From Hyphomicrobiales bacterium (GTDB lineage: Bacteria > Pseudomonadota > Alphaproteobacteria > Rhizobiales > OSC116): a DNA stretch of 64,000 nucleotides. Of the stretch, positions 1 to 64,000 are shown one piece after another (position 1 is the first letter of the stretch; each line of letters starts with the position of its first letter). The stretch covers positions 354,134 through 418,133 of the forward strand of contig JAOPTR010000016.1 in NCBI GenBank assembly GCA_051531935.1, in the 5' to 3' direction. A model generated the notes under the pieces. That model had not been told where the DNA came from. It made no database searches and saw only the letters and a program-made list of their open reading frames with translations. The translations under genes and the position numbers were made by a program.

Positions 1-1
1 A

Positions 2-49
2 GGTATTGAAATTAATCGCGAAGCACTTTTAGAATTTGCACCCAAATAG
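2..49 (+). CDS. 3' end of an upstream CDS (partial, product unknown)
   Basis: Open frame from the window edge (...GIEINREALLEFAPK*) ending at TAG 47-49. Only 15 codons are visible. Confidence 0.25.
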   Translation, partial: GIEINREALLEFAPK

Positions 50-64
50 TAATAAGGGAACATA

Positions 65-922
65 ATGACTTTCAGAAAATTATCAGGAACACCACCTAAA
101 ATCGCTTTACCCAAAGGCGCGGTTGATACCCACATCCATATTTATGACAGCAAACGTTTTGGCCCCGAAGAAGGCGGCCCAGGCTTGGTTTCTGACGCAT
201 TAATCGAACATTACGAGCAAGTGCAAAAATGGCTTGGGCTGGAGCGCGTGGTACTTACCAATGGCAATGGTTACCAATTTAACAATAGATGCACATTGGA
301 TGCGCTATACCATTTTGGTGAAAAAGCCCGCGCAATTGTGGCTATTAATCCAGAGACTATTACCGACGACGAAATTGATTCTATGACCATGCAAGGTGTG
401 CGTGGAGCGCGCATTATGAATATCTTGCAAGGGGCAATTGGGCTCGAAGGATTACTTGCTGTGAATGCAAGAGTCAAACCGTTCGGTTGGAATTTAATTG
501 TGCAGTTTGACGGACGAGAAATGGTGCAACATGAGCCATTATTAAAGCAAATTCAAGGTGATTATGTCATCGACCATACTGGAAAATACATAGAACCTGT
601 AAGTGTTGACGACCCATCGTTTACGGCTTTACTAAGACTCATTGACCGTGGCAATTGCTACGTTAAATTAGCAGGTTACTACGAAACTTCTATTGTCGGC
701 GCACCGGGATATGACGACGTGGCTGCTATGGCAAAGGCGTTGATCGCATATGCTCCAGAACGTATTTTATGGGCAACCAATTGGCCTCATAATATGGCGG
801 TGAATGCGGATATCTATCCAAACGATGCTCATTTGATAGATTTAATGAATGACTGGGCTGGCTCGACCAAAGTAAGACAGCAAATTTTTGTCGATAACCC
901 ATCTCAATTATATGGCTTTTGA
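65..922 (+). CDS. Amidohydrolase-family metal-dependent hydrolase (amidohydrolase_2 / LigI-like)
   Basis: 285-aa ORF with the N-terminal metal-ligand motif 'DTHIHIYD' and the C-terminal 'LWATNWPH' typical of TIM-barrel amidohydrolase_2 enzymes. Confidence 0.6.
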   Translation: MTFRKLSGTPPKIALPKGAVDTHIHIYDSKRFGPEEGGPGLVSDALIEHYEQVQKWLGLERVVLTNGNGYQFNNRCTLDALYHFGEKARAIVAINPETITDDEIDSMTMQGVRGARIMNILQGAIGLEGLLAVNARVKPFGWNLIVQFDGREMVQHEPLLKQIQGDYVIDHTGKYIEPVSVDDPSFTALLRLIDRGNCYVKLAGYYETSIVGAPGYDDVAAMAKALIAYAPERILWATNWPHNMAVNADIYPNDAHLIDLMNDWAGSTKVRQQIFVDNPSQLYGF

Positions 923-973
923 GAATCATTATTTAGAGTTATAGCTTAGGTAAATTATATTAAAGGCACTCAC

Positions 974-1771
974 ATGCAAATTATTATATCGCCTGCTAAA
1001 ACTCTAGATTTTGAAACAGCGCCTGTTACAGATATTTACACACAATCTGAATATTTAAACAAATCTCGCACATTAAATGCCCAACTTAAAAAACTAAAAG
1101 TTGCTGATATTTCAAAACTTATGGGTTTGAGCGAAAACCTCGCCACACTTAACGTTGCGCGCTATAAAGAGTGGAAACTGCCTTTCACAACTGACACTGC
1201 TAAGCAGGCCATTTTGGCCTTTAAGGGCGATGTTTATATTGGGTTAAATGCTGAAACCATGAGCGAAGCTGATTTTGAATTTGCGCAACAACATTTGCGC
1301 ATTCTTTCTGGGCTATACGGCATTTTAAAGCCATTGGATTTGATTATGCCGTACCGCTTGGAAATGGGCACGCGACTAGCCACAACAAAAGGCACGAACT
1401 TATACCATTTTTGGGGTGATAGTTTAACTTTGGCTATGAATAAAGAAGCCAAAAGTGACGCTTTTAGTGATGAAGACAATGTGATAATAAACCTTGCCTC
1501 TAACGAATATTCCAAAGTGCTGAACCGTAAAAAATTGAACGCTCAAATCATCACACCTATTTTTAAAGATCAAAAAAACAACCATTATAAAGTGATTAGT
1601 TTTTTCGCAAAAAAGGCTCGTGGATTGATGTCTCGTTACATCATCGACAACCGCATTACCAATGCCGAAGACATTAAGAAATTTGAAATTGCAGGTTATT
1701 ATTTTTGCCCCGAACAATCCACACAAAGTGATTGGATATTCCAACGTGAAGAAAAGCACGCTGGCATGTAA
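974..1771 (+). CDS. yaaA: Peroxide stress protein YaaA (UPF0246)
   Basis: Near full-length similarity to E. coli YaaA as I recall it: 'ISPAKTLDF', 'QAILAFKGDVY', 'FAQQHLRILSGLYG', 'PYRLEMG', 'FFAKKARGLMSR'. Confidence 0.85.
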   Translation: MQIIISPAKTLDFETAPVTDIYTQSEYLNKSRTLNAQLKKLKVADISKLMGLSENLATLNVARYKEWKLPFTTDTAKQAILAFKGDVYIGLNAETMSEADFEFAQQHLRILSGLYGILKPLDLIMPYRLEMGTRLATTKGTNLYHFWGDSLTLAMNKEAKSDAFSDEDNVIINLASNEYSKVLNRKKLNAQIITPIFKDQKNNHYKVISFFAKKARGLMSRYIIDNRITNAEDIKKFEIAGYYFCPEQSTQSDWIFQREEKHAGM

Positions 1772-1836
1772 AATATCAAAATTCGGACAATTCCGTTTAA
1801 ATAAGCTATTCTTGATGTTTAACTTATTGGGAGCTA

Positions 1837-2286
1837 ATGATGGAAGAACCGCGTAAAACTTGGCTTGAGAACCGCACAATCATCATCGCATGGCTTGTTT
1901 TCTTTTTCCCAATTGGGCTATATGCCGTTTGGAAAAGCTCCATTTTTGACGATAATCAAAGGAAGACCATAACCGTAGTGGTCCTCATTGTATCGGTGGG
2001 ATTCTTGTTTTTTGGGTTGCGCAGTTTCCGTGATATTCTTTTTGTTTTTATTTTATGCCCTGGTGCTATTTATTTGCTTTGGAATGACAGCAGTGTCAAA
2101 AAAACCACCACTTATCTATTTTGTGGTGCGATGGTGGTTGTGTTCGTCACTTATTTCAATGGTTATGTTGGTGGCGGAGGTGGTGAGCCTGCATATAATT
2201 CGGACTGTGTTGCTGTGCTTGAAAAAGGTGGCTGCACCTATTACCGAGACGCCAATTGCGTGGTAATTCAAACAACTTGCGGTTAA
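1837..2286 (+). CDS. Hypothetical integral membrane protein with Cys-rich C-terminus
   Basis: 149-aa ORF with about 4 hydrophobic helices and a Gly-run followed by 4 Cys in the last 35 residues. No recognisable family. Confidence 0.45.
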   Translation: MMEEPRKTWLENRTIIIAWLVFFFPIGLYAVWKSSIFDDNQRKTITVVVLIVSVGFLFFGLRSFRDILFVFILCPGAIYLLWNDSSVKKTTTYLFCGAMVVVFVTYFNGYVGGGGGEPAYNSDCVAVLEKGGCTYYRDANCVVIQTTCG

Positions 2287-2323
2287 AGCCCAGACTAAAA
2301 ACTCTGACTAATCACCTTAAACT

Positions 2324-3607
2324 TTACTTCATTGCAGGTGGCATTGGGCCACCTGTAGCCCAGTCTAATAGCTCGATTGTATGAACGATCGGAATTCCTG
2401 TCGCCGAGCCAAGCTGCATCATGCAGCCAATATTACCCGCCGCTATCACTTCTGGTGTTTTGGCTTCTAGGTTTTTTATTTTCCGTTGCTTTAATTGACC
2501 CGAAATTTCGGGCTGCATTAAATTGTAAGTACCCGCAGAGCCACAACATAAGTGAGATTCCGCAGGCTCAACCACTGCAAACCCAACTTGTTTTAACAAG
2601 GTCTTGGGGTGAGTTTTAATTTGCTGCCCATGTTGTAGCGAACAAGCCGAATGATAGGCTACTTTTAAGTTTTTGGCTTTGTTAGCATTTTCTAATTTTA
2701 TATCTATCATCACCTCTGAAATGTCTTTAGATATTGCCGAAACACGTGCTGCATTTTCGGCCAAGTGGGTTTCTTTGAACATATGCCCATAATCTTTAAC
2801 GGTCGTGCCACAGCCCGAGGTGTTTATAACAATTGCATCCAAGCCTTCGCCATCCATTTCGGCCCCCCACGCATTGATATTTTTTGCTGCCGTCGCATGG
2901 CTTTCACTGGTTTTGCCCATGTGATGAGTGAGTGCGCCACAACAGCCTGCGCCTTTGGCTACAATCACCTCGCAACCATGCCGTGTCAGAATACGAATGG
3001 TTGCATCATTAATGTCAGTATTTAGGGCTTTTTGTGCGCAACCAGTCATCAAAGCCACACGTTTTTTGCGTTGACCTTGGGCGGCAAAAGTTTGCGGCCT
3101 ATCATTTGGTGATTTCGGGGGTAATTTATTGGGTGCAAATTCAACCATTGAGCGAATTTTTTTAGGCAATATGGGTGCAAAAGGCTTGGCAATTTTGGCG
3201 CCAAACATAGCCAACCGAAACCGATTAGAATGTGGCAAAATACGGGCTAGCATCCATCTAATCGCCCTATCATCCCATTTTCTGGTGTATTTTTGCTCTA
3301 CATATTCACGCGCATGGTCGATAAGATGCATATAATGCACGCCCGATGGGCAAGTTGTCATGCAGGCCAAACAGCTTAAGCATCTATCAATATGTTTTAC
3401 TGTTTTTTCGTCAGGCACACGGTTGTTTTCTAGCATATCCTTGATTAAATAAATGCGGCCACGCGGGCTGTCTAACTCATCACCCAGCAATTGATAAGTG
3501 GGGCAAGTGGCAGTGCAAAAACCGCAATGTACACAAGCTCTCAAAATTTTATTTGAAGCTGCGGTTGAAGTGTCTTTTAACTGTTCAGGGGTGAAATTAG
3601 TTTGCAT
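2324..3607 (-). CDS. glcF: Glycolate oxidase iron-sulfur subunit GlcF
   Basis: Two 4Fe-4S motifs ('CVHCGFCTATCP', 'CLSCLACMTTCP') and C-terminal CCG motifs ('GAGCCGAL', 'HLCCGSAG'). Its start overlaps the glcE stop by 11 nt. Confidence 0.9.
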   Translation of the reverse strand: MQTNFTPEQLKDTSTAASNKILRACVHCGFCTATCPTYQLLGDELDSPRGRIYLIKDMLENNRVPDEKTVKHIDRCLSCLACMTTCPSGVHYMHLIDHAREYVEQKYTRKWDDRAIRWMLARILPHSNRFRLAMFGAKIAKPFAPILPKKIRSMVEFAPNKLPPKSPNDRPQTFAAQGQRKKRVALMTGCAQKALNTDINDATIRILTRHGCEVIVAKGAGCCGALTHHMGKTSESHATAAKNINAWGAEMDGEGLDAIVINTSGCGTTVKDYGHMFKETHLAENAARVSAISKDISEVMIDIKLENANKAKNLKVAYHSACSLQHGQQIKTHPKTLLKQVGFAVVEPAESHLCCGSAGTYNLMQPEISGQLKQRKIKNLEAKTPEVIAAGNIGCMMQLGSATGIPIVHTIELLDWATGGPMPPAMK

Positions 3608-4796
3608 TTGTGCGCCCCTTTATGCCTAAATTTCCCATTAAATTTGGGTTTAGAATGCCGCTAGGATCGAATTTATTTTTTATCATGGCCGATAATTTCG
3701 CCACACCAATAGATTCTAGTTGAAACGCAGGTATTTTCGTTTTTATTGCATCCGACGCCCGCACCAATGTGGCATGGCCACTGGTTTTTGCCACTGCATT
3801 ACGAATTAGTTTGGCGCTTGCATCATTGTTATCATCGTTCAAATTCACCCACATTAGTCCACCGCCCCAATCATACAAAATCTCTGCTTCGGCATCGGCC
3901 AATATTTCTTGTGTGACAGCAATTGCATCGCTTGGTTTTACCGATATTTTCCAAATGGGAGTTTTGCTATTTGCAAAAATTTCGACATTGCGAATTTGCT
4001 GCCAAATTTCGGCATTTTGTTCGGCTTCTAAAATGTTTGTATCGCTAGTTTTTGCCAATAGGCCTTTTAGTTTATTCAGTCGATAGTCAACCTGACTGTC
4101 AAAGCCTTCAACTCTTAGAAGCACCTGTTTTTTATTCATTATATAAGCCGCGCCTGTCACCTCAAACGGTGAGCCAAGCCCTGCCGACATAATGTCGATT
4201 GCATCCATCAAGGATTGATTTTCAAAAACTAAAGTGGCTTGGCGCTCTGGCAATGGCAGTGTTTTAAAAGCAACTTCGGTAAGTATGCCCAATGTGCCGA
4301 ATGAACCTGCCATCAGCTTCACTAAATCTAAGCCCGTTACGTTTTTCATCACACGGCCACCATTTTTAACAATCTCACCAGAGCCAGAAACATACCGCAC
4401 GCCCAAAAGCGCATCTCGGCACGCCCCCACTTGAATGCGCCTTGAGCCAGAAATATTACACGCCACAACGCCACCAATTGTCGATTGTCCATCTGTTCCA
4501 TAAATGGAGTTATGGGTCATCGGCTCAAATGCTAATCTTTGGCCTTCGCTTTGCAACAATGCTTCAATTTCTGCCAATGGAGTGCCTGTTTTGGCAACCA
4601 GTGTCAGTGCTGCAGGATCGTATAAATTTACGCCCTTAATATCGCTTAAAGATAGAATAGTTTTGGTTGCCACTATGCCACCAAGCCCTGCGCGCGTGCC
4701 CCCACCCTGAATTTTAAGAGTACGCTTTTGCGCATTAGCATCCGCAACCAATTGGCTGAGTTGTTGCTCATCTGTTGGGGTTATTAAATCAAGCAT
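3597..4796 (-). CDS. glcE: Glycolate oxidase FAD-binding subunit GlcE
   Basis: FAD-binding PCMH-type N-terminal domain ('IQGGGTRAGLGG'). Lies between glcD and glcF with overlapping stop/start codons. Confidence 0.85.
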   Translation of the reverse strand: MLDLITPTDEQQLSQLVADANAQKRTLKIQGGGTRAGLGGIVATKTILSLSDIKGVNLYDPAALTLVAKTGTPLAEIEALLQSEGQRLAFEPMTHNSIYGTDGQSTIGGVVACNISGSRRIQVGACRDALLGVRYVSGSGEIVKNGGRVMKNVTGLDLVKLMAGSFGTLGILTEVAFKTLPLPERQATLVFENQSLMDAIDIMSAGLGSPFEVTGAAYIMNKKQVLLRVEGFDSQVDYRLNKLKGLLAKTSDTNILEAEQNAEIWQQIRNVEIFANSKTPIWKISVKPSDAIAVTQEILADAEAEILYDWGGGLMWVNLNDDNNDASAKLIRNAVAKTSGHATLVRASDAIKTKIPAFQLESIGVAKLSAMIKNKFDPSGILNPNLMGNLGIKGRTNAN

Positions 4797-6255
4797 TGTC
4801 GCCCCTCATATTCTTGGAATTTCTGCGTTTTTCGCTTAAAGCAAGCGGATAGACTTTTGCGGGGTTTAGCAACCAATCTGGGTCAAAACAATCCTTCACA
4901 AGCATTTGTGCTTCTAAATCTACATCCGTATATTGAACCGTCATTAAATCGCGTTTTTCTATGCCAACTCCGTGCTCACCCGTTAAGCAGCCGCCCACTT
5001 CGACACATAGGCGCAAAATGTCAGCGCCAAAGTTTTCGGCACGTTCTAAATCGCCTTCTTGGTTGGCATTATAGAGGATAAGTGGGTGCATATTTCCATC
5101 ACCTGCGTGGAAAACATTACCCACTTGCAAGCCATGTTTTTCGGATAACTCACCAATGCCTTTTAATACATCTGCCAAGCGGCTCACGGGCACTGTGCCA
5201 TCTAAACACATATAGTCATTAATTTGCCCAACCGCGCCAAAGGCCGATTTTCGGCCTTTCCAAATCATTGCAGATTCTTCTTCACTATGGCTTTGTTTGA
5301 TAGCAGCAGGGTTTAATTTATTGGCAATTTCAGTAATTTTATCGAGCTGCTCGTTGATTTCTTGTTCACTACCTTCAACCTCAACAATCAGCAAAGCTTC
5401 GACATCGGGGTATCCTGCGCCCGAAAATTCGCCAGCCACTTTAATGATAAGCCGATCCATATATTCGATCGCGACAGGCAAAATACCCGATTTTATAATA
5501 TCTGCTACGCATTGGCCTGCAACAGCAGGTTCATCAAAACCAATCAATACAGGCCGTGCGCCTTCTGGCTTTGGTAATATGCGTAATGTCGCTTCGGTCA
5601 CGATGCCTAATTGGCCTTCCGAGCCACAAATGACGCCCAATAAATCATATCCCGCAGCATCCAAATGCGAACCGCCAATTTCGACAATCTCGCCATCGGC
5701 CATAACCATTGTTACGCCCATCAGGTTATTGGTTGTCACGCCATATTTTAAACAATGAGCGCCACCACTATTCATGGCAATATTACCTGCTATGGCGCAG
5801 GCAAGTTGGCTAGATGGGTCTGGCGCATAGAAAAAATCTTGATCCTCAACTGCACCTGTGACTGAAAGATTTGTTACGCCTGTTTCAACTTTAATAAACC
5901 GATTAGGAATGTCGATTTCTAAATGTTTATTCAGCCTTGCGGTGCCAAGAATTATGCTATCGGCGGTTGGCAATGCTCCGCCTGCGAGCGAGGTACCAGA
6001 ACCGCGCGGCACAACTGGCACTCCAAGTTTATGGCAGGTTTTCATAATGGCTGAAACTTCTTGCGTATTGCTAGGCAGTGTAACGGCCAAAGGCGTGCAG
6101 CGATAGGCCGACAGCCCATCACATTCGTAAGCAATGGTTTCGGCAACATCACTAATTACTGTATTTTGTGGTAATGCAGCTTCTAAAGCTGCCACAATTT
6201 CTTGTCGTCGATTTAGAATTGCAAGATCTGGATCTGGCATTGCGATTGTTGACAT
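4789..6255 (-). CDS. glcD: Glycolate oxidase subunit GlcD (FAD-linked oxidase)
   Basis: 'PRGSGTSLAGGALP' FAD motif and C-terminal 'GCLTGEHGVGIEK'. First gene of the glcDEF operon. Confidence 0.9.
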   Translation of the reverse strand: MSTIAMPDPDLAILNRRQEIVAALEAALPQNTVISDVAETIAYECDGLSAYRCTPLAVTLPSNTQEVSAIMKTCHKLGVPVVPRGSGTSLAGGALPTADSIILGTARLNKHLEIDIPNRFIKVETGVTNLSVTGAVEDQDFFYAPDPSSQLACAIAGNIAMNSGGAHCLKYGVTTNNLMGVTMVMADGEIVEIGGSHLDAAGYDLLGVICGSEGQLGIVTEATLRILPKPEGARPVLIGFDEPAVAGQCVADIIKSGILPVAIEYMDRLIIKVAGEFSGAGYPDVEALLIVEVEGSEQEINEQLDKITEIANKLNPAAIKQSHSEEESAMIWKGRKSAFGAVGQINDYMCLDGTVPVSRLADVLKGIGELSEKHGLQVGNVFHAGDGNMHPLILYNANQEGDLERAENFGADILRLCVEVGGCLTGEHGVGIEKRDLMTVQYTDVDLEAQMLVKDCFDPDWLLNPAKVYPLALSEKRRNSKNMRGDNA

Positions 6256-6517
6256 TTTGACCCTCTATACCCAAATTTTGAACCCAATTCAAAGATTGAA
6301 GCTTATATTCGTTCGACACCTGTAGCAATGAATATTTTCTCAACCCATTCATTTAACGGCACAATATAACCGAGAACAACCAGATTATCATGCATTATAA
6401 AGATGGCCATTGACGCCCAAATTAAATGGATAAAATTGAGTGACTGGGCCGCAAGTTCGATTTAGCGGCAACCTATCCGATCAAACCCATTATTAATATA
6501 TCAATTTTTAAAATATA

Positions 6518-6545
6518 TTGACATCTTGCCTATCTCTCTTATCTT
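6518..6545 (+). promoter_or_regulatory. Candidate sigma70-type promoter for maeB
   Basis: TTGACA (6518-6523), 16-nt spacer, TATCTT (6540-6545), about 100 nt upstream of the maeB ATG. Confidence 0.3.
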
Positions 6546-6576
6546 GAAGCTCTTATTTTCTAAATTTAAAACTAAT

Positions 6577-6609
6577 TCATTTGCAAATATATTTAATATT
6601 TACAAATGA
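6577..6609. promoter_or_regulatory. 13-bp inverted repeat (possible operator or 5'-UTR hairpin) upstream of maeB
   Basis: TCATTTGCAAATA (6577-6589), 7-nt spacer, TATTTACAAATGA (6597-6609). The arms are 12/13 complementary. It sits between the candidate promoter and the ATG at 6645. Confidence 0.45.
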
Positions 6610-6644
6610 AAACATAATCTTATACATGATTGGGCAAGTATATT

Positions 6645-8936
6645 ATGACTGACGATTCTAACGAGAAAAAAGCGCTCGACCAAGCGGCGTTGCATTTTCA
6701 TCAATATCCAAAACCAGGTAAATTGGAGATTACAGCCACCAAACCATTGGGCAACCAACGCGATTTGGCATTGGCATATTCACCTGGTGTGGCAGCACCG
6801 TGTTTGGAAATTGAGAAAGACCCCCTAAAAGCTTCGGACTATACGTCACGTGGTAATTTGGTTGCCGTAATTTCTAACGGAACAGCTGTTTTGGGCTTGG
6901 GTGCCATTGGTGCGCTGGCTTCAAAACCAGTGATGGAAGGAAAAGCGGTTTTATTCAAAAAATTTGCAGGCATAGATGTTTTTGACATTGAAGTTGATGA
7001 ATTAGACCCTGATAAATTCATTGACACAGTCGCCTCATTAGAACCAACTTTTGGCGGAATTAATTTAGAAGATATCAAAGCCCCTGAATGCTTTTATATT
7101 GAAGAAGAATTACGCAAACGGATGAAAATTCCTGTTTTTCATGATGACCAGCATGGTACGGCTATCATTGTGGGCGCTGCGGTTATTAATGCTTTACATC
7201 TTTCTAATAAGAAAATTGAAGATGTGCGCATTGTGGCTTCGGGCGCGGGCGCAGCGGCATTGGCTTGTCTTAATTTACTTGTATCTTTGGGCGCAAAAAA
7301 AGAAAATATTTTAGTTTGCGATAGTAAAGGCGTTATCTACCAAGGCCGAAACTCCAACTTGGATAAATGGAAAGGCGCTTATGAGCGCGATACAGATTTA
7401 CGCACGCTAGAAGATTGCATGCCTGGTGCCGATATTTTCTTAGGCCTCAGCGCGGCGGGTATTATGAAACCGCACATGTTGGAAAAAATGGCAAAAAATC
7501 CTTTAATCTTGGCTCTCTCCAACCCAACACCCGAAATTATGCCCGATTTAGCCCGCGAAGTGCGCCCAGATGCGATGATTTGCACAGGCAGAAGTGACTT
7601 CACGAACCAAGTGAATAATGTGCTGTGTTTCCCATTCCTATTCCGCGGTGCATTGGATGTAGTGGCGAGTGCGATCAACGAAGAAATGAAAATGGCGGCC
7701 GTGAATGCCATTGCTGCATTGGCACGCGAACCAATTTTAGATGATACGACCACCTCGGTAAGCGGTAACATACCTACATTTGGTCCAGATTATTTAATCC
7801 CTAGCCCATTTGACCCACGCTTAATTTTACACATTGCCCCTGCTGTTGCTCTGGCGGCTGAGCAAACAGGAGTGGCTTTGCGTCCTATCGAAGATATGGA
7901 TGTATATATGAGCACATTGGAGCGTTTTGTATTCCGCTCTGGCATGGTGATGAAGCCAATTATTGAACGTGCTAAAGCCGACCCAAAACGAGTTATTTTT
8001 GCCGATGGTGAGGATGAGCGTGTATTGCGTGCTGCCCAAGTATTGCTTGAAGAAGGTAGCGCCATCCCTATGCTTATTGGCCGTCCATCGGTTATTGAAG
8101 CGCGGCTTAAGCGTTTTGGCCTCAACCTAAAGCTTGGCACTGATATCGAGGTGATTAACCCCGAAGATGACCCGCGTTATCACCAATATGTTGAGCGCTT
8201 CCACTCGTTGGTTATTCGCAAGGGCGTAACACCTGACGCTGCACGCACAATTGTGCGTACAAACACCACTGTAATTGGTGCTTTGGCTGTTGATTGCGGC
8301 GATGCAGATGCGCTTATTTGCGGGTTACAAGGTCGTTATATCAAGCATATACGTGACATTAAATCTATCATCGGGTTGGCCGAAAATGCGCCTGATTACT
8401 CTGCATTGTCGCTTTTATTAATTGCCAATAAAGAGCCGATGTTCCTTGCTGATACATATGTAACGGACGAACCAACTTGCGACGAGATTGTTGCCATGGC
8501 GAGCGAAGCTGCCGAACATTTTAAGAATTTTGGCATCGAGCCTAAAACTGCAATGCTGTCTTATTCTAACTTTGGCTCGCGCACCAGTAAATCGACCGAA
8601 AAAATGAACCGCGCATATCATAAATTAAGAGCTAAATTTCCAGATATGATGTTGGAAGGTGAAATGCAGGGCGATGTTGCCTTAAGTGAAATATACCGCC
8701 AAAAATTAATACCCAATTCTTCACTTAAGGGATCAGCAAATCTATTGCTATTTCCTAATCTTGATGCTTCTAACATTGCGCTTACACTGCTTAAGGAAGC
8801 TACAAATGCCTTGCATGTTGGCCCTATTTTAATGGGCACAGCAAAACCTGCGCATGTGATAACACCAAGTGTGACCACAAGGGGCTTAGTGAATATTGCA
8901 TCTATCGCGGTAACGGAAGTGCAGCAAAAAGCTTGA
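6645..8936 (+). CDS. maeB: NADP-dependent malic enzyme (malic enzyme + PTA-like C-terminal domain)
   Basis: About 760 aa. N-terminal malic-enzyme motifs ('[10 protein letters not shown]', '[15 protein letters not shown]', '[11 protein letters not shown]', 'GAGAAA') plus a phosphate-acetyltransferase-like C-terminal half. The ATG at 6645 is preferred over the TTG at 6630. Confidence 0.9.
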
Positions 8937-8942
8937 TACTGA

Positions 8943-9836
8943 TTATGGGAGGCGCGCAAGTGAAGGTTTGAGCGCCTCTTTCATATATGCGGCAAATATT
9001 TTAACTGCGGCGGGTATAATTTCGGCCTGTGGCCATGCTGCGTAAATTCCAACATTATTAGAGCCTTCATACTGTGGCAAAATGCGCACCAAGCGGCCAG
9101 TGTCTAACTCGTCTGAAATATCCCAAAGTGAGCGCAACGCAATGCCACTTCCTGTGATGGCTAATTCACGTACAATTTCACTCGAATTGGTACTCACTAG
9201 GCTTTTACCTGCAATCAAAACCTCGCCTTTAGAGCCCGTAAGACGCCATGGCATTTGGTCGTTTGTGGCTAATAATTTATGTTCATTCAGTTGCGAAATA
9301 TCTTTTGGTTCGCCATGTAACTTCAAATATTCTGGCGAGGCACATAGGATGCGATAATTTGTACCTAACCGAACGCCATCAACACTGGCGGTTAAGTTGA
9401 CCGCAATTCGTATGGCTAAATCTATGCCTTCATTCCTAATGTCTACATATTTATCGGTTAAATTAAATTCCAAATCTATTTGAGGATGTGCTTGCATAAA
9501 GCCATGTAATAAAGGCGCAATGTGCAGGCGGCCAAATGAAGTGGGCGCAGATACACGCAAGCGCCCAGCAGGAATATGCTGCACTCCCGAAATTTTCCCC
9601 TCGGCAAGATGCACAGTTTCAAGTATTTTCTTAACATCTTCATAAAAGCTTTGCCCCGATGGGGTTAATGAAAACCGATGGGTTGTGCGCAAAATAAGCT
9701 GCGTTCCTAAACGTCGTTCTAGCTCGGCCAAACGTTTTGAAACCATTGCATTCGAGATGTTTAGCTTTCGCCCTGCCCCCGAAAGGCTGCCTTCTTCCAC
9801 AATGTTGCGATAAAGCTCATATTCACTGGTGCGCAT
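8943..9836 (-). CDS. LysR-family transcriptional regulator
   Basis: N-terminal wHTH ('GSLSGAGRKLNISNAMVSKRLAELE') plus a LysR substrate-binding domain. Divergent from glcG-glcB. Confidence 0.85.
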   Translation of the reverse strand: MRTSEYELYRNIVEEGSLSGAGRKLNISNAMVSKRLAELERRLGTQLILRTTHRFSLTPSGQSFYEDVKKILETVHLAEGKISGVQHIPAGRLRVSAPTSFGRLHIAPLLHGFMQAHPQIDLEFNLTDKYVDIRNEGIDLAIRIAVNLTASVDGVRLGTNYRILCASPEYLKLHGEPKDISQLNEHKLLATNDQMPWRLTGSKGEVLIAGKSLVSTNSSEIVRELAITGSGIALRSLWDISDELDTGRLVRILPQYEGSNNVGIYAAWPQAEIIPAAVKIFAAYMKEALKPSLARLP

Positions 9837-9965
9837 AATTGTTATTTTCCTCAGAGCGAAAACAGTTTTTGTTATTTACCATCTACCAAAATACCAACGC
9901 ATAGTCTAGATTTATTGGTAACGATTCTACAGATCGAAAATCATACATATTTTTAGGGAACCATT

Positions 9966-10394
9966 ATGAAAAGAATATCGCTCGAAGCGGCAAACATCAT
10001 TATTGACGCAGCTTTTAAAAAAGGTGCTGAATTGGGCTTAAACCCGTTGAGTGTTTCGGTTTTGGATGCAGGTGGCAACCCAATCGCGTTTCAGCGTCAA
10101 GATGGCTGTTCAAACTCTCGCTTTCAAATTGCTTCCGGTAAAGCTGCAGGCGCTTTGGCACTTGGTGTTTCGTCCCGCACGGTAGAAAAAATGGCGATTG
10201 ACCGCCCGCATTTTGTTGGCGCTTTTGTAAGCCAAACTCCATTTGGCCTTATTCCTGCCGCAGGCGGATTAATTGCTAAAGATGCTGCTGGCGATATTGT
10301 TGGCGCAGTCGGCGTCACTGGTGATACATCGGACAATGATGAATTATGTACCGTTGCAGGCATTGAAGCTGCAAACCTAATCGCACAAATGTAA
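9966..10394 (+). CDS. glcG: GlcG/HbpS-family (DUF336) haem-binding protein
   Basis: 142 aa with 'GAVGVTGDTSDNDELC' and 'AAGGLI' motifs typical of GlcG. Immediately upstream of malate synthase G. Confidence 0.75.
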   Translation: MKRISLEAANIIIDAAFKKGAELGLNPLSVSVLDAGGNPIAFQRQDGCSNSRFQIASGKAAGALALGVSSRTVEKMAIDRPHFVGAFVSQTPFGLIPAAGGLIAKDAAGDIVGAVGVTGDTSDNDELCTVAGIEAANLIAQM

Positions 10395-10410
10395 CTCTTA
10401 AGGATTTAAA

Positions 10411-12543
10411 ATGGCATATATTAACAAGTCTGGCATTGATTTTGCCGCAAGTTTAGTTGAATTTGTTGAACAAAAATGTTTACCCAATACGGGTTTAGAC
10501 GCCGATAAATTTTGGCAAGGTGCTGCCGATATTTTTAAAAAATTCGCACCAAAAAACCATGCGTTGCTTGCTGTTAGAGATGATTTACAGACCAAAATGG
10601 ATACGTGGCATAAGCAAAACCCGGGCGCGATTACCGACATGGATGGCTATTTAGCTTTCCTCACCGAAATTGGTTATTTAGTACCTGAACCCGAACAATT
10701 TGCTGTCACCACTCAAAATACCGACCCTGAAATTGCGACAATGGCAGGACCACAATTAGTGGTGCCTGTTTTAAACGCACGCTTTGCACTAAATGCCGCA
10801 AATGCTCGTTGGGGCAGCCTATATGATGCATTATATGGCACAGATGTTTTGTCAAGCAAACCACAAGGCAAAGGCTATGACCCTGTGCATGGCGGCAATG
10901 TGATTGCATGGGCTAAAGATTATTTAGACAAATCACTACCGCTTTCGACAGGTAGCCATAAAGATGTTAGTGCTTATTGCATCATAGATGGTGCCTTAAC
11001 GCCTGCACTTGCAGACCCTAGCCAATTTGTTGGTTATGTGGGCAGCGAAAGCCAACCATCAATTATTTTGTGCCAAAAAAATGGCATGCACATTCAACTG
11101 CACATCAATGCAAATGGTAACATTGGTAAAACCGACAAAGCTAGTTTAAACGATGTTGTTTTAGAATCTGCTTTGACCACAATTTGCGATATGGAAGACT
11201 CCATCGCTGCCGTGGATGTGGACGATAAAATTGCAGCTTATACCAATTGGCTTGGCCTGATGCAGGGTAATTTACAAGAAACATTTGAGAAAAATGGCAA
11301 AAGCCTGACACGTAAACTAGCGCCAGATCAAACCTTTAAAAAAGCCGACGGCGGAGAACTTACATTGAGCGGTCGCTCAGTATTGTTGGTGCGAAATGTT
11401 GGGCATTTAATGACCAATAGCGCGGTTAAGCTTACCGACGGTAGCGAAGGCCCAGAAGGCATATTAGATGCGATTATCACCAGCCTAATTGCCATGCACG
11501 ATTTAAAGGGCAATAGCCAATTTAAAAATAGCCGCACTGGGTCTATTTATATTGTTAAGCCCAAAATGCACGGCTCCGATGAAGCCAAATTAACTGATGA
11601 ATTATTTGACGCTGTTGAAGATGTTCTCGGCCTTGAACGCCACACAATCAAAGTGGGCGTGATGGACGAAGAAAGACGTACATCTGCCAATTTGGCGGCC
11701 TGCATTAAAGCCGTTTCTGGTCGTATTATGTTTATCAATACCGGCTTTTTAGATCGCACTGGTGATGAATTCCATACATCTATGCAAGCAGGCGCATTTA
11801 TTCGCAAAGCTGAAGTGAAAGACAGTGGTTGGATTAAGGCTTATGAAGCCCGTAATGTTCAGATTGGTTTAGATTGCGGCCTATCTGGCGTGGCACAAAT
11901 TGGTAAAGGCATGTGGGCAGCACCTGATATGATGGCCAATATGCTTGAGCAAAAAATTGGGCATCCGCTTACAGGCGCTAACACGGCATGGGTACCAAGC
12001 CCAACAGCTGCAACTTTACATGCTATGCATTATCATGAAATTGATGTTTTTGCCTTGCGCGGCGAAATTGCGGCGAAGCCAACACCTGCTTTGCCTGCAT
12101 TAATGACACCGCCAATTGCCACTGATACAAATTGGCCTGACGATGTTGTGCAACGCGAGTTAGAAAATAATGCTCAAGGTATTTTGGGTTATGTTGTGCG
12201 TTGGATTGATAGCGGTATAGGCTGCTCGAAAGTACCTGACATGGATGATATTGGCCTGATGGAAGACAGAGCGACATTGCGGATTTCATCGCAGCATATT
12301 GCCAACTGGCTAACACACAGCATATGTACAGAAGCCCAAGTGAATGCAGCCTTTGAGAAAATGGCCACAAAAGTTGATGGTCAAAATGCAAATGATGCAG
12401 ATTACACAGCCATGAGCGATGGTTTTGATGGCATTGCCTATAAAGCTGCCAAAGCATTGGTTTTTGAAGGTGTTGAGCAACCAAATGGTTATACTGAGCC
12501 TCTACTGCATGCTTTCCGCATACTTAAAAAACAAGAAGCCTAA
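10411..12543 (+). CDS. glcB: Malate synthase G
   Basis: 710 aa with characteristic MSG blocks ('NARWGSLYDALYGTD', 'YIVKPKMHGSDE', 'IKVGVMDEERRTS', 'INTGFLDRTGDE', 'NTAWVPSPTAATLHA'). Confidence 0.92.
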   Translation: MAYINKSGIDFAASLVEFVEQKCLPNTGLDADKFWQGAADIFKKFAPKNHALLAVRDDLQTKMDTWHKQNPGAITDMDGYLAFLTEIGYLVPEPEQFAVTTQNTDPEIATMAGPQLVVPVLNARFALNAANARWGSLYDALYGTDVLSSKPQGKGYDPVHGGNVIAWAKDYLDKSLPLSTGSHKDVSAYCIIDGALTPALADPSQFVGYVGSESQPSIILCQKNGMHIQLHINANGNIGKTDKASLNDVVLESALTTICDMEDSIAAVDVDDKIAAYTNWLGLMQGNLQETFEKNGKSLTRKLAPDQTFKKADGGELTLSGRSVLLVRNVGHLMTNSAVKLTDGSEGPEGILDAIITSLIAMHDLKGNSQFKNSRTGSIYIVKPKMHGSDEAKLTDELFDAVEDVLGLERHTIKVGVMDEERRTSANLAACIKAVSGRIMFINTGFLDRTGDEFHTSMQAGAFIRKAEVKDSGWIKAYEARNVQIGLDCGLSGVAQIGKGMWAAPDMMANMLEQKIGHPLTGANTAWVPSPTAATLHAMHYHEIDVFALRGEIAAKPTPALPALMTPPIATDTNWPDDVVQRELENNAQGILGYVVRWIDSGIGCSKVPDMDDIGLMEDRATLRISSQHIANWLTHSICTEAQVNAAFEKMATKVDGQNANDADYTAMSDGFDGIAYKAAKALVFEGVEQPNGYTEPLLHAFRILKKQEA

Positions 12544-12564
12544 GCCATATAAATTGTCAAAATT

Positions 12565-12596
12565 AAAGCCCAACTCACATAAATGAGTTGGGCTTT
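12565..12596. terminator. Bidirectional rho-independent terminator between glcB and the convergent dehydratase gene
   Basis: Perfect 13-bp stem AAAGCCCAACTCA / TGAGTTGGGCTTT with a 6-nt loop, flanked by an A-run upstream and a T-run downstream. Confidence 0.8.
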
Positions 12597-12623
12597 TTTA
12601 TTTTATAATGATTTTAAATACCG

Positions 12624-14435
12624 TTAGTGATTATCTCTTGGCACGCCTTTAGTTTCGGCAAGATTTTGATATTTAACAGCATTTTTAAGCACCATGCCTT
12701 CAGACAACTGATCGACAATATTACGCTGAATTTCTTGCCATGGCGTTTGTGATTCTGGATAGTCATATCCACCAGCGGCTTCTAAATCAGCATAGCGTTG
12801 GGCAAGCTCCTCATCCGAAATCAAGATATTAGCTTCACCTTTATTCAAATCAATGCGCACTTTATCACCATTGCGCAAAATCGCCAATCCGCCACCGATA
12901 GCTGCTTCGGGTGATGCGTTCAATATTGAAGGCGAGCCAGATGTGCCAGATTGGCGGCCATCACCAATACATGGCAAAGTGGTTATGCCTTTTTCAAGTA
13001 GATAAGCAGGCACCTGCATATTCACAACTTCTGCCGCCCCCGGATAACCAATCGCACCCGTACCGCGCATGAATAAGATAGAATGCTCAGTGATACCAAG
13101 AGCAGGGTCATCAATTGTAGCATGGTAAATTTCTGGGCCATCAAAAACGGTGGCTATGCCTTCAAATGCTTCTGGATCATCAGGGTTATTTAGCAAGCGC
13201 TCTCTAAATTCGTCAGAAACTACGCTCAATTTAATAATCGCAGCATCAAACAAATTGCCTTTAATCACTTTAAAGCCAGCTTTGCCCATTAATGCCGTAT
13301 CAAAATCGCGAATCACGTCTTTATTGCGAGATGGCTCATCACGGCTATTGTTGCCGATTGTATCTCCAGAAACCGTCATAGCATTTTCATGGATTAAATC
13401 ATGTTTCATCAATTCAGAAATCACCGCTTGCACGCCACCTGCCCGATGAAAATCTTCGGCCAGATATTCGCCAGCAGGTTGTAGATTCACCAATAAAGGC
13501 ACATCTAAACCATGTTTTTCCCAATCGTCTACATTCATATCAACGCCGATATGCTTAGCAATGGCAGTGACATGAATTGGCGCATTGGTTGAGCCACCAA
13601 GAGCCGAGTTAACAACGATTACATTTTCGAAAGCTTCTCTGGTCATAATGTCCGACGGGCGCACATCATCAATCACCAAATCGACAATACGTTTGCCTGT
13701 TTTATAGGCCAATTGTCCACGCTCACGATATGGCGCAGGAATAGCACCACCACCAGGCAATTGCATGCCCAAAGCTTCGGATAAGCTATTCATAGTTGAA
13801 GCTGTGCCCATTGTATTGCAATACCCTGCAGATGGCGCTGAGCTTTCAGCTAAATCCATAAATTCTTCATAGTCGATATTACCAAGTGCGAGTTCCTCGC
13901 GAGAACTCCAAATAATAGAGCCAGAACCACACAGTTTACCATCGCGTGAATAGCCATTTAACATAGGGCCACAGCTAAATGAAATTGCAGGAATGTTAAC
14001 CGTCGCCGCTGCCATAAGCACTGCAGGCGTGGTTTTATCGCAACCCGTTGTAAGCACCACACCATCAAGCGGGTAGCCGTATAAAAGTTCAACCAAACCT
14101 AAATAAGCTAGGTTTCTATCTAGTGATGCGGTTGGGCGTTTACCTGTTTCCTGAATCGGATGCACAGGAAATTCCATCGCGATGCCGCCTGCTTCGCGAA
14201 TCCCTTCACGAATCCGTTTTGCTAATTCAATATGGGGGCGGTTACAAGGTGACAAGTCAGATCCTGTCTGTGCTATGCCAATAATTGGCTTGCCAGACTG
14301 TAGCTCTTCACGCGTAAGACCATAGTTTAAATAACGTTCTAGATATAATGCAGTGAGAGACGGGTTATCTGGATTGTCAAACCACGTGCGTGATCTAAGC
14401 ATCAATTTACCGTTTTCATCTCTATCTAATCCCAT
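12624..14435 (-). CDS. IlvD/Edd-family dehydratase (dihydroxy-acid or sugar-acid dehydratase)
   Basis: 'LRSRTWF' N-terminus, 'TGCDKTTPA', 'CGPM' and 'GGSTNA' motifs of the IlvD/Edd family. The ATG at 14435 lies 6 nt after GAGG and is preferred over the GTG at 14480. Substrate cannot be assigned from sequence alone. Confidence 0.85.
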
Positions 14436-14631
14436 AACAACCTCTTCAATTCTGGTATTGGCGTATGTTCGCCATTTCACGAAAGAGATTAATATATTAA
14501 TGGCAAATAAACAATAGTGAAGTTAGATCATTAAGTGCGTAAATTAACGTTAATCCACCCAGTCTAATTTGTGACTTGCTAGATACTTAAATCAAAGATA
14601 AACTTTAAGAAAAAAATTTAGGGAAATAAAT

Positions 14632-14928
14632 ATGTCATTTTTATCAAAAATATTTGGTGGAACCAAAAAAAATCAAAATAATGAACCAGTGATTTTGGGT
14701 GATGAAGACTATAAAGGATACATAATAGAATCCCTAGAAATGAAGCAGGGTAGTGAATTTTTGCTCGCGGGCATGATTAGTAAAACTGTAAATGATGAAT
14801 TGAAAACTAAAAAATTCATCCGTGCGGATCGTCTGCATAGCAAAGAGCAAGCCAATGATGCTGCGCTTAAAAAAGGCAAACAGATTATAGATCAAGAAGG
14901 TGATGCCTTGTTTGATACGCCATATTAA
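14632..14928 (+). CDS. Hypothetical small protein
   Basis: 98-aa ORF with a good AGGGAAA SD-like element upstream. No confident family assignment. Confidence 0.5.
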   Translation: MSFLSKIFGGTKKNQNNEPVILGDEDYKGYIIESLEMKQGSEFLLAGMISKTVNDELKTKKFIRADRLHSKEQANDAALKKGKQIIDQEGDALFDTPY

Positions 14929-15266
14929 TCGTCAAACTGCACGCCAATTAAATCGCCAGCGCGCCATGCAATCGAACAATAATATTGTTGATTACCGAAA
15001 ACCGTGGCCAATAAAAACTCGCGCGCGACATAGCTTGAATTTTGAACTTGAAGTCTAGCGCCATTTTCACCCTTATTCACCATCACACCATCAAAAACGC
15101 TACTGCGGTTATTGAAGATAATTTTGCAAGTTTTAAGCATTTTACGGCGTGGAAACTTACGTCTCTCAGGGCCAGTATAAATTATAGGAGCAGGTTCTAG
15201 CTTAGGCGCAAAGATCCCTGCCTTGGTATTTTCTCGTTTTCCAAAAACTACTGATGTTACTGTCAT
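14925..15266 (-). CDS. PilZ-domain protein (putative c-di-GMP binding)
   Basis: 'ERRKFPRRK' (RxxxR-type) followed by a 'VNKGENGARLQV' (D/NxSxxG-like) pattern, of PilZ size. Confidence 0.6.
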   Translation of the reverse strand: MTVTSVVFGKRENTKAGIFAPKLEPAPIIYTGPERRKFPRRKMLKTCKIIFNNRSSVFDGVMVNKGENGARLQVQNSSYVAREFLLATVFGNQQYYCSIAWRAGDLIGVQFDD

Positions 15267-15396
15267 AAATCACCACTAAATAAGGTTCCCCCCTAATTCA
15301 ACTTTGGTAATTATGACAAACATTGGTTGCTTTGAAAATGCAATATTGCACATAAAGTTAATTAAAACTGAATCTAGATCATTGGTCTAATGCGGT

Positions 15397-15804
15397 TTAT
15401 TTCAACTCTGCAGAAGCAAATAACACGCCAAATTCTTTGCACCAAATCACTACCGATCCAAACTCGCTCATGTCAATATCAGCAGGTATTTCATAACTTT
15501 GTTTGCCACTTGGTGTTATTAGTTTCGCAAGCTGCGTGTTTTTATCATTGGTGACATCTTGAGCGTTTTTAGGTGTTGGGTTCTTGGCAAGCCAAACATA
15601 TAAATCAGGTCCAGGTGTTACGTAGAAATTTTCAAATTTCAGTATTGTTTTATCGCCATCTTTAACAAGTGTAGCTATTCCTTCACCATTATGAACAGAG
15701 TCTGCATCGTTAAATTGTCCTGTTCGGATAGAGTTTTCGGCCGCCATAACATTCGTTGCAAATAAAATAGTAACTAATAAAACCATATTTTTAATAAAAT
15801 TCAT
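15397..15804 (-). CDS. Secreted DM13-domain protein
   Basis: N-terminal signal peptide ('LLVTILFATNVMAA'), then the DM13-like pattern 'GQF...H.GEG.A...DG...L.FENF.VTPGPDLYVWL...VVIWC..F.V.FA.A'. Confidence 0.65.
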   Translation of the reverse strand: MNFIKNMVLLVTILFATNVMAAENSIRTGQFNDADSVHNGEGIATLVKDGDKTILKFENFYVTPGPDLYVWLAKNPTPKNAQDVTNDKNTQLAKLITPSGKQSYEIPADIDMSEFGSVVIWCKEFGVLFASAELK

Positions 15805-15922
15805 AAAATCCTCCTGTGATATGACGGCAATTAGATCATAAATTTTGATCTATCACAATTGATGTTTCTTTTCTGGTGGTCTTCGTATAGCCTAAACATC
15901 AGTTTATACTTGGGAGATGAAA

Positions 15923-17092
15923 ATGGATTTTGACAAAATTATCAATAGATTAGACACCCATTCCATGAAGTGGGATTCGATGGAATCACTTTTTGGTGTT
16001 AGCCCTGTTACTGGCATTCCTATGTGGGTGGCAGATATGGACTTCGCACCACCAGAATCTGTAGCTCAAGGCATGCAGACTATGCTTGCAAACCAAATTT
16101 TTGGGTATTATGGACAAGATAAAAGCTATAAAGATGCCATCATCAATTGGATGTCCCGCCGGCACGATTGGAATGTCGATGCTGATTGGATTTTCACCAG
16201 CCAAGGCATTGTAAATGCGTATGCGCTCTGCATAGAAGCATTTAGCCAAAAAGGCGATGCTGTGATCATTTTCAACCCTGTTTACCACATGTTTGCCAAT
16301 ACCATCAAAGCCGCAGAACGCGAAATTTTGTCATCTGATTTGGTGAATGACAATGGTCGTTACGAATTAGACTTGCCTTCACTAGAAGCCATCCTAAAGG
16401 GCAATGAAAAAATCATGCTTTTCTGCTCCCCGCATAATCCGTCTGGTCGTGTTTGGTCGCAAGCCGAATTAAAATCGGTTGCAGATTTTTGCCAGAAACA
16501 TGATTTATTGCTGATTTGCGATGAAATTCACCATGATTTGGTTTTTGAAGGCCATAAACATACAATTATGTCACTTGCTGCCCCCGAACATTTGGATAGA
16601 ATTATCGTTCTCACCGCGGCATCTAAAACATTTAACATTGCTGGCTTTCAATCTGGCAACCTTATCATTCAAGATAAAGCACTAAGAGCCCAATATGACA
16701 GCACTGCAAAAGGTTTGGGCATCCATGGTAGTGCAGTAGGCATGCAGGCAACAGAGGCCGCTTATAATGGCGGTGAAGAATGGTTAGAAGCTTGTATTGA
16801 ATATATAGACGGCAACCGAAAAATATTCGATGAAGCCATCAATAAAATCCCAGGTCTGGCCTCTATGAAGCTTGAATCAACTTATCTATCGTGGGTGGAT
16901 TTTTCGGGCACAGGCATGACAAATGTCGAAATTAATGACCGAATAAAAAAACAAGCGCAAATTGCGCCATCACCAGGCTTACAATTTGGCGAAAATGGCC
17001 GTTTATTTATGCGATTTAACATAGCTTGCTCAAGATCTGTAATCATTGAAGCCACTGAACGACTAACAAAAGCATTTTCTGACTTACAATAA
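15923..17092 (+). CDS. PatB/MalY-type PLP-dependent C-S lyase (cystathionine beta-lyase-like aminotransferase)
   Basis: 'INRLDTHSMKWD' N-terminus, 'CSPHNPSGRVW' and 'SKTFNIAG' (PLP lysine), typical of the MalY/PatB family. The ATG at 15923 lies 6 nt after GGGAG. Confidence 0.8.
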   Translation: MDFDKIINRLDTHSMKWDSMESLFGVSPVTGIPMWVADMDFAPPESVAQGMQTMLANQIFGYYGQDKSYKDAIINWMSRRHDWNVDADWIFTSQGIVNAYALCIEAFSQKGDAVIIFNPVYHMFANTIKAAEREILSSDLVNDNGRYELDLPSLEAILKGNEKIMLFCSPHNPSGRVWSQAELKSVADFCQKHDLLLICDEIHHDLVFEGHKHTIMSLAAPEHLDRIIVLTAASKTFNIAGFQSGNLIIQDKALRAQYDSTAKGLGIHGSAVGMQATEAAYNGGEEWLEACIEYIDGNRKIFDEAINKIPGLASMKLESTYLSWVDFSGTGMTNVEINDRIKKQAQIAPSPGLQFGENGRLFMRFNIACSRSVIIEATERLTKAFSDLQ

Positions 17093-17103
17093 TTAGAAAA
17101 CCC

Positions 17104-17412
17104 CTAGGCCACAACACTCGCGTTTTGGCCTAGGCCGCTACTTTGTTTAGCTGCAGCCGCATCTATTGCACGTTGCTGAGCAACAATTAAAGTTTGCTCA
17201 ACCGATGAGTAAGACGCATCGCTCTTAATGGAGAAAATATTTGCATTTTGTTGCATGCGAGAAATTGCCTGATCTGCAAGTTCTTGGCTGCGCGCGCGAC
17301 GCGCTTCGCGTTGTTTTTGCATTTGGATAGAGCGCTGACGGCGCACTTTATTGGTGTCGCTGAAGCTACGTTGCCCCCCTCCCCAGTTCATTTTTTTAAA
17401 CCCAACTTGCAT
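17104..17412 (-). CDS. Hypothetical basic/Gln-rich small protein
   Basis: 102-aa ORF with no family recognised. Confidence 0.4.
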   Translation of the reverse strand: MQVGFKKMNWGGGQRSFSDTNKVRRQRSIQMQKQREARRARSQELADQAISRMQQNANIFSIKSDASYSSVEQTLIVAQQRAIDAAAAKQSSGLGQNASVVA

Positions 17413-17483
17413 AACAACCTCATGTTCGGGGTTTATTATTAACGTTTGTGGTTAATATCCTCTTAAAACAGTGTAATTATGGC

Positions 17484-17512
17484 AAAAAAATAGCCCGGCC
17501 AAAGCCGAGCTA
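17484..17512 (-). terminator. Rho-independent terminator downstream of the 87-aa gene
   Basis: On the minus strand: hairpin TAGCTCGGC-TTTG-GCCGGGCTA (one mismatch) followed by a T7 run. Confidence 0.65.
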
Positions 17513-17534
17513 TCTAATTTAATTTTTATGGTTT

Positions 17535-17798
17535 TTAGCGTTGGCTACATAAATTTACAATAAGCGCATCATTTTTCTTGCGAATTTCGGTTGCAATTTT
17601 GTGAGCAACATCTTGATCAGCTTCCGGGCATCTAAGCGCAGCGTCAACAGCACGGTGTTGGCTTTCCAAAATCGCTTTAATCACAGCGCGTTCGACAATA
17701 TCGGAAACCGCTTTATATTGCCCTTCATCCAGTTTGGATTTAAGCAAGCCGTTAATCTTATCTGTCGCACCATTTGCAATGGTTGTAAATTTGTCCAT
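17535..17798 (-). CDS. Hypothetical small helical protein
   Basis: 87-aa ORF with GGGAGAAG SD-like sequence upstream and its own terminator. Confidence 0.5.
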   Translation of the reverse strand: MDKFTTIANGATDKINGLLKSKLDEGQYKAVSDIVERAVIKAILESQHRAVDAALRCPEADQDVAHKIATEIRKKNDALIVNLCSQR

Positions 17799-18043
17799 TT
17801 TATTCTTCTCCCTAGAATTTATAAAAAGTTATATGTTTCATTGAGTTTTGTCAAATTAGTTTAAATCGGGGCGTTGGAAAAAGCGATTTCATCATAACAA
17901 TCATCCCTTCAATTCTAACAATTGAAGGTGATTGGGTGACAACGAAATTGAAATATTGGCGGCTAAATTGTAACAAAACGAAAAGGCGCATTAATCATCA
18001 GATCAATACGCCTTTTTAGCACTAAATATCTGCATGGGAGGGC

Positions 18044-20329
18044 TTAAGCAGATACTTTCACTTTTTTATATTGTGGTAGGTCAAGTGAAACTAATGTTCC
18101 TTGAGACAGCTCGCTCGCGATTTTCAGAGAACCACCGTGCATTTCTGTGAGTGACTTTGAAATTGACAAACCCAAACCAGTGCCATCGTGATTTTTAGTG
18201 AGTTGGCTGCCAATTTGTGCAAATGGCTTGCCAACGCTGGCTAATGATTCAGCGCTCATACCAATGCCGTTATCAGCAATTTCGATATTAATTCCAGTTT
18301 CAGAGCTTTGCGCATTCAAACTAACCTGCCCACCAGATTCCGAAAACTTAACGGCATTTGACAATAGGTTTAGCAAAATTTGTTTCAAGGCTCTTTTATC
18401 TGCATTTATATAAAGGCCATCTTTAATTTGCATATCAAGTTCGACCTTTTGGTCACTGGCTCTACCTGCAACAATACGCATGCAGCTTTCAGCAACTTCG
18501 GCAAGTTCAACCTTTTGCATTTCAAGCTGCATATTGCCTGACTCGATTTTAGACATATCTAAAATATCATTGATGACTAAAAGCAAATGCTGACCACTTT
18601 TATGAATATCAGCTGCATATTCTACATAACGTGGTTCGGTAATCTCTCCAAATGTTTGGCTTTGAATGAGTTCAGAAAAACCAATAATCGCATTTAATGG
18701 CGTGCGCAGCTCGTGGCTCATATTTGCCAAGAATTCTGTTTTTGCACGGTTAGCACTATTGGCGCGCTCGGCATAAACTTGTAATTCATCTTGATGAGTT
18801 TCGAGTTTTTTCTTGGTAATTTCTAGATGACTAACAGTTTCGATCAATTCTCTTTCACTCTCGACCAATTTGCTTTCATGGCGTTTAATGTGCGAAATAT
18901 CTGTACCAACACTAACAAAACTACCATTATCGGTTGTGCGTTCTGAAACATGCAACCAACGACCATCTTCTAACAAATATTCATATGCACTATGTTGGTC
19001 ATCGCTATAATCGTCCAAAGCGATAACGTCTTTGCTTATAATTTTTTGTCCTGCAGCAAAAACATCGTCCTGATGTGTGCCTTTACGAAGTGCCGTTTTG
19101 GGTAATTTGAAAAATTGTTGGAATTTTTTGTTACACATAACCAAGCAACGGTCATTATCCCACATTACAAAGCCTTCAGAGATGTTTTCGATGGCTTGGC
19201 TTAGGTGCATGTCGGCAAGGTTAGAACGCGCCTCAATGGCCTTGTGTTCAGATATATCCGATGTCACACCAACAAGGCGCACTGTTGAATCAAATTCTTC
19301 ATCAACAATTTCACCACGAATATGCAACCATACCCATTCATTGGCCGAGTTTAACATTCTAAATTCGCGATCAAAAACTTTACCACCTGTTTCAATCAAT
19401 TCATTTAGCTCGTCGATAATGCCTTTGTCGTCATCGTGTAAAATTGATTTAATTTCACCGAAAGACAGAACATGTTGAAATTTTTTCAACCCCAAAATTT
19501 CAAACATTGAAGATGACCAAAATACATGACCGCGGGCAATGTCCCAATCCCATAGACCTGAGCGGCCTCTATCGAGCGTGCGGTTTAAATGATTGCCTGT
19601 GGCTTCAATAATTTCTTCGGCACGGGAGGAATGCGCCATTTGCATGAGAAAACCCAAAGTCATCAATACCAGTACAAATGTAGCGACCACTGCGAGTGAT
19701 AGGCTCGTGCCAATATCGACCCACCATAATTGTTCTATATAAGTGAGTTTTTGGAAAGCATATAAAGTTAGGTTATGGCCAGATATTTCGAATTTCTGCG
19801 CAAATATCTCTGTACCATTTGTTAAAGTTATAGATTGCTCATATGCACTTCTGTCGGCAAATTGTTTAACATTTTCGCCATTTAGAATTTGGCTAATTTC
19901 GTGCTGCACAAAACCCACAGTTTCAGGTGTCGATGCAGTTATGATGCCATCAGCATCAACAATCAATATGGTTTGCGAACCCATATTTGAAGTTTTAGGA
20001 AAAATTGATTTAAGGTCATTGGCCGAAGGCGCAACAGGTAATATCGAGTTTGCTGCATCTGCCTTTTGTGACGCTGCAATATTTTGAGCAATTACAGTGC
20101 CTAATAATGCCACTCGATTTCTCTCAGATGCTTTAATTGCATCATATTGCCCGTAGCCTTGACTGATTACACCCCAGATAACAATCGCAACAAAAATAAT
20201 TGATAAAATCGGAATCAATCGTTTTATTGTTCTGCTATTCGTAAAAAAGTCTGCTTTCTTCTCCAACTGTATCCCCAGGCCTAATGGGGTATACTTAGGG
20301 TTTATTACACCCTGCTGATTATTATCCAA
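18044..20329 (-). CDS. Membrane-bound PAS-domain sensor histidine kinase (no adjacent response regulator)
   Basis: H-box 'SHELRTPLNAIIGFSE', N-box 'LLNLLSNAVKF', G1 'DNGIGM', G2 'GTGLGLSISK'. Two TM segments flank a periplasmic region, with PAS-like repeats ('GLWDWD'). TTG start lies 9 nt after AGGAGG. Confidence 0.85.
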   Translation of the reverse strand: MDNNQQGVINPKYTPLGLGIQLEKKADFFTNSRTIKRLIPILSIIFVAIVIWGVISQGYGQYDAIKASERNRVALLGTVIAQNIAASQKADAANSILPVAPSANDLKSIFPKTSNMGSQTILIVDADGIITASTPETVGFVQHEISQILNGENVKQFADRSAYEQSITLTNGTEIFAQKFEISGHNLTLYAFQKLTYIEQLWWVDIGTSLSLAVVATFVLVLMTLGFLMQMAHSSRAEEIIEATGNHLNRTLDRGRSGLWDWDIARGHVFWSSSMFEILGLKKFQHVLSFGEIKSILHDDDKGIIDELNELIETGGKVFDREFRMLNSANEWVWLHIRGEIVDEEFDSTVRLVGVTSDISEHKAIEARSNLADMHLSQAIENISEGFVMWDNDRCLVMCNKKFQQFFKLPKTALRKGTHQDDVFAAGQKIISKDVIALDDYSDDQHSAYEYLLEDGRWLHVSERTTDNGSFVSVGTDISHIKRHESKLVESERELIETVSHLEITKKKLETHQDELQVYAERANSANRAKTEFLANMSHELRTPLNAIIGFSELIQSQTFGEITEPRYVEYAADIHKSGQHLLLVINDILDMSKIESGNMQLEMQKVELAEVAESCMRIVAGRASDQKVELDMQIKDGLYINADKRALKQILLNLLSNAVKFSESGGQVSLNAQSSETGINIEIADNGIGMSAESLASVGKPFAQIGSQLTKNHDGTGLGLSISKSLTEMHGGSLKIASELSQGTLVSLDLPQYKKVKVSA

Positions 20330-20501
20330 CTCAGCTTCCTCCTATGATCCGCATCCATAGATTCTTCAGATGTGCCGCACCTTCGAATCATATGTTATTT
20401 GTGAGTCATTTTGGGGTGATTTGTCTAGTGAAATTATGGTTAATATTATATTAATTTTTTTAGCAACATTAACCATTTCTCGCTTGACTTGAGTTAACAG
20501 A

Positions 20502-23135
20502 CTAATAGTTAAGGGATTTTGATGCTATTTCATATACATCAGCCGAAAGGTTATTCACATCTACAATTTTCTCCAAGGCTTGTTTTGCCAATTTCTGGCG
20601 TTTGGGTTCTAGGTTTTTCCAACTACGCAATGGTGTCAACATGCGTGCGGCTATTTGTGCATTCACCTTATCAAGCCGAATAATCGTTTCGGCCAAAAAT
20701 TCATAGCCAGAACCATCTATCGCATTGAATTCAATGGGGTTACCAATGGCAAAAGCGCCAATAAGCGCATAAATATTATTAGGTGTTTCAAATGAGAATT
20801 TTTCATGTTTGGTAAGTTTTTTTACATTTTCCAATGTAGCGCCACCTGTGGCACGGCCTTGCAAACCAAACCATTTATCAATCACCAAATGGTCATTTTC
20901 GAACTTTTTATAAAAGTCATCAATATAGGCCGAAGCATCAAACCCATCAATATTTGTCATAATTCCGAGGCTTCCCATCATATCAACCATATTGTTGGCA
21001 TTTTGATAATGGCTGATCAGAATTTCGCGGTTTTCAGGCGCATCTACCTTGTTTAAATCGCGCAATAAGGCGTTTCTAAATGAACGCACACCTGCACCTT
21101 TTGCATCGGGCTCAAAGCTTTGATCCTGATTAAACTCGACATAAAGATATTGCATCTCACCGTGGTTTCGCTCGGCAATGTGCAGAGCCAAGGCTTCACG
21201 CGCTTTATGTATGGCCGAATGGTCGATGTCATTGCCAATTTTAAGCGCAATTTCTGGAATTGATGGCAGGGTAAGAATTAATGCCTTAAACGCGGCATCT
21301 AAGTTTTCATCTGTTAGGCTTTTTAGAACCGCGTCGGCATATTTACCATCCAAAATCCGAGCTTTCGGCGCGCCTGCAACAAGCGCAAGTATCGCGTCCA
21401 TTGCCACAGTTTGCCCCGCCTGCCAGCGGTTAAATGAATCACTATCATGCGCCATTAAAAATAGCATATCGTCAATATTGGTTTCAACATCAACATTAAC
21501 AGGCACTGAAAAATCTCTCAGGAATGACAAGACTGGCTTTTCAGTTACATTTTCAAAGACAAAACTCTCACGCCCTCTGGTCAGTTCGATCATGCCCTCA
21601 ACGGCTTTGCCATCAATACTTAACGCTACGTCGCTACCTTCTTGTGCCAACAAACCCAACTTAATAGGCATGTGGTAATTCTGCTTATTTTCTTGGCCAG
21701 GTGTTGGTTTGCAAGTTTGGCTTATGGTTATGGCAAAAGTTTTCTCATCTTCATTATAAAGCGTATTATAGCTCAGGCTCGGAGTGCCCGCTTGGCTGTA
21801 CCAAAGTTCAAATTGGCTTAAATCTCGCCCCGTTGCTTGTTCAAAACTATAAAGAAAGTCTTTTACCGTTGCGGCTTGGCCATCATAATTTTCAAAATAA
21901 TAGTCCATAGATTTTCTGAAACCATCATGCCCCACCAAGCTGTATAAAGCCCGTACAACTTCTGCACCTTTGCGATATACTGTGGCGGTGTAAAAATTAT
22001 TGATCTCAATAAACGAATCTGGGCGGCAAGCATGTGCCATGGGGCCTGCATCTTCTATAAATTGCCCCGCACGCAATCCTTTCACATCGTCAATCCGCTT
22101 TACAGAGCGAGACCGCAGATCAGATGTAAATTCAGCATCTCTAAATACCGTCAAACCTTCTTTTAAGCATAATTGAAACCAATCACGGCAGGTGATGCGG
22201 TTGCCAGTCCAGTTATGGAAATATTCATGCCCAATCACCGATTCAATTAATTCGAAATCCATATCAGTGGCTGTTTCGGCAGTGGCTAAAATATATTTAT
22301 CATTAAATACGTTTAAACCCTTATTCTCCATAGCGCCCATATTGAAATGCGGCACTGCCACAATGTTAAAGATATCAAGGTCGTAGATACGACCAAAGCG
22401 TTCTTCATCCCATTTGAAAGAGCGTTTTAACGCACCCATTGCATACTCGGCTTTAGGCACATTGCCACGTTCGACATAAATATTAAGAGCCACATCTTTG
22501 CCGTCTGCGGTTATAAAACTATCACTCAAATAATCTAAATCACCTGCAACCAGTGCAAACAAATAGCTCGGTTTTGGGTGTGGGTCGTGCCAAATAGCAT
22601 AATGCAGGTTATCACTACCTGCTACATTTCCTTCTTCAACCAAATTACCATTGGCCAATAAAATAGGGCATTTGGTTTTATCGCCCTCAACCCGCACTTT
22701 ATATGTAGACAAAACATCAGGCCGATCGAGCGAAAAGGTGATTTTGCGAAACCCCTCGGCCTCACATTGAGTGCAATATGTATTGTGAGTTAAATACAAG
22801 CCAGACAAGCTGGTGTTGGCTCTTGGGTTAGAGACAGCCAATGTAGTCAGTTTAAAGGCTTTATTGGGTGGCGTGAAAATGGTTAGAAAGTCGTTTTTAA
22901 ACTCATATTCATCATCAGCCAAAGTTACGCCGTTAATGGCAATGGATACAAGCTCCAGTTCTTCGCCATTAAGCACCAATGGAGCCGAATTATCTTGATT
23001 AGGTATAATGTCCAACACAGCATGAGTTTGAGTTGCCGTCTCGTGTAATTTGAAATCTAATTCCGTGTGTGTGATGAGGTAATCACTTGGTTTATAGTCT
23101 TTTAAATAAATTGTTTGCGGTGTATCAGTTTTCAT
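20502..23135 (-). CDS. pepN: Aminopeptidase N
   Basis: 877 aa with 'GAMEN' and 'HEYFHNWTGNRITCRDWFQLCLKEG' gluzincin motifs. Full-length PepN architecture. Confidence 0.92.
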   Translation of the reverse strand: MKTDTPQTIYLKDYKPSDYLITHTELDFKLHETATQTHAVLDIIPNQDNSAPLVLNGEELELVSIAINGVTLADDEYEFKNDFLTIFTPPNKAFKLTTLAVSNPRANTSLSGLYLTHNTYCTQCEAEGFRKITFSLDRPDVLSTYKVRVEGDKTKCPILLANGNLVEEGNVAGSDNLHYAIWHDPHPKPSYLFALVAGDLDYLSDSFITADGKDVALNIYVERGNVPKAEYAMGALKRSFKWDEERFGRIYDLDIFNIVAVPHFNMGAMENKGLNVFNDKYILATAETATDMDFELIESVIGHEYFHNWTGNRITCRDWFQLCLKEGLTVFRDAEFTSDLRSRSVKRIDDVKGLRAGQFIEDAGPMAHACRPDSFIEINNFYTATVYRKGAEVVRALYSLVGHDGFRKSMDYYFENYDGQAATVKDFLYSFEQATGRDLSQFELWYSQAGTPSLSYNTLYNEDEKTFAITISQTCKPTPGQENKQNYHMPIKLGLLAQEGSDVALSIDGKAVEGMIELTRGRESFVFENVTEKPVLSFLRDFSVPVNVDVETNIDDMLFLMAHDSDSFNRWQAGQTVAMDAILALVAGAPKARILDGKYADAVLKSLTDENLDAAFKALILTLPSIPEIALKIGNDIDHSAIHKAREALALHIAERNHGEMQYLYVEFNQDQSFEPDAKGAGVRSFRNALLRDLNKVDAPENREILISHYQNANNMVDMMGSLGIMTNIDGFDASAYIDDFYKKFENDHLVIDKWFGLQGRATGGATLENVKKLTKHEKFSFETPNNIYALIGAFAIGNPIEFNAIDGSGYEFLAETIIRLDKVNAQIAARMLTPLRSWKNLEPKRQKLAKQALEKIVDVNNLSADVYEIASKSLNY

Positions 23136-23183
23136 TGTCTAATCCCTGTAAATTTGGTTTGAGCATATAAGGAAAAAATTTAA

Positions 23184-24245
23184 ATGCACCAGAAATTTTC
23201 TCGAATTGAAGATTTAGACACACCTTGTATTATAGTCAATTTGGATATTGTGAATGACAATATCAAGACAGCACACGATTATTTTAACAGCACTCACTTT
23301 AAATCGCGCCCGCATATTAAAACTCACAAATTGCCATATATGGCCAAACTTCAGCTTGCTGCAGGTGCAACTGGCATCACTTGCCAAAAAATATCCGAAG
23401 CCGAAGTGTTTGCAGATGCAGGCATAAAAGATATTTTCATCACTTATAATATAATAGGTGAATTTAAATTAGCGCGTTTGGCAAAACTGGCCGCACGTAC
23501 GAAATTAAAAGTTGTGGCGGATAGTGAATATGTGGTCGATGGCTTAGCTGCTTTAAATATCGGCATTAAAATATTGGTTGAATGCGATACTGGCCAAGGC
23601 CGCAATGGTGTGCAAACGCCCGAAGAAGCACTTAGACTTGCGCTTTATATTGAGGAAAAAGAGGGTGTTGAATTTGGCGGCTTGATGACTTACCCCGCGA
23701 CTGGTAAATGGCAAGATTGCGAAGCATTTTGTAGCGCCGCCAAAGTTTTATGCGTTTTAACCATTGGGCATTGTGAAACTGTTTCCATTGGTGGCACTCC
23801 AGATATGAAGAATGCCCATATTGTTAAATCGGCAACTGAGCATCGGCCAGGCACTTATATATATAACGATAAATCTCTCATCTCTCGAGGTGATTGCAAG
23901 GTGGATGACTGTGCGTTGACGGTGCTAGCTCAAATTGTCAGCCGCCCGACAGATGATAGAGGCATAATGGATGCAGGTTCTAAAGCTTTAACATCCGACC
24001 TGTTCGGCTTGGATGGATTTGGCATGGTAAAAGAATATCCAGAAGCCATCATTAATACATTAAGTGAAGAGCATGGCCATATTGATTTTTCTGCATGCCA
24101 GCAAAAACCAAAGATTGGCGAGAAAATCAACATCATACCCAATCATGTTTGCCCTGTGGTCAATTTATATGATCAGGTGCATATATACCAAAATGGGCAA
24201 GTGGTTGAATTACTACCTCTAAAAGCTAGAGGAAAGCTTGTTTAA
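23184..24245 (+). CDS. D-threonine aldolase / D-serine dehydratase-like PLP enzyme (alanine racemase N-terminal fold)
   Basis: 'TPCIIVNLD', 'RPHIKTHK' (PLP-Lys) and C-terminal 'SEEHGHI...IIPNHVCPVVNL', typical of the DSD1/D-TA family. Confidence 0.72.
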   Translation: MHQKFSRIEDLDTPCIIVNLDIVNDNIKTAHDYFNSTHFKSRPHIKTHKLPYMAKLQLAAGATGITCQKISEAEVFADAGIKDIFITYNIIGEFKLARLAKLAARTKLKVVADSEYVVDGLAALNIGIKILVECDTGQGRNGVQTPEEALRLALYIEEKEGVEFGGLMTYPATGKWQDCEAFCSAAKVLCVLTIGHCETVSIGGTPDMKNAHIVKSATEHRPGTYIYNDKSLISRGDCKVDDCALTVLAQIVSRPTDDRGIMDAGSKALTSDLFGLDGFGMVKEYPEAIINTLSEEHGHIDFSACQQKPKIGEKINIIPNHVCPVVNLYDQVHIYQNGQVVELLPLKARGKLV

Positions 24246-24321
24246 AATTTTAACTTAATAAGCGCAAATTATTTAACATTCCTCAGTTATTATTTATTTA
24301 AATATATCTAAGGGCAAAAAT

Positions 24322-24885
24322 ATGGGCATTCATGTTACCGAATATATTCAATTGGCAATTCTGGCGCTGTTTGCAGTTGGTATGCTTGGGGTTTACAATC
24401 ATAGACAGAATATATTGGGCTCAAATAGCCAACAAAACCTAGGTGGGTGGCTCTATTTTGCAACATTTTGCTTCACTTATGTGTTGGGGTATTTTTATTA
24501 TACAAGCTCCAATTTATATAATGCTATGTTTTTGGCCGCAGAAACTATGAAATATTTCAACCCCAATAACACAGAATATGGTGGCATTGCAGCACAATAT
24601 ATGCGGGTTGAACTACCTATCAATGCCGCAATCGCTTTGAGTATTTCGTATTTAACTTATGCATTCATCAAAAAGCGTAAAAATTTCCGAAATTTATATC
24701 TAAGTTTGCATGCATTGGTGTTGGCCTATCTGATTGCAGCTCAAGTAAGTTGGGTATTCATCCCGCAATTTAACCAATTTAATTCGACAGCGCTTATAGA
24801 AATTACCGCCGTAGCGCTTGGCGCGCTTATTTGGATGCCTTATATGCTTAAATCCAAACGCGTGGCTCGAACCTTTATAAAGTGA
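24322..24885 (+). CDS. Integral membrane protein (DUF2569-like)
   Basis: 187 aa, 4-5 TM helices, 'LGGWLYF' motif reminiscent of DUF2569. Confidence 0.5.
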   Translation: MGIHVTEYIQLAILALFAVGMLGVYNHRQNILGSNSQQNLGGWLYFATFCFTYVLGYFYYTSSNLYNAMFLAAETMKYFNPNNTEYGGIAAQYMRVELPINAAIALSISYLTYAFIKKRKNFRNLYLSLHALVLAYLIAAQVSWVFIPQFNQFNSTALIEITAVALGALIWMPYMLKSKRVARTFIK

Positions 24886-24971
24886 TGTAGGCACTCAATA
24901 ATTAAAGGCGGAAGTCCTAAAACTCCCGCCTCCTAGATTGTAAATTAAATTATTGATTACTCGCAATAATT

Positions 24972-26249
24972 CTACAATGTAGCTAGGTGTTTTTCTAAAT
25001 CAGCGATGATGTCATCAATATGCTCAACACCAATAGATAGACGAATTGTGCCAGATGCCGCACCACAAGCAATGCGTTGCTCTTCGGTTAATTGTGCATG
25101 GGTTGTTGCCGCAGGGTGAATAATCAAACTACGTGTATCGCCAACATTCGCAAGATGGCTAAACAATTCTACGCTCTCCACCAATTTCACACCGGCATCA
25201 TAACCGCCAGTTAGCTTAAAGGTCAGCACACCACCCGCGCCTTTTGGCAGGTATTTTTGCGCCAATTCATAGTTATCGCTACTCTTAAGACCAGAATAAG
25301 AAACACTAGACACTTTATCATGCGCTTCTAAATACTCAGCTACCTTTTGAGCATTCTCGACATGGCGTTCCATGCGCAACGGCAAAGTTTCAATGCCAGT
25401 TTGCAATAAAAATGCATTCATCGGAGAAATAGCTGGGCCTAAATCGCGCAAGCCAAGCACACGACAAGCAATGGCAAAAGCAATGCCGCCCATAGCATCC
25501 CAAAGCACAGCGCCATTATATGACGCCAAAGGCTCACTTAGGCTTGGGTATTTTCCGTTACCCCAATCAAAATTACCACCATCTACAATCACGCCACCCA
25601 TTGAGTTACCGTGGCCGCCTAAATATTTGGTCGCACTATGCACAATAATGTTAGCGCCATGTTCAAACGGACGGCATAAATATGGTGAAGCCAATGTATT
25701 GTCCACAATCAATGGAATGTCAGCCTCTTTGGCAATTGCAGCAATTGCAGCAATGTCAATCACTATACCGCCTGGGTTGGCTAGGCTTTCAATATGGATA
25801 GCTTTTGTTTTAGGCGTCAGAGCCGCCTTCATAGCGGCAGGGTCAGTTGCATCTGCCCAATTTACCTTCCAACCAAATTTTTTAAAACTGTCGCCAAATT
25901 GGTTTATTGAACCGCCATATAATTGCTTAGCGGCCAAGAACTCATCGCCAGATTCTAATAGAGTGTGCATAACAAGTAATTGAGCCGCATGGCCAGAAGC
26001 CACAGCCAATGCTGCTGTGCCGCCCTCTAATGCTGCCACGCGTTCTTCCAACACAGCTTGAGTTGGGTTCATAATGCGGGTATAAATATTGCCAAATTCT
26101 TTGAGTGCAAAAAGATTAGCAGCATGCTCGCTACTGTCAAATTCATATGCTGTGGTTTGATAAATTGGGGTTGCGCGAGCCTTGGTTGTCGGGTCGGCTT
26201 GCGTGCCAGCATGCACGGCTAAAGTTTCAAATTTTTGAGAATCACTCAT
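24972..26249 (-). CDS. metY: O-acetylhomoserine sulfhydrylase/aminocarboxypropyltransferase
   Basis: 'IYQTTAYEFDSSEHAANLF', 'YTRIMNPT' and 'HSATKYLGGHG' (PLP-Lys), typical of MetY/Cys-Met metabolism PLP enzymes. Confidence 0.88.
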   Translation of the reverse strand: MSDSQKFETLAVHAGTQADPTTKARATPIYQTTAYEFDSSEHAANLFALKEFGNIYTRIMNPTQAVLEERVAALEGGTAALAVASGHAAQLLVMHTLLESGDEFLAAKQLYGGSINQFGDSFKKFGWKVNWADATDPAAMKAALTPKTKAIHIESLANPGGIVIDIAAIAAIAKEADIPLIVDNTLASPYLCRPFEHGANIIVHSATKYLGGHGNSMGGVIVDGGNFDWGNGKYPSLSEPLASYNGAVLWDAMGGIAFAIACRVLGLRDLGPAISPMNAFLLQTGIETLPLRMERHVENAQKVAEYLEAHDKVSSVSYSGLKSSDNYELAQKYLPKGAGGVLTFKLTGGYDAGVKLVESVELFSHLANVGDTRSLIIHPAATTHAQLTEEQRIACGAASGTIRLSIGVEHIDDIIADLEKHLATL

Positions 26250-26421
26250 TTATATTTCCTCTATTTCACATTTTTAAAAAGTAAATTATCTAAATAACTA
26301 TTATCCAATGTAGTATAGCTTATCCCTATTCTTTGTAAAATTCAAAATAATTATGGGAAAAGGTGATTTTTTGGCTTGTGTACACTTTCAGGAACGCGTA
26401 TACAGCCCTCACAACTGGTAT

Positions 26422-26498
<77 letters not shown>

Positions 26499-26526
26499 GT
26501 TTTTCCCAACATTTCAATAGATTACG

Positions 26527-27351
26527 TCAATCGTCTGATTTGGTTTTCGGTTCGAAAATTTTATCAGATACTGCATAAAGTGTTGAATAGTGCGAAAGCT
26601 CTTTCAATTCATACGAACTGGATTGCGGAAATATTTCCGCAAGGCCACTCGCCATAGATATTGGCGACCAATTGTCGGCCTGCCCGTGCCAAATGAAAAC
26701 TTCCATAGCTTGCTTTTCAATAGACGCCAAACTCCAATTCACATATTGCTTTACATCTCGCGCAAAGCCAACGCCGCTATTTTTATAAGATTGCTTTAAT
26801 ATTGGGACAATGAAATTTTTAAATTTCTTTTGTGAAACCAAATCTTTATCACCCCCAGCCGCGCTCGAAAACAGCATACCAAATAATATAGAAGGCAGTA
26901 ATTTGGCAAGGAATGATTGAAACAAAACTAGCAGGCTGAATGTTTTGGGATGATTTTTTGCCAATCCAAAAATTGGTTTCCCTGCCATATGTGGCAAAAA
27001 ATCACCAGCATCCAACGGAGCTGCTGCTGAAATCAAATGTAATTCACCAACTTGATCACCTAATTTCTGGCTCACTTCTATAGCAATATATGCACCAATG
27101 GAAAAACCAACTATATCAACCTTCCGCGAGCCCACTTCAGAAATTATTGCGTCTGCTATATGTTTGAAATAGGCATCTCCATTAATGCTTTTATCAATTG
27201 CAAACCGATCGAAGCACAAAATCCTCCGGCCACTTCTTATTGCAGCCTCACTAAAAACCCCCGCTTCTTCTATTGCACCTGGCGCGCCGTGAAAATATAT
27301 AATTGGCTTGTCTGTTTCTTTACCAAAATCAAATTTTAACAAATTTCCCAC
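26527..27351 (-). CDS. Alpha/beta-fold hydrolase
   Basis: 'IIYFHGAPG' oxyanion region and 'GFSIGA' nucleophile elbow (GxSxG). Confidence 0.7.
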   Translation of the reverse strand: MGNLLKFDFGKETDKPIIYFHGAPGAIEEAGVFSEAAIRSGRRILCFDRFAIDKSINGDAYFKHIADAIISEVGSRKVDIVGFSIGAYIAIEVSQKLGDQVGELHLISAAAPLDAGDFLPHMAGKPIFGLAKNHPKTFSLLVLFQSFLAKLLPSILFGMLFSSAAGGDKDLVSQKKFKNFIVPILKQSYKNSGVGFARDVKQYVNWSLASIEKQAMEVFIWHGQADNWSPISMASGLAEIFPQSSSYELKELSHYSTLYAVSDKIFEPKTKSDD

Positions 27352-27943
27352 CTATACCCAAAAATCTTAGTCTAAAGTTTGATTCGCTTGCGGCCAATGA
27401 GCCACAATGCCGCGGAATTGCACGAATTATTATGCAGACAACTTAGTTATTCTTAAAAAATCACATGCAACAAATTATGCAAAAAACTCTCCAAACCCCC
27501 ATCACCCGCCAAATACACTTCCAAAAACCAGAAAACATTCGCTTATATTATGATAAAATCAAATAATTATTGAAATATTTACTGTATTCACACCAAATCA
27601 CGCAAGATTATTCGAAATTCTTGCTAATATACGCAAAAATTTACTTGCCGTTACGTATTTTACTCAATTTAATCCTAAAATAAATTAAACTACACAGAAA
27701 AAACAAAATAAAAACTGTTTAAAATCAATTGGTTAAAATCAATATGTGTCTTTTCAGCACTGATTTATAAAACTCTGATCAAAAAAGCAATAAACTGCTT
27801 TCATATTTCATCAGAATGGGTATAAATGTATTTACAAATGAATGATTGTCTAGCGACGTGTAGAAAAATGCCAAGCTAATCATGTTGGTATCACCAATTA
27901 AGTCAGGAAATTTGTAGAACGCACTTATTGAGGATATTATATC

Positions 27944-28150
27944 ATGGCGACTGGCAAAGTTAAATTTTTTAACGAATCTAAAGGTTTTGGTTTCATTGAA
28001 GCTGACGATGGCACAAAAGATGTATTCGTACATTTTTCTGCTATTCAAGGCGAAGGCTTTCAAACATTGGCTGATGGCCAAAAAGTAAGCTTTGAAATCA
28101 AACAGGGCAAAAAAGGCCCAGAAGCTGATCAAGTTACTAAACTAGATTAG
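27944..28150 (+). CDS. cspA: Cold-shock protein (CspA family)
   Basis: '[15 protein letters not shown]' (RNP1) and 'VFVHFSAI' (RNP2); 68 aa. Confidence 0.93.
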
Positions 28151-28175
28151 TCTTTATCAAAGTATTTTGATTTCT

Positions 28176-28212
28176 AAACGCCTTTAACTTATTTGTTAAA
28201 GGCGTTTTTTTT
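28176..28212 (+). terminator. Rho-independent terminator of cspA
   Basis: 13-bp stem AAACGCCTTTAAC / GTTAAAGGCGTTT with a 6-nt loop, followed by a long T-run. Confidence 0.8.
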
Positions 28213-28232
28213 GACTCAAAAATGGATTATCT

Positions 28233-28640
28233 ATGCCTTATCTTGGTAGCTGCTATTGCGGCGGAGTGAAAATTAAAGTCTCTGGCGAAATTAAATCAAT
28301 CATTCATTGTCATTGCTCAAAATGCCGCAAATCCTCAGGCACGGCTTACGCCACCAATGGTGTGGTGAATATTAATGACTTTGAAATCATCACAGGCTCA
28401 GAACTAATTTCCAAATTTGGAAAAGTGGTTGGCAAATATAGGCATTTTTGCAGCCAATGCGCATCGCCTATTTACAGCTCAAATACTGAGGATAAAGAAA
28501 ACGTACGGATACGCCTTGGTTTGCTAGATGGCGACATTACCGAACGCCCAATGTCCCATAATTTTGTGACTTCTAAAGCCAGTTGGGAAGATATGGATGC
28601 AGAATTACCGCGCTACGAAAGATATGAACCCGGCAGATAA
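28233..28640 (+). CDS. GFA/CENP-V-family zinc protein (glutathione-dependent formaldehyde-activating-like)
   Basis: 'GSCYCGGV', 'CHCSKCRK' and 'FCSQCASP' Cys clusters characteristic of the GFA domain. Confidence 0.75.
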   Translation: MPYLGSCYCGGVKIKVSGEIKSIIHCHCSKCRKSSGTAYATNGVVNINDFEIITGSELISKFGKVVGKYRHFCSQCASPIYSSNTEDKENVRIRLGLLDGDITERPMSHNFVTSKASWEDMDAELPRYERYEPGR

Positions 28641-28642
28641 AT

Positions 28643-29323
28643 TCACGGTAGCTTTTTCAACCAATCATATAAATCTTGGCAGCCTGTAAATACATCTAGA
28701 ATATTGCTAATGCTGTTTTCACTTTGCAATTTTTCAATGTCTGTATCAAACCAAACCGCCATGCCTTTACGTTTGAGCCATTCGGCATTTTTATGATCTT
28801 TATCAAAACCCGATGGCACTCGTTTTAGCGGTGGGTCATTAACAGTGAATCCCTTTTTGAATAATTTTTCAACGATTTTCAAAAACTCTACCGATTGTTC
28901 GCTATCTATCATAGCACGTCTAAATTTATCCAGAGTGGCTTTGTCAAATTCCATAGTGCCAACACCAAGCCGAATTTTATCGGCTTCAACAGAAACATAA
29001 AAAATAGGAATATCACCGCTATTTTGTTGCGTACGCCCTTCGGGATAAACTAACATGCGCATATTATTTTTATATGGTGATTTATCTTTGCTAAACCTAA
29101 CGTCACGATAAAAGCGGAATATTTTTCCATCCATTTCTCGATCAGTCATAATTATGAGTGCTAATTTGAGTGCTTTTAATAATGCCTTGGTTGGCGCTTC
29201 AACTTCATTTCGATATATAGTTTTATTGGTTTCAAACCATTCACGATTATTATTTGATTCAATCTCGTGAAGAAACTCAAATGCCGAACGATTATAACCC
29301 GTAAATTTATCTATTTCACTCAC
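28643..29323 (-). CDS. DUF2461 (TIGR02453) family protein
   Basis: 'FLHEIESNNNREWFETNK..Y' N-terminus and 'IFRFYRDVRFSKDKSPYK' motif typical of DUF2461. Confidence 0.7.
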   Translation of the reverse strand: MSEIDKFTGYNRSAFEFLHEIESNNNREWFETNKTIYRNEVEAPTKALLKALKLALIIMTDREMDGKIFRFYRDVRFSKDKSPYKNNMRMLVYPEGRTQQNSGDIPIFYVSVEADKIRLGVGTMEFDKATLDKFRRAMIDSEQSVEFLKIVEKLFKKGFTVNDPPLKRVPSGFDKDHKNAEWLKRKGMAVWFDTDIEKLQSENSISNILDVFTGCQDLYDWLKKLP

Positions 29324-29462
29324 TTTTCGACCCCTTTTGAGCTGTTTTTATCCATAAAACTGCATATTATTGTGCATTTTTAACGTTAAAATAGCATTTT
29401 TTATATAAATATTTGAAAGATTATATATTATATAATTAGATTCTATCTAAAAAGGTTTTCAA

Positions 29463-29771
29463 ATGCTTGTTCATATTTACCAACCCGCGCGTAACCCAAT
29501 GCAATCTGGCGTTGGCAAAACTAAAAATTGGCTTTTGGAATTTGACCAAAGCGAAGCTAAAAATATTGGCGCATTGGCTGGGTATCTAGGTTCTGGCGAT
29601 ACACTTTCTACGCAGTTAAAAATGAGCTTTGAAAGCAAAGAAGATGCAATAGCATTTGCGGTTAAAAAGGGCTTGGCATACAAGATCAGCGAACCAAAGA
29701 AACGCGCAAGAACTCCAAAAGCTTATTCAGACAATTTTGCCTTCGGACGCAAAGTAAATTGGACACATTAA
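29463..29771 (+). CDS. ETC complex I subunit conserved-region protein (NDUFS4-like)
   Basis: 'IYQPARNPMQSG..K...W.LEF' N-terminus typical of alphaproteobacterial NDUFS4 homologues; 102 aa. Confidence 0.8.
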   Translation: MLVHIYQPARNPMQSGVGKTKNWLLEFDQSEAKNIGALAGYLGSGDTLSTQLKMSFESKEDAIAFAVKKGLAYKISEPKKRARTPKAYSDNFAFGRKVNWTH

Positions 29772-29853
29772 ACTGTTTCCACATATAGTTCCATTTTTTT
29801 AAAGATAAGCCGCGACAAGTTGATAATAATTGTCTAATTTGCCCGTAGCATTT

Positions 29854-29930
<77 letters not shown>

Positions 29931-30001
29931 ACTACCAAAACCTTATAAATAGCGGCTTATAGCCCATTTTCTGCCCCTTGAATTTATTGGATATTTAAGT
30001 C

Positions 30002-30024
30002 GGTAGACACTAAAGGTAGACACT
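30002..30024 (+). repeat. Tandem direct repeat GGTAGACACT x2 (candidate integrase arm-type sites)
   Basis: GGTAGACACT at 30002-30011 and 30015-30024, separated by AAA, immediately beside the int stop codon (30026). Confidence 0.5.
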
Positions 30025-30025
30025 T

Positions 30026-31063
30026 TTATTTATGTTTTGTTCTTTTTAAAGCCTCCAAAGTCCTGACCATATGGCGTTTATTTTCCGCTCCTCTACTATA
30101 TACCCGCCCCATTTCCTCCGAAACGTCACCTAATGAGATAGCCACCTCTGAATGACTAAACCCTGCTTCTTTGAGCTTTGCGCCAATAGTGTGCCTTATT
30201 CCATGGAAAGTTAATTCTGGCTCGATTTTACCTTCATTCAGCATCTTAGATTTGAACGTGGCAAATGAGGATTTGAAGCCTGACTCTGTCCATGGCGTGC
30301 CACGAGAGTTACAGCATAAAAACAAAGTGCCATTCTCAGGAGCTGCATCAAGCACCAATCGCAATTCATCATTAATCGGGCATTCCACTTTGAAACCTGT
30401 TTTATTTGTTCTTTTTGTTAAATAGCCATCCTTTATAGCATTTTTATTCAGTGCAAGAATATCCCCTATTCTGAGACCTGTATTGATGGATATTGAAATA
30501 GGTAACCTCAAATGGATTGGAGCAGTTAACATAGCCTCAACTTCACCCTCCGACCAACGTCGGTTGGCGTCTGGCAGACTTTTATCTCGACTGATTCGCT
30601 CAACGCCTTTTACTGGGTTTGTTCTAGCCAAACCATATTGAACACCCCAAGAAAAAACTGCTGAAAGAGCAGAAAGCACATAGTTTGCATAATGAGGGTA
30701 ATGGGTCGATTCTGCCTTATCTCTAAGCTTTCTAACAAATACCGTATCTATGTTGGCAACTAACATTTGGCTAATTGGCTGTAAATAATTATGATATTTT
30801 AAATAATCTGTACGTGTTCTGACTGCGAGTTTCTTAAACTTTGGTGATTTCTTGTATTCCGTTATTAAGTGGCCGAGAGTACCTACACTGCTTGTCGGTA
30901 ATGTCTTCGCTTTCCAATGTTCTTCTGCTTTAGCAAACTCAACATAAAACGCAGCCGTGCCAAATTCAGCCATAATGCGCTTATTGCTTGGCCGAAAATA
31001 GCAGTAATCAAGACCGCCTTTGGTGTATCGTTTTAAATATTTTAGCTTTTGTTTTTTGGACAT
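30026..31063 (-). CDS. int: Tyrosine-recombinase integrase
   Basis: 345 aa with catalytic-domain signatures 'GLRIGDIL' (Arg), 'HGIRHT' (HxxR) and 'GRVYSRG' (Tyr). Adjacent to a tRNA gene. Confidence 0.9.
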   Translation of the reverse strand: MSKKQKLKYLKRYTKGGLDYCYFRPSNKRIMAEFGTAAFYVEFAKAEEHWKAKTLPTSSVGTLGHLITEYKKSPKFKKLAVRTRTDYLKYHNYLQPISQMLVANIDTVFVRKLRDKAESTHYPHYANYVLSALSAVFSWGVQYGLARTNPVKGVERISRDKSLPDANRRWSEGEVEAMLTAPIHLRLPISISINTGLRIGDILALNKNAIKDGYLTKRTNKTGFKVECPINDELRLVLDAAPENGTLFLCCNSRGTPWTESGFKSSFATFKSKMLNEGKIEPELTFHGIRHTIGAKLKEAGFSHSEVAISLGDVSEEMGRVYSRGAENKRHMVRTLEALKRTKHK

Positions 31064-31064
31064 A

Positions 31065-31304
31065 TTACTCTAACTTATCAATCCAGTTTTCGTTGTTATT
31101 TGCAACAGGGTTTCTTGTATCTAACCACTCGTCAATTAATTTTTTGTCGTAAAGAAACTGACTGTCGCCAAATGAGGATGGCATGACAGGGCATTCACGC
31201 TTGAACTTTGTAGTTGTGAAATGGCAATAGAAAGCCGCCTCACCTAATGTGAAGTTACGTCTTGGAATGCCTTTAGCGACATATTTTTCAACGCTTCTGT
31301 TCAT
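31065..31304 (-). CDS. Excisionase-like / HTH_17-type DNA-binding protein
   Basis: 79 aa with 'FTLGEAAFYCHFTTTKFKR...YDKKLIDEWLD', resembling AlpA/Xis-type HTH proteins. Lies directly upstream of int. Confidence 0.55.
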   Translation of the reverse strand: MNRSVEKYVAKGIPRRNFTLGEAAFYCHFTTTKFKRECPVMPSSFGDSQFLYDKKLIDEWLDTRNPVANNNENWIDKLE

Positions 31305-31505
31305 TCACCCCTCCTTCTGCAAAACACAAACATATTGATATCGAGTTGCACTACTTTCTGTTTCATACGCCATTGTTTTATTGCTAACCTCATTGCCTCG
31401 CACCTCACATATTTCCTGTGACACATGTATGCTGTTGAGATGAATGTCATTTCTGACGGTTCCAGTTTCAACGCTGATTGAGAATATATATAGAAACCAA
31501 ATCAT
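31305..31505 (-). CDS. Hypothetical phage protein
   Basis: 66-aa ORF packed between neighbouring genes with a 4-nt overlap. Confidence 0.4.
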   Translation of the reverse strand: MIWFLYIFSISVETGTVRNDIHLNSIHVSQEICEVRGNEVSNKTMAYETESSATRYQYVCVLQKEG

Positions 31506-31882
31506 CTCATCACCCTCATTATAAAACCATCAGACACTATGTCCTGCATTTGTGTAACTTCGTCGTTTTCTCCGAATAACTTTGCGGCTATTTCTAGCGG
31601 GTCAATACCTTTCAACTTCCAGAATTTTTGCTCGTTCATACTGTGCTGCTCTCTGTGGCAGTCAGAACAAAGCGGAAGCGTCCATTTATCGTCTGGTTTT
31701 TCCTGCATACCAGTCGCGAATTTACCGTGGCTCATGTCGCCATATCTAATGTGAGCAGCTTCTGATGGCTGATACTTACCGCAAACTAGGCAGTTGCATT
31801 GACGGATTGCCTTTAAGTGGCGCTTGTTATGAATGCGGGGCTGTTTTTGGCGAACATTGCCGCTTGGTCTAATTTGGCTCAT
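31502..31882 (-). CDS. Zinc-binding HNH-like nuclease (DUF968 / P1 Ref-like)
   Basis: 126 aa from the internal ATG (ATGA overlap with the methyltransferase stop). Carries 'CLVCG...AAHIR' and 'PLCSDCHREQH' Cys/His pairs. The longer 194-aa form overlaps the upstream gene and was rejected. Confidence 0.6.
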   Translation of the reverse strand: MSQIRPSGNVRQKQPRIHNKRHLKAIRQCNCLVCGKYQPSEAAHIRYGDMSHGKFATGMQEKPDDKWTLPLCSDCHREQHSMNEQKFWKLKGIDPLEIAAKLFGENDEVTQMQDIVSDGFIMRVMR

Positions 31883-33363
31883 GCTGTCGCCCCTGAAAAT
31901 AAATCTTGTTGAATATGTGGCCGCTGCGGTTGGTGATTGTCGTTTGTGCTTGGGTTCAGAATGCCGCGTAGAATTATGGCGATAACTTCGATGGTCCAGC
32001 CATTGCCAAGCATTTTGTAGAGGTGGGTTTTCGCAACATCGGTGTTTTGTAAATATGCTTCTGGCACCGTTTGCAGCCTGGCGCACTCGGCCACGGTAAA
32101 ACGTCTGATTATGTATTGCTGTTCGTTTTCGCCTAAAACGACATTCATTTTATCACCACGCTTGCATGCGGGTAATGTGCCTGTCTTTTGTGAATTTAAA
32201 TAAAAAGCGCGTTGCTGCTGGTGTTTATTGCCGTGGTCGTTTTCCCATTCTAGATAATTTGGTGTGTGGGTTATTCTGTCTTTAGGAATGGCGACGAGGC
32301 TGTCTTTTGCAACCGTTGTCATACAATTACTTTTATGGTCTTCGCGCAATTCGAAACGTTGTTTTGCTTTTAAGTCGTTGCGGCCATCGGCACGCTTGCC
32401 GTTATCATCTAGTTTGCGGCCTACTTCTCGAGCGCCGAGTACCTCTTTACAGTTATTTTCCCATCGACTGCCCGTCATGGTTGGCGCTTTGCCCTTGGTG
32501 TCAATTATCCCACCGGTATTATTGCCGCGTGGGTATTGATAAATTTTAACAAAATTTCCGTTGTAGCTGGCATATTGCCTTGCCGTCATGCAAATAGATT
32601 TCTCTTCACCATTGGCTAATTGAGAGTGTTTTTTTTCAATTTGAAACTCTTTGTTTTTCTCCCACCAACTATGCCAACTTTCAGATTGAATAGAATCCTG
32701 ATCAATTTCCAAATCCAAAATATCAGCCAACATAATACCCCGGTCTTTGATATTCCGATCAAATGGAATATTCGTCCAATAAAGCCGCTCACGGTTTTGG
32801 GCACTAACTTTGGCGCTATTAATCAAGACAGGTGCAACGCCTAAAGCTTCACTAATCACATCTTCCCATTTTCTAGACATTTTTACGTTCTCGAGCATGA
32901 AATATAAGTTTGGATTTACGCCGCGGAAATGCTGTAATTTTTCGACAAATTCCCAAAACAGGTATGATTGGCCGATAAATGTAATGCCTTCTGCACGTAG
33001 TTTTTTGTAGGTGGCGAGATTGGTAACTTCAAAGCCTTCATCGGTGCTTGCGCCTTTGCGCCGCCCTGCCATGCTAAAATCTTGGCAAGGGCTACCGCCT
33101 ATTAACAGGTCGATAATTGGGAAGTTTTCGTTTAGCCATTCGCGCCATTTGGTTACATCGCCAACGTGGGTAATGGCATCACTCCAATTGTGCTTTGCAA
33201 CTGCCATGGCGTGTTTATCTATCTCGGCTGCAAAGTAGTTTTGCACCTTCACACCCGCAGCGACAAGGGCAAGCATTCCGCAGCTCATGCCATCGAATAA
33301 TGAAACCACGTTTAGGCCAATGGCATTGTTTTTGGCGTTTAGTCTGTGAGACAAATCAATCAT
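31879..33363 (-). CDS. DNA (cytosine-5)-methyltransferase with enlarged target-recognition region
   Basis: Motif I 'LFDGMSCG', IV 'GGSPCQDFSMAG', VI 'MLENV', VIII 'QNRER', IX 'RRFTVAECARLQTVP', X 'GNGWTIEVI'. By my count about 225 aa lie between motifs VIII and IX. Confidence 0.9.
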   Translation of the reverse strand: MIDLSHRLNAKNNAIGLNVVSLFDGMSCGMLALVAAGVKVQNYFAAEIDKHAMAVAKHNWSDAITHVGDVTKWREWLNENFPIIDLLIGGSPCQDFSMAGRRKGASTDEGFEVTNLATYKKLRAEGITFIGQSYLFWEFVEKLQHFRGVNPNLYFMLENVKMSRKWEDVISEALGVAPVLINSAKVSAQNRERLYWTNIPFDRNIKDRGIMLADILDLEIDQDSIQSESWHSWWEKNKEFQIEKKHSQLANGEEKSICMTARQYASYNGNFVKIYQYPRGNNTGGIIDTKGKAPTMTGSRWENNCKEVLGAREVGRKLDDNGKRADGRNDLKAKQRFELREDHKSNCMTTVAKDSLVAIPKDRITHTPNYLEWENDHGNKHQQQRAFYLNSQKTGTLPACKRGDKMNVVLGENEQQYIIRRFTVAECARLQTVPEAYLQNTDVAKTHLYKMLGNGWTIEVIAIILRGILNPSTNDNHQPQRPHIQQDLFSGATA

Positions 33364-33796
33364 TCAAATACCCCCAAAATTCCTTGCGCAAACTCTCATT
33401 TTCTAATGTCGGCACAAATTTCTCACATATCAGATCAATAGAAGCCTCAAAGAAACGTCTGAATTTAATGCCATCCATTGAGGCAAACGAGATTGAATCA
33501 GGCACAAAATAAGTCTTACCGTCATATCCGATGATTGTTTTAACGCGGCCAGTTGCGATCTTGAGGCTTGTGAGAAGCTGATCGACTGATGTGTATTGGT
33601 CTGACTGATCGACCACGAATTTAAGCAATGCGAAATACAATTTATGCTGCTGAGGTGATCTGTTGACCTTGAGATCAATAACGAACAACTGCCCTTCTTT
33701 GGCCGATTGTGAATACTCGATAGCGTCTGCATCATCTGGCACAAGTATCGGGTGGTTGTGATGTGGTGAGCGGGTTAAGCGCCATGTTTGCTTCAT
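33356..33796 (-). CDS. Hypothetical phage protein (possibly DUF1367-like)
   Basis: 146-aa ORF translationally coupled to RecT (ATGA) and to the methyltransferase gene. Family assignment is weak. Confidence 0.5.
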   Translation of the reverse strand: MKQTWRLTRSPHHNHPILVPDDADAIEYSQSAKEGQLFVIDLKVNRSPQQHKLYFALLKFVVDQSDQYTSVDQLLTSLKIATGRVKTIIGYDGKTYFVPDSISFASMDGIKFRRFFEASIDLICEKFVPTLENESLRKEFWGYLND

Positions 33797-34800
33797 TGCG
33801 CCCCCTCCAATTCATCAATCCGCGCTGTAAACAACTCATTCGCGGCCTTCTTATAGGTATCGGGCAAGTTTTTAATGTCTTCGTGATTTGCATCACGCGC
33901 ATTGTTAATGTCGTCCATATCTTGGGCGCGTTCTACGTCGTCCTTGATGTTTGAAAGTACCGTTTCTGGGTTAGTTGGTATATCACCCTCGTTAGCAACT
34001 TCTGGCTCTGGAGCGGCTTTTTCGATTTGTCCCTGAATTTCATTTTCTGAGTTTGGGTTTTTCTCAAATTCCAAATGTGCGACAGAGGGTGGCTTCATCG
34101 TAACCTGATTTATTTGTGGTGTGGGCTTTACCAAGTCGTAAAATTCATTGTCGCGTTCGAGTAATATATTCATTTTTTCAGTATGAATGACATATTTCGC
34201 GCCCCGACGAATAACCGTCTTACGCGCCATTTCTACAAAAAATGTTTTCCAAGGACTGTTTCCTGCCTTGGATAGTTTTCGAATTTCTGTGATTTCTTCT
34301 AAATTCATGACTTCACGATGAAGCACTTGATCATCTTTTTTGAAAACTGCATATACCCCAATAATTTCGCCTTTATTGCTCAATTTCGGTAAATGATTTA
34401 AGTGAGGGTTGTCTCCTAAGGCATAATCGAAAACATCATTCTCATAAATGCACTGCGCAATAATACTTGTGACCTCGCCCTGTTCTTTAAGGCGTTTCAT
34501 AATACCCCGAACCATTGGCATATATTGACATATACCCGCGAATGGAACGAAAGCGGCTTGGCGTCCATCTGGCAATAGTTGGTCTTCTGCACATTTCATC
34601 GCAGCGTTTATGATGCTGTTGAAATTACATTCTAACAGATTTGGGTTGCCTAAGACTGCCGTTTGACAAATGCTGATAAATGTTTCGACTTCAATATGTT
34701 TTGGCAAAACGCGCGCAATAGCTGTCTTGGTACCGTCACTATTGATAGACTGATTGAAGCTCTGGATTGGGGTTAATTGATTTGTTGCCATCTGGTTCAT
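33793..34800 (-). CDS. recT: RecT-family single-strand annealing recombinase
   Basis: 'IINAAMKCAEDQLLPDGRQAAFVPF', 'YMPMVRGIMKR' and 'PWKTFFVEMARKTVIRR' blocks typical of RecT. Confidence 0.85.
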   Translation of the reverse strand: MNQMATNQLTPIQSFNQSINSDGTKTAIARVLPKHIEVETFISICQTAVLGNPNLLECNFNSIINAAMKCAEDQLLPDGRQAAFVPFAGICQYMPMVRGIMKRLKEQGEVTSIIAQCIYENDVFDYALGDNPHLNHLPKLSNKGEIIGVYAVFKKDDQVLHREVMNLEEITEIRKLSKAGNSPWKTFFVEMARKTVIRRGAKYVIHTEKMNILLERDNEFYDLVKPTPQINQVTMKPPSVAHLEFEKNPNSENEIQGQIEKAAPEPEVANEGDIPTNPETVLSNIKDDVERAQDMDDINNARDANHEDIKNLPDTYKKAANELFTARIDELEGAQ

Positions 34801-34867
34801 TTTACTTTCCTCTTCGAAATTGACTTATTGATGCTGCAACCGTGGCCGCAGCACTGATAAAGCAAGC

Positions 34868-35617
34868 TCAACGGAGTTTGTCGGTTGTATGTTTGGTTAT
34901 GCCGTCTAGCTTTAGATTTGCGTCAGCTTTGAAAAGGTCAGCGGCAACTTTTTCTATCGCGGTAATTACGGAAGGATGAGAATGAAATAACGCAGCGGCT
35001 TTTTCACTATCGTTAATTTCTGCTGTGATAACCTGTTGCATGCGAACCGATGTAGCGCGGCCATTGATTGCCGAATTGCCAAAACTAGTTTTCTGCACAT
35101 CCGCTTTTTCGACCGTATTTGTAGCTTCACTTGCTTGTTCAAGCGCTTTGTCTGCAGCCACTTTATCGGCCAATTTTTCACTTTCTTGAGCCTTGCGCAT
35201 TGCCTCTTGTGCCTCACGCTCCTTTTTGGCCTGTTCTTCGCGTTGAGCTTTCAAATCTGCTTGGCGTTGCGCCTCTTTCTTTTGGCTGTAAGCAAGCAAG
35301 GGAGTATCAATGATTTTAACAGCCGTTTCTAGTGGCGAAGTCAAACCCTTGTAATCAGCATCGACCTTGCGTCCTGCTTCTAAATGAGGCTCTTTATCGG
35401 CTTTGCGAGCTTTGCCCAAAAGGGTGATTTGGCCTTTAATCTGTTTGCGAAAATCAGCGGCTTTATTTGCCATTTCATCGGTTTGAATGCCGCCCTTGAC
35501 TTGCAACTCAAATCTAAGCGCACCTTGATATAATTCATCTGAACGCAGCCCTAATTTTTCGAACTGGCTAAGCTCTGTTTCGCCGCTGTTATGGCCGATT
35601 TCTGCTAGTTGGCTCAT
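34868..35617 (-). CDS. Hypothetical phage protein with central coiled coil
   Basis: 249-aa ORF with a Lys/Glu/Ala/Gln-rich central region and GGAGAA SD upstream. Confidence 0.55.
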   Translation of the reverse strand: MSQLAEIGHNSGETELSQFEKLGLRSDELYQGALRFELQVKGGIQTDEMANKAADFRKQIKGQITLLGKARKADKEPHLEAGRKVDADYKGLTSPLETAVKIIDTPLLAYSQKKEAQRQADLKAQREEQAKKEREAQEAMRKAQESEKLADKVAADKALEQASEATNTVEKADVQKTSFGNSAINGRATSVRMQQVITAEINDSEKAAALFHSHPSVITAIEKVAADLFKADANLKLDGITKHTTDKLR

Positions 35618-35628
35618 TGTATTCTCCT

Positions 35629-36000
35629 TTAGAATATTGACTTGGCTTCGGTTAAATCTGCACCCGCTTGAATTTGGGTTTCGACAGTTGTTTCTTGATC
35701 TGGATTGGAGAGGCTGTTAAATGCTGCCTCGGAGATTGGTCGGCACCATTGCCAAATTTCATCGGGGTTGGTTTGTTCCCCTGCGAAGGTAGCAACTAAA
35801 TACTCGTCGTCTATTGGGTTCCCTTCCTCGTCGACCTCTTGCTGCATCCAAATTGCTATTGGCAACCATGGGCCACCTTTGACTTTTCGGGAGCGATAAA
35901 ATCCGCATTTCGGCTCGTCAAGTTGAACGCCTGGGCGCTTGCCGTTGACTGACAAATTCCAGTGTTCGTATAGGTCGGGGCGGGTGATGGCGATAATCAT
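35629..36000 (-). CDS. Hypothetical phage protein
   Basis: 123-aa ORF in the leftward early operon. Confidence 0.55.
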   Translation of the reverse strand: MIIAITRPDLYEHWNLSVNGKRPGVQLDEPKCGFYRSRKVKGGPWLPIAIWMQQEVDEEGNPIDDEYLVATFAGEQTNPDEIWQWCRPISEAAFNSLSNPDQETTVETQIQAGADLTEAKSIF

Positions 36001-36224
36001 AGGGGTGCGTCCAAAAATTGAATGTTATGAACGGCAACGTTATGAACAACACCGTTAGACATTTCCACTATTGCAGTTGAAAACGAGCTAAAGCCGTTAG
36101 CATCCTCTTCCACGTCAAGCCCAAATTGATGGAAAATACCGTTTTCGTTTACGATGGTTGACCATTTGGGCGCATCAACTTCTGATCTGTAATGGTGAAA
36201 TTTGATTTTTACGTGCCGTGTCAT
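35997..36224 (-). CDS. Hypothetical phage protein
   Basis: 75-aa ORF with 4-nt overlaps to both neighbours. Confidence 0.5.
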   Translation of the reverse strand: MTRHVKIKFHHYRSEVDAPKWSTIVNENGIFHQFGLDVEEDANGFSSFSTAIVEMSNGVVHNVAVHNIQFLDAPL

Positions 36225-36502
36225 TTCTTCATCCTTTCGATAATCTGCTCATCGACTGCCGTTCCAAGTTCATATGTGAGCAAGGCAACAACGGCATGAG
36301 AGGGGTTTTGTTTCTTCATTTCGAACAACGCCCGATTGAACTCTTGCACCGTTTTTTGTGCTTTGATGGTTTGGGCATATGCTTTTGAATATTCTTGATC
36401 GTGCAAGCATTGTTGGCCGTGTTCGTGGCGAGATTTTGCTAGCAAGTTGTCGAGGGCAGCTATATTACTGCCCTCTTCCACTGGGAGATTTTGTGCGTTC
36501 AC
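36221..36502 (-). CDS. Hypothetical phage protein
   Basis: 93-aa ORF with 4-nt overlaps to both neighbours. Confidence 0.5.
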   Translation of the reverse strand: MNAQNLPVEEGSNIAALDNLLAKSRHEHGQQCLHDQEYSKAYAQTIKAQKTVQEFNRALFEMKKQNPSHAVVALLTYELGTAVDEQIIERMKK

Positions 36503-36870
36503 TGTGCCGCCTCCAGATTAATATGGCGGTCGTCGCATGCTTCATCGGCCTGTTTACTGCTGATTTCGCGATCAACGTCATGGCCTAGAACTTCAGTCGG
36601 CCATTCTTCTGATGGTGAATTAACATCTATGTGCCATTGCTTAACAGCTTCAAAAAATTCTTCGGTAACATCGGCGCTTGTGCCTTTTGCAAGGTTTACG
36701 CAAATAACCTGATCAGCGTCTTCATAATTGCCGTTGATGAGGTCTTGAACGATTTCAGTTTTCTTTGTGCCTAAAACAGTTTCAGAGTAAATTTCGCAGT
36801 CGTCTAATTGCAAACGTACCAAATAAATTGGCTGAATTAATGGGTTTGAATTCACTAAAGTTACTGGCAT
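36499..36870 (-). CDS. Hypothetical acidic phage protein (first gene of leftward early operon)
   Basis: 123-aa ORF downstream of the PL-like promoter/operator region. Confidence 0.55.
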   Translation of the reverse strand: MPVTLVNSNPLIQPIYLVRLQLDDCEIYSETVLGTKKTEIVQDLINGNYEDADQVICVNLAKGTSADVTEEFFEAVKQWHIDVNSPSEEWPTEVLGHDVDREISSKQADEACDDRHINLEAAQ

Positions 36871-36955
36871 AAGACGTACCTTTCCCGTTCACATAAACCG
36901 CTATTTTCTAGCGTTGTGTTGAATGTTGTTTAAGTTGTTTTTGTGATTATTAAAT

Positions 36956-37003
36956 TACCAAAATGGTATTTAATTGTCAATACTATAAATTACCAAAATG
37001 GTA
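36956..37003. promoter_or_regulatory. OL-like operator pair with PL-like promoter
   Basis: Identical TACCAAAATGGTA at 36956-36968 and 36991-37003. On the minus strand, TTGACA (36980-36975) sits between them, with one operator filling the spacer towards a weak -10 (TAATTT). Confidence 0.6.
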
Positions 37004-37107
37004 TGTTTACACGTGCCTGTTGATAAACACACAAATAAGGCGTTGCAATAAGGGTGGATTCGCGCTTTTGTAATGATGAAAAAACAACAGTATTGATGGG
37101 ATTTGAT

Positions 37108-37614
37108 ATGAGTATTGGGAAGCAATTAAAGGCATTGGCAATTATTGGCTTGTGCGCATCAACACTGTTGGCTAGTGCTACAGGCTACAATTCGGGCAAT
37201 TTATTGTTTGGCGGATTTTCTGAAACTCAACTGGCTCCAAATGTTTTTGAAGTACATTTTCGAGGCAACGCGCTCACGAGCAAGCAGAGAACAAAGGATT
37301 TCCTAATTCTTCGCAGTGCTGAGCTCTGCTTAGATAGTGGATATAGATATTTCGGCGTTGCTGGCGCAGAATACAGCACAAGCACTAGCTATGGGGTCAC
37401 TCCTAGACAATCAAACACAACCGTCAACTTTTTTGGAAACACAGCCACTGCAAACACGACTTATTCAGGTGGACAGCTATATAGCTTCACAAAGCCAAAA
37501 GCAAACCAAACAATACTCTGCAAAAAATCAAAGCCTCGTGGCTTCTCATATGACGCAAGGTTCATAAAAAAATCAATCCGCGCCAAATACAAACTCGACG
37601 AAGTAAAAAGCTAG
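37108..37614 (+). CDS. Secreted/lipoprotein-like accessory protein (moron)
   Basis: Signal peptide 'MSIGKQLKALAIIGLCASTLLASA'. The mature part 'GGFSETQLAPNVFEVHFRGNALTSKQRTKDFLILRSAELCLDSGYRYF' resembles a small alphaproteobacterial lipoprotein family. Start codon is uncertain (37096 or 37108). Confidence 0.55.
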   Translation: MSIGKQLKALAIIGLCASTLLASATGYNSGNLLFGGFSETQLAPNVFEVHFRGNALTSKQRTKDFLILRSAELCLDSGYRYFGVAGAEYSTSTSYGVTPRQSNTTVNFFGNTATANTTYSGGQLYSFTKPKANQTILCKKSKPRGFSYDARFIKKSIRAKYKLDEVKS

Positions 37615-37628
37615 CCAAATCTAGGCGT

Positions 37629-37650
37629 AAAAAACCCGCGTTGGGCGGGT
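37629..37650 (-). terminator. Intrinsic terminator closing the repressor-linked operon
   Basis: ACCCGC-CCAAC-GCGGGT hairpin followed by T5 on the minus strand, 30 nt after the stop of the 157-aa gene. May also serve the convergent + strand gene. Confidence 0.7.
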
Positions 37651-37680
37651 GCTATTCGTTTGTGCTTGGCGGGTATATTT

Positions 37681-38154
37681 TTAGAGCCAGAATTTAATAG
37701 TCGGCTTCCTAAACACCTTATCATCCTCAAGTAATCCAATAAGATATTGAATTTGTTGGTGAGTTATCAAATAAACATCAATGTTATCAAGCTGACTCCC
37801 TGTATTAAAAGCGTCATCACTAGTGGCGTGTTCAAAAATAACTGACATATTTAGTTGGTAGTCATTCACTTCATCAAACCTGTTATGAAGCAGCTCAAGA
37901 GATTTCAATAAACCATAATAAGATGTATTACTCAACTGCACTTGGTCAAATTTTGGATTTGAACTAACTGACTCATCTTCAACATAAGTTCTCTTAACAA
38001 TTTCATTATATTCAGAAAGCTCACTTATGACCTTATCAATTTCGGAGTTGATAATTGCATCTCTTGCCCTAGCAGTAATAAATCTATTATTCCACATAAA
38101 TACTGAGAAAGCAGCAAAAAACGAAAAGCTTAGGTATATTAATTTTTCCATCAA
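37681..38154 (-). CDS. Membrane-anchored protein, third gene of repressor-linked operon
   Basis: 157 aa with a single N-terminal TM helix ('LIYLSFSFFAAFSVFMW') and an acidic soluble domain of about 130 aa with no known motif. Starts 12 nt after the upstream stop. Confidence 0.65.
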   Translation of the reverse strand: MMEKLIYLSFSFFAAFSVFMWNNRFITARARDAIINSEIDKVISELSEYNEIVKRTYVEDESVSSNPKFDQVQLSNTSYYGLLKSLELLHNRFDEVNDYQLNMSVIFEHATSDDAFNTGSQLDNIDVYLITHQQIQYLIGLLEDDKVFRKPTIKFWL

Positions 38155-38166
38155 ACTTATCCTAAA

Positions 38167-38484
38167 TCAACGCTTTGCAAGCGCCTTCTGAATATCTTTT
38201 TTGAATTTTTCAAAAGGGCCTTTTATGACAATATGAGACTCAGCAAAATCTGCAGATACTCCGTAGTCTTTCAACTGAATAAATGCTTCATCCAGAAAAG
38301 AAGAACCAAATCCGCCCAACATTCCCTTTACATCAATTACGATTGTTAGACCGTTTTTAAGGTTTGGAACTAAAAATTCATCCCTAAATCTTTCAGCGCT
38401 AAATGGCCCAAGCTCTTCATGTCGAGGGCCGGGATATGGTGAGTAATCCTTAGCAAAATCTATTAACAGTTCTTTGTTAGACAT
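38167..38484 (-). CDS. STAS-like DUF4325 protein, second gene of repressor-linked operon
   Basis: 105 aa from the ATG at 38484 (GGAG 6 nt upstream, directly after the TAG of the ATPase gene). 'VIDVKGMLGGFGSSFLDEAFIQL' matches the DUF4325 signature as I recall it. Confidence 0.65.
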   Translation of the reverse strand: MSNKELLIDFAKDYSPYPGPRHEELGPFSAERFRDEFLVPNLKNGLTIVIDVKGMLGGFGSSFLDEAFIQLKDYGVSADFAESHIVIKGPFEKFKKDIQKALAKR

Positions 38485-38495
38485 ATTATTCTCCA

Positions 38496-39545
38496 CTATT
38501 GCAATTGTAAATGCCATTGCACCATTGTGCCTACAAACTCCTCTGGAAGCTCATTTTTGCGCTCATCAACAACCGCGCCATTCACTATTTCTCTACTATA
38601 TTCGCCTTTTCCACTCAGGATACGAATTTTACTGTTTTCATAATTCTCAAGGTAACTTACTATATCATATAGACCACGTCCCCTGCCTTTAATTTGGGTT
38701 CGAGTTCGCCCTATTTCAATAGCGGCAGTTAATAGTTTACCATCAGAAACATTAAAAACACCAAGTTTTTTCCTATTAAAGTTAAAATACTTCAACACCC
38801 TTACCGAACTTTTCTTTTGCTGTAAGGTTCTTGGTTGCATTAATGTCTTAGGTATGCCGTGACCTAAGTCTAATAACGAAACGCTCAAAACCTTACTCTT
38901 TGAATTAAACGAACCAGTCAACCACCACCGGGTGAATTGTTTCTTCTTCTCTAAACTATAAGCATGCTCCACTACGTTCCATACCCCTTCAGAAATAGGT
39001 TTATATAGTTCCATCCTATCTTCTAACCCATGAATAAACTGACTAAGCGATCCATGGAGAAACTCGCCAATGTCTTTTCCTTCGCCTAAAAGACCTGACT
39101 TAATTTTTAATATTATGTCATTTGAAATGTTCTTTTTTTCAGGCACGTCCACATTTCTTCCAAAATGACTAAAGAAGCCCATCTCATCAAGCTTGTGAAC
39201 AACGTCTTCGTTCCATTTCTTTAGTGGAATACCAACTTTAACGTTCGGAAATGACCTAAATCTTCCTTGCATCAGGGCTGTAAGGACAAGCGCGGCTGCA
39301 GTTGATATTTCCTCTATACGTTCTAAACGAAACATTCTTCGGGTCGTGTTCGGATGTTTAGCTTCGTTAAAAAATTTGAATGTCTCTTCTGGGTTTCTGC
39401 TAAATGATAGCAATTTAGGAGGGTAAATATTTTTTTTGATTTTCCTCTTTTTCACATCAACCTTACCGTTTGCGCTGTACCACTTTCTATAAGACCGTTT
39501 TCTTATGGCAGAATAATAACCATCTGTGGGAAAGAATTTTTTCAT
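38496..39545 (-). CDS. GHKL-superfamily (SpoIIAB/RsbW-like) ATPase, first gene after the repressor
   Basis: 349 aa with ordered Bergerat-fold motifs: N-box 'EGVWNVVEHAY', G1 'LDLGHGIP', G2 'KGRGRGLYD', then 'VGTMV'. The N-terminal ~170 aa are unassigned. AGGA SD lies 5 nt upstream of the ATG. Confidence 0.7.
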   Translation of the reverse strand: MKKFFPTDGYYSAIRKRSYRKWYSANGKVDVKKRKIKKNIYPPKLLSFSRNPEETFKFFNEAKHPNTTRRMFRLERIEEISTAAALVLTALMQGRFRSFPNVKVGIPLKKWNEDVVHKLDEMGFFSHFGRNVDVPEKKNISNDIILKIKSGLLGEGKDIGEFLHGSLSQFIHGLEDRMELYKPISEGVWNVVEHAYSLEKKKQFTRWWLTGSFNSKSKVLSVSLLDLGHGIPKTLMQPRTLQQKKSSVRVLKYFNFNRKKLGVFNVSDGKLLTAAIEIGRTRTQIKGRGRGLYDIVSYLENYENSKIRILSGKGEYSREIVNGAVVDERKNELPEEFVGTMVQWHLQLQ

Positions 39546-39621
39546 ATTATCCTATTGATTTGATTGGCGGGGATGATTTTATTATAACTTGCGAATAACA
39601 CAGGCCACACGGCCAATGATT

Positions 39622-40296
39622 TTAAAAACCACCAGCAATAGCGTTCACAACTTTTGCTACGACTTTTACCTCTGTCCCTTTATTCTCTTGGTCAGGGTAT
39701 ATGGTTGTAAATTTTGAGTCATGGCTTTCTGGCACAAGGGCACGACGACCACTAACCTCTGATAAACGCTTGATAGTTGTTTCCACAAGTTGCCCACCGT
39801 CCTTTAGCCGTTCCACCACTACTATATCGCCAATCTTCGGCTCCATGCCATTAAATTCAACACACACAGCATGATAGCCATCTGGGATGCGCTTATTCAT
39901 GCTGTCGCCGATAACTTTGAGTAAATAGTGCTTATCTGGGGCGTAGTCACCAACTAGTGGCACGTCAATATGAGGCAAGTCGGCAATGTGAATTTGATTT
40001 TCATCCACGACTAAAAAAGCCCCTGCCTGAACCGAGCCAAGCACTGGAAGACTAGCAAAGCCTTTGATTGGGATTGCGCCGGTTGGCAGTGGAGATGTGT
40101 CGGGGTCGCTGATTAGATCAGCAGGACTGCAATCTAGAACTTTAGATATGCGTTCCATCCAATCTTGAGAAAGTTTTCTCTCGCCCTTTTCTAATCGAAA
40201 AATTTGAGGCGCAGACGTTCCCACAAGTTCAGCTAGATGCTTAGCTGTCCATTTTTTCTTTTTTCTAAACTCTTCAATTCTGTTCATACTTAACAT
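39622..40296 (-). CDS. cI-type prophage repressor (XRE HTH + S24 LexA-like autopeptidase)
   Basis: N-terminal HTH 'WTAKHLAELVGTSAPQIFRLEKGER'. C-terminal S24 motifs 'GSVQAGAF' (Ala-Gly site), 'GDSM' (Ser) and 'TIKRL' (Lys). Confidence 0.9.
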   Translation of the reverse strand: MLSMNRIEEFRKKKKWTAKHLAELVGTSAPQIFRLEKGERKLSQDWMERISKVLDCSPADLISDPDTSPLPTGAIPIKGFASLPVLGSVQAGAFLVVDENQIHIADLPHIDVPLVGDYAPDKHYLLKVIGDSMNKRIPDGYHAVCVEFNGMEPKIGDIVVVERLKDGGQLVETTIKRLSEVSGRRALVPESHDSKFTTIYPDQENKGTEVKVVAKVVNAIAGGF

Positions 40297-40300
40297 TTTA

Positions 40301-40371
40301 TACCAAACTGGTTATAAATTAAATACTCCAAAATGGTAATTTAATTATTGACTTAAAATACCATTTTGGTA
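40301..40371. promoter_or_regulatory. OR-like tripartite operator between cI and cro
   Basis: TACCAAACTGGTT (40301-40313), CTCCAAAATGGTA (40326-40338) and TACCATTTTGGTA (40359-40371) share the TACCA-N3-TGGTA dyad seen at OL. A PR-like TTGACT (40348-40353), 16-nt spacer and TAAGTT (40370-40375) overlap the third site. Confidence 0.6.
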
Positions 40372-40381
40372 AGTTGTCAAT

Positions 40382-40600
40382 ATGAAATTACAAACGTGGT
40401 TAACACAAGCTGAGATTAGTCGGGCGAATTTTGCAGATAAAATCAGCACAAGCATTGCAACAATTGGCCGCTACATTAATGGCGAGCGCAAACCAACAGA
40501 CGGCATTTATTTAAAAATCCACGCCGCCACAAACGGCCAAGTCACCCCTAACGACTTTTACGACCTTCCAGAAATCCCCGAGAACACCGAGACAGATTAA
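40382..40600 (+). CDS. Cro-like HTH regulator
   Basis: 72 aa, divergent from the repressor, with HTH 'FADKISTSIATIGRYING' (Cro/YdaS-type). Confidence 0.75.
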   Translation: MKLQTWLTQAEISRANFADKISTSIATIGRYINGERKPTDGIYLKIHAATNGQVTPNDFYDLPEIPENTETD

Positions 40601-40818
40601 GACCCGTCCTTTCAGTGGTGTTAGATTATTTCACCAAAGACAATGCGCCGTAGCGCGAAGTTCAAAGCACTTAGGGTCTTAATCTCAAGACATAAAGGAA
40701 GTGCAATGCGGCGTAAATCATCACTCATTCATTTTTGTATTGCGTAACCAAGCCCCGAGCCGATTGTTTTGCTGTGTCTCGGGCACTTTAACCTACCCAA
40801 CATCAAGGAGAAAAATTG

Positions 40819-41352
40819 ATGGCACAAAGTGTAAATGAACTACCCCAAGGTGAGGACGGCATTAACGTCCTGAACAGCAACCCAGAGCGCATAGACCAAC
40901 AACCGTTTTTACAGCTTGTTGGCCGCATGCAGAATGCCAAGCAGAATTTAAACACGTCTAAGAGCAAATATGACGGCATTCGCAAAGAAATGAAAAAAGA
41001 CGGCGTTAATTTAAAGATGCTTGATTTCGTAACTAAGCTTATGGATTTGGCCGACGAAGACATTGTAACGATGTTTCACCAAATTGAAGATTACATGAAG
41101 TTTATGGGCATTGATGCCTTACGCCAAATGGATTTATTTGCTGAAACTGACAACAGTTCCGACAAGGCAATTGAACAGGCGGCGTTTGACAGTGGCTACC
41201 GAGCAGCACATTTAGACCTGAACGATACTAACCCATATGAACAAGGCGAAAACCTCCATGAGCATTGGCTAAATGGGTATTCAGAAGGCGAAAAATCTGT
41301 ATCGGCTGCTGAGCTGAAATCTTCTGCTAAAAAACCTGAACTGGTTAACTGA
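40819..41352 (+). CDS. Hypothetical phage early protein with possible Rmf/CrpP-like C-terminal motif
   Basis: ATG lies 8 nt after AAGGAG. C-terminal 'GYRAAHLDLNDTNPYEQGENLHEHWLNGYSEG' fits the GY..A..(n)PY..(n)W..G[WY] pattern of Rmf/CrpP-fold domains. A central 'KYDGIRKEMKKDGVNLKML' segment is vaguely GapR/DUF2312-like. Confidence 0.5.
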   Translation: MAQSVNELPQGEDGINVLNSNPERIDQQPFLQLVGRMQNAKQNLNTSKSKYDGIRKEMKKDGVNLKMLDFVTKLMDLADEDIVTMFHQIEDYMKFMGIDALRQMDLFAETDNSSDKAIEQAAFDSGYRAAHLDLNDTNPYEQGENLHEHWLNGYSEGEKSVSAAELKSSAKKPELVN

Positions 41353-41885
41353 TGAAAATGCTTACTTTAGATTTAGCAACAAAAACTGGCTTCGCTCTTG
41401 GTGATATATCCAAGGGCGAACGTCCAATCTCTGGCGTTCTAAAATTACCGTCAACTGGCGACGACATTGGCCGTTTTATGTTGGCATTAGAAAAATGGCT
41501 TGAGAAGTTTGTTGCTATGCACAAACCGCGTTTAATTGTATTTGAAGCGCCGTTAATTGTGCAACGTAGAACCAAATCTGGACGGCCAACAATTGATATT
41601 AACTCAGCACGTAAGCTTATTTGTTTAGCGGGAACTGTCGAATTGGTCTGCTCAAGAAATAAGATTATTGCAACGGAAAACAACGTCAAAAGCATCAAGA
41701 AATATTTTACAGGTAACGGAAGCGCCGACAAAGCCAAGATGATTGCTCAAGCCGAATCCATGGGCTTTTTACCGCAGGATGATAACGAGGCCGACGCATT
41801 GGCGATTTACTTCCACATTATGAATAAACTTTACCCCACCCAAGCCCAGAAATGGGATGCCAAAAGCACTGCGAGATTGATATGA
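41352..41885 (+). CDS. RuvC-like Holliday junction resolvase (phage)
   Basis: 'LTLDLATKTGFA' (catalytic Asp), 'IVFEAP' (Glu) and 'DDNEADALAI' (Asp) in RuvC order; 177 aa. Confidence 0.75.
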   Translation: MKMLTLDLATKTGFALGDISKGERPISGVLKLPSTGDDIGRFMLALEKWLEKFVAMHKPRLIVFEAPLIVQRRTKSGRPTIDINSARKLICLAGTVELVCSRNKIIATENNVKSIKKYFTGNGSADKAKMIAQAESMGFLPQDDNEADALAIYFHIMNKLYPTQAQKWDAKSTARLI

Positions 41886-42439
41886 GCCAAAGAGATAGCG
41901 GATTTACAAAAATTAGAAACGATTTTTACGCCACACCTGAATGGGCCGTCGAATGCCTGATGATTGAAGAGAGTTTTTCTAATCGTGTGGTCGAACCTTC
42001 TAGTGGCCAAGGCCATATCGCTGATTATTTAATGTTCAACGGTTTCTTTGTGACTTGTATCGACATAACAGATCATTCGACCGTCGATATTTGTTGCGAT
42101 TTTCTAGAATTTAATATTGATGCAGATAATATTCTGACCAACCCGCCCTATGGAAACGGTGGACGTTTAGCCGTTAAATTTATTGAGCATTCCTTGAAAT
42201 CAACACAGGTAAAACAAGGCAAGGTTGCTATGCTTTTACGCGCTGATTTTGATAGTGGCAAAACTCGCGCTCATTTATTTGCAAATTGCCCTGCATTTAA
42301 GAAAAAGCTCATCCTGACTGATCGTATTGCATGGGCAAACATAGAGCAAACTGCCACGCCATCGGTTAATCATGCTTGGTTTATCTGGGATTGGACGAAT
42401 ACAGAGCCACCCACCATTGCATACGGGGGCAAGCAATGA
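41882..42439 (+). CDS. Orphan DNA N6-adenine (or N4-cytosine) methyltransferase
   Basis: ATGA-coupled start. Motif I 'VVEPSSGQGHI' and motif IV 'TNPPYG'. No adjacent endonuclease gene. Confidence 0.75.
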   Translation: MSQRDSGFTKIRNDFYATPEWAVECLMIEESFSNRVVEPSSGQGHIADYLMFNGFFVTCIDITDHSTVDICCDFLEFNIDADNILTNPPYGNGGRLAVKFIEHSLKSTQVKQGKVAMLLRADFDSGKTRAHLFANCPAFKKKLILTDRIAWANIEQTATPSVNHAWFIWDWTNTEPPTIAYGGKQ

Positions 42440-42585
42440 GCCTGATGTACAAATTATGTTCGGTTTGCAATACCAAGAACCCGCCTTTCGGGCTGCGTAA
42501 CAGAACAGACAATACACATATTTGGTATTGCGCGCGCCACTTACCCCAAGATTTTTGCGATTATATGAATAGGAACAGAAAATGA
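42436..42585 (+). CDS. Small Cys-rich (zinc-ribbon-like) phage protein
   Basis: 49 aa 'MSLMYKLCSVCN...WYCARH', ATGA-coupled at both ends. Confidence 0.45.
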   Translation: MSLMYKLCSVCNTKNPPFGLRNRTDNTHIWYCARHLPQDFCDYMNRNRK

Positions 42586-44066
42586 ACCAACAAATAGACA
42601 TGAATGAAGTTCCTGCTCCTGCGATTTTATCCAATGACGTTTACGGCCAAGACGAAGAAACAGAGGTTTTGCCACCACATGACATAGACACAGAGTGGCA
42701 GCTTTTGGGCGCAATTTTGATGAATAATGACGTTTATTACAAAATTGCTGATGATCTAAAGCCTGAACATTTCTACGAAGGTTTACACGCCGATATTTAC
42801 TTTAAAATTGCCGAACTATTAGGCCAGAATACCAGTGTTTCGCCAATTACAATGAAGGTGTATTTTGAAGATCACCCTATCATTAAGGATATTAACGACC
42901 CTCAATATCTGACACGCATCAGCGCCAATACGACAGCATCAGCACGAACCATTAAAGATTTTGCAAATACGATTATTGACCTTGCCAAGCGTCGTGAGCT
43001 TATTCGGATTGCACAAGAGCTTGAAGACAACGCAAGAGATATGAATTGCACACCTGATTTTGCCGACATTGCAGAGGTTGAGATAAACTCACTCTCACAA
43101 ACTGGCAGCGAACAAGAGGTGTTTTCAATTTTCGAAGCTGGCATGGAATTAATGCGTCGTGCCGAGGAAGCTATCAAAGAAGGCAAAAAGGTTGGCATTC
43201 CTCATTGCTTACCAAGTTTAAATGCAATTTGCGGCTACATGATGCCTGGTGATTTAATCATTCTCAGCGGTTCAACATCTGCGGGTAAAACAGCACTCAG
43301 CCAACAAATTGCCATTAACGTGGCCGAAACAAAGCCTGTCAAAGTCATTAGCCTAGAAATGACGGCGCCTGAATTTGTGAATAGATATGCTGCCCAACGA
43401 TCAGGAATTTCGACTGAAAAAATTGAAACTGGCGATTTAACGACCGCTGAATTTGACCGCGTTTTTAATGAAATCCAAGTGTTTAAAGAAATCAACATGG
43501 ATATTGACGCGAGCGGGATATTAAAAGTTTCCCAAATACGCGCTAGGGCTAAAAAAATGCAGCGTGAGGGAGGTTTAGCTTTCCTTTTGATAGATCATAT
43601 AGGTTTCATTCAATTTGAAGACAGGCGCACAAATAAAATTGATGGCATTGCCGAAGTTACGCGCGATTTAAAAGCATTGGCAAAAGAACTTCGCATTCCA
43701 ATTATTGCCATTTCTCACATGAACCGAGACGCAAACAAGCGGGACAATCACCGCCCGATGTTATCTGATTTATTCGGCTCATCATCTATCGAAAAAGATG
43801 CGGATATCGTGTTGTTTGTACATCGTGAGCAATACTGGCTTGAACGTAATGAGCCAACCGACGATGGCAGCACAGAGTATGCAGATTGGGAGGCCAAGCT
43901 TTCTGAATGCAAAGGCAAGGCAGAGTTAATTCTTGCCAAGAGGCGGCGCGGAAAAGGCGCAGGGCTTCGGTTAGTAGAATTTGATGAAGCTAAGACGATG
44001 TTTAACGAACTGCCTATCCATAACCCACCAAAACAGACCTATTATTCTAGCGAGGCAATGATATGA
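42582..44066 (+). CDS. dnaB: Replicative DNA helicase DnaB
   Basis: N-terminal 'PHDIDTEWQLLGAIL', Walker A 'GSTSAGKTAL', 'LLIDHIGF', 'IIAISHMNRD' and 'SDLFGSSSIEKDADIVLFVHRE'. Confidence 0.9.
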   Translation: MNQQIDMNEVPAPAILSNDVYGQDEETEVLPPHDIDTEWQLLGAILMNNDVYYKIADDLKPEHFYEGLHADIYFKIAELLGQNTSVSPITMKVYFEDHPIIKDINDPQYLTRISANTTASARTIKDFANTIIDLAKRRELIRIAQELEDNARDMNCTPDFADIAEVEINSLSQTGSEQEVFSIFEAGMELMRRAEEAIKEGKKVGIPHCLPSLNAICGYMMPGDLIILSGSTSAGKTALSQQIAINVAETKPVKVISLEMTAPEFVNRYAAQRSGISTEKIETGDLTTAEFDRVFNEIQVFKEINMDIDASGILKVSQIRARAKKMQREGGLAFLLIDHIGFIQFEDRRTNKIDGIAEVTRDLKALAKELRIPIIAISHMNRDANKRDNHRPMLSDLFGSSSIEKDADIVLFVHREQYWLERNEPTDDGSTEYADWEAKLSECKGKAELILAKRRRGKGAGLRLVEFDEAKTMFNELPIHNPPKQTYYSSEAMI

Positions 44067-44974
44067 GCGTACAATTTTTAGCATGGGCATTCAAAGTTGA
44101 GGGATTATCGCCTGCTCAAAAGGTTCTATTGTTGGCCTTGGCTGATAATGCTGACGATGATGGGAAGTGCTGGCCCTCAAAAGCTACATTGATGATCAAA
44201 ACTGGTTTGAAAAGCAAAAAGACCATTAGCGCAAACATGACATTCCTGACTGATAATGGTTTAGTTAGCATTGAATCACGCCAACGTAAAAATGGTTCAA
44301 ATGCTTCAAATATCTACATTTTGAACTATGGGGTAAAAATTACCCTAGGGGCTGAGAAACCCCATGATGGGGGTTTTAACACCCCTACCCCCTCCCCCTT
44401 AAAAACACCACCATACGAACCACCATCTGAACCGTCACTAGAACCATCAATTAAAAAAACTAACAAAAAGGAAAATCAATTATCCATTGCTAAGCCAAAA
44501 CAAGAGCTAGCTCAGAATCCAGACTTTGAAAGTTTTAACCTAGCCTTAGACCAATATTCCGAGCTCGCCAAAAAATATGGTTTGAGAATTCCGCGTGTGG
44601 TATCGGCCAAAAATGAGGTTAAAGCTAGGAAAACTATCAAGGCGCTTGAGAACATGGGCAGCAATTGGGTTGAATATCTTCGAATTATTGCTCGTTCCCC
44701 TCACCTTCTCGGCAAGAATGATCGGAATTGGAAAGCCTCATTCGATTGGATTATCAACCCAACCAATTTTGAGAAAATCGTCAACGGCAACTACGAACAA
44801 GACCGCCCAAACGAAAAACCAACAGAGGCCGAAAAATGGGGCCGCAGATTGTCAGGACTGCGCGAAAAAGACCTTTGGGTGGATAGTTGGGGCAGTAAGC
44901 CAGGCGAAAGCGGTTGCCAAGTGCCGCCACAGATTTTGCAGCAATACGGATTTTCACAGGAGATGCTGACATGA
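44063..44974 (+). CDS. Replication initiator-like protein (N-terminal HTH_36 winged helix)
   Basis: 'LSPAQKVLLLALADNADDDGKCWPSKATLMIKTGLSKKTI'-type N-terminus, Pro-rich linker and a C-terminal domain. Contains the ori-like repeats. Confidence 0.65.
   Translation: MSVQFLAWAFKVEGLSPAQKVLLLALADNADDDGKCWPSKATLMIKTGLKSKKTISANMTFLTDNGLVSIESRQRKNGSNASNIYILNYGVKITLGAEKPHDGGFNTPTPSPLKTPPYEPPSEPSLEPSIKKTNKKENQLSIAKPKQELAQNPDFESFNLALDQYSELAKKYGLRIPRVVSAKNEVKARKTIKALENMGSNWVEYLRIIARSPHLLGKNDRNWKASFDWIINPTNFEKIVNGNYEQDRPNEKPTEAEKWGRRLSGLREKDLWVDSWGSKPGESGCQVPPQILQQYGFSQEMLT
44331..44452 (+). repeat. Candidate origin of replication inside the initiator gene
   Basis: Three consecutive G-tract/C-tract dyads: GGGTAA-AAA-TTACCC (44331-44345), GGGG-N8-CCCC (44348-44363), GGGGT-N6-ACCCC (44370-44385). 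Then a C-tract and three tandem 12-mers, GAACCACCATCT / GAACCGTCACTA / GAACCATCAATT (44417-44452), followed by an A-rich stretch. Confidence 0.4.
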
Positions 44975-45132
44975 GCCACAACGCAGATATTAAATTACTC
45001 GAGGAAGAAAAAACGCTATTGGGCGAACGCATCACGGCAATCAACAAAGAAATACTCAAGATTAGCCGAGATAAATTGGCTGAAATTCGAAAACCTAGAC
45101 TGCCTATTGCAGCAAACCAAAACCACCAGTGA
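44971..45132 (+). CDS. Small hypothetical phage protein
   Basis: 53 aa with an ATGA-coupled start and AGGAG 8 nt upstream. Confidence 0.5.
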   Translation: MSHNADIKLLEEEKTLLGERITAINKEILKISRDKLAEIRKPRLPIAANQNHQ

Positions 45133-45139
45133 GGCAATT

Positions 45140-45646
45140 ATGATTTCAGACCAAGAGGCCACCAAACGCCTAGCAAAGCGACAAGGCAAAACAGTCGTGA
45201 CGGATTTCATCCTCATCGACAAGGACGACAAGAAACCGCATGAGGTTGTGCGTATCCTAGACAATGACCCAGTGCGGAAGTTGTTAAATCGGGGGACGAT
45301 TACGCGGGAGCAGTTTGAAGCTGCTGAGAGGCTTTATTCGGACTGGTACATTGGAGGGATGGCGCCGAGGGTTGTGAAGCCGCCTAAATTCGTTCAGGTG
45401 GATGAAGGCTCGCCAGAGTTGAATGAGAGTGAGATGCGGGGGTTTTGCATGCGGAGATATAATAATGCTATGTCGTATGTTGGCAAAAACTATAATCCAA
45501 TTTTAACGGAGTTAGTTATTCAACAAAACTCCTTGATAGAATCAGGTCAAAAGCTGTTTAATAGGAAGCAAGTCCAACAAGCAAGAGCAGTTGCTACTGA
45601 GGTGCTAGTGTTAGCGCTAAGTGAACTGGTGGATTTTTATAGTTAA
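45140..45646 (+). CDS. Hypothetical phage protein (possible late-gene regulator by position)
   Basis: 168 aa with GAGG SD. Last conserved-looking gene of the rightward early operon before the terminator/late region. No motif recognised. Confidence 0.5.
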   Translation: MISDQEATKRLAKRQGKTVVTDFILIDKDDKKPHEVVRILDNDPVRKLLNRGTITREQFEAAERLYSDWYIGGMAPRVVKPPKFVQVDEGSPELNESEMRGFCMRRYNNAMSYVGKNYNPILTELVIQQNSLIESGQKLFNRKQVQQARAVATEVLVLALSELVDFYS

Positions 45647-45650
45647 CCTT

Positions 45651-46508
45651 ATGGAAAAGACAATGTATCGCATAAAGACCGAAGCAGACCAAACAAATTT
45701 TATTTCCAAACAGGATTTAGACAGCAAAGAAATCTCTATTTATCGAATTACAAATTTCAACCGCTTCCGTTGTGATTTTGAAGGAAAAAGTACAAACAGT
45801 TTATCTAATCCTAAAAATTGGAAATTAAACTTAAATGGAGACAAGTACGAAAATATATTACTTGAAGCTAATTATGAACTAAAATATCCCGGCGGACAAC
45901 AAACAGGGCTAGATTTTGCTAAAGATATTTATTGCCAAAGTTGGTCTTCTTCTAAAAACTCCGACGCGCTTTGGCAAATATACTCATGTAGTCCTGAAAA
46001 TCTTCATGAAAAAAATACGATAGTTGAAAAAAATGTAGCCTTACAAATAAAAACTTCACCAGAAAAACTCATTAATTCCCTTGTTAAAAGCTTTGGTGAT
46101 GAGGGTAATGACAGGGCTTATGTTGGAATAGTTAACTATATAGAAAAGAGTTCCTTTCAATTTATGGCAAACGAACTAGCGTCCTCGATTAAAGCATTAC
46201 CGAATACAAAATCATTTATGAAAACACTGTTCTACAAAAAAAAATCATATGAGCATGAAAAAGAAATTAGGTTGGGCTACATGTCCGCCGAAACTGATCT
46301 TATAATCAAGGCAGAAAACGGTAAGCAGTTTTATGAATACGAATTAGATTATTTAGAACTCATAGATGAAATTATTGTCGATCCAAGGCTGAATTCAAAG
46401 GAATTTGAAGCAATTAAAGAAAAGCTCGTAAAATTAGGATTTTTCAGATGGAAAATTATTAAAAGCGATGCGTACGAAGGTAAACAAATGACAGGATATA
46501 TAACCTAA
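45651..46508 (+). CDS. DUF2971-like accessory protein
   Basis: 285 aa and strongly AT-rich. 'YCQSWSSSKNSDALWQIYS', 'GIVNYI' and 'YKKKSYEHEKEIRL' resemble the DUF2971 signature blocks. Confidence 0.55.
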   Translation: MEKTMYRIKTEADQTNFISKQDLDSKEISIYRITNFNRFRCDFEGKSTNSLSNPKNWKLNLNGDKYENILLEANYELKYPGGQQTGLDFAKDIYCQSWSSSKNSDALWQIYSCSPENLHEKNTIVEKNVALQIKTSPEKLINSLVKSFGDEGNDRAYVGIVNYIEKSSFQFMANELASSIKALPNTKSFMKTLFYKKKSYEHEKEIRLGYMSAETDLIIKAENGKQFYEYELDYLELIDEIIVDPRLNSKEFEAIKEKLVKLGFFRWKIIKSDAYEGKQMTGYIT

Positions 46509-46569
46509 TGCATTCTTTAGTGTAGACATCGTGCACGGTGTATGATATTTTTCTTACATAATATGAAAT

Positions 46570-46598
46570 GCGTCTAGGGCAACCTTGGCGCTTTTTTT
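46570..46598 (+). terminator. Intrinsic terminator ending the rightward early operon
   Basis: GCGTCTAGG-GCAA-CCTTGGCGC hairpin (9 bp, one mismatch, one G-T) followed by T7. Confidence 0.7.
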
Positions 46599-46831
46599 AC
46601 GCCCAAATTCCTAAATTCAAGCACACATAAGCCATGCAAAACATGTATTGGCGCGTAACTTTAGAATCAGACAAGATGTAAAAGCTTGGAATAGCTTGCG
46701 GCGCATCTATATGTCCCCCGACTAGGTGCGCCGCGTTAGCCTTACTATGAGCTAGCGTTCACAGCTTAGAGGATGGTCTCTAAAAGTATATGAGCAAATA
46801 GTCTAATGTAATCAAAGCAAAAGCCACTGTA

Positions 46832-46859
46832 TTGCTTAGTAAGTTGTTACTGAGATAAT
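46832..46859 (+). promoter_or_regulatory. Candidate sigma70-like promoter in the ORF-free region
   Basis: TTGCTT (46832-46837), 16-nt spacer, GATAAT (46854-46859). Confidence 0.3.
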
Positions 46860-46925
46860 GCTTTTGGAAGTTTGTCTCCACACTACAACAGACCAACACT
46901 AACATATTGAAAACAAAATACATTC

Positions 46926-46953
46926 AAGCCTGTGCATTTGCGCGGGCTTTTTT
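46926..46953 (+). terminator. Terminator-like hairpin just upstream of the DUF2829 gene
   Basis: AAGCCTG / CGGGCTT stem (one G-T) with a 10-nt loop, followed by a T-run. Lies 32 nt before the ATG at 46985. Confidence 0.45.
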
Positions 46954-46984
46954 CGTGGGCGACCACATAACCAAAGGAGAAAAG

Positions 46985-47518
46985 ATGAAAAATCAATATC
47001 GCAAAAAGGCAGTAGTAATCAGCGCCGTTCAATGGGGCGGCATCCTCACAGATGAAGTTTCAGCTTTAATGAATGAAAGCGACCGTCAAATTCAAGTTAC
47101 CACAGACGGAAAACTTGAAATCACCACGCTTGAAGGCGTTATGACTGCCGATGTTGACGATTTCATTATTAAAGGCATTCAGGGCGAATTCTACCCCTGC
47201 AAGCCTGATATTTTCTACAAAACATACGACGAAGCCGATGCCCCTCATACGGACTTAACATTTGGCGCTGCATTGGAAATGCTCAAACAAGGCGCTAAAA
47301 TCGCTCGTACTGGGTGGAATGGCTCGGGTATGTTTGTCTACTTGGTGGATGGCTCACAATTCACGGTCAATCGAGCGCCGCTGAATAAGATTTACCCGGA
47401 AGGGACGGAAATCAATTACCGCCCTCACATGGACATTAAAACCGCTGATGGCAGTTGTGGCACATGGGCACCAAGCAATTCAGACACATTGGCCGAAGAC
47501 TGGCTTATTGTAGAATAG
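46985..47518 (+). CDS. Two-domain phage protein with C-terminal DUF2829 (Tad2-like) domain
   Basis: ATG lies after AAAGGAGAAAAG. C-terminal 'LTFGAALEMLKQGAKIARTGWNGSGMFVYLV' is the DUF2829 signature. The N-terminal ~90 aa form a separate small phage domain ('GEFYPCKPDIFYKTYD'). Confidence 0.65.
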   Translation: MKNQYRKKAVVISAVQWGGILTDEVSALMNESDRQIQVTTDGKLEITTLEGVMTADVDDFIIKGIQGEFYPCKPDIFYKTYDEADAPHTDLTFGAALEMLKQGAKIARTGWNGSGMFVYLVDGSQFTVNRAPLNKIYPEGTEINYRPHMDIKTADGSCGTWAPSNSDTLAEDWLIVE

Positions 47519-47536
47519 CCCAACCTGACATTTTAG

Positions 47537-47571
47537 AGCCTTCCGTGTAGTGCGGAGGGCTTTGTAAATTT
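47537..47571 (+). terminator. Intrinsic terminator after the DUF2829 gene
   Basis: AGCCTTCCG-TGTAGTG-CGGAGGGCT hairpin (9 bp, one G-T) followed by TTGTAAATTTT. Confidence 0.6.
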
Positions 47572-47574
47572 TAG

Positions 47575-48006
47575 TTAGGCTGGGAAAAATAAGGAGTATA
47601 TTGCCAATACAAAGAAAAACAAATAGGTGAGTTTTTGCAAAAATACTGAAAACCTAAGTACTTTCGATATTACAAATTTTTCGGCAATTCCTAATAAAAA
47701 ATTTGGCTTATCCTTCAAATTTTCGTTTTTATATACCCAATTTTCAAAATTATTCAAGCCATTTGCAAATTTTCTCTCCTGCTCGTGAGACGCATCATTT
47801 GCCATGTAACTTAACCCGAAAGCAACAATAAAAATAAGAACAATAATAGCCATAATTCTAACGGCATCATGGGGTTCAATTTTTTCAATTCCAATCAAGG
47901 GAATTTTACTAATTTGTAAATCAAAATACTGAACAACCGCCAACGCGCAGCCAGAAGCAAACATTCTATTAAAACGCTTAGTAGTTTCCTCTGAATATAC
48001 TCCCAT
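47575..48006 (-). CDS. Antisense-oriented membrane protein (moron)
   Basis: 143 aa from the ATG at 48006 (GGGAG 6 nt upstream), with 2-3 hydrophobic helices. AT-rich and on the opposite strand to the surrounding late genes. Confidence 0.5.
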   Translation of the reverse strand: MGVYSEETTKRFNRMFASGCALAVVQYFDLQISKIPLIGIEKIEPHDAVRIMAIIVLIFIVAFGLSYMANDASHEQERKFANGLNNFENWVYKNENLKDKPNFLLGIAEKFVISKVLRFSVFLQKLTYLFFFVLAIYSLFFPA

Positions 48007-48046
48007 GTTCCGCTCCCATAAAAACCCCAACCATAGGCACAAAGCA

Positions 48047-48271
48047 ATGAGTCGACAAGATAACGTTGTGAAATTCGACAACAAGAATAAAACGGTCAAA
48101 GACCTTTTAGACTTCCTAAATGCTGAATACGACAAAGGCAATGTTGAGAGTATCGCTTGCACAATCCTTAATAAAAACGATGTCTACGTTCACTGGTCAA
48201 GCACTGACAATAAATTTGAAATGATCGGTGCGGTTAATCGGCTGCAATACAAATTACAAGAAGAGCTATAA
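48047..48271 (+). CDS. Hypothetical phage protein
   Basis: 74 aa, ending TAA immediately before the TerS ATG. Confidence 0.5.
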   Translation: MSRQDNVVKFDNKNKTVKDLLDFLNAEYDKGNVESIACTILNKNDVYVHWSSTDNKFEMIGAVNRLQYKLQEEL

Positions 48272-48757
48272 ATGACCAAAGCTAAAGGCAGACCTTCAAA
48301 ATACAGCAAGAAATTGGGCGATAAAATCTGCTCATTCATTATCGAAGGTTACTCTTTACGCCAGATAGAAAATGAAGACGGAATGCCTAGTAAGACTACA
48401 ATTTGTAGGTGGTTGGCGTCTGGCAATGAAACCTTTCGTGACCAATACGCGCGCGCACGCGAGGCACAGACAGAAATCATGCAGGACGAAATCCTAGAGA
48501 TTGCCGATGATGGCTCTAACGACTGGATGAAACGAGAGATCAAAGGCGGCTTAGAGGTTGATGTTGCAAACGCTGAACACATTTCGCGCTCAAGACTTAG
48601 AATTGACGCTCGCAAATGGCTGATGGGTAAAATGAAGCCTAAGAAATACGGTGACCGCACGATTTTGGCGGGCGACAAAGAAAACCCGATTGCGATAGTG
48701 CCAACATTAAATATTTTTGACATGAGGCCAGATGAGCCAGACAGAAGCGAAGATTGA
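48272..48757 (+). CDS. terS: Terminase small subunit
   Basis: 'GRPSKYSKKLGDKIC..I.EGYSLRQI....GMPS..TICRWL...E.F..QYARAREAQ' is the typical HTH-type small terminase N-terminus. Directly precedes TerL. Confidence 0.8.
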   Translation: MTKAKGRPSKYSKKLGDKICSFIIEGYSLRQIENEDGMPSKTTICRWLASGNETFRDQYARAREAQTEIMQDEILEIADDGSNDWMKREIKGGLEVDVANAEHISRSRLRIDARKWLMGKMKPKKYGDRTILAGDKENPIAIVPTLNIFDMRPDEPDRSED

Positions 48758-50225
48758 TTTAGGACTGCATCCCAAGCAAAAGGTTGCATTTCAGTCTGAC
48801 GCTACAGAAATATTATACGGTGGTGCTGCCGGTGGCGGTAAGTCTCACCTCATGCGAACAATGGCAATTACATTTTGCGCGGCCATACCAGGCTTACAAG
48901 TTTATTTGTTTCGTCGTATCCATGCTGACCTGGTTAAAAACCACATGGAAGGCGTGGGCGGCTTTAGGGCTTTGCTAGCTTCATGGGAACAAGCGGGTTT
49001 TGTTAAGATTATTGATGATGAGGTTCGATTTTGGAATGGCTCAAAAATATACCTTTGCCATTGCTTGCATGAAAAGGACAGATTTAAATATCAGGGTGCT
49101 GAAATTCACTTACTGCTGATTGATGAGCTAACTCATTTCTCGGAGAAGATTTACAGGTTCTTGCGCTCTCGATGCAGAAAAGGCGCGCTAAAAATACCTA
49201 AGCAATATGAAGGTTTATTCCCTCGCATTCTGTGTGGTGCCAACCCTGGTAACTTAGGCCATCTATTTGTTAAACAAACATTCGTTGATATATCGCCCGA
49301 ATTAGAAATTAAACGCATGCCCAAAAGCGAAGGTGGCATGTTGCGCCAATTCATTCCTGCAAAACTGAGTGACAACCCATCACTTGAAGATGATTACGAA
49401 GACAAATTATCTGGCCTTGGCAGTGTTGAGCTCGTTAAAGCCATGAAAGACGGCAACTGGGACGTTATCGAAGGAGCTTACTTTAGCGAATGGGACAAAG
49501 ACAAGCATGTTATTAAGCCGTTCACAGTGCCAGAGCATTGGACGCGGTTCTTATCTGGTGATTGGGGCAGTGCAAAGCCTTTTTCTTTCCATTGGTCGGC
49601 AATTGCTTCGGAAGACTTCATCCTACCGAGTGGGAAGATCATCCCTAAAGGTGCCATGATTGTATTTCGTGAATGGTACGGCATTAAAACCAATGCTGAT
49701 GGAACCTACAAGGCCAATGTCGGTGTTAAACTGACTGCCGAAAAAGTAGGTGCTGGACTGAAAGAACGATGCCCAGTTGATGAGAGACTTGATTATGGTG
49801 TTTTAGACCCTGCATGTTTTGCTCAAGATGGTGGCCCATCTATTTACGAACGCATGTATTTAAATGGTGGCATTCACTTTAGACCCGCAGACAATAAACG
49901 TGTTGCCAGAAATGGTGCGCAAGGTGGTTGGGACATGCTGAGAAATCGCCTAGTTGGTGAAGATGAGCGCCCAATGCTCTATTTCTTTGACACATGCACA
50001 CACATTATTCGCACCCTGCCCGCGCTGCAGCATGACGAAGTTAGACCCGAAGATGTGGACACGACGCAAGAAGATCATGCGCCTGACGAAATTAGATACG
50101 CCTGCATGAGCAGACCTTGGACAACTTCAAACCCTGAGAAAAAAGACGTCACTCAAGCACGCAAGCCAACACTTGGCGAGATTATGAAAAAGAATATGCA
50201 GCCCAATGGCCGTAAAAGGATATAA
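48732..50225 (+). CDS. terL: Terminase large subunit
   Basis: Walker A 'GGAAGGGKSHLM', Walker B 'LLLIDELTHF' and a C-terminal nuclease region ('GDWG', 'HAPDEIRY'). Confidence 0.88.
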   Translation: MSQTEAKIDLGLHPKQKVAFQSDATEILYGGAAGGGKSHLMRTMAITFCAAIPGLQVYLFRRIHADLVKNHMEGVGGFRALLASWEQAGFVKIIDDEVRFWNGSKIYLCHCLHEKDRFKYQGAEIHLLLIDELTHFSEKIYRFLRSRCRKGALKIPKQYEGLFPRILCGANPGNLGHLFVKQTFVDISPELEIKRMPKSEGGMLRQFIPAKLSDNPSLEDDYEDKLSGLGSVELVKAMKDGNWDVIEGAYFSEWDKDKHVIKPFTVPEHWTRFLSGDWGSAKPFSFHWSAIASEDFILPSGKIIPKGAMIVFREWYGIKTNADGTYKANVGVKLTAEKVGAGLKERCPVDERLDYGVLDPACFAQDGGPSIYERMYLNGGIHFRPADNKRVARNGAQGGWDMLRNRLVGEDERPMLYFFDTCTHIIRTLPALQHDEVRPEDVDTTQEDHAPDEIRYACMSRPWTTSNPEKKDVTQARKPTLGEIMKKNMQPNGRKRI

Positions 50226-50227
50226 AA

Positions 50228-52135
50228 ATGAGCGAAACCGTTACAGCCGACGATCTTCAAGACGCCTCACCAAAAGAAAAGCTTGTTTCGTCTAAATTTT
50301 GGCTCGCTGAGATCGAAGCTGCTAAAAACCGCGAAGAACCATGGCGGCTTCAAGCGAAGGCTGTCATTGATCGTTATGAAGATGATCGAGACAATGACTC
50401 ATCAGAAAATAAGATGAACATTTATTGGTCTAACGTAGAAGTTACCAAAGCGGCTTTATTCGCCGGTGGTGCTAAACCAGATGTAAGGCGCCGCTTTGAC
50501 AATGCCGATAAAGTTTCTCGGAATATTTCGCTTATCCTTGAGCGCACAATTGCCTATTTGGGCGAAGAAAACAACTTTGACGACGATATTAGCGAGGTGG
50601 TTTTTGATTTCACTACCGTTGGACGCGGAGTTTCTTGGGTTGTTTATGACCCACAAATTAGCGGTGAAGATATTATCGGCCAATCAGTGCGCCTAGACTG
50701 TGTTTATTACAATGATTTCCTATTAGGCGAGAGCCGCAACTGGAAGCAAGTGCCTTGGATTGCTCGTCGCCATAGCATGACGCGTAAACAGCTTGAGGAA
50801 TTTGTGCCAGATCAAGCGGCTAAAATACCTATGGACAACAATGTCCTCGGTTTTGGCGAGAATGACGATGAGGAACTAAAAACCCATATTAAACGCGCAG
50901 AGGTTTGGGAGATATGGGACAGAGCCACCAAAACCCGCCTATATGTCGTTAAGGGATACAAGGAAGTTATAAAAACTGACAGTGACCCGTATGGCCTGAA
51001 AGATTTTTTCCCTATGCCTGCCCCGATATATTCGGTTAAAGTTTCTGGAAAAATGTTGCCGCGCCCAGACTTTACCCAATATCAAGACCAGGCCAACGAA
51101 CTTGACGATATTAACAACCGTATTTCTAAATTGATTGAAGAATTGCGGGTGTGTGGTGTTTATGACAGCAGCCAAGAAGAAGCGCTCAAGGGAATAGACA
51201 AATTATCTGACAATGAGTTCTTGCCGGTTGAGTTATTGAAAGATTTCAGCAGTGGCAAGACTGGTGATTTTCCGATCATTTATAAGCCTCTTGGTGACAT
51301 TTTGACAGTGTTACAAGGTTTGTATGAGCAACGCGCCACGATCATTCAGACAATTTATGAAGTGACTGGCATATCTGACATTGTAAGAGGCAGTACCGAC
51401 CCACGCGAAACTAAGGGCGCTCAGCAGATTAAAGCCCAGTTCGGCAACATGCGCTTTAATAATAAGCGCACCAGTGTAGACAACATGATTTGCGGCATTT
51501 ATCGCATTGTTGGTGAAATTGTATCTGAACATTTTGAGCCAAAAATATTGACCGAAATCTCTCAGGTCAAGCTATTGCAGAATGAAGCAGAAAAACAACA
51601 ATTGGCGCAGCAAGACCCTAGTGACCCACGTTTGAATGACCCCACATGGGAAGAGATTATGCACGTTTTACGTGATGATAATCTGCGCGGCTTTAAAGTG
51701 GCGATTGAGAGTGACGCCACGGCCTTTGATGATGCCATGGAAGAAAAACAAAGCCGCATGGAATTTGCGACTGTGATGCAACAGCTTCTTGAAAAAGCAA
51801 TGCCGGCAATGCAACAGCAGCCAGAGATAGCCCCTTTGATCGAGGAGATTATCAGCTTTGTCATTGGCAGCTTTAAGGTTGGCCGCCAGATGGAAGAGGT
51901 TTTCTCAGATGCTTTTGAGCAATTTAAGAAAGCACAAGAAGAGGCCAAAAAACAACCGCCAAAGCCTGATCCTGGAATGATTAGGGCAGAGCAAGAAACA
52001 AAGCTTGAACAGCAGGAGGCGCAGCGAAAACAGGCCGAAACTCAAGATGGCATTCAAACCAATGCACGAGTTCAAGATCGTGAAGATTTTAAAGTTAAAA
52101 TGGAGGCGAAGAATGCGGAAAACATACATTTTTGA
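50228..52135 (+). CDS. Portal protein
   Basis: 635 aa directly after TerL, with an acidic/coiled C-terminus. Position and size are typical of podovirus portals. Confidence 0.75.
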   Translation: MSETVTADDLQDASPKEKLVSSKFWLAEIEAAKNREEPWRLQAKAVIDRYEDDRDNDSSENKMNIYWSNVEVTKAALFAGGAKPDVRRRFDNADKVSRNISLILERTIAYLGEENNFDDDISEVVFDFTTVGRGVSWVVYDPQISGEDIIGQSVRLDCVYYNDFLLGESRNWKQVPWIARRHSMTRKQLEEFVPDQAAKIPMDNNVLGFGENDDEELKTHIKRAEVWEIWDRATKTRLYVVKGYKEVIKTDSDPYGLKDFFPMPAPIYSVKVSGKMLPRPDFTQYQDQANELDDINNRISKLIEELRVCGVYDSSQEEALKGIDKLSDNEFLPVELLKDFSSGKTGDFPIIYKPLGDILTVLQGLYEQRATIIQTIYEVTGISDIVRGSTDPRETKGAQQIKAQFGNMRFNNKRTSVDNMICGIYRIVGEIVSEHFEPKILTEISQVKLLQNEAEKQQLAQQDPSDPRLNDPTWEEIMHVLRDDNLRGFKVAIESDATAFDDAMEEKQSRMEFATVMQQLLEKAMPAMQQQPEIAPLIEEIISFVIGSFKVGRQMEEVFSDAFEQFKKAQEEAKKQPPKPDPGMIRAEQETKLEQQEAQRKQAETQDGIQTNARVQDREDFKVKMEAKNAENIHF

Positions 52136-52304
52136 CGCTGTAACGCAGTCGATGATTGAAAAACCAAAACAGTTAAAGGCGCCAGATAGTGCGCCTTTTT
52201 TAATGCCTGACATTGGAGAATTTGAGGTGAACAACACCTTGATTAGCTCGCGCCCTCAACTGCGTGAATTTGAAAAACAACACAATGTTATTCAAACTGG
52301 ATAA
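52113..52304 (+). CDS. Small hypothetical head-module protein
   Basis: 63 aa from the ATG at 52113 (GGAGG 6 nt upstream). Overlaps the portal 3' end by 23 nt. Confidence 0.45.
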   Translation: MRKTYIFDAVTQSMIEKPKQLKAPDSAPFLMPDIGEFEVNNTLISSRPQLREFEKQHNVIQTG

Positions 52305-52323
52305 CTCAAAAAAGGAATAAAAC

Positions 52324-53355
52324 ATGGATGATGTAGCTGATAGCGGTCAGGTTTCTGACGATGCAAGCGAATCAATGTCACTTAATGAGATCGTTGACGC
52401 GGCCTTTGAGAGTGAAGGCACATCGGAAGGTGAAGCGCAAGCAGAGCCAACCGTTGATGTTCCAGAGCTTCAAGAAGGTGAACAAGCTCCAACAGAAGAG
52501 CCTCAACCAGAGCAGGAACAGGCCGAACAAAGCCAGTTACTTGCATCTGAGCATTGGGACTCTGAAATGACGGACGCATTCGCCACTCTTAACGATACTG
52601 GCAAGCAAGCCATGTTGAACATGAGCAAGAATTTACAAGCAGGGTTTACGCGTAAAAGCCAAGAAACTGCTGAAAAAGTTCGCTCACTCGACACCATTGA
52701 AAACTCCATTCCTCAAGGACTGAAAGACACTTTGCAAGCGCAAAACATGTCTACGTCTGAGGGCGTGGGCAACCTCATTGGCCTTTATGAAAAATCACAA
52801 CAAGACCCCATGGGCTATATGCAATGGTTTGCACAGCAACATGGTATTGATTTGGGGCAAATGAACCAACAGCCACAGGAGGGCAGTCAGCAATTTGACG
52901 ACCCTGCCATGGCACAACTACAACAACAGATTGACGGTTTGAATAATCAAATCGCTGGTCAGCAGCAAACACAACAAAAAGCACAACATGATCAACTCAA
53001 CCAGACCATAACGGACTTTAAAGACACGCTCGATGATGGCGGGAATTTAAAATATCCTCACTATGAACAGGTTAAAGGGATGATGGGTTCGATATTAGCA
53101 AGCCAACCAGAATATCAAAGCATGAATGATGCTGAGGCTCTGGAAACTGCATATCAATCCGCTGTATATGCCGACCCCAAATTGCGTGATGCCATGCAAA
53201 CACAGGCCGTTAATACACAAGTTGAGCAACATCAAAAGCATTTAAACCTCAAGAAGGCCAAGAAGGCGGCACCTGTGCCAAGTTCAGCAGCTAGCACTCC
53301 TGCGGCAAATATGAGCTTAGATGACATTGTCAGCGCTGCAATGGAAAATTCCTAA
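52324..53355 (+). CDS. Scaffolding protein
   Basis: 343 aa, highly Gln/Glu/Ala-rich and predicted helical. Lies between portal and major capsid genes. Confidence 0.65.
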   Translation: MDDVADSGQVSDDASESMSLNEIVDAAFESEGTSEGEAQAEPTVDVPELQEGEQAPTEEPQPEQEQAEQSQLLASEHWDSEMTDAFATLNDTGKQAMLNMSKNLQAGFTRKSQETAEKVRSLDTIENSIPQGLKDTLQAQNMSTSEGVGNLIGLYEKSQQDPMGYMQWFAQQHGIDLGQMNQQPQEGSQQFDDPAMAQLQQQIDGLNNQIAGQQQTQQKAQHDQLNQTITDFKDTLDDGGNLKYPHYEQVKGMMGSILASQPEYQSMNDAEALETAYQSAVYADPKLRDAMQTQAVNTQVEQHQKHLNLKKAKKAAPVPSSAASTPAANMSLDDIVSAAMENS

Positions 53356-53379
53356 CAACTCAAAGAAAGGTCAAAGATA

Positions 53380-54333
53380 ATGGATATCGATGACATTATG
53401 GCAACAAGTTTGAAATCTTATTCAAAAAAAATTGCCGACAACATTACGAAAGAGCATCCACTTTTTCACATTCTCAAGAAAAAAGGCAATATGAATATCG
53501 CTGACGGCGGCACTTCTATTGTTGAAACTCTTGAAGTTAATCTCAACCAAACTGTTAAATGGTTTTCGGGTTATGAAACGCTTGATATTTCACCTTCTGA
53601 AATTCTTGCCGAAGCCGAATATGACTGGCGTCAGCTATCTGCCAACGTCACTTGGAGCGGCTTAGACAAAATCAAGAATAGTGGCAAATCCCGCATTCAC
53701 AATTTTGTCACTACCAAGATTAAAAATGCCGAAAAATCCATGCAGAACGAAATGGGCATGGCAGTTTTCTACAGCAACACAGAAAATGACGGCAAGTCTA
53801 TTGGTGGTCTGCAGCATTTAATTAGCGACAATCCAGAAGTTGGCACAATTGGTGGCATTAATGCAGCCGATCACATCTGGTGGCGTAACCAAAAAGTCAG
53901 CGTGAACGGTTACACCGGTTCAGCAGCTTCAAAAGACACCATCGTTCAAGCCATGAACAAAATGGGTATTGCCTGTAAGCGTGGTTCGGACAAAATAGAT
54001 CTGATTTGTGCTGATGAGAACTTCTATTTGTTCTTCCTTGAGAGCATCCAAGAAAAGCAGCGTTTTACTAATGCAAGTCTTGCAAAAGTTGGCTTTGAGA
54101 CAGTGCGCCATTGGGGTTCTGGTGGTGATGTTTTCTATGACAGCGAATGCCCCGAAGATCATATGTATTTCATCAATAGTGATTATATTCGTTTGCGCCC
54201 TGCAAAAGGTGTGAATTTCACTATGGGTGAAAAAGAAAAAGCACTTGGTCAAGATGCCTGGACACGCCCATTCATGTGGGCCGGCAATATGACCTGTTCT
54301 AACCGTGGCATGCAAGGTGTGTTGGTAGCTTAG
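53380..54333 (+). CDS. Major capsid protein
   Basis: 317 aa after the scaffold gene, with strong codon bias and an AAAGG SD region. Resembles podovirus (BPP-1/epsilon15-like) coat proteins by position and size. Confidence 0.7.
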   Translation: MDIDDIMATSLKSYSKKIADNITKEHPLFHILKKKGNMNIADGGTSIVETLEVNLNQTVKWFSGYETLDISPSEILAEAEYDWRQLSANVTWSGLDKIKNSGKSRIHNFVTTKIKNAEKSMQNEMGMAVFYSNTENDGKSIGGLQHLISDNPEVGTIGGINAADHIWWRNQKVSVNGYTGSAASKDTIVQAMNKMGIACKRGSDKIDLICADENFYLFFLESIQEKQRFTNASLAKVGFETVRHWGSGGDVFYDSECPEDHMYFINSDYIRLRPAKGVNFTMGEKEKALGQDAWTRPFMWAGNMTCSNRGMQGVLVA

Positions 54334-54372
54334 GCTGCCAATCATTTTCATTTAATCAGAAAGTTAAAAAAA

Positions 54373-54633
54373 ATGAATGCTAACTACTCAACAACCGCGC
54401 TTGGTTTCAGTGACAAGCGCCGCACCACATTGAGCGAACACCAACTTGGTGCCGTGATGCGTGGTAATAAAAACACCGTCTGGATTTATGTCCAAGCTAG
54501 CGAGGCTGTTACAGGCACTTGCACAGTAGACGGCAGTTTTGCCTTAACCGATGCCGCAGGAGCTTACACTGCAGCCGACCCTTTTAAATCGGGTGAATTT
54601 GGTTTTGTAAAGAAAACGGCAGGCGACATTTAG
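54373..54633 (+). CDS. Small head protein (possible decoration/cement protein)
   Basis: 86 aa immediately after the capsid gene and followed by a terminator. Confidence 0.45.
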   Translation: MNANYSTTALGFSDKRRTTLSEHQLGAVMRGNKNTVWIYVQASEAVTGTCTVDGSFALTDAAGAYTAADPFKSGEFGFVKKTAGDI

Positions 54634-54654
54634 TCCCTGTGAAATCAACTTATG

Positions 54655-54678
54655 GGCGGTCTTCGGGCTGCCTTTTTT
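54655..54678 (+). terminator. Intrinsic terminator/attenuator after the capsid genes
   Basis: GGCGGTC-TTCG-GGCTGCC hairpin (7 bp including two G-T, UUCG tetraloop) followed by T6. Confidence 0.6.
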
Positions 54679-54693
54679 AATGGAGAATGTAGA

Positions 54694-55107
54694 ATGCCAA
54701 AATTCTATCCTGCAGCTAAAGAGCCGAATATTTCAGGCCGATTTAGCTTAATGTCTGTCGTCAATGCAAAAAAAAGCAAAGAGCAGAAAAAAACTGTCTA
54801 TGAAAACGTTCTGGTTTGTGAGGCCAAGGCAGGCGGCAACAGCCGTGATGTTGAAGTTAAAATTGTCAGAGGCAAAATTGGTGAAAGTCTAAAAGATCGT
54901 TTTGCTGATGCGTGGGTCGCCTATGAAAATGGTGATGACGAAAAAGACGGCAATGCTTTTGATGAGGTAAAAAAAGACCTTACCGCCGCCAAATCAGCAA
55001 AGACCAAAGCCGAGAATAAGCTTGATGAAAAACAAGTCGAACTCCATGCGGCAAAGGCTGAAATTGAAGCTCTTAAAAAAGCCGCTAAGACACCAGAAGG
55101 CGAATAA
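54694..55107 (+). CDS. Hypothetical virion protein with C-terminal coiled coil
   Basis: 137 aa from the ATG at 54694 (GGAGAA 7 nt upstream). Confidence 0.5.
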   Translation: MPKFYPAAKEPNISGRFSLMSVVNAKKSKEQKKTVYENVLVCEAKAGGNSRDVEVKIVRGKIGESLKDRFADAWVAYENGDDEKDGNAFDEVKKDLTAAKSAKTKAENKLDEKQVELHAAKAEIEALKKAAKTPEGE

Positions 55108-55109
55108 AC

Positions 55110-55658
55110 ATGAATATATTGGAAATATGCGCTGAGGCGCTTAATCAAATCGGTGAAGCGTATATTCCCAATCCTCTAATTGGTGATAGCGACGAAGATG
55201 CAAAACAAATCACTGCATTGCTTAACCAAATTGGCCGCGACTTAGCCTCCGAAGATTTTAAAACCCTAGAACGCACCACCACTTTAAATTTAGTGTCTGG
55301 TACAGTTCTTTACGACCTCCCCGCTGACTTTGGACATTTTCCACATAGTGGCAAGACTGATGATTTCGCCAAGTATGGCAATAAGATTAGATTTAATGAC
55401 GACTCAAAAACTGGCGACTTTGATCTTAAATATTATTCTAAGAATTTCTGCATTTCGAGTGATAGCACAACCGAACGAAGTGCATTTGAAACTGACAATG
55501 ACTTTCCTATAATTGATGAAGAATTATTCCTATTTGGCCTCAAATGGCAATGGAAAGCTGCCAAGGGTGATGAGTTTGCTATGGAGTTAGCAATGTATGA
55601 CGGCGCTAAGAATAAGGCGTTGTTTAGAGACAGTAATGCGGGTGTGATATCCTTATGA
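55110..55658 (+). CDS. Putative head-tail adaptor protein
   Basis: 182 aa. Assigned by position between head genes and the large tail protein. Confidence 0.4.
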   Translation: MNILEICAEALNQIGEAYIPNPLIGDSDEDAKQITALLNQIGRDLASEDFKTLERTTTLNLVSGTVLYDLPADFGHFPHSGKTDDFAKYGNKIRFNDDSKTGDFDLKYYSKNFCISSDSTTERSAFETDNDFPIIDEELFLFGLKWQWKAAKGDEFAMELAMYDGAKNKALFRDSNAGVISL

Positions 55659-57109
55659 CAAATTTAAGCCAACAGCGAATGCCTAAGTTAAAACAGGCAA
55701 GAATTGTTAAAATTCCTGCTCCGTTTGGTGGCATAAATGCGCGTGATGGCAATAACATTGAACCCAACCAAGCTAGTTTATTGCTTAATTTCGTGCCAGA
55801 AAAAGGTTATTGCACTGTAAGACAGGGCTATAGTGAATTTTCAGAAATAAGTGTGAACTCAAAAGCGCTTATGAGTGTTGGCAATAGCTTAATCGCAATC
55901 TATGACAACAAAGCTTGTGAAATTGTACCAGGTGGAAACATTGAACTAGCATCAGGTCTTAATGAAGAATATTGGCAATCTGACACTTTCAATAATTATT
56001 TATTCGGCGTATCTGGCAATGATATTCCTTTTAAATTTGATGGCACTACATGGACTGATGCGGGTTTTACATATTCTGGGCTTGATGTTTCAACTCTAAT
56101 TAATGTTGAGCAAGTACGTAACCGCATTTGGTTTACTGAAAAAGGCTCTGCTGATGCTTATTATGGCAGCGTTATGGCGATTACTGGCGCTTTGGGTAAA
56201 TTTCAGTGTTCCCAACTCGTAGGCTCAAAACAGTTGTTGGCGATTGAGCAATATTCACAAGATGCCGGGGATGGATTTGACGATTACACCTGTTTTATTT
56301 TCGATACAGGCGAAATTCTACTTTATTCAGGTGACGTAACAACTTCACTTGCCTTGGTCGGTAAATACCAAACATCAAAACCAATTGGTTATAATTGCAC
56401 AGTCAAATTGGGTGGTGAAATACTCATTATCACCGAATTGGGAATTATACCGCTATCTCAGGCCATGACCGCAATTGATATTGGCGCCATCCCCACATTC
56501 GGCCGCATTGCTCCTTTGATTTCAGAAGAAGCGGAAAGTGGATTATTCGGGTGGAGCGGTTTTGTTCATGGTAACTTCATTTATTTTAAGACACCCAATA
56601 AGCAAATTGTTTTAAACACCCTTTCCAATGCTTGGACGATATTTGATTATCCGATGGCCGCTCATACGGTTTTCGACGAGGCTGTTTACTTTGCGGATAA
56701 CGACTTTTCCATTTGTGTAATTGGGGGGGTGAATGACAAAGAACAGCCTATTACACTTCGTTCTGAGGGCGCATTTATAAACCTGAACGATAGGGACAAT
56801 AATTTCACCCATATATTGCCCGTCTTAACCGCCGAGGGGTTTGTTGCGGGTCGAATAGGCGTTCAGACTGATTATTATAAAAAACCTCTCAGCGAGCCAT
56901 ACAGAGAGCTAATCTCTAGCCTTTCATCAACGGCTTGGGGCAGTGCATGGGGTAGCGCTTGGTCAAACCGGTTGCGAAAACCTCGTGATAAATGGCTTTC
57001 GGCTCGAGGGCGTGGAAATACTGTTTCGACTGTATTTGAAATCGACGTTGTGGGCCAACAAGTGAGTTGGCATGAAACCAGATTGAAATTTAAGCGAGGC
57101 AGCAAATGA
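55655..57109 (+). CDS. Putative tail tube/hub structural protein
   Basis: 484 aa with an ATGA-coupled start and beta-rich composition. Confidence 0.45.
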   Translation: MTNLSQQRMPKLKQARIVKIPAPFGGINARDGNNIEPNQASLLLNFVPEKGYCTVRQGYSEFSEISVNSKALMSVGNSLIAIYDNKACEIVPGGNIELASGLNEEYWQSDTFNNYLFGVSGNDIPFKFDGTTWTDAGFTYSGLDVSTLINVEQVRNRIWFTEKGSADAYYGSVMAITGALGKFQCSQLVGSKQLLAIEQYSQDAGDGFDDYTCFIFDTGEILLYSGDVTTSLALVGKYQTSKPIGYNCTVKLGGEILIITELGIIPLSQAMTAIDIGAIPTFGRIAPLISEEAESGLFGWSGFVHGNFIYFKTPNKQIVLNTLSNAWTIFDYPMAAHTVFDEAVYFADNDFSICVIGGVNDKEQPITLRSEGAFINLNDRDNNFTHILPVLTAEGFVAGRIGVQTDYYKKPLSEPYRELISSLSSTAWGSAWGSAWSNRLRKPRDKWLSARGRGNTVSTVFEIDVVGQQVSWHETRLKFKRGSK

Positions 57110-57570
57110 GCTTAATCACTGTTCACGGCCAAGACGAAATGGTGGCAAATTTTGTCGGTGGTCAGATTAAAAATAGCGTACCGCCAACAACTGGGTTTAC
57201 GGCCATTGGCGTTGCTGAAACAATTGAAGGCACGAATGATGCCGTTTTGATCGCGGGATTTGTTTATGTCGAATATCGTAGACCTATTGATGATTGGCCT
57301 GGCGATATTCAGGCATGGGTGGCAGTTGACGAAGCTCATCGGGGCAAATGGTTAAACCGCACTATTTTACGCAAGGTGTTTAGTTATCCATTTAATCAAC
57401 TTGGCTGCAGCCGCATAAACACAAGCATTGCCAAAAACAATAAAGCCTCAAGAAAATTATGTTTAGCGCTTGGATTTGTCGAAGAAGGCAAGCAACGCCA
57501 AGCATACCCCAATAATGTAGATGGCATTTTATATGGAATGCTTAAATCTGAATGTAAATGGATAGGATAA
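57106..57570 (+). CDS. GNAT-family N-acetyltransferase embedded in the structural operon
   Basis: 154 aa, ATGA-coupled. 'VDEAHRGKWLNRTILRKVFSYPFNQLGCSRINTSIAKNNKASRKLCLALGFVEEG' fits GNAT motifs A/B. Confidence 0.65.
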   Translation: MSLITVHGQDEMVANFVGGQIKNSVPPTTGFTAIGVAETIEGTNDAVLIAGFVYVEYRRPIDDWPGDIQAWVAVDEAHRGKWLNRTILRKVFSYPFNQLGCSRINTSIAKNNKASRKLCLALGFVEEGKQRQAYPNNVDGILYGMLKSECKWIG

Positions 57571-57574
57571 AACC

Positions 57575-58423
57575 ATGGGAAAAACAGCACCGGAAGCGCC
57601 AGACCCAGAAGAAACTGCACAAGCGCAAAGCAAGTGGAATGTTACAACTGCCGAAAAGACAAAAGACATTAACGCGCATGATACATTTGGCCCCAACGGT
57701 TCTGTAACATGGCAACGTGACGAAAATGGCCGACCCATTAGCCAGACCACGAGTTTGAACCCTGAGTCTCAAAAGGCATTTGATGCTAATCAGGTATTGC
57801 GGACAAATTTAGCTACGAAAGCAACCGAGCTTTCAAACCAATTGCCTACTGAAAAATTTACCCTTGATGGGCTGCCCGAGGCGGGTGGTAATGTTTCGGT
57901 TAAAAACACAGACCATATTGCTGATGCACAATATAACCGATTTATGAGCCTTGCAAAGCCGCAATTTGACAAGCAAAACAACGACAATAATGTGATGCTA
58001 TCTGATCGTGGTATTCCCTTGGGTTCTGAGATTTCAGATGGTGAAAGAAACCGTGTTGCCACAGGCCAAAACGAAGCAACGAGCCGCGCCGGTTGGGATG
58101 CTATTTTGAGCGCAGGACAAGAACAGAGCCGTCAGTTTGGGCTTGATATGGGTATAGAGCAACGACAAGACCAAATCAGGGGCAATGCGTTATCTGATAG
58201 GCTTTTAGAGCGTAGTCAGCCATTTAATGAGCTTAGCTCTTATGTGAGTGGGCAGCCATTAATTAACACGCCTCAAGGCAGTAATACGGGTAACGTGAAC
58301 ATTGGCTCACCTGATTATCAGGGGTTAGTGCAGAATAAATATACCGCCGATCTTGAAGCGCACAATAAAGCTCAGCAAGATTTTTGGGGTGGGCTTTTGG
58401 GTGGCGCAAGTCTCTTTTTATAG
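57575..58423 (+). CDS. Putative internal virion/ejection protein
   Basis: 282 aa, Gln/Asn/Ser-rich, lying between tail genes and the lysozyme-fusion protein. Confidence 0.4.
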   Translation: MGKTAPEAPDPEETAQAQSKWNVTTAEKTKDINAHDTFGPNGSVTWQRDENGRPISQTTSLNPESQKAFDANQVLRTNLATKATELSNQLPTEKFTLDGLPEAGGNVSVKNTDHIADAQYNRFMSLAKPQFDKQNNDNNVMLSDRGIPLGSEISDGERNRVATGQNEATSRAGWDAILSAGQEQSRQFGLDMGIEQRQDQIRGNALSDRLLERSQPFNELSSYVSGQPLINTPQGSNTGNVNIGSPDYQGLVQNKYTADLEAHNKAQQDFWGGLLGGASLFL

Positions 58424-58430
58424 GTGAATT

Positions 58431-60248
58431 ATGAGCAATAAGAACAATTTCATAAACCAGTTCATGCCATTTGCACAAGAACAAGGACAGCGCCTAGGTT
58501 TAGACCCACGCTTAATTTTGGCTCAAAGTGCTATCGAAACAGGTTGGGGTAAAAAAGCTCCTGACAACAACTATTTTGGTATTAAATCGCACGGCCAAAA
58601 AGGCGGTCAAACATTTGGAACTCATGAGTTCATCAATGGCAAGCGGGTCAATATATCTGATAGTTTTCGGGGGTATGGCTCTGCAAAAGATAGTTTTGCG
58701 GGTTATGGTGACTTTTTGACCAAAAACAAACGATACCAACGCATGTTAGGCTCAAAAGGGCTTGATGCTCAATTGTCCGCCCTTGGCGCTTCTGGTTATG
58801 CCACCGACCCCAATTATGCAGCTAAAGTTGGCTCCATTGCGCGAAACATGCCGCAAGTCGCAGGATTTTCTCCATCACAATCACATGAAACCAACACCGT
58901 GCCGCCGGCAATGCAGGAAGGACAGAATATGCAACAAACAATGTCACAGCCACAACGAAACCCGATGCAGGGGATTATTGATGCGCTCCAAGGCAACAAA
59001 AGCGGTGAAGCCCTGCCCGACCCGAATTATACGAGCAAACTTGCCGACCAACTCATGAACGGTGCGACAGCCACACCGGTTGCAGGAAATTTTGATGGTA
59101 TTGGCCGCTTAGCCATGATGTTAAGTGGTGGCATGAAGCGTGGGCAGTATGAGGATGATTTGAAGCGACAAAAGATTGAAAAATCCGCCCTTGCCGATGC
59201 CGTAATGGGCAAGAAGCAAGCATATGTAAATGCCAATGGTGGAGAACATGCTCAAGGATTAGCAAATGGTGGTTTTATTGATGAGGCTTTTGCCTACACG
59301 AACGCCAACAATACACCCAAAATGCTACAACAACGCGAGCAAACACAATATGACCGTGGCCGTGATGGTATTCAAGATGGTAGAAATGATGCCGCTGACG
59401 CGTTGGCGCAAGACAAATTCACCGAAACGCAAAGCCAAAATGTAATTGGGAATGAGCGGAACACCAACATAGATGCACTTAGTCGGGAGAAGTTTACGCA
59501 CAAGCAACAGCAAGACGCTATTCCAGAACCGCGCACAACTTCAAAAGCCGGCGATGGATATTTGTATTATGATGATGATAAAACTCGAGCATTCCCAGAT
59601 GTTGTGAAGCCGCCTTCTAAATCACTCGTGACTGTAAATAATGCAAGTGAAAGTGCTTTTAACAAGGAAAGTGGTAAAAATTATGCTCAGGAAGATGCTG
59701 ATTACAGGTCTTTTGCTAAAAAAGCTCGTGGGTTGAATGCCAAGTTAAATACACTTGAGGAAACCTTGTCTAATCCAAATTTCATCACAGGAGTTAGCCA
59801 AGGTGCAGGCGGGCAAGCGCTAAATCAACTTAAGGCTTTGGCCTCAACAATTGTTCCAGGGGTAAAATTTGATGGCGTTGCAGACGCCGATGTAGCAAGA
59901 ACCATTTCACGCGAACTAGCCTTATCGTTTAAAGACCAGATGCCCGGCCCCATGTCTGACGCTGACCGAAATTTCTTAAACAGCATGGCAGCGGGTGAGG
60001 TAAATACACCAGAAGCCAACGCCAAGCTTATTGAAATGTACAGAGCTAGAAACAAAATATCTATAGATATGGATAGATTAGCGGGTTCATATGTTCGTGA
60101 ACACGGCCAATTAGACCGTGGTTTTGATGAGGTTTCGAATAAGTATTACACTGACAATGGCATTAGCTTATATGGCGACATGCCGAATACTGGCGATACT
60201 CGAAAAAACCTACAGTTGGTTGATGGAATTGAAATTTGGGAAGATTAA
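58431..60248 (+). CDS. Internal virion protein with N-terminal glucosaminidase/FlgJ-like peptidoglycan hydrolase domain
   Basis: 'LILAQSAIETGWGKKAPDNNYFGIKSH...GYATDPNYAAKV' is the mannosyl-glycoprotein endo-beta-N-acetylglucosaminidase-type motif. It is followed by about 450 aa of low-complexity/helical sequence. Confidence 0.7.
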   Translation: MSNKNNFINQFMPFAQEQGQRLGLDPRLILAQSAIETGWGKKAPDNNYFGIKSHGQKGGQTFGTHEFINGKRVNISDSFRGYGSAKDSFAGYGDFLTKNKRYQRMLGSKGLDAQLSALGASGYATDPNYAAKVGSIARNMPQVAGFSPSQSHETNTVPPAMQEGQNMQQTMSQPQRNPMQGIIDALQGNKSGEALPDPNYTSKLADQLMNGATATPVAGNFDGIGRLAMMLSGGMKRGQYEDDLKRQKIEKSALADAVMGKKQAYVNANGGEHAQGLANGGFIDEAFAYTNANNTPKMLQQREQTQYDRGRDGIQDGRNDAADALAQDKFTETQSQNVIGNERNTNIDALSREKFTHKQQQDAIPEPRTTSKAGDGYLYYDDDKTRAFPDVVKPPSKSLVTVNNASESAFNKESGKNYAQEDADYRSFAKKARGLNAKLNTLEETLSNPNFITGVSQGAGGQALNQLKALASTIVPGVKFDGVADADVARTISRELALSFKDQMPGPMSDADRNFLNSMAAGEVNTPEANAKLIEMYRARNKISIDMDRLAGSYVREHGQLDRGFDEVSNKYYTDNGISLYGDMPNTGDTRKNLQLVDGIEIWED

Positions 60249-60412
60249 TCAGCGAAAGGTGCGACTATATAGGTGAGAATACCTAGGATGAAACTAGGAA
60301 AAAAGGCTATTATTAAGAACCCAGATTGGAAATCTTCACCTGGCCCAATTATCCAACTGGCCGCCCAAAGGAGCGCGAGTAACCATAGTGCTTTGAAGGT
60401 TCTGTTTAGCAT
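60245..60412 (-). CDS. Possible small 2-TM membrane protein (antisense moron; may be spurious)
   Basis: 55 aa 'MLNRTFKALWLLALLWAASWIIG...FLIIAFFPSFILGILTYIV'. No clear SD, and it lies downstream of a minus-strand terminator. Confidence 0.3.
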   Translation of the reverse strand: MLNRTFKALWLLALLWAASWIIGPGEDFQSGFLIIAFFPSFILGILTYIVAPFAD

Positions 60413-60460
60413 GGAGTATATATAAGGGGTATTGGTGAGGAATTCAACCTTAGAATAACA

Positions 60461-60481
60461 AAGCCCCGCAGAAGCGGGGCT
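60461..60481 (-). terminator. Minus-strand intrinsic terminator downstream of the PemK-like gene
   Basis: Perfect GC-rich 7-bp stem GCCCCGC-TTCT-GCGGGGC on the minus strand, followed by TTTGTTATTCT. Confidence 0.65.
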
Positions 60482-60652
60482 CGAACAGTAATGTTTATTC
60501 AAGACTATCGGTCAACTTGTTATCGTTAGTTTGATAATCTGCCTAGTAATCTAGGTCTTAAGCCAGACGAACTGGATACAAGGCTAATATAGGTATTACA
60601 TCATTTATTTGCAACTTATTTTAAATTCTAATTGTAATTTATTACCGCTCGG

Positions 60653-61042
60653 TTAATCAATAAGCCCTAAACCATAACGCATAGCAAGCATCACCCCATC
60701 CAAATCTTCTGTTGATAGTTGTGGCGTTACGTATCGCCTTCGTCCAACTTTAATTGCGTCCAACCGCTTCATGCTAACCGTTGTAACCATATCAGCCTTT
60801 GCCCAGCACGTAAGCTCATCGTCTTCCTCTGGATGGTAATTAATAGTGAGTCTATAAACATAATCAACATCATGTAGTGGAGCCGTTGTACTGAGAGGTA
60901 CAATTGTCGCAAGCCCGTTGCGGTGAGGCAATCTCGGGGCAACAATTACCACGGGTCTTTTTTTAACCATTTCGGGTTCGGAGAATCCTTTAAAGTCACA
61001 ATTATAAATTTGACCTTTTCGTGGTGGGTATCGCAACGCCAT
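60653..61042 (-). CDS. PemK/MazF-superfamily toxin-like protein (YifN-type), no visible antitoxin
   Basis: 129 aa. 'RKGQIYNCDFKGFSEPEMVKKRPVVIVAP....GLATIVPLST' matches the PemK/MazF N-terminal SH3-like barrel signature. On the opposite strand to the structural genes. Confidence 0.7.
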   Translation of the reverse strand: MALRYPPRKGQIYNCDFKGFSEPEMVKKRPVVIVAPRLPHRNGLATIVPLSTTAPLHDVDYVYRLTINYHPEEDDELTCWAKADMVTTVSMKRLDAIKVGRRRYVTPQLSTEDLDGVMLAMRYGLGLID

Positions 61043-61311
61043 AAACTTCTAACCAAGTTGTTAAGTAAGGCCGCAACGTTACCAAGCAACTCTATGAACA
61101 CGCAAGTAAAAACTCCGCCGAGGCGCACAAAATATTTTTTTTGGAATTATCAACATGCACGAGCCGCGTGTTTTTATAGATTGTCAAAAAAAATCACTTG
61201 TATAAAAACAATAACTTGACCTTCTACCAAAAGATGCCTTCGAGTTAAAAGTAAACAAATGCAGAACACAAGCCGCCTCACAGCGACTTTTTTAATGAAC
61301 ATCACACACTC

Positions 61312-61335
61312 AAGGAGGCTTCGGCCTCCTTTTTT
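61312..61335 (+). terminator. Strong + strand intrinsic terminator upstream of the 523-aa gene
   Basis: AAGGAGGC-TTCG-GCCTCCTT hairpin (UUCG tetraloop) followed by a T-run. Lies 13 nt before the GGAG SD of the gene at 61349. Confidence 0.7.
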
Positions 61336-61348
61336 AATGGAGAAATGA

Positions 61349-62920
61349 ATGCCGATATTTAATTTAAAAGACGCAAACGGCAAAATTTTTAAGCTTGAAG
61401 CGCCAGATCAACAATCTGCTATAGCTGCATTCAAGAAATTCACGACACAACAAGCCAATAACCAACCCTCAATCGAAGGCCATGTCCAACAAGGCATGAG
61501 CGGCTTAAACGAGGGGATTGCAGCTTTACCTAATATGCTAATGGATGGCTCAAACTGGATTGCCGAAAAAACAGGTCTATATGATTTGTTAGGTGATGGC
61601 ACACGACCAGAGCCGATGAGCCAAAAAGTCAACCGTAGTATGCAGGATATTGGATTTACGAAGCCTCCATCACAACACGCAAGCGAGCAATTTGTTCGAC
61701 GTATTGGGCAAGAAGTTGGTGGCTCAGTTATCCCTGGCGCCGGCATGATTGGTGCGGGTGCAAAAGTCGGTGGTAAAGCCTTAAATACTGGCGGCAATGC
61801 TTTGTCTCGTGGCTTGACCGATATGTCGAAATCTTCCTTTGATGATCTTGGGAAGTTCATAGGTACTGAGACAGCAACTTCTGTCGGCTCAGGTGTTGGT
61901 GCAGCTACTGCTCAACAAGTTGCGCCTGACAGTCAATTAGCTGAATTTGTGGGACAAGTCTTGGGCGGTGGTTCGGTGGTGGGAGCGCAAACCGCGATAA
62001 CAAAAAAACAGGCTACGCGGCAATACCGAAAAGACGCACCAAGCACGGACGATTTAAAGGATATGACCAGTGAGGCTTATAACAAAATTGATGACCTTGA
62101 TGTGGTGTATAATAAACAGTCAACACAGCGATTAGCAGATGATATGGACGCAGCATTACAAGAGGAATTAATTGACAAGGACATAACGCCCAAAGCAACC
62201 AAAGTTAATGAGAAAATTAAGGACATTGGAGGCAGTGAGCGCAAATTCATGGAACTTGAAAATATCCGAAAATTAGCAAGACGAGCCGTTGCCAATAGTG
62301 CGGATGGTGGTGAGCAACATTTGGGTAAAGTAATATTAGAGATATTGGACGACTTTCAAGCTACAGCAACTGCTAAAGACGTTTCAAAAGGTAACGCTGA
62401 AGTAGCATCATCAACAATTAATGATGCTCGAAAATTAAACACCCGATACAATAAAGCCAAAAACTACGACCGCATGATGGAAAAGGCGGAAAATGCTAAA
62501 AGCGGGTTCGACACAGGCATGGATAGCCAAGTTCGAAGCATGTTGAATAGTGATAAACGTAGCCGCTTCAACAGCCCCGAAGAAACTAAGCAATACAAAA
62601 AAATCTTAGACGGAACGGTTGGGCAAAAAATATTGAAAAACATTGGGGCATTTGCTCCAAACGCCGGCGTTTTTCGAGGCATTGCTCATGGTGCTATGTT
62701 TGCTTCTAACCCCGTTCTTGGAGTTCCACTTGCGCTCGGAACATCAGGAGCAAGAGCGGGAGCGTCGAAGCTCGCAACTAATAAAGTACAATTGCTCGGA
62801 GACATGTTGAGATCAGGCAAACCTTTGCCAAAATCAAAGTTTACCAACTCACAAATAGCAGCTTTAATTGCACATTTAACCAGCAATACAGCCCAACCCC
62901 AAAATCATGAACGAAACTAA
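61349..62920 (+). CDS. Putative internal virion/ejection protein (Gly/Ala-rich)
   Basis: 523 aa with several Gly/Ala/Val-rich hydrophobic stretches ('GGSVIPGAGMIGAGAKVGG', 'GSGVGAATAQQ'). Position is typical of podovirus ejection proteins. Confidence 0.45.
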   Translation: MPIFNLKDANGKIFKLEAPDQQSAIAAFKKFTTQQANNQPSIEGHVQQGMSGLNEGIAALPNMLMDGSNWIAEKTGLYDLLGDGTRPEPMSQKVNRSMQDIGFTKPPSQHASEQFVRRIGQEVGGSVIPGAGMIGAGAKVGGKALNTGGNALSRGLTDMSKSSFDDLGKFIGTETATSVGSGVGAATAQQVAPDSQLAEFVGQVLGGGSVVGAQTAITKKQATRQYRKDAPSTDDLKDMTSEAYNKIDDLDVVYNKQSTQRLADDMDAALQEELIDKDITPKATKVNEKIKDIGGSERKFMELENIRKLARRAVANSADGGEQHLGKVILEILDDFQATATAKDVSKGNAEVASSTINDARKLNTRYNKAKNYDRMMEKAENAKSGFDTGMDSQVRSMLNSDKRSRFNSPEETKQYKKILDGTVGQKILKNIGAFAPNAGVFRGIAHGAMFASNPVLGVPLALGTSGARAGASKLATNKVQLLGDMLRSGKPLPKSKFTNSQIAALIAHLTSNTAQPQNHERN

Positions 62921-62941
62921 TGACACGATAATGATATGTGC

Positions 62942-63400
62942 TTACAACAACGCCGTCTTGCTATTTTTCATGAGGTCTTCGAATTTTAATAGGTTTTCAT
63001 CATCTACTTCTGAATGAAGGTCTACACGGCAAATCAGACCCTTTTTTACAAATATTTGTATAAACCCTTTCAACTTAACTCCGCTATTTGGAGGGGGCAA
63101 TAATGATAGAAAATCAAAATGAAAGTGGGTATCGTCACCACTTTTTATTTCTCCCAATTCGGTAGTTGTTGAGGAGTTGAAAAAGTGCATTCGAATTACG
63201 AACTGATCAAAATTAACATCCTCGCCATTGGCCTCGCTGTAAACAAAGTTTGTCGAAATTAGATTGACCAATTCGCCGCCACTATTGTTTAGAAAACCAT
63301 TTACAAAATATTGAACTAACTTTGAATTATCTGACATAGACCCTGTCTCATATTTTTTACCGTTGTTTCGCACATTACCAGTTTCGCGATTGTTAATCAA
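62942..63400 (-). CDS. Antisense-oriented hypothetical protein (moron; possibly NTF2/SnoaL-like fold)
   Basis: ORF with a TTG at 63400, or more probably the ATG at 63337 (131 aa, 'MSDNSKLVQYFVNGF...'). Lies between the ejection and tail-fibre genes. Fold guess is weak. Confidence 0.45.
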   Translation of the reverse strand: MINNRETGNVRNNGKKYETGSMSDNSKLVQYFVNGFLNNSGGELVNLISTNFVYSEANGEDVNFDQFVIRMHFFNSSTTTELGEIKSGDDTHFHFDFLSLLPPPNSGVKLKGFIQIFVKKGLICRVDLHSEVDDENLLKFEDLMKNSKTALL

Positions 63401-63445
63401 AACACAACCTTAATGATTATCCACAAAAACTAGAAGGAGAACGAA

Positions 63446-64000
63446 ATGCCAGATACAGGCGTAGCGCCAAATAAGATGTTTGTACCCAGTGACGGAGTGC
63501 GAACAGGTAACAATTTACACCAACAGCAACAAGGAGCGGCAACAGGGGTAGACCCTGTTTTATTTGACGCTCTGATGAACGAGTTCGCCACTGTAATCAA
63601 CAATTGTCTGCGCCGAAACGGTGACAACAAGGCCATTGCCGACATAATGATGAACGGCTTTAAGTTCATTGAGCTTTCGAATGGCATTGATAGCGGTGAC
63701 AGCGTTAATGTTGGGCAAGTGATATTGCGTGATGGCAGTAACGATGCGTCCGCTGATTTACCCATGGGAGGACATAAACACACAGGTCTTGGGGATGGGG
63801 TTGGTGATGAGGACGGCTCAAATATGAGACAACTTAGAGCCGTCGAAACAAAAATAGATGATAAGCTCGATGATGCCGAAATCGTGACGGATATTGGATA
63901 TTCAGCCGAAGTAACTGCTAACGTTTTGGATTTACCTGGTGTTTTTAGGTCGTATGGCGGTGACTCTGGTGGGTGGTATTTATCTTCAATAAAATTTGAT
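63446..64000 (+). CDS. Tail fibre protein, N-terminal part (truncated by window end)
   Basis: Not in the ORF track because it has no stop codon. ATG lies 6 nt after AGGAG, followed by 185 open codons to the window edge. 'NGDNKAIADIMMNGFKFIELSNGIDSGDSVNVGQV...DLPMGGHKHTGLGDG' is typical of tail-fibre N-termini. Confidence 0.7.
   Translation, partial: MPDTGVAPNKMFVPSDGVRTGNNLHQQQQGAATGVDPVLFDALMNEFATVINNCLRRNGDNKAIADIMMNGFKFIELSNGIDSGDSVNVGQVILRDGSNDASADLPMGGHKHTGLGDGVGDEDGSNMRQLRAVETKIDDKLDDAEIVTDIGYSAEVTANVLDLPGVFRSYGGDSGGWYLSSIKFD

Follow-up and report, generated by a model that had tools for sequence, protein, structure and literature searches.

Endoribonuclease toxins of the MazF/PemK family are known from type II toxin-antitoxin systems (MazEF and PemIK, or Kid-Kis), in which the toxin, an SH3-like barrel matched by the Pfam family PemK_toxin and carrying a catalytic Arg and Thr/Ser, shares an operon with a small protein antitoxin (AbrB/MazE, ribbon-helix-helix, XRE and the like) whose gene usually lies upstream. 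In type III systems (ToxIN, CptIN, TenpIN), which are frequent on mobile elements and prophages, an endoribonuclease, in the case of ToxN with a Kid/MazF-like fold, is combined with a non-coding, structured, pseudoknot-type RNA of tandem 34–45-nt repeats; the repeats lie upstream of the toxin gene in one transcription unit, with a terminator in between that helps to set the ratio of the two. Type I systems (RalR/RalA, SymE/SymR, hok/sok) combine a prophage toxin gene with an adjoining small RNA that ends in a terminator and U-tail, and enzymatic toxins with trans- or antisense small-RNA antitoxins are known among them, for example RalR/RalA and SymE/SymR. Phage morons are autonomous units, of a single gene, that lie between two late genes which adjoin in related phages and that have their own promoter(s) and terminator. 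Many genomes have annotated "orphan" PemK/MazF toxins, and how the cell puts up with such a toxin is a puzzle.

Here we analyse a prophage insert in a 64-kb stretch of DNA from a Hyphomicrobiales bacterium (the window), in which a PemK/MazF-fold toxin gene and an adjoining conserved small RNA probably form a protein-RNA toxin/antidote pair. The protein has the Pfam family, fold and catalytic residues of type II toxins, and a minority of its YifN-like family has an XRE or ribbon-helix-helix gene directly upstream, as in type II operons, but there is no protein antitoxin at the window locus or at most loci of the family, and the toxin gene is followed by a conserved structured RNA gene. As in type III systems, a protein endoribonuclease (here predicted) is combined with a structured pseudoknot-type RNA on mobile elements and prophages, the two can share a transcription unit and a terminator would help to set their ratio; however, the toxin is of the PemK family rather than ToxN, CptN or TenpN, the RNA is a single element of ~125 nt, and it lies downstream of the toxin under its own promoter, sometimes convergently. 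With type I systems the locus shares a small RNA with terminator and U-tail next to a prophage toxin gene and, in some relatives, short complementarity to the toxin leader, whereas the RNA here runs in the same direction as the toxin mRNA with no overlap between the two, and its structure and invariant motifs persist despite unrelated mRNA leaders.

A moron in the late genes of a prophage

The insert, of ~1.1 kb, splits two virion genes on the + strand, as a sequence-only reading of this DNA had noted, and both of the gene boundaries on which that reading relied were found.

58431–60248, + strand, left flanking virion gene, 605 aa, N-terminal glucosaminidase/cell-wall hydrolase, syntenic with related phages
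60245–60412, − strand, two-transmembrane open-reading frame of 55 aa, or 85 aa with an upstream TTG as start, unlikely to be a gene
60653–61042, − strand, PemK/MazF-fold protein of the YifN-like clade, 129 aa, candidate endoribonuclease toxin
61349–62920, + strand, right flanking virion gene, 523 aa, phrog_21712, with homologues directly 3′ of the hydrolase gene in related phages

In three related phages, Octadecabacter virus DB2, Sulfitobacter phage NYA-2014a and Brucella phage Pr, the gene for the cell-wall hydrolase and the homologue of the 523-aa gene abut or overlap, so the segment is a true insert. A DNA search of the phage collection found no near relatives of the whole region, and a search of viral contigs with the 523-aa protein gave no match. 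Insertion between genes that are adjacent in related phages, together with its own promoter and terminator, marks the unit as a moron, and in E. coli prophages the same toxin-RNA pair sits between antiterminator Q and the lysis genes, a classic place for morons. Unlike other morons, the insert is oriented against the late operon and comprises a protein gene plus an RNA gene. The 55-aa open-reading frame, which had been held doubtful, lies downstream of the small-RNA terminator, was not called in the source assembly and, like its 85-aa extension, has zero homologues among 5.8 billion proteins; it was therefore rejected as a real gene.

A predicted MazF-fold endoribonuclease without a protein antitoxin

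The 129-aa protein matches Pfam PemK_toxin (PF02452; E 6.4e-13, 49.3 bits against a gathering score of 23.1, residues 9–101) and phrog_15698 (E 1e-28), confirming its earlier assignment to the PemK/MazF superfamily, and its N-terminus agrees with the family consensus. The AF2 model (pLDDT 93.6) has the MazF fold: the best 50 Foldseek matches in the PDB are all MazF, MoxT or YdcE (E down to 3e-8, TM 0.7–0.84), led by MazF of S. aureus, M. tuberculosis, B. subtilis and E. coli. Residues R29 and S51 align with R29 and T52, the catalytic residues of E. coli MazF; neither varies among 31 family members, and in a set of 79 both are at least 95% conserved. The insert and the family, fold and catalytic residues of its toxin gene are established, and the idea that this is a non-toxic YifN-type protein draws no support from any loss of catalytic residues. 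The protein differs from type II toxins in scoring only 15 bits against the NCBIfam MazF equivalog, far under its cutoffs of 120–150, and in having a specific family profile (1,388 representatives at E ≤ 0.001 among 1.84 billion). The family is widespread, with ~860 clusters at 50% identity, and is often met in prophages, close to integrases and at moron sites. PADLOC defence models gave no match to the protein at E ≤ 0.1, so membership of a known defence system was rejected.

The earlier observation that no antitoxin gene lies near the toxin was borne out. There is no credible open-reading frame for one, the gene callers of the source assembly called no further genes in the gap, no XRE-HTH or ribbon-helix-helix remnant was found in any frame of 60200–61420, and a profile of the family-associated XRE had no match in six frames there, its sole weak match in the window being the cI-like repressor of the prophage, 21 kb away; a protein antitoxin inside the insert was therefore rejected. 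Conserved-neighbour clustering across the family placed XRE-HTH genes, cI-like repressors, antiterminator Q, BRO-family antirepressors and integrases in only subsets of loci. A small XRE-HTH gene lies directly upstream of the toxin in ~7% of loci and a ribbon-helix-helix gene in one locus, with the RNA intact in each case. Here it could be the XRE or ribbon-helix-helix protein that serves as antitoxin, with some other task for the RNA, which counts against reading the RNA as an antidote.

A conserved small RNA downstream of the toxin gene

Next to the toxin gene lies a conserved structured small RNA with its own promoter and terminator.

60586–60614, − strand, sigma-70-like small-RNA promoter from a promoter scan, −35 TTGCAA (60614–60609), 17-nt spacer, −10 TATATT (60591–60586)
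60453–60579, − strand, conserved structured small RNA, ~125 nt, 5′ and 3′ ends inferred from promoter and terminator, respectively
60563–60575, − strand, helix P1 (CCAG/CUGG)
60554–60560, − strand, invariant single-stranded UAAGACC motif between P1 and P2
60543–60554, − strand, helix P2 (CUAG-AUUA-CUAG), both-side changes at three of four pairs across the family
60502–60540, − strand, helix P3, 8-bp lower stem and short upper stem with the 8-nt loop GAUAACAA at 60524–60517
60455–60482, − strand, intrinsic terminator, stem 60482–60461 and tail UUGUUAU (60461–60455), serving the small RNA and toxin mRNA read-through

Covariance model R1 matched the element at 60491–60579 with 62.8 bits (E 2.8e-13), the sole match in the window, and the minimum-free-energy fold of the window RNA recovered the consensus helices from its own sequence (z −4.0). 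The promoter begins 39 nt past the toxin stop codon; a promoter with at least 9 of 12 matching positions at a fixed distance from the RNA occurs in 41% of homologous loci vs. 4% of shuffles (for example TTGACA-17-CATATT and TTGCCA-17-TAGAAT).

The third pair of P1 is A-U in the window and C-G in relatives, a compensatory change, and the lower stem of P3 shows compensatory changes at all eight of its pairs. All 42 aligned sequences have an unchanged AAGAC, whilst the 8-nt P3 loop has the consensus GAU(G/A)ACAA, in which positions AU-ACAAG are invariant. The terminator tail UUGUUAU is complementary to the P3 loop AUAACAA; across the family, loop-to-downstream complementarity of at least 6 nt is present in 43% of loci vs. 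9% of shuffles, and loop [A/G]CAA covaries with tail UUG[U/C] (A-U 26, A-C 3, G-C 8, G-U 1). On structure-blind MAFFT alignments the helices showed strong covariation, with 91.5% of cells paired, a level that none of 500 shuffles reached (74%), 135 double changes vs. 47 in shuffles, compensatory changes at 13 of 15 and at 19 of 33 pairs, and a drop in paired cells to 27–62% in slid controls, although shared ancestry raises part of the covariation and contingency counts. A variant RNA class covaries too. The minus-strand terminator previously noted at 60461–60481 is a genuine hairpin (60482–60461), but not a mere terminator: it forms the 3′ end of a small-RNA gene which carries, besides it, a conserved promoter, three covarying helices and invariant single-stranded motifs.

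Rfam 15 has no family at threshold for the window element or for 12 loci, and its best sub-threshold matches are driven by the terminator. We found no description of the RNA in the incomplete body of literature covered on YifN, orphan MazF and PemK-linked RNA, and it may have been described earlier.

Linkage of the RNA to the toxin family

The RNA is near-universally linked to the YifN-like protein family. In 130 of 160 homologous loci, model R1 has a match immediately 3′ of the toxin gene, the median distance from the stop codon being 28 nt; the loci are from Alpha- and Gammaproteobacteria, with E. coli lambdoid prophages and Vibrio prophages among them. The toxin once described as solitary thus adjoins a conserved small-RNA gene. 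Of 161 loci, 56 contain a strict sequence pattern, in every case on the strand of the toxin and just 3′ of its stop codon; the window has one match. Half of the R1-negative loci (15 of 30) fit a variant pattern (AAGUCC / GAUUGCAAUC) or an opposite-strand copy, about a dozen more do so by eye, and two are interrupted by a contig end; in some loci the RNA is convergent to the toxin, which, like the promoter at a fixed distance, points to an independent transcription unit. Many copies of the family lie in core chromosomal contexts, with neighbours that by eye resemble, for example, DNA polymerase III beta, GyrB, peptidyl-tRNA hydrolase and ribosomal protein S16. In a reverse test, from RNA pattern to viral contigs to toxin, the loose pattern gave mostly chance matches; three of seven model-positive matches had the toxin, and in one a cut-short remnant of the RNA followed another gene. 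The other three were rejected as false matches inside a coding gene that by eye resembles a T4-type UvsX/RecA recombinase.

The region upstream of the toxin gene

Two segments separate the toxin gene from the right flanking virion gene.

61043–61311, no strand assigned, AT-rich region, the expected place of the toxin promoter and 5′ UTR
61312–61348, + strand, phage-backbone cassette of a UUCG-loop hairpin, then UUUUUUAAUGGAG (ribosome-binding site) and the start codon of the 523-aa gene

The AT-rich region holds an inverted repeat (TGTTTTTATA/TATAAAAACA, at 61169–61178 and 61201–61210), only weak candidates in a scan for the toxin promoter, and neither an open-reading frame with homologues nor an antitoxin remnant. 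No element of 61043–61348 is conserved in the closest relatives, whose upstream contexts are mutually unrelated; toxin genes of the family often have no promoter region of their own, and the closest relatives often have no toxin 5′ UTR, as the toxin gene abuts the upstream gene. A type III-like antitoxin array was rejected, there being no tandem repeats in 60000–61600 and a single copy of the RNA, as was a + strand small RNA in 61215–61340, which folds no better than shuffles (z −0.9). The suggestion of an RNA antidote is favoured by our evidence, but the upstream location proposed for it is not, the conserved RNA lying downstream of the toxin and not in 61043–61348.

The + strand-only hairpin at 61312–61335, with its UUCG loop and T-run, is present as described. 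It has a twin (GGGCGGTC-TTCG-GGCTGCC-TTTTTTAATGGAGAATG..ATGCC, at 54654–54690) before another late gene with no toxin nearby and, judging from this recurrence, is a repeated late-operon cassette of the phage and not a toxin control. What appeared to be a toxin cassette bracketed by terminators is thus the end of a small-RNA gene on the left and a late-operon cassette on the right, and control of the toxin by late read-through ending at 61335 is weakened.

Proposed function and alternatives

On balance, we think that the insert is a moron in which a gene for a MazF/PemK-fold endoribonuclease is combined with a separately promoted downstream small RNA as its antidote or controller; we infer toxicity, direct RNA-protein binding and a biological role in defence or addiction. 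The small RNA would be made in excess from its near-consensus promoter and would expose AAGAC and the loop GAU(G/A)ACAA with its ACA, both invariant and single-stranded, which the toxin may bind as a pseudo-substrate, giving a type III-like neutralisation by RNA. Pairing of the loop with the 3′ tail could form a pseudoknot that shapes or protects the RNA. Shut-off of transcription, for example by an infecting phage, or loss of the element would then lead to decay of the RNA and free the RNase. The invariant single-stranded motifs and near-obligate linkage bear indirectly on the putative RNA-protein binding; a search of the protein for RNA-class-specific residues, which would point to direct recognition, gave none. 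More tentatively, and with rather more doubt, the pair may represent an undescribed toxin-antitoxin class, in which a MazF/PemK-family endoribonuclease is held by a single-copy, pseudoknotted, ~125-nt downstream RNA with its ACA loop as pseudo-substrate, possibly as an anti-phage or addiction module that senses transcription shut-off.

We consider it unlikely that the RNA instead acts in a type I-like manner, its P3 loop pairing with the 5′ UTR or ribosome-binding region of the toxin mRNA to block translation or cause decay, with no protein binding. Enterobacterial toxin 5′ UTRs start with (U)UGUCAUC / UUGUCAUC, a perfect 7–8-nt complement of the loop GAUGACAA, which would fit base-pairing control over protein binding. 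Perfect complements of at least 6 nt are found in 19% of translation-initiation regions vs. 6% of shuffles, and at −17 to −9 the window carries ACUUG-G-UUA, which matches over 5+3 nt around a bulge. Since the element would be part of any read-through toxin mRNA, a hok-like 5′–3′ pairing within a long mRNA is also conceivable. However, the loci most closely related to that of the window (type A), often without a 5′ UTR, have no conserved complement, and the invariance of the loop and of AAGAC across Alpha- and Gammaproteobacteria, where mRNA leaders are unrelated, is hard to reconcile with mRNA pairing.

It is also improbable, in our view, that the locus is no toxin-antitoxin system and that the RNA is an effector on host or phage targets, with the PemK-fold protein as its dedicated processing or binding partner, harmless at native levels. 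The near-universal linkage, the many core chromosomal copies, the typical sRNA build of promoter, terminator and U-tail, and the RNA remnant at a locus with no gene for the protein would all suit such a partnership, yet the MazF catalytic Arg and Ser are strictly kept, occurrence in prophages, next to integrases and in moron sites is typical of toxin and defence modules, and a subset of loci has classical antitoxin-type XRE or ribbon-helix-helix genes upstream.

Least probable is a solitary toxin governed by + strand read-through or by an RNA of 61043–61348 ending at 61335, with the downstream element a mere 3′ UTR or terminator, since, for all the strength of the + strand hairpin and a geometry that makes late transcription cross the toxin gene antisense, the hairpin cassette is duplicated before a toxin-free late gene, 61043–61311 is neither conserved nor unusually structured, and the promoter, three covarying helices, invariant motifs and opposite-strand copies of the element go far beyond a terminator.

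If the antidote reading is right, control of a MazF-family toxin by a structured RNA of its own would link type II to type III biology, and an unannotated RNA partner may answer the puzzle of orphan toxins for the YifN-like clade. Annotation pipelines would have to relabel hundreds of "type II toxin" genes, catalogues would gain a new RNA family, with model R1 as a possible seed, and the invariant loop and AAGAC motif would be the predicted RNA recognition elements of the enzyme. In prophages of E. coli, Vibrio and Alphaproteobacteria, the pair is a candidate module for defence or addiction that can be tested. The yifN pseudogene of E. coli K-12 has no match to model R1; 3′ of it, a promoter and a small hairpin/terminator element can be seen by eye.

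A MazF-fold gene inserted among the virion genes of a prophage

The sequence runs from bacterial chromosome into a prophage, whose virion proteins have distant kin in alphaproteobacterial podoviruses (Brucella phages Pr and Tb, Sulfitobacter phage NYA-2014a and Octadecabacter virus DB2).

Features of the prophage (window positions)
29854-29930: tRNA-Arg gene, the prophage integration site
30026-31063: putative integrase ORF, named from its position adjoining the tRNA-Arg gene
39622-40296: cI-like repressor (HTH_3 and Peptidase_S24)
~48.7 kb to window end, plus: virion-gene block
ending at 60248, plus: 605-aa gene, glucosaminidase domain at the N-terminus
60653-61042, minus: 129-aa PemK/MazF-fold ORF (Pfam PemK_toxin, E 6.4e-13; phrog_15698, E 1e-28)
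61349-62920, plus: 523-aa gene (phrog_21712)

A sequence-only reading had placed a minus-strand PemK/MazF-superfamily ORF between plus-strand genes ending at 60248 and starting at 61349; both flanking ORFs were recovered, and the Pfam match bears out the third. Three related phages share the gene order acetyltransferase, structural protein, cell-wall hydrolase and 523-aa-protein homologue, with the last two genes touching or overlapping in all three, so the 1.1 kb carrying the toxin gene is an insertion, and the comparison with homologous phages which that reading had proposed finds these three without it.

An identical toxin protein is recorded from a MAG labelled Hyphomicrobiales. Its AlphaFold model (pLDDT 93.6, from a 31-sequence alignment) has MazF-type toxins as all of its best structural matches, and a HMMER alignment places its R29 and S51 opposite R29 and T52 of E. 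coli MazF, the catalytic pair of that enzyme. Both residues are invariant across the family, as are K27, P49, W80, K82, D84 and R93, so the proposed comparison of fold and active site came out in favour of a MazF-type protein. Judged by sequence the family is a distinct clade, comprising 862 clusters at 50% identity (E <= 1e-10) and scoring far below the NCBIfam MazF equivalog cutoffs. JGI names it “YifN, PemK superfamily”, and our literature search found no functional description of YifN.

No protein antitoxin was found in the insert, as the sequence-only reading had held: its small ORFs are without support as genes, and an XRE-type protein profile built from family neighbours matched nothing in any frame. 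We compared 160 loci with toxin relatives, 80 taken from species-representative genomes (where the scan confirmed 571) and 80 from viral contigs, and their protein neighbours were heterogeneous. A 76-92-aa XRE-HTH gene lay directly upstream in ~11 loci, a ribbon-helix-helix (RHH) gene alongside in one, and a cI-like repressor was the neighbour in several, including Vibrio Vinavirales prophages; in enterobacterial lambdoid prophages antiterminator Q lay upstream, and many relatives followed apparent housekeeping genes or transposases. No general protein partner of the family was found across the 160 loci.

A predicted structured RNA gene directly downstream of the candidate toxin gene

A conserved nucleotide element came to light because spurious ORFs 3′ of the toxin genes repeatedly yielded the same peptide strings. 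Searched as the strict pattern AAGAC...GGC...GAU(G/A)ACAAG, it occurred in 56 of 161 loci, always on the toxin strand just past the stop codon, and once in the 64-kb window (minus, 60516-60560). An RNAalifold consensus from 42 distinct sequences, aligned by MAFFT without regard to structure, showed compensatory changes in 13 of 15 pairs, with 91.5% of cells paired (74% in shuffles) and 135 double-change cells (47 in shuffles), values equalled by none of 500 shuffles; sliding partner columns by 1 to 3 lowered pairing to 27-62%. Aligned at full length, the closest relatives of the window added helix P1 and an 11-bp terminator, with compensatory changes in 19 of 33 pairs. Every helix fits the window sequence, which when folded alone gives the same structure (z -4.0).

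Predicted anatomy of the RNA (all minus strand)
60655-60653: toxin stop codon
60614-60609: promoter -35, TTGCAA
60591-60586: promoter -10, TATATT
~60579: RNA start, inferred
60575-60563: helix P1
60560-60554: UAAGACC
60554-60543: helix P2
60540-60502: helix P3
60524-60517: P3 loop, GAUAACAA
60482-60461: terminator
60461-60455: tail, UUGUUAU

Equivalent promoters lie at a fixed distance in relatives, with a match of at least 9/12 in 41% of loci against 4% of shuffles; these, together with copies of the RNA on the opposite strand, argue for an RNA that is transcribed independently over one that is simply a 3′ UTR. The interval between toxin gene and RNA holds no terminator, hence the toxin mRNA should also end at the terminator of the RNA. 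In 43% of loci (9% of shuffles) the P3 loop is complementary to the 3′ tail or linker over 6 nt or more, and the loop base before CAA covaries with the tail base after UUG (A with U 26, A with C 3, G with C 8, G with U 1), counts that are phylogenetically non-independent, the two base classes being two clades. This suggests a loop-tail pseudoknot.

R1, the covariance model built for this RNA, was run on both strands of all loci (1.5 Mb) and matched in 130 of the 160 toxin loci and almost nowhere else, the RNA starting at a median of 28 nt past the toxin stop codon; the window match spans 60491-60579 (62.8 bits, E 2.8e-13). The toxin is thus not “solitary”, as had been claimed. Positive loci include Vibrio prophages and an E. 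coli SE11 prophage, in which the RefSeq annotation shows a “PemK/MazF family toxin” by itself between the Q gene and the lysis genes. Among the 30 negative loci, a variant pattern fits 15 and a variant is visible by eye in about a dozen others; two are cut by a contig end and two are ambiguous. One variant class has AAGUCC and the loop GAUUGCAAUC, its P3 and terminator covarying. Orientation is not fixed, as in five or six of these 30 loci (L043, L106, L110, L036, L062, L076) the RNA gene runs towards the toxin gene from the other strand, a terminator separating them. No family in Rfam 15 fits the RNA, and our literature search found no description of it.

Several loci are of separate note. 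Vibrio phage 10N.237.312.C11_PE001 (L001, PQ189288, 5376-6646) is one of the 13-kb Vinavirales prophages found in Vibrio cyclitrophicus; there a cI-like (S24) repressor is followed after 19 nt by a PemK-like gene and then the RNA (R1 match 6552-6646, E 5e-4), an order repeated in viral contigs L151, L154 and L155. In viral contig L225 (3280-3530) the RNA survives from P2 through the terminator, near-identical to that of locus L098, with an unrelated 265-aa membrane-protein gene in place of the toxin gene, promoter and 5′ half of P1; this RNA is a remnant left by gene replacement. In E. coli K-12 MG1655 (L286, NC_000913.3, 4815-5461, minus) a perfect TTGACA-17-GATAAT promoter 3′ of the yifN pseudogene precedes a short element that contains CUAAGU, a hairpin and a UUUUGCC-tailed terminator, where no RNA is annotated; R1 did not score there, so the RNA may have decayed or diverged at this locus.

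How the RNA might act on the toxin

The comparison shows a near-obligate pairing of a MazF-fold protein gene, with conserved predicted catalytic residues, and a structured RNA with its own predicted promoter. We favour a reading in which the RNA would hold the putative RNase in check by direct binding, since its two invariant parts, AAGAC and the loop containing ACA, stay the same in Alpha- and Gammaproteobacteria and are single-stranded, whilst the RNA stems and the leaders of the toxin mRNAs change freely, a pattern that fits recognition by a conserved protein. This is reminiscent of type III systems, in which the toxin ToxN has a Kid/MazF-like fold.

The main rival is base-pairing of the RNA with the toxin mRNA leader, for which enterobacterial loci offer perfect 7-8-nt loop complements: (U)UGUCAUC, the complement of the RNA loop GAUGACAA, lies 25 nt upstream of the toxin start (L091, L096, L098, L101, L120, L128, L114, L130). 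The motif there sits just 3′ of a -10-like TAAAAT/TATAAT and also forms the 3′ tail of the RNA itself, and the closest relatives of the window have no conserved complement of this kind. A third possibility is that the protein serves a regulatory RNA as its dedicated partner, in which case it would be no toxin at all. The RNA is not simply a substitute for a protein antitoxin, because some loci have it intact alongside both the toxin gene and an XRE or RHH gene.

The sequence-only reading had suspected an RNA partner at 61043-61348; it was right in kind, but the RNA gene is downstream of the toxin. On sequence grounds the toxin-RNA module, carried here among the virion genes as an antisense moron, appears to be a variant of the RNA-controlled toxin systems that has not been described before.

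The upstream region and the edges of the insert

Both hairpins of that reading are present (minus 60482-60461, plus 61312-61335), but the proposed control of the toxin by the second is weakened, as the plus-strand UUCG hairpin belongs to a cassette with two near-verbatim copies, each before a late gene: 54654-54690, after a small gene following the putative capsid genes, and 61312-61351, before the 523-aa gene. Each consists of a GC-rich UUCG-loop hairpin, UUUUUUAAUGGAG (UUUUUUAAUGGAGAA.G) and an ATGCC start. It is a repeated late-operon cassette of the phage and not a toxin-tied device, and may serve as an intercistronic attenuator or stabiliser coupled to the ribosome-binding site.

Nothing conserved, tandem-repeated or unusually structured was found in 61043-61311. 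A perfect 10-nt inverted repeat, TGTTTTTATA / TATAAAAACA (61169-61178 / 61201-61210, arms 22 nt apart), in an AT-rich stretch upstream of the toxin gene may be an operator. An exact 11-nt direct repeat, CTTTTTTAATG (plus, 61287-61297 and 61329-61339, 42 nt apart), its first copy preceded by a weak hairpin (61272-61286), may be a scar left by recombination where the insert ends on the right.

RefSeq labels the 523-aa homologues of Brucella phage Pr and Sulfitobacter phage NYA-2014a “major head protein”, whilst in Octadecabacter virus DB2 the major capsid protein is annotated on a different gene and the homologue is hypothetical; the phrog_21712 label may be a propagated mis-annotation. Directly 3′ of the 523-aa gene lies a second antisense ORF (62942-63400, minus; 152 aa if begun at a TTG, called as 131 aa in the source assembly), with no match in Pfam, NCBIfam, PHROG or PADLOC. 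Sulfitobacter phage NYA-2014a has an opposite-strand hypothetical gene, SUFP_017, at the equivalent position, which may be another moron site.
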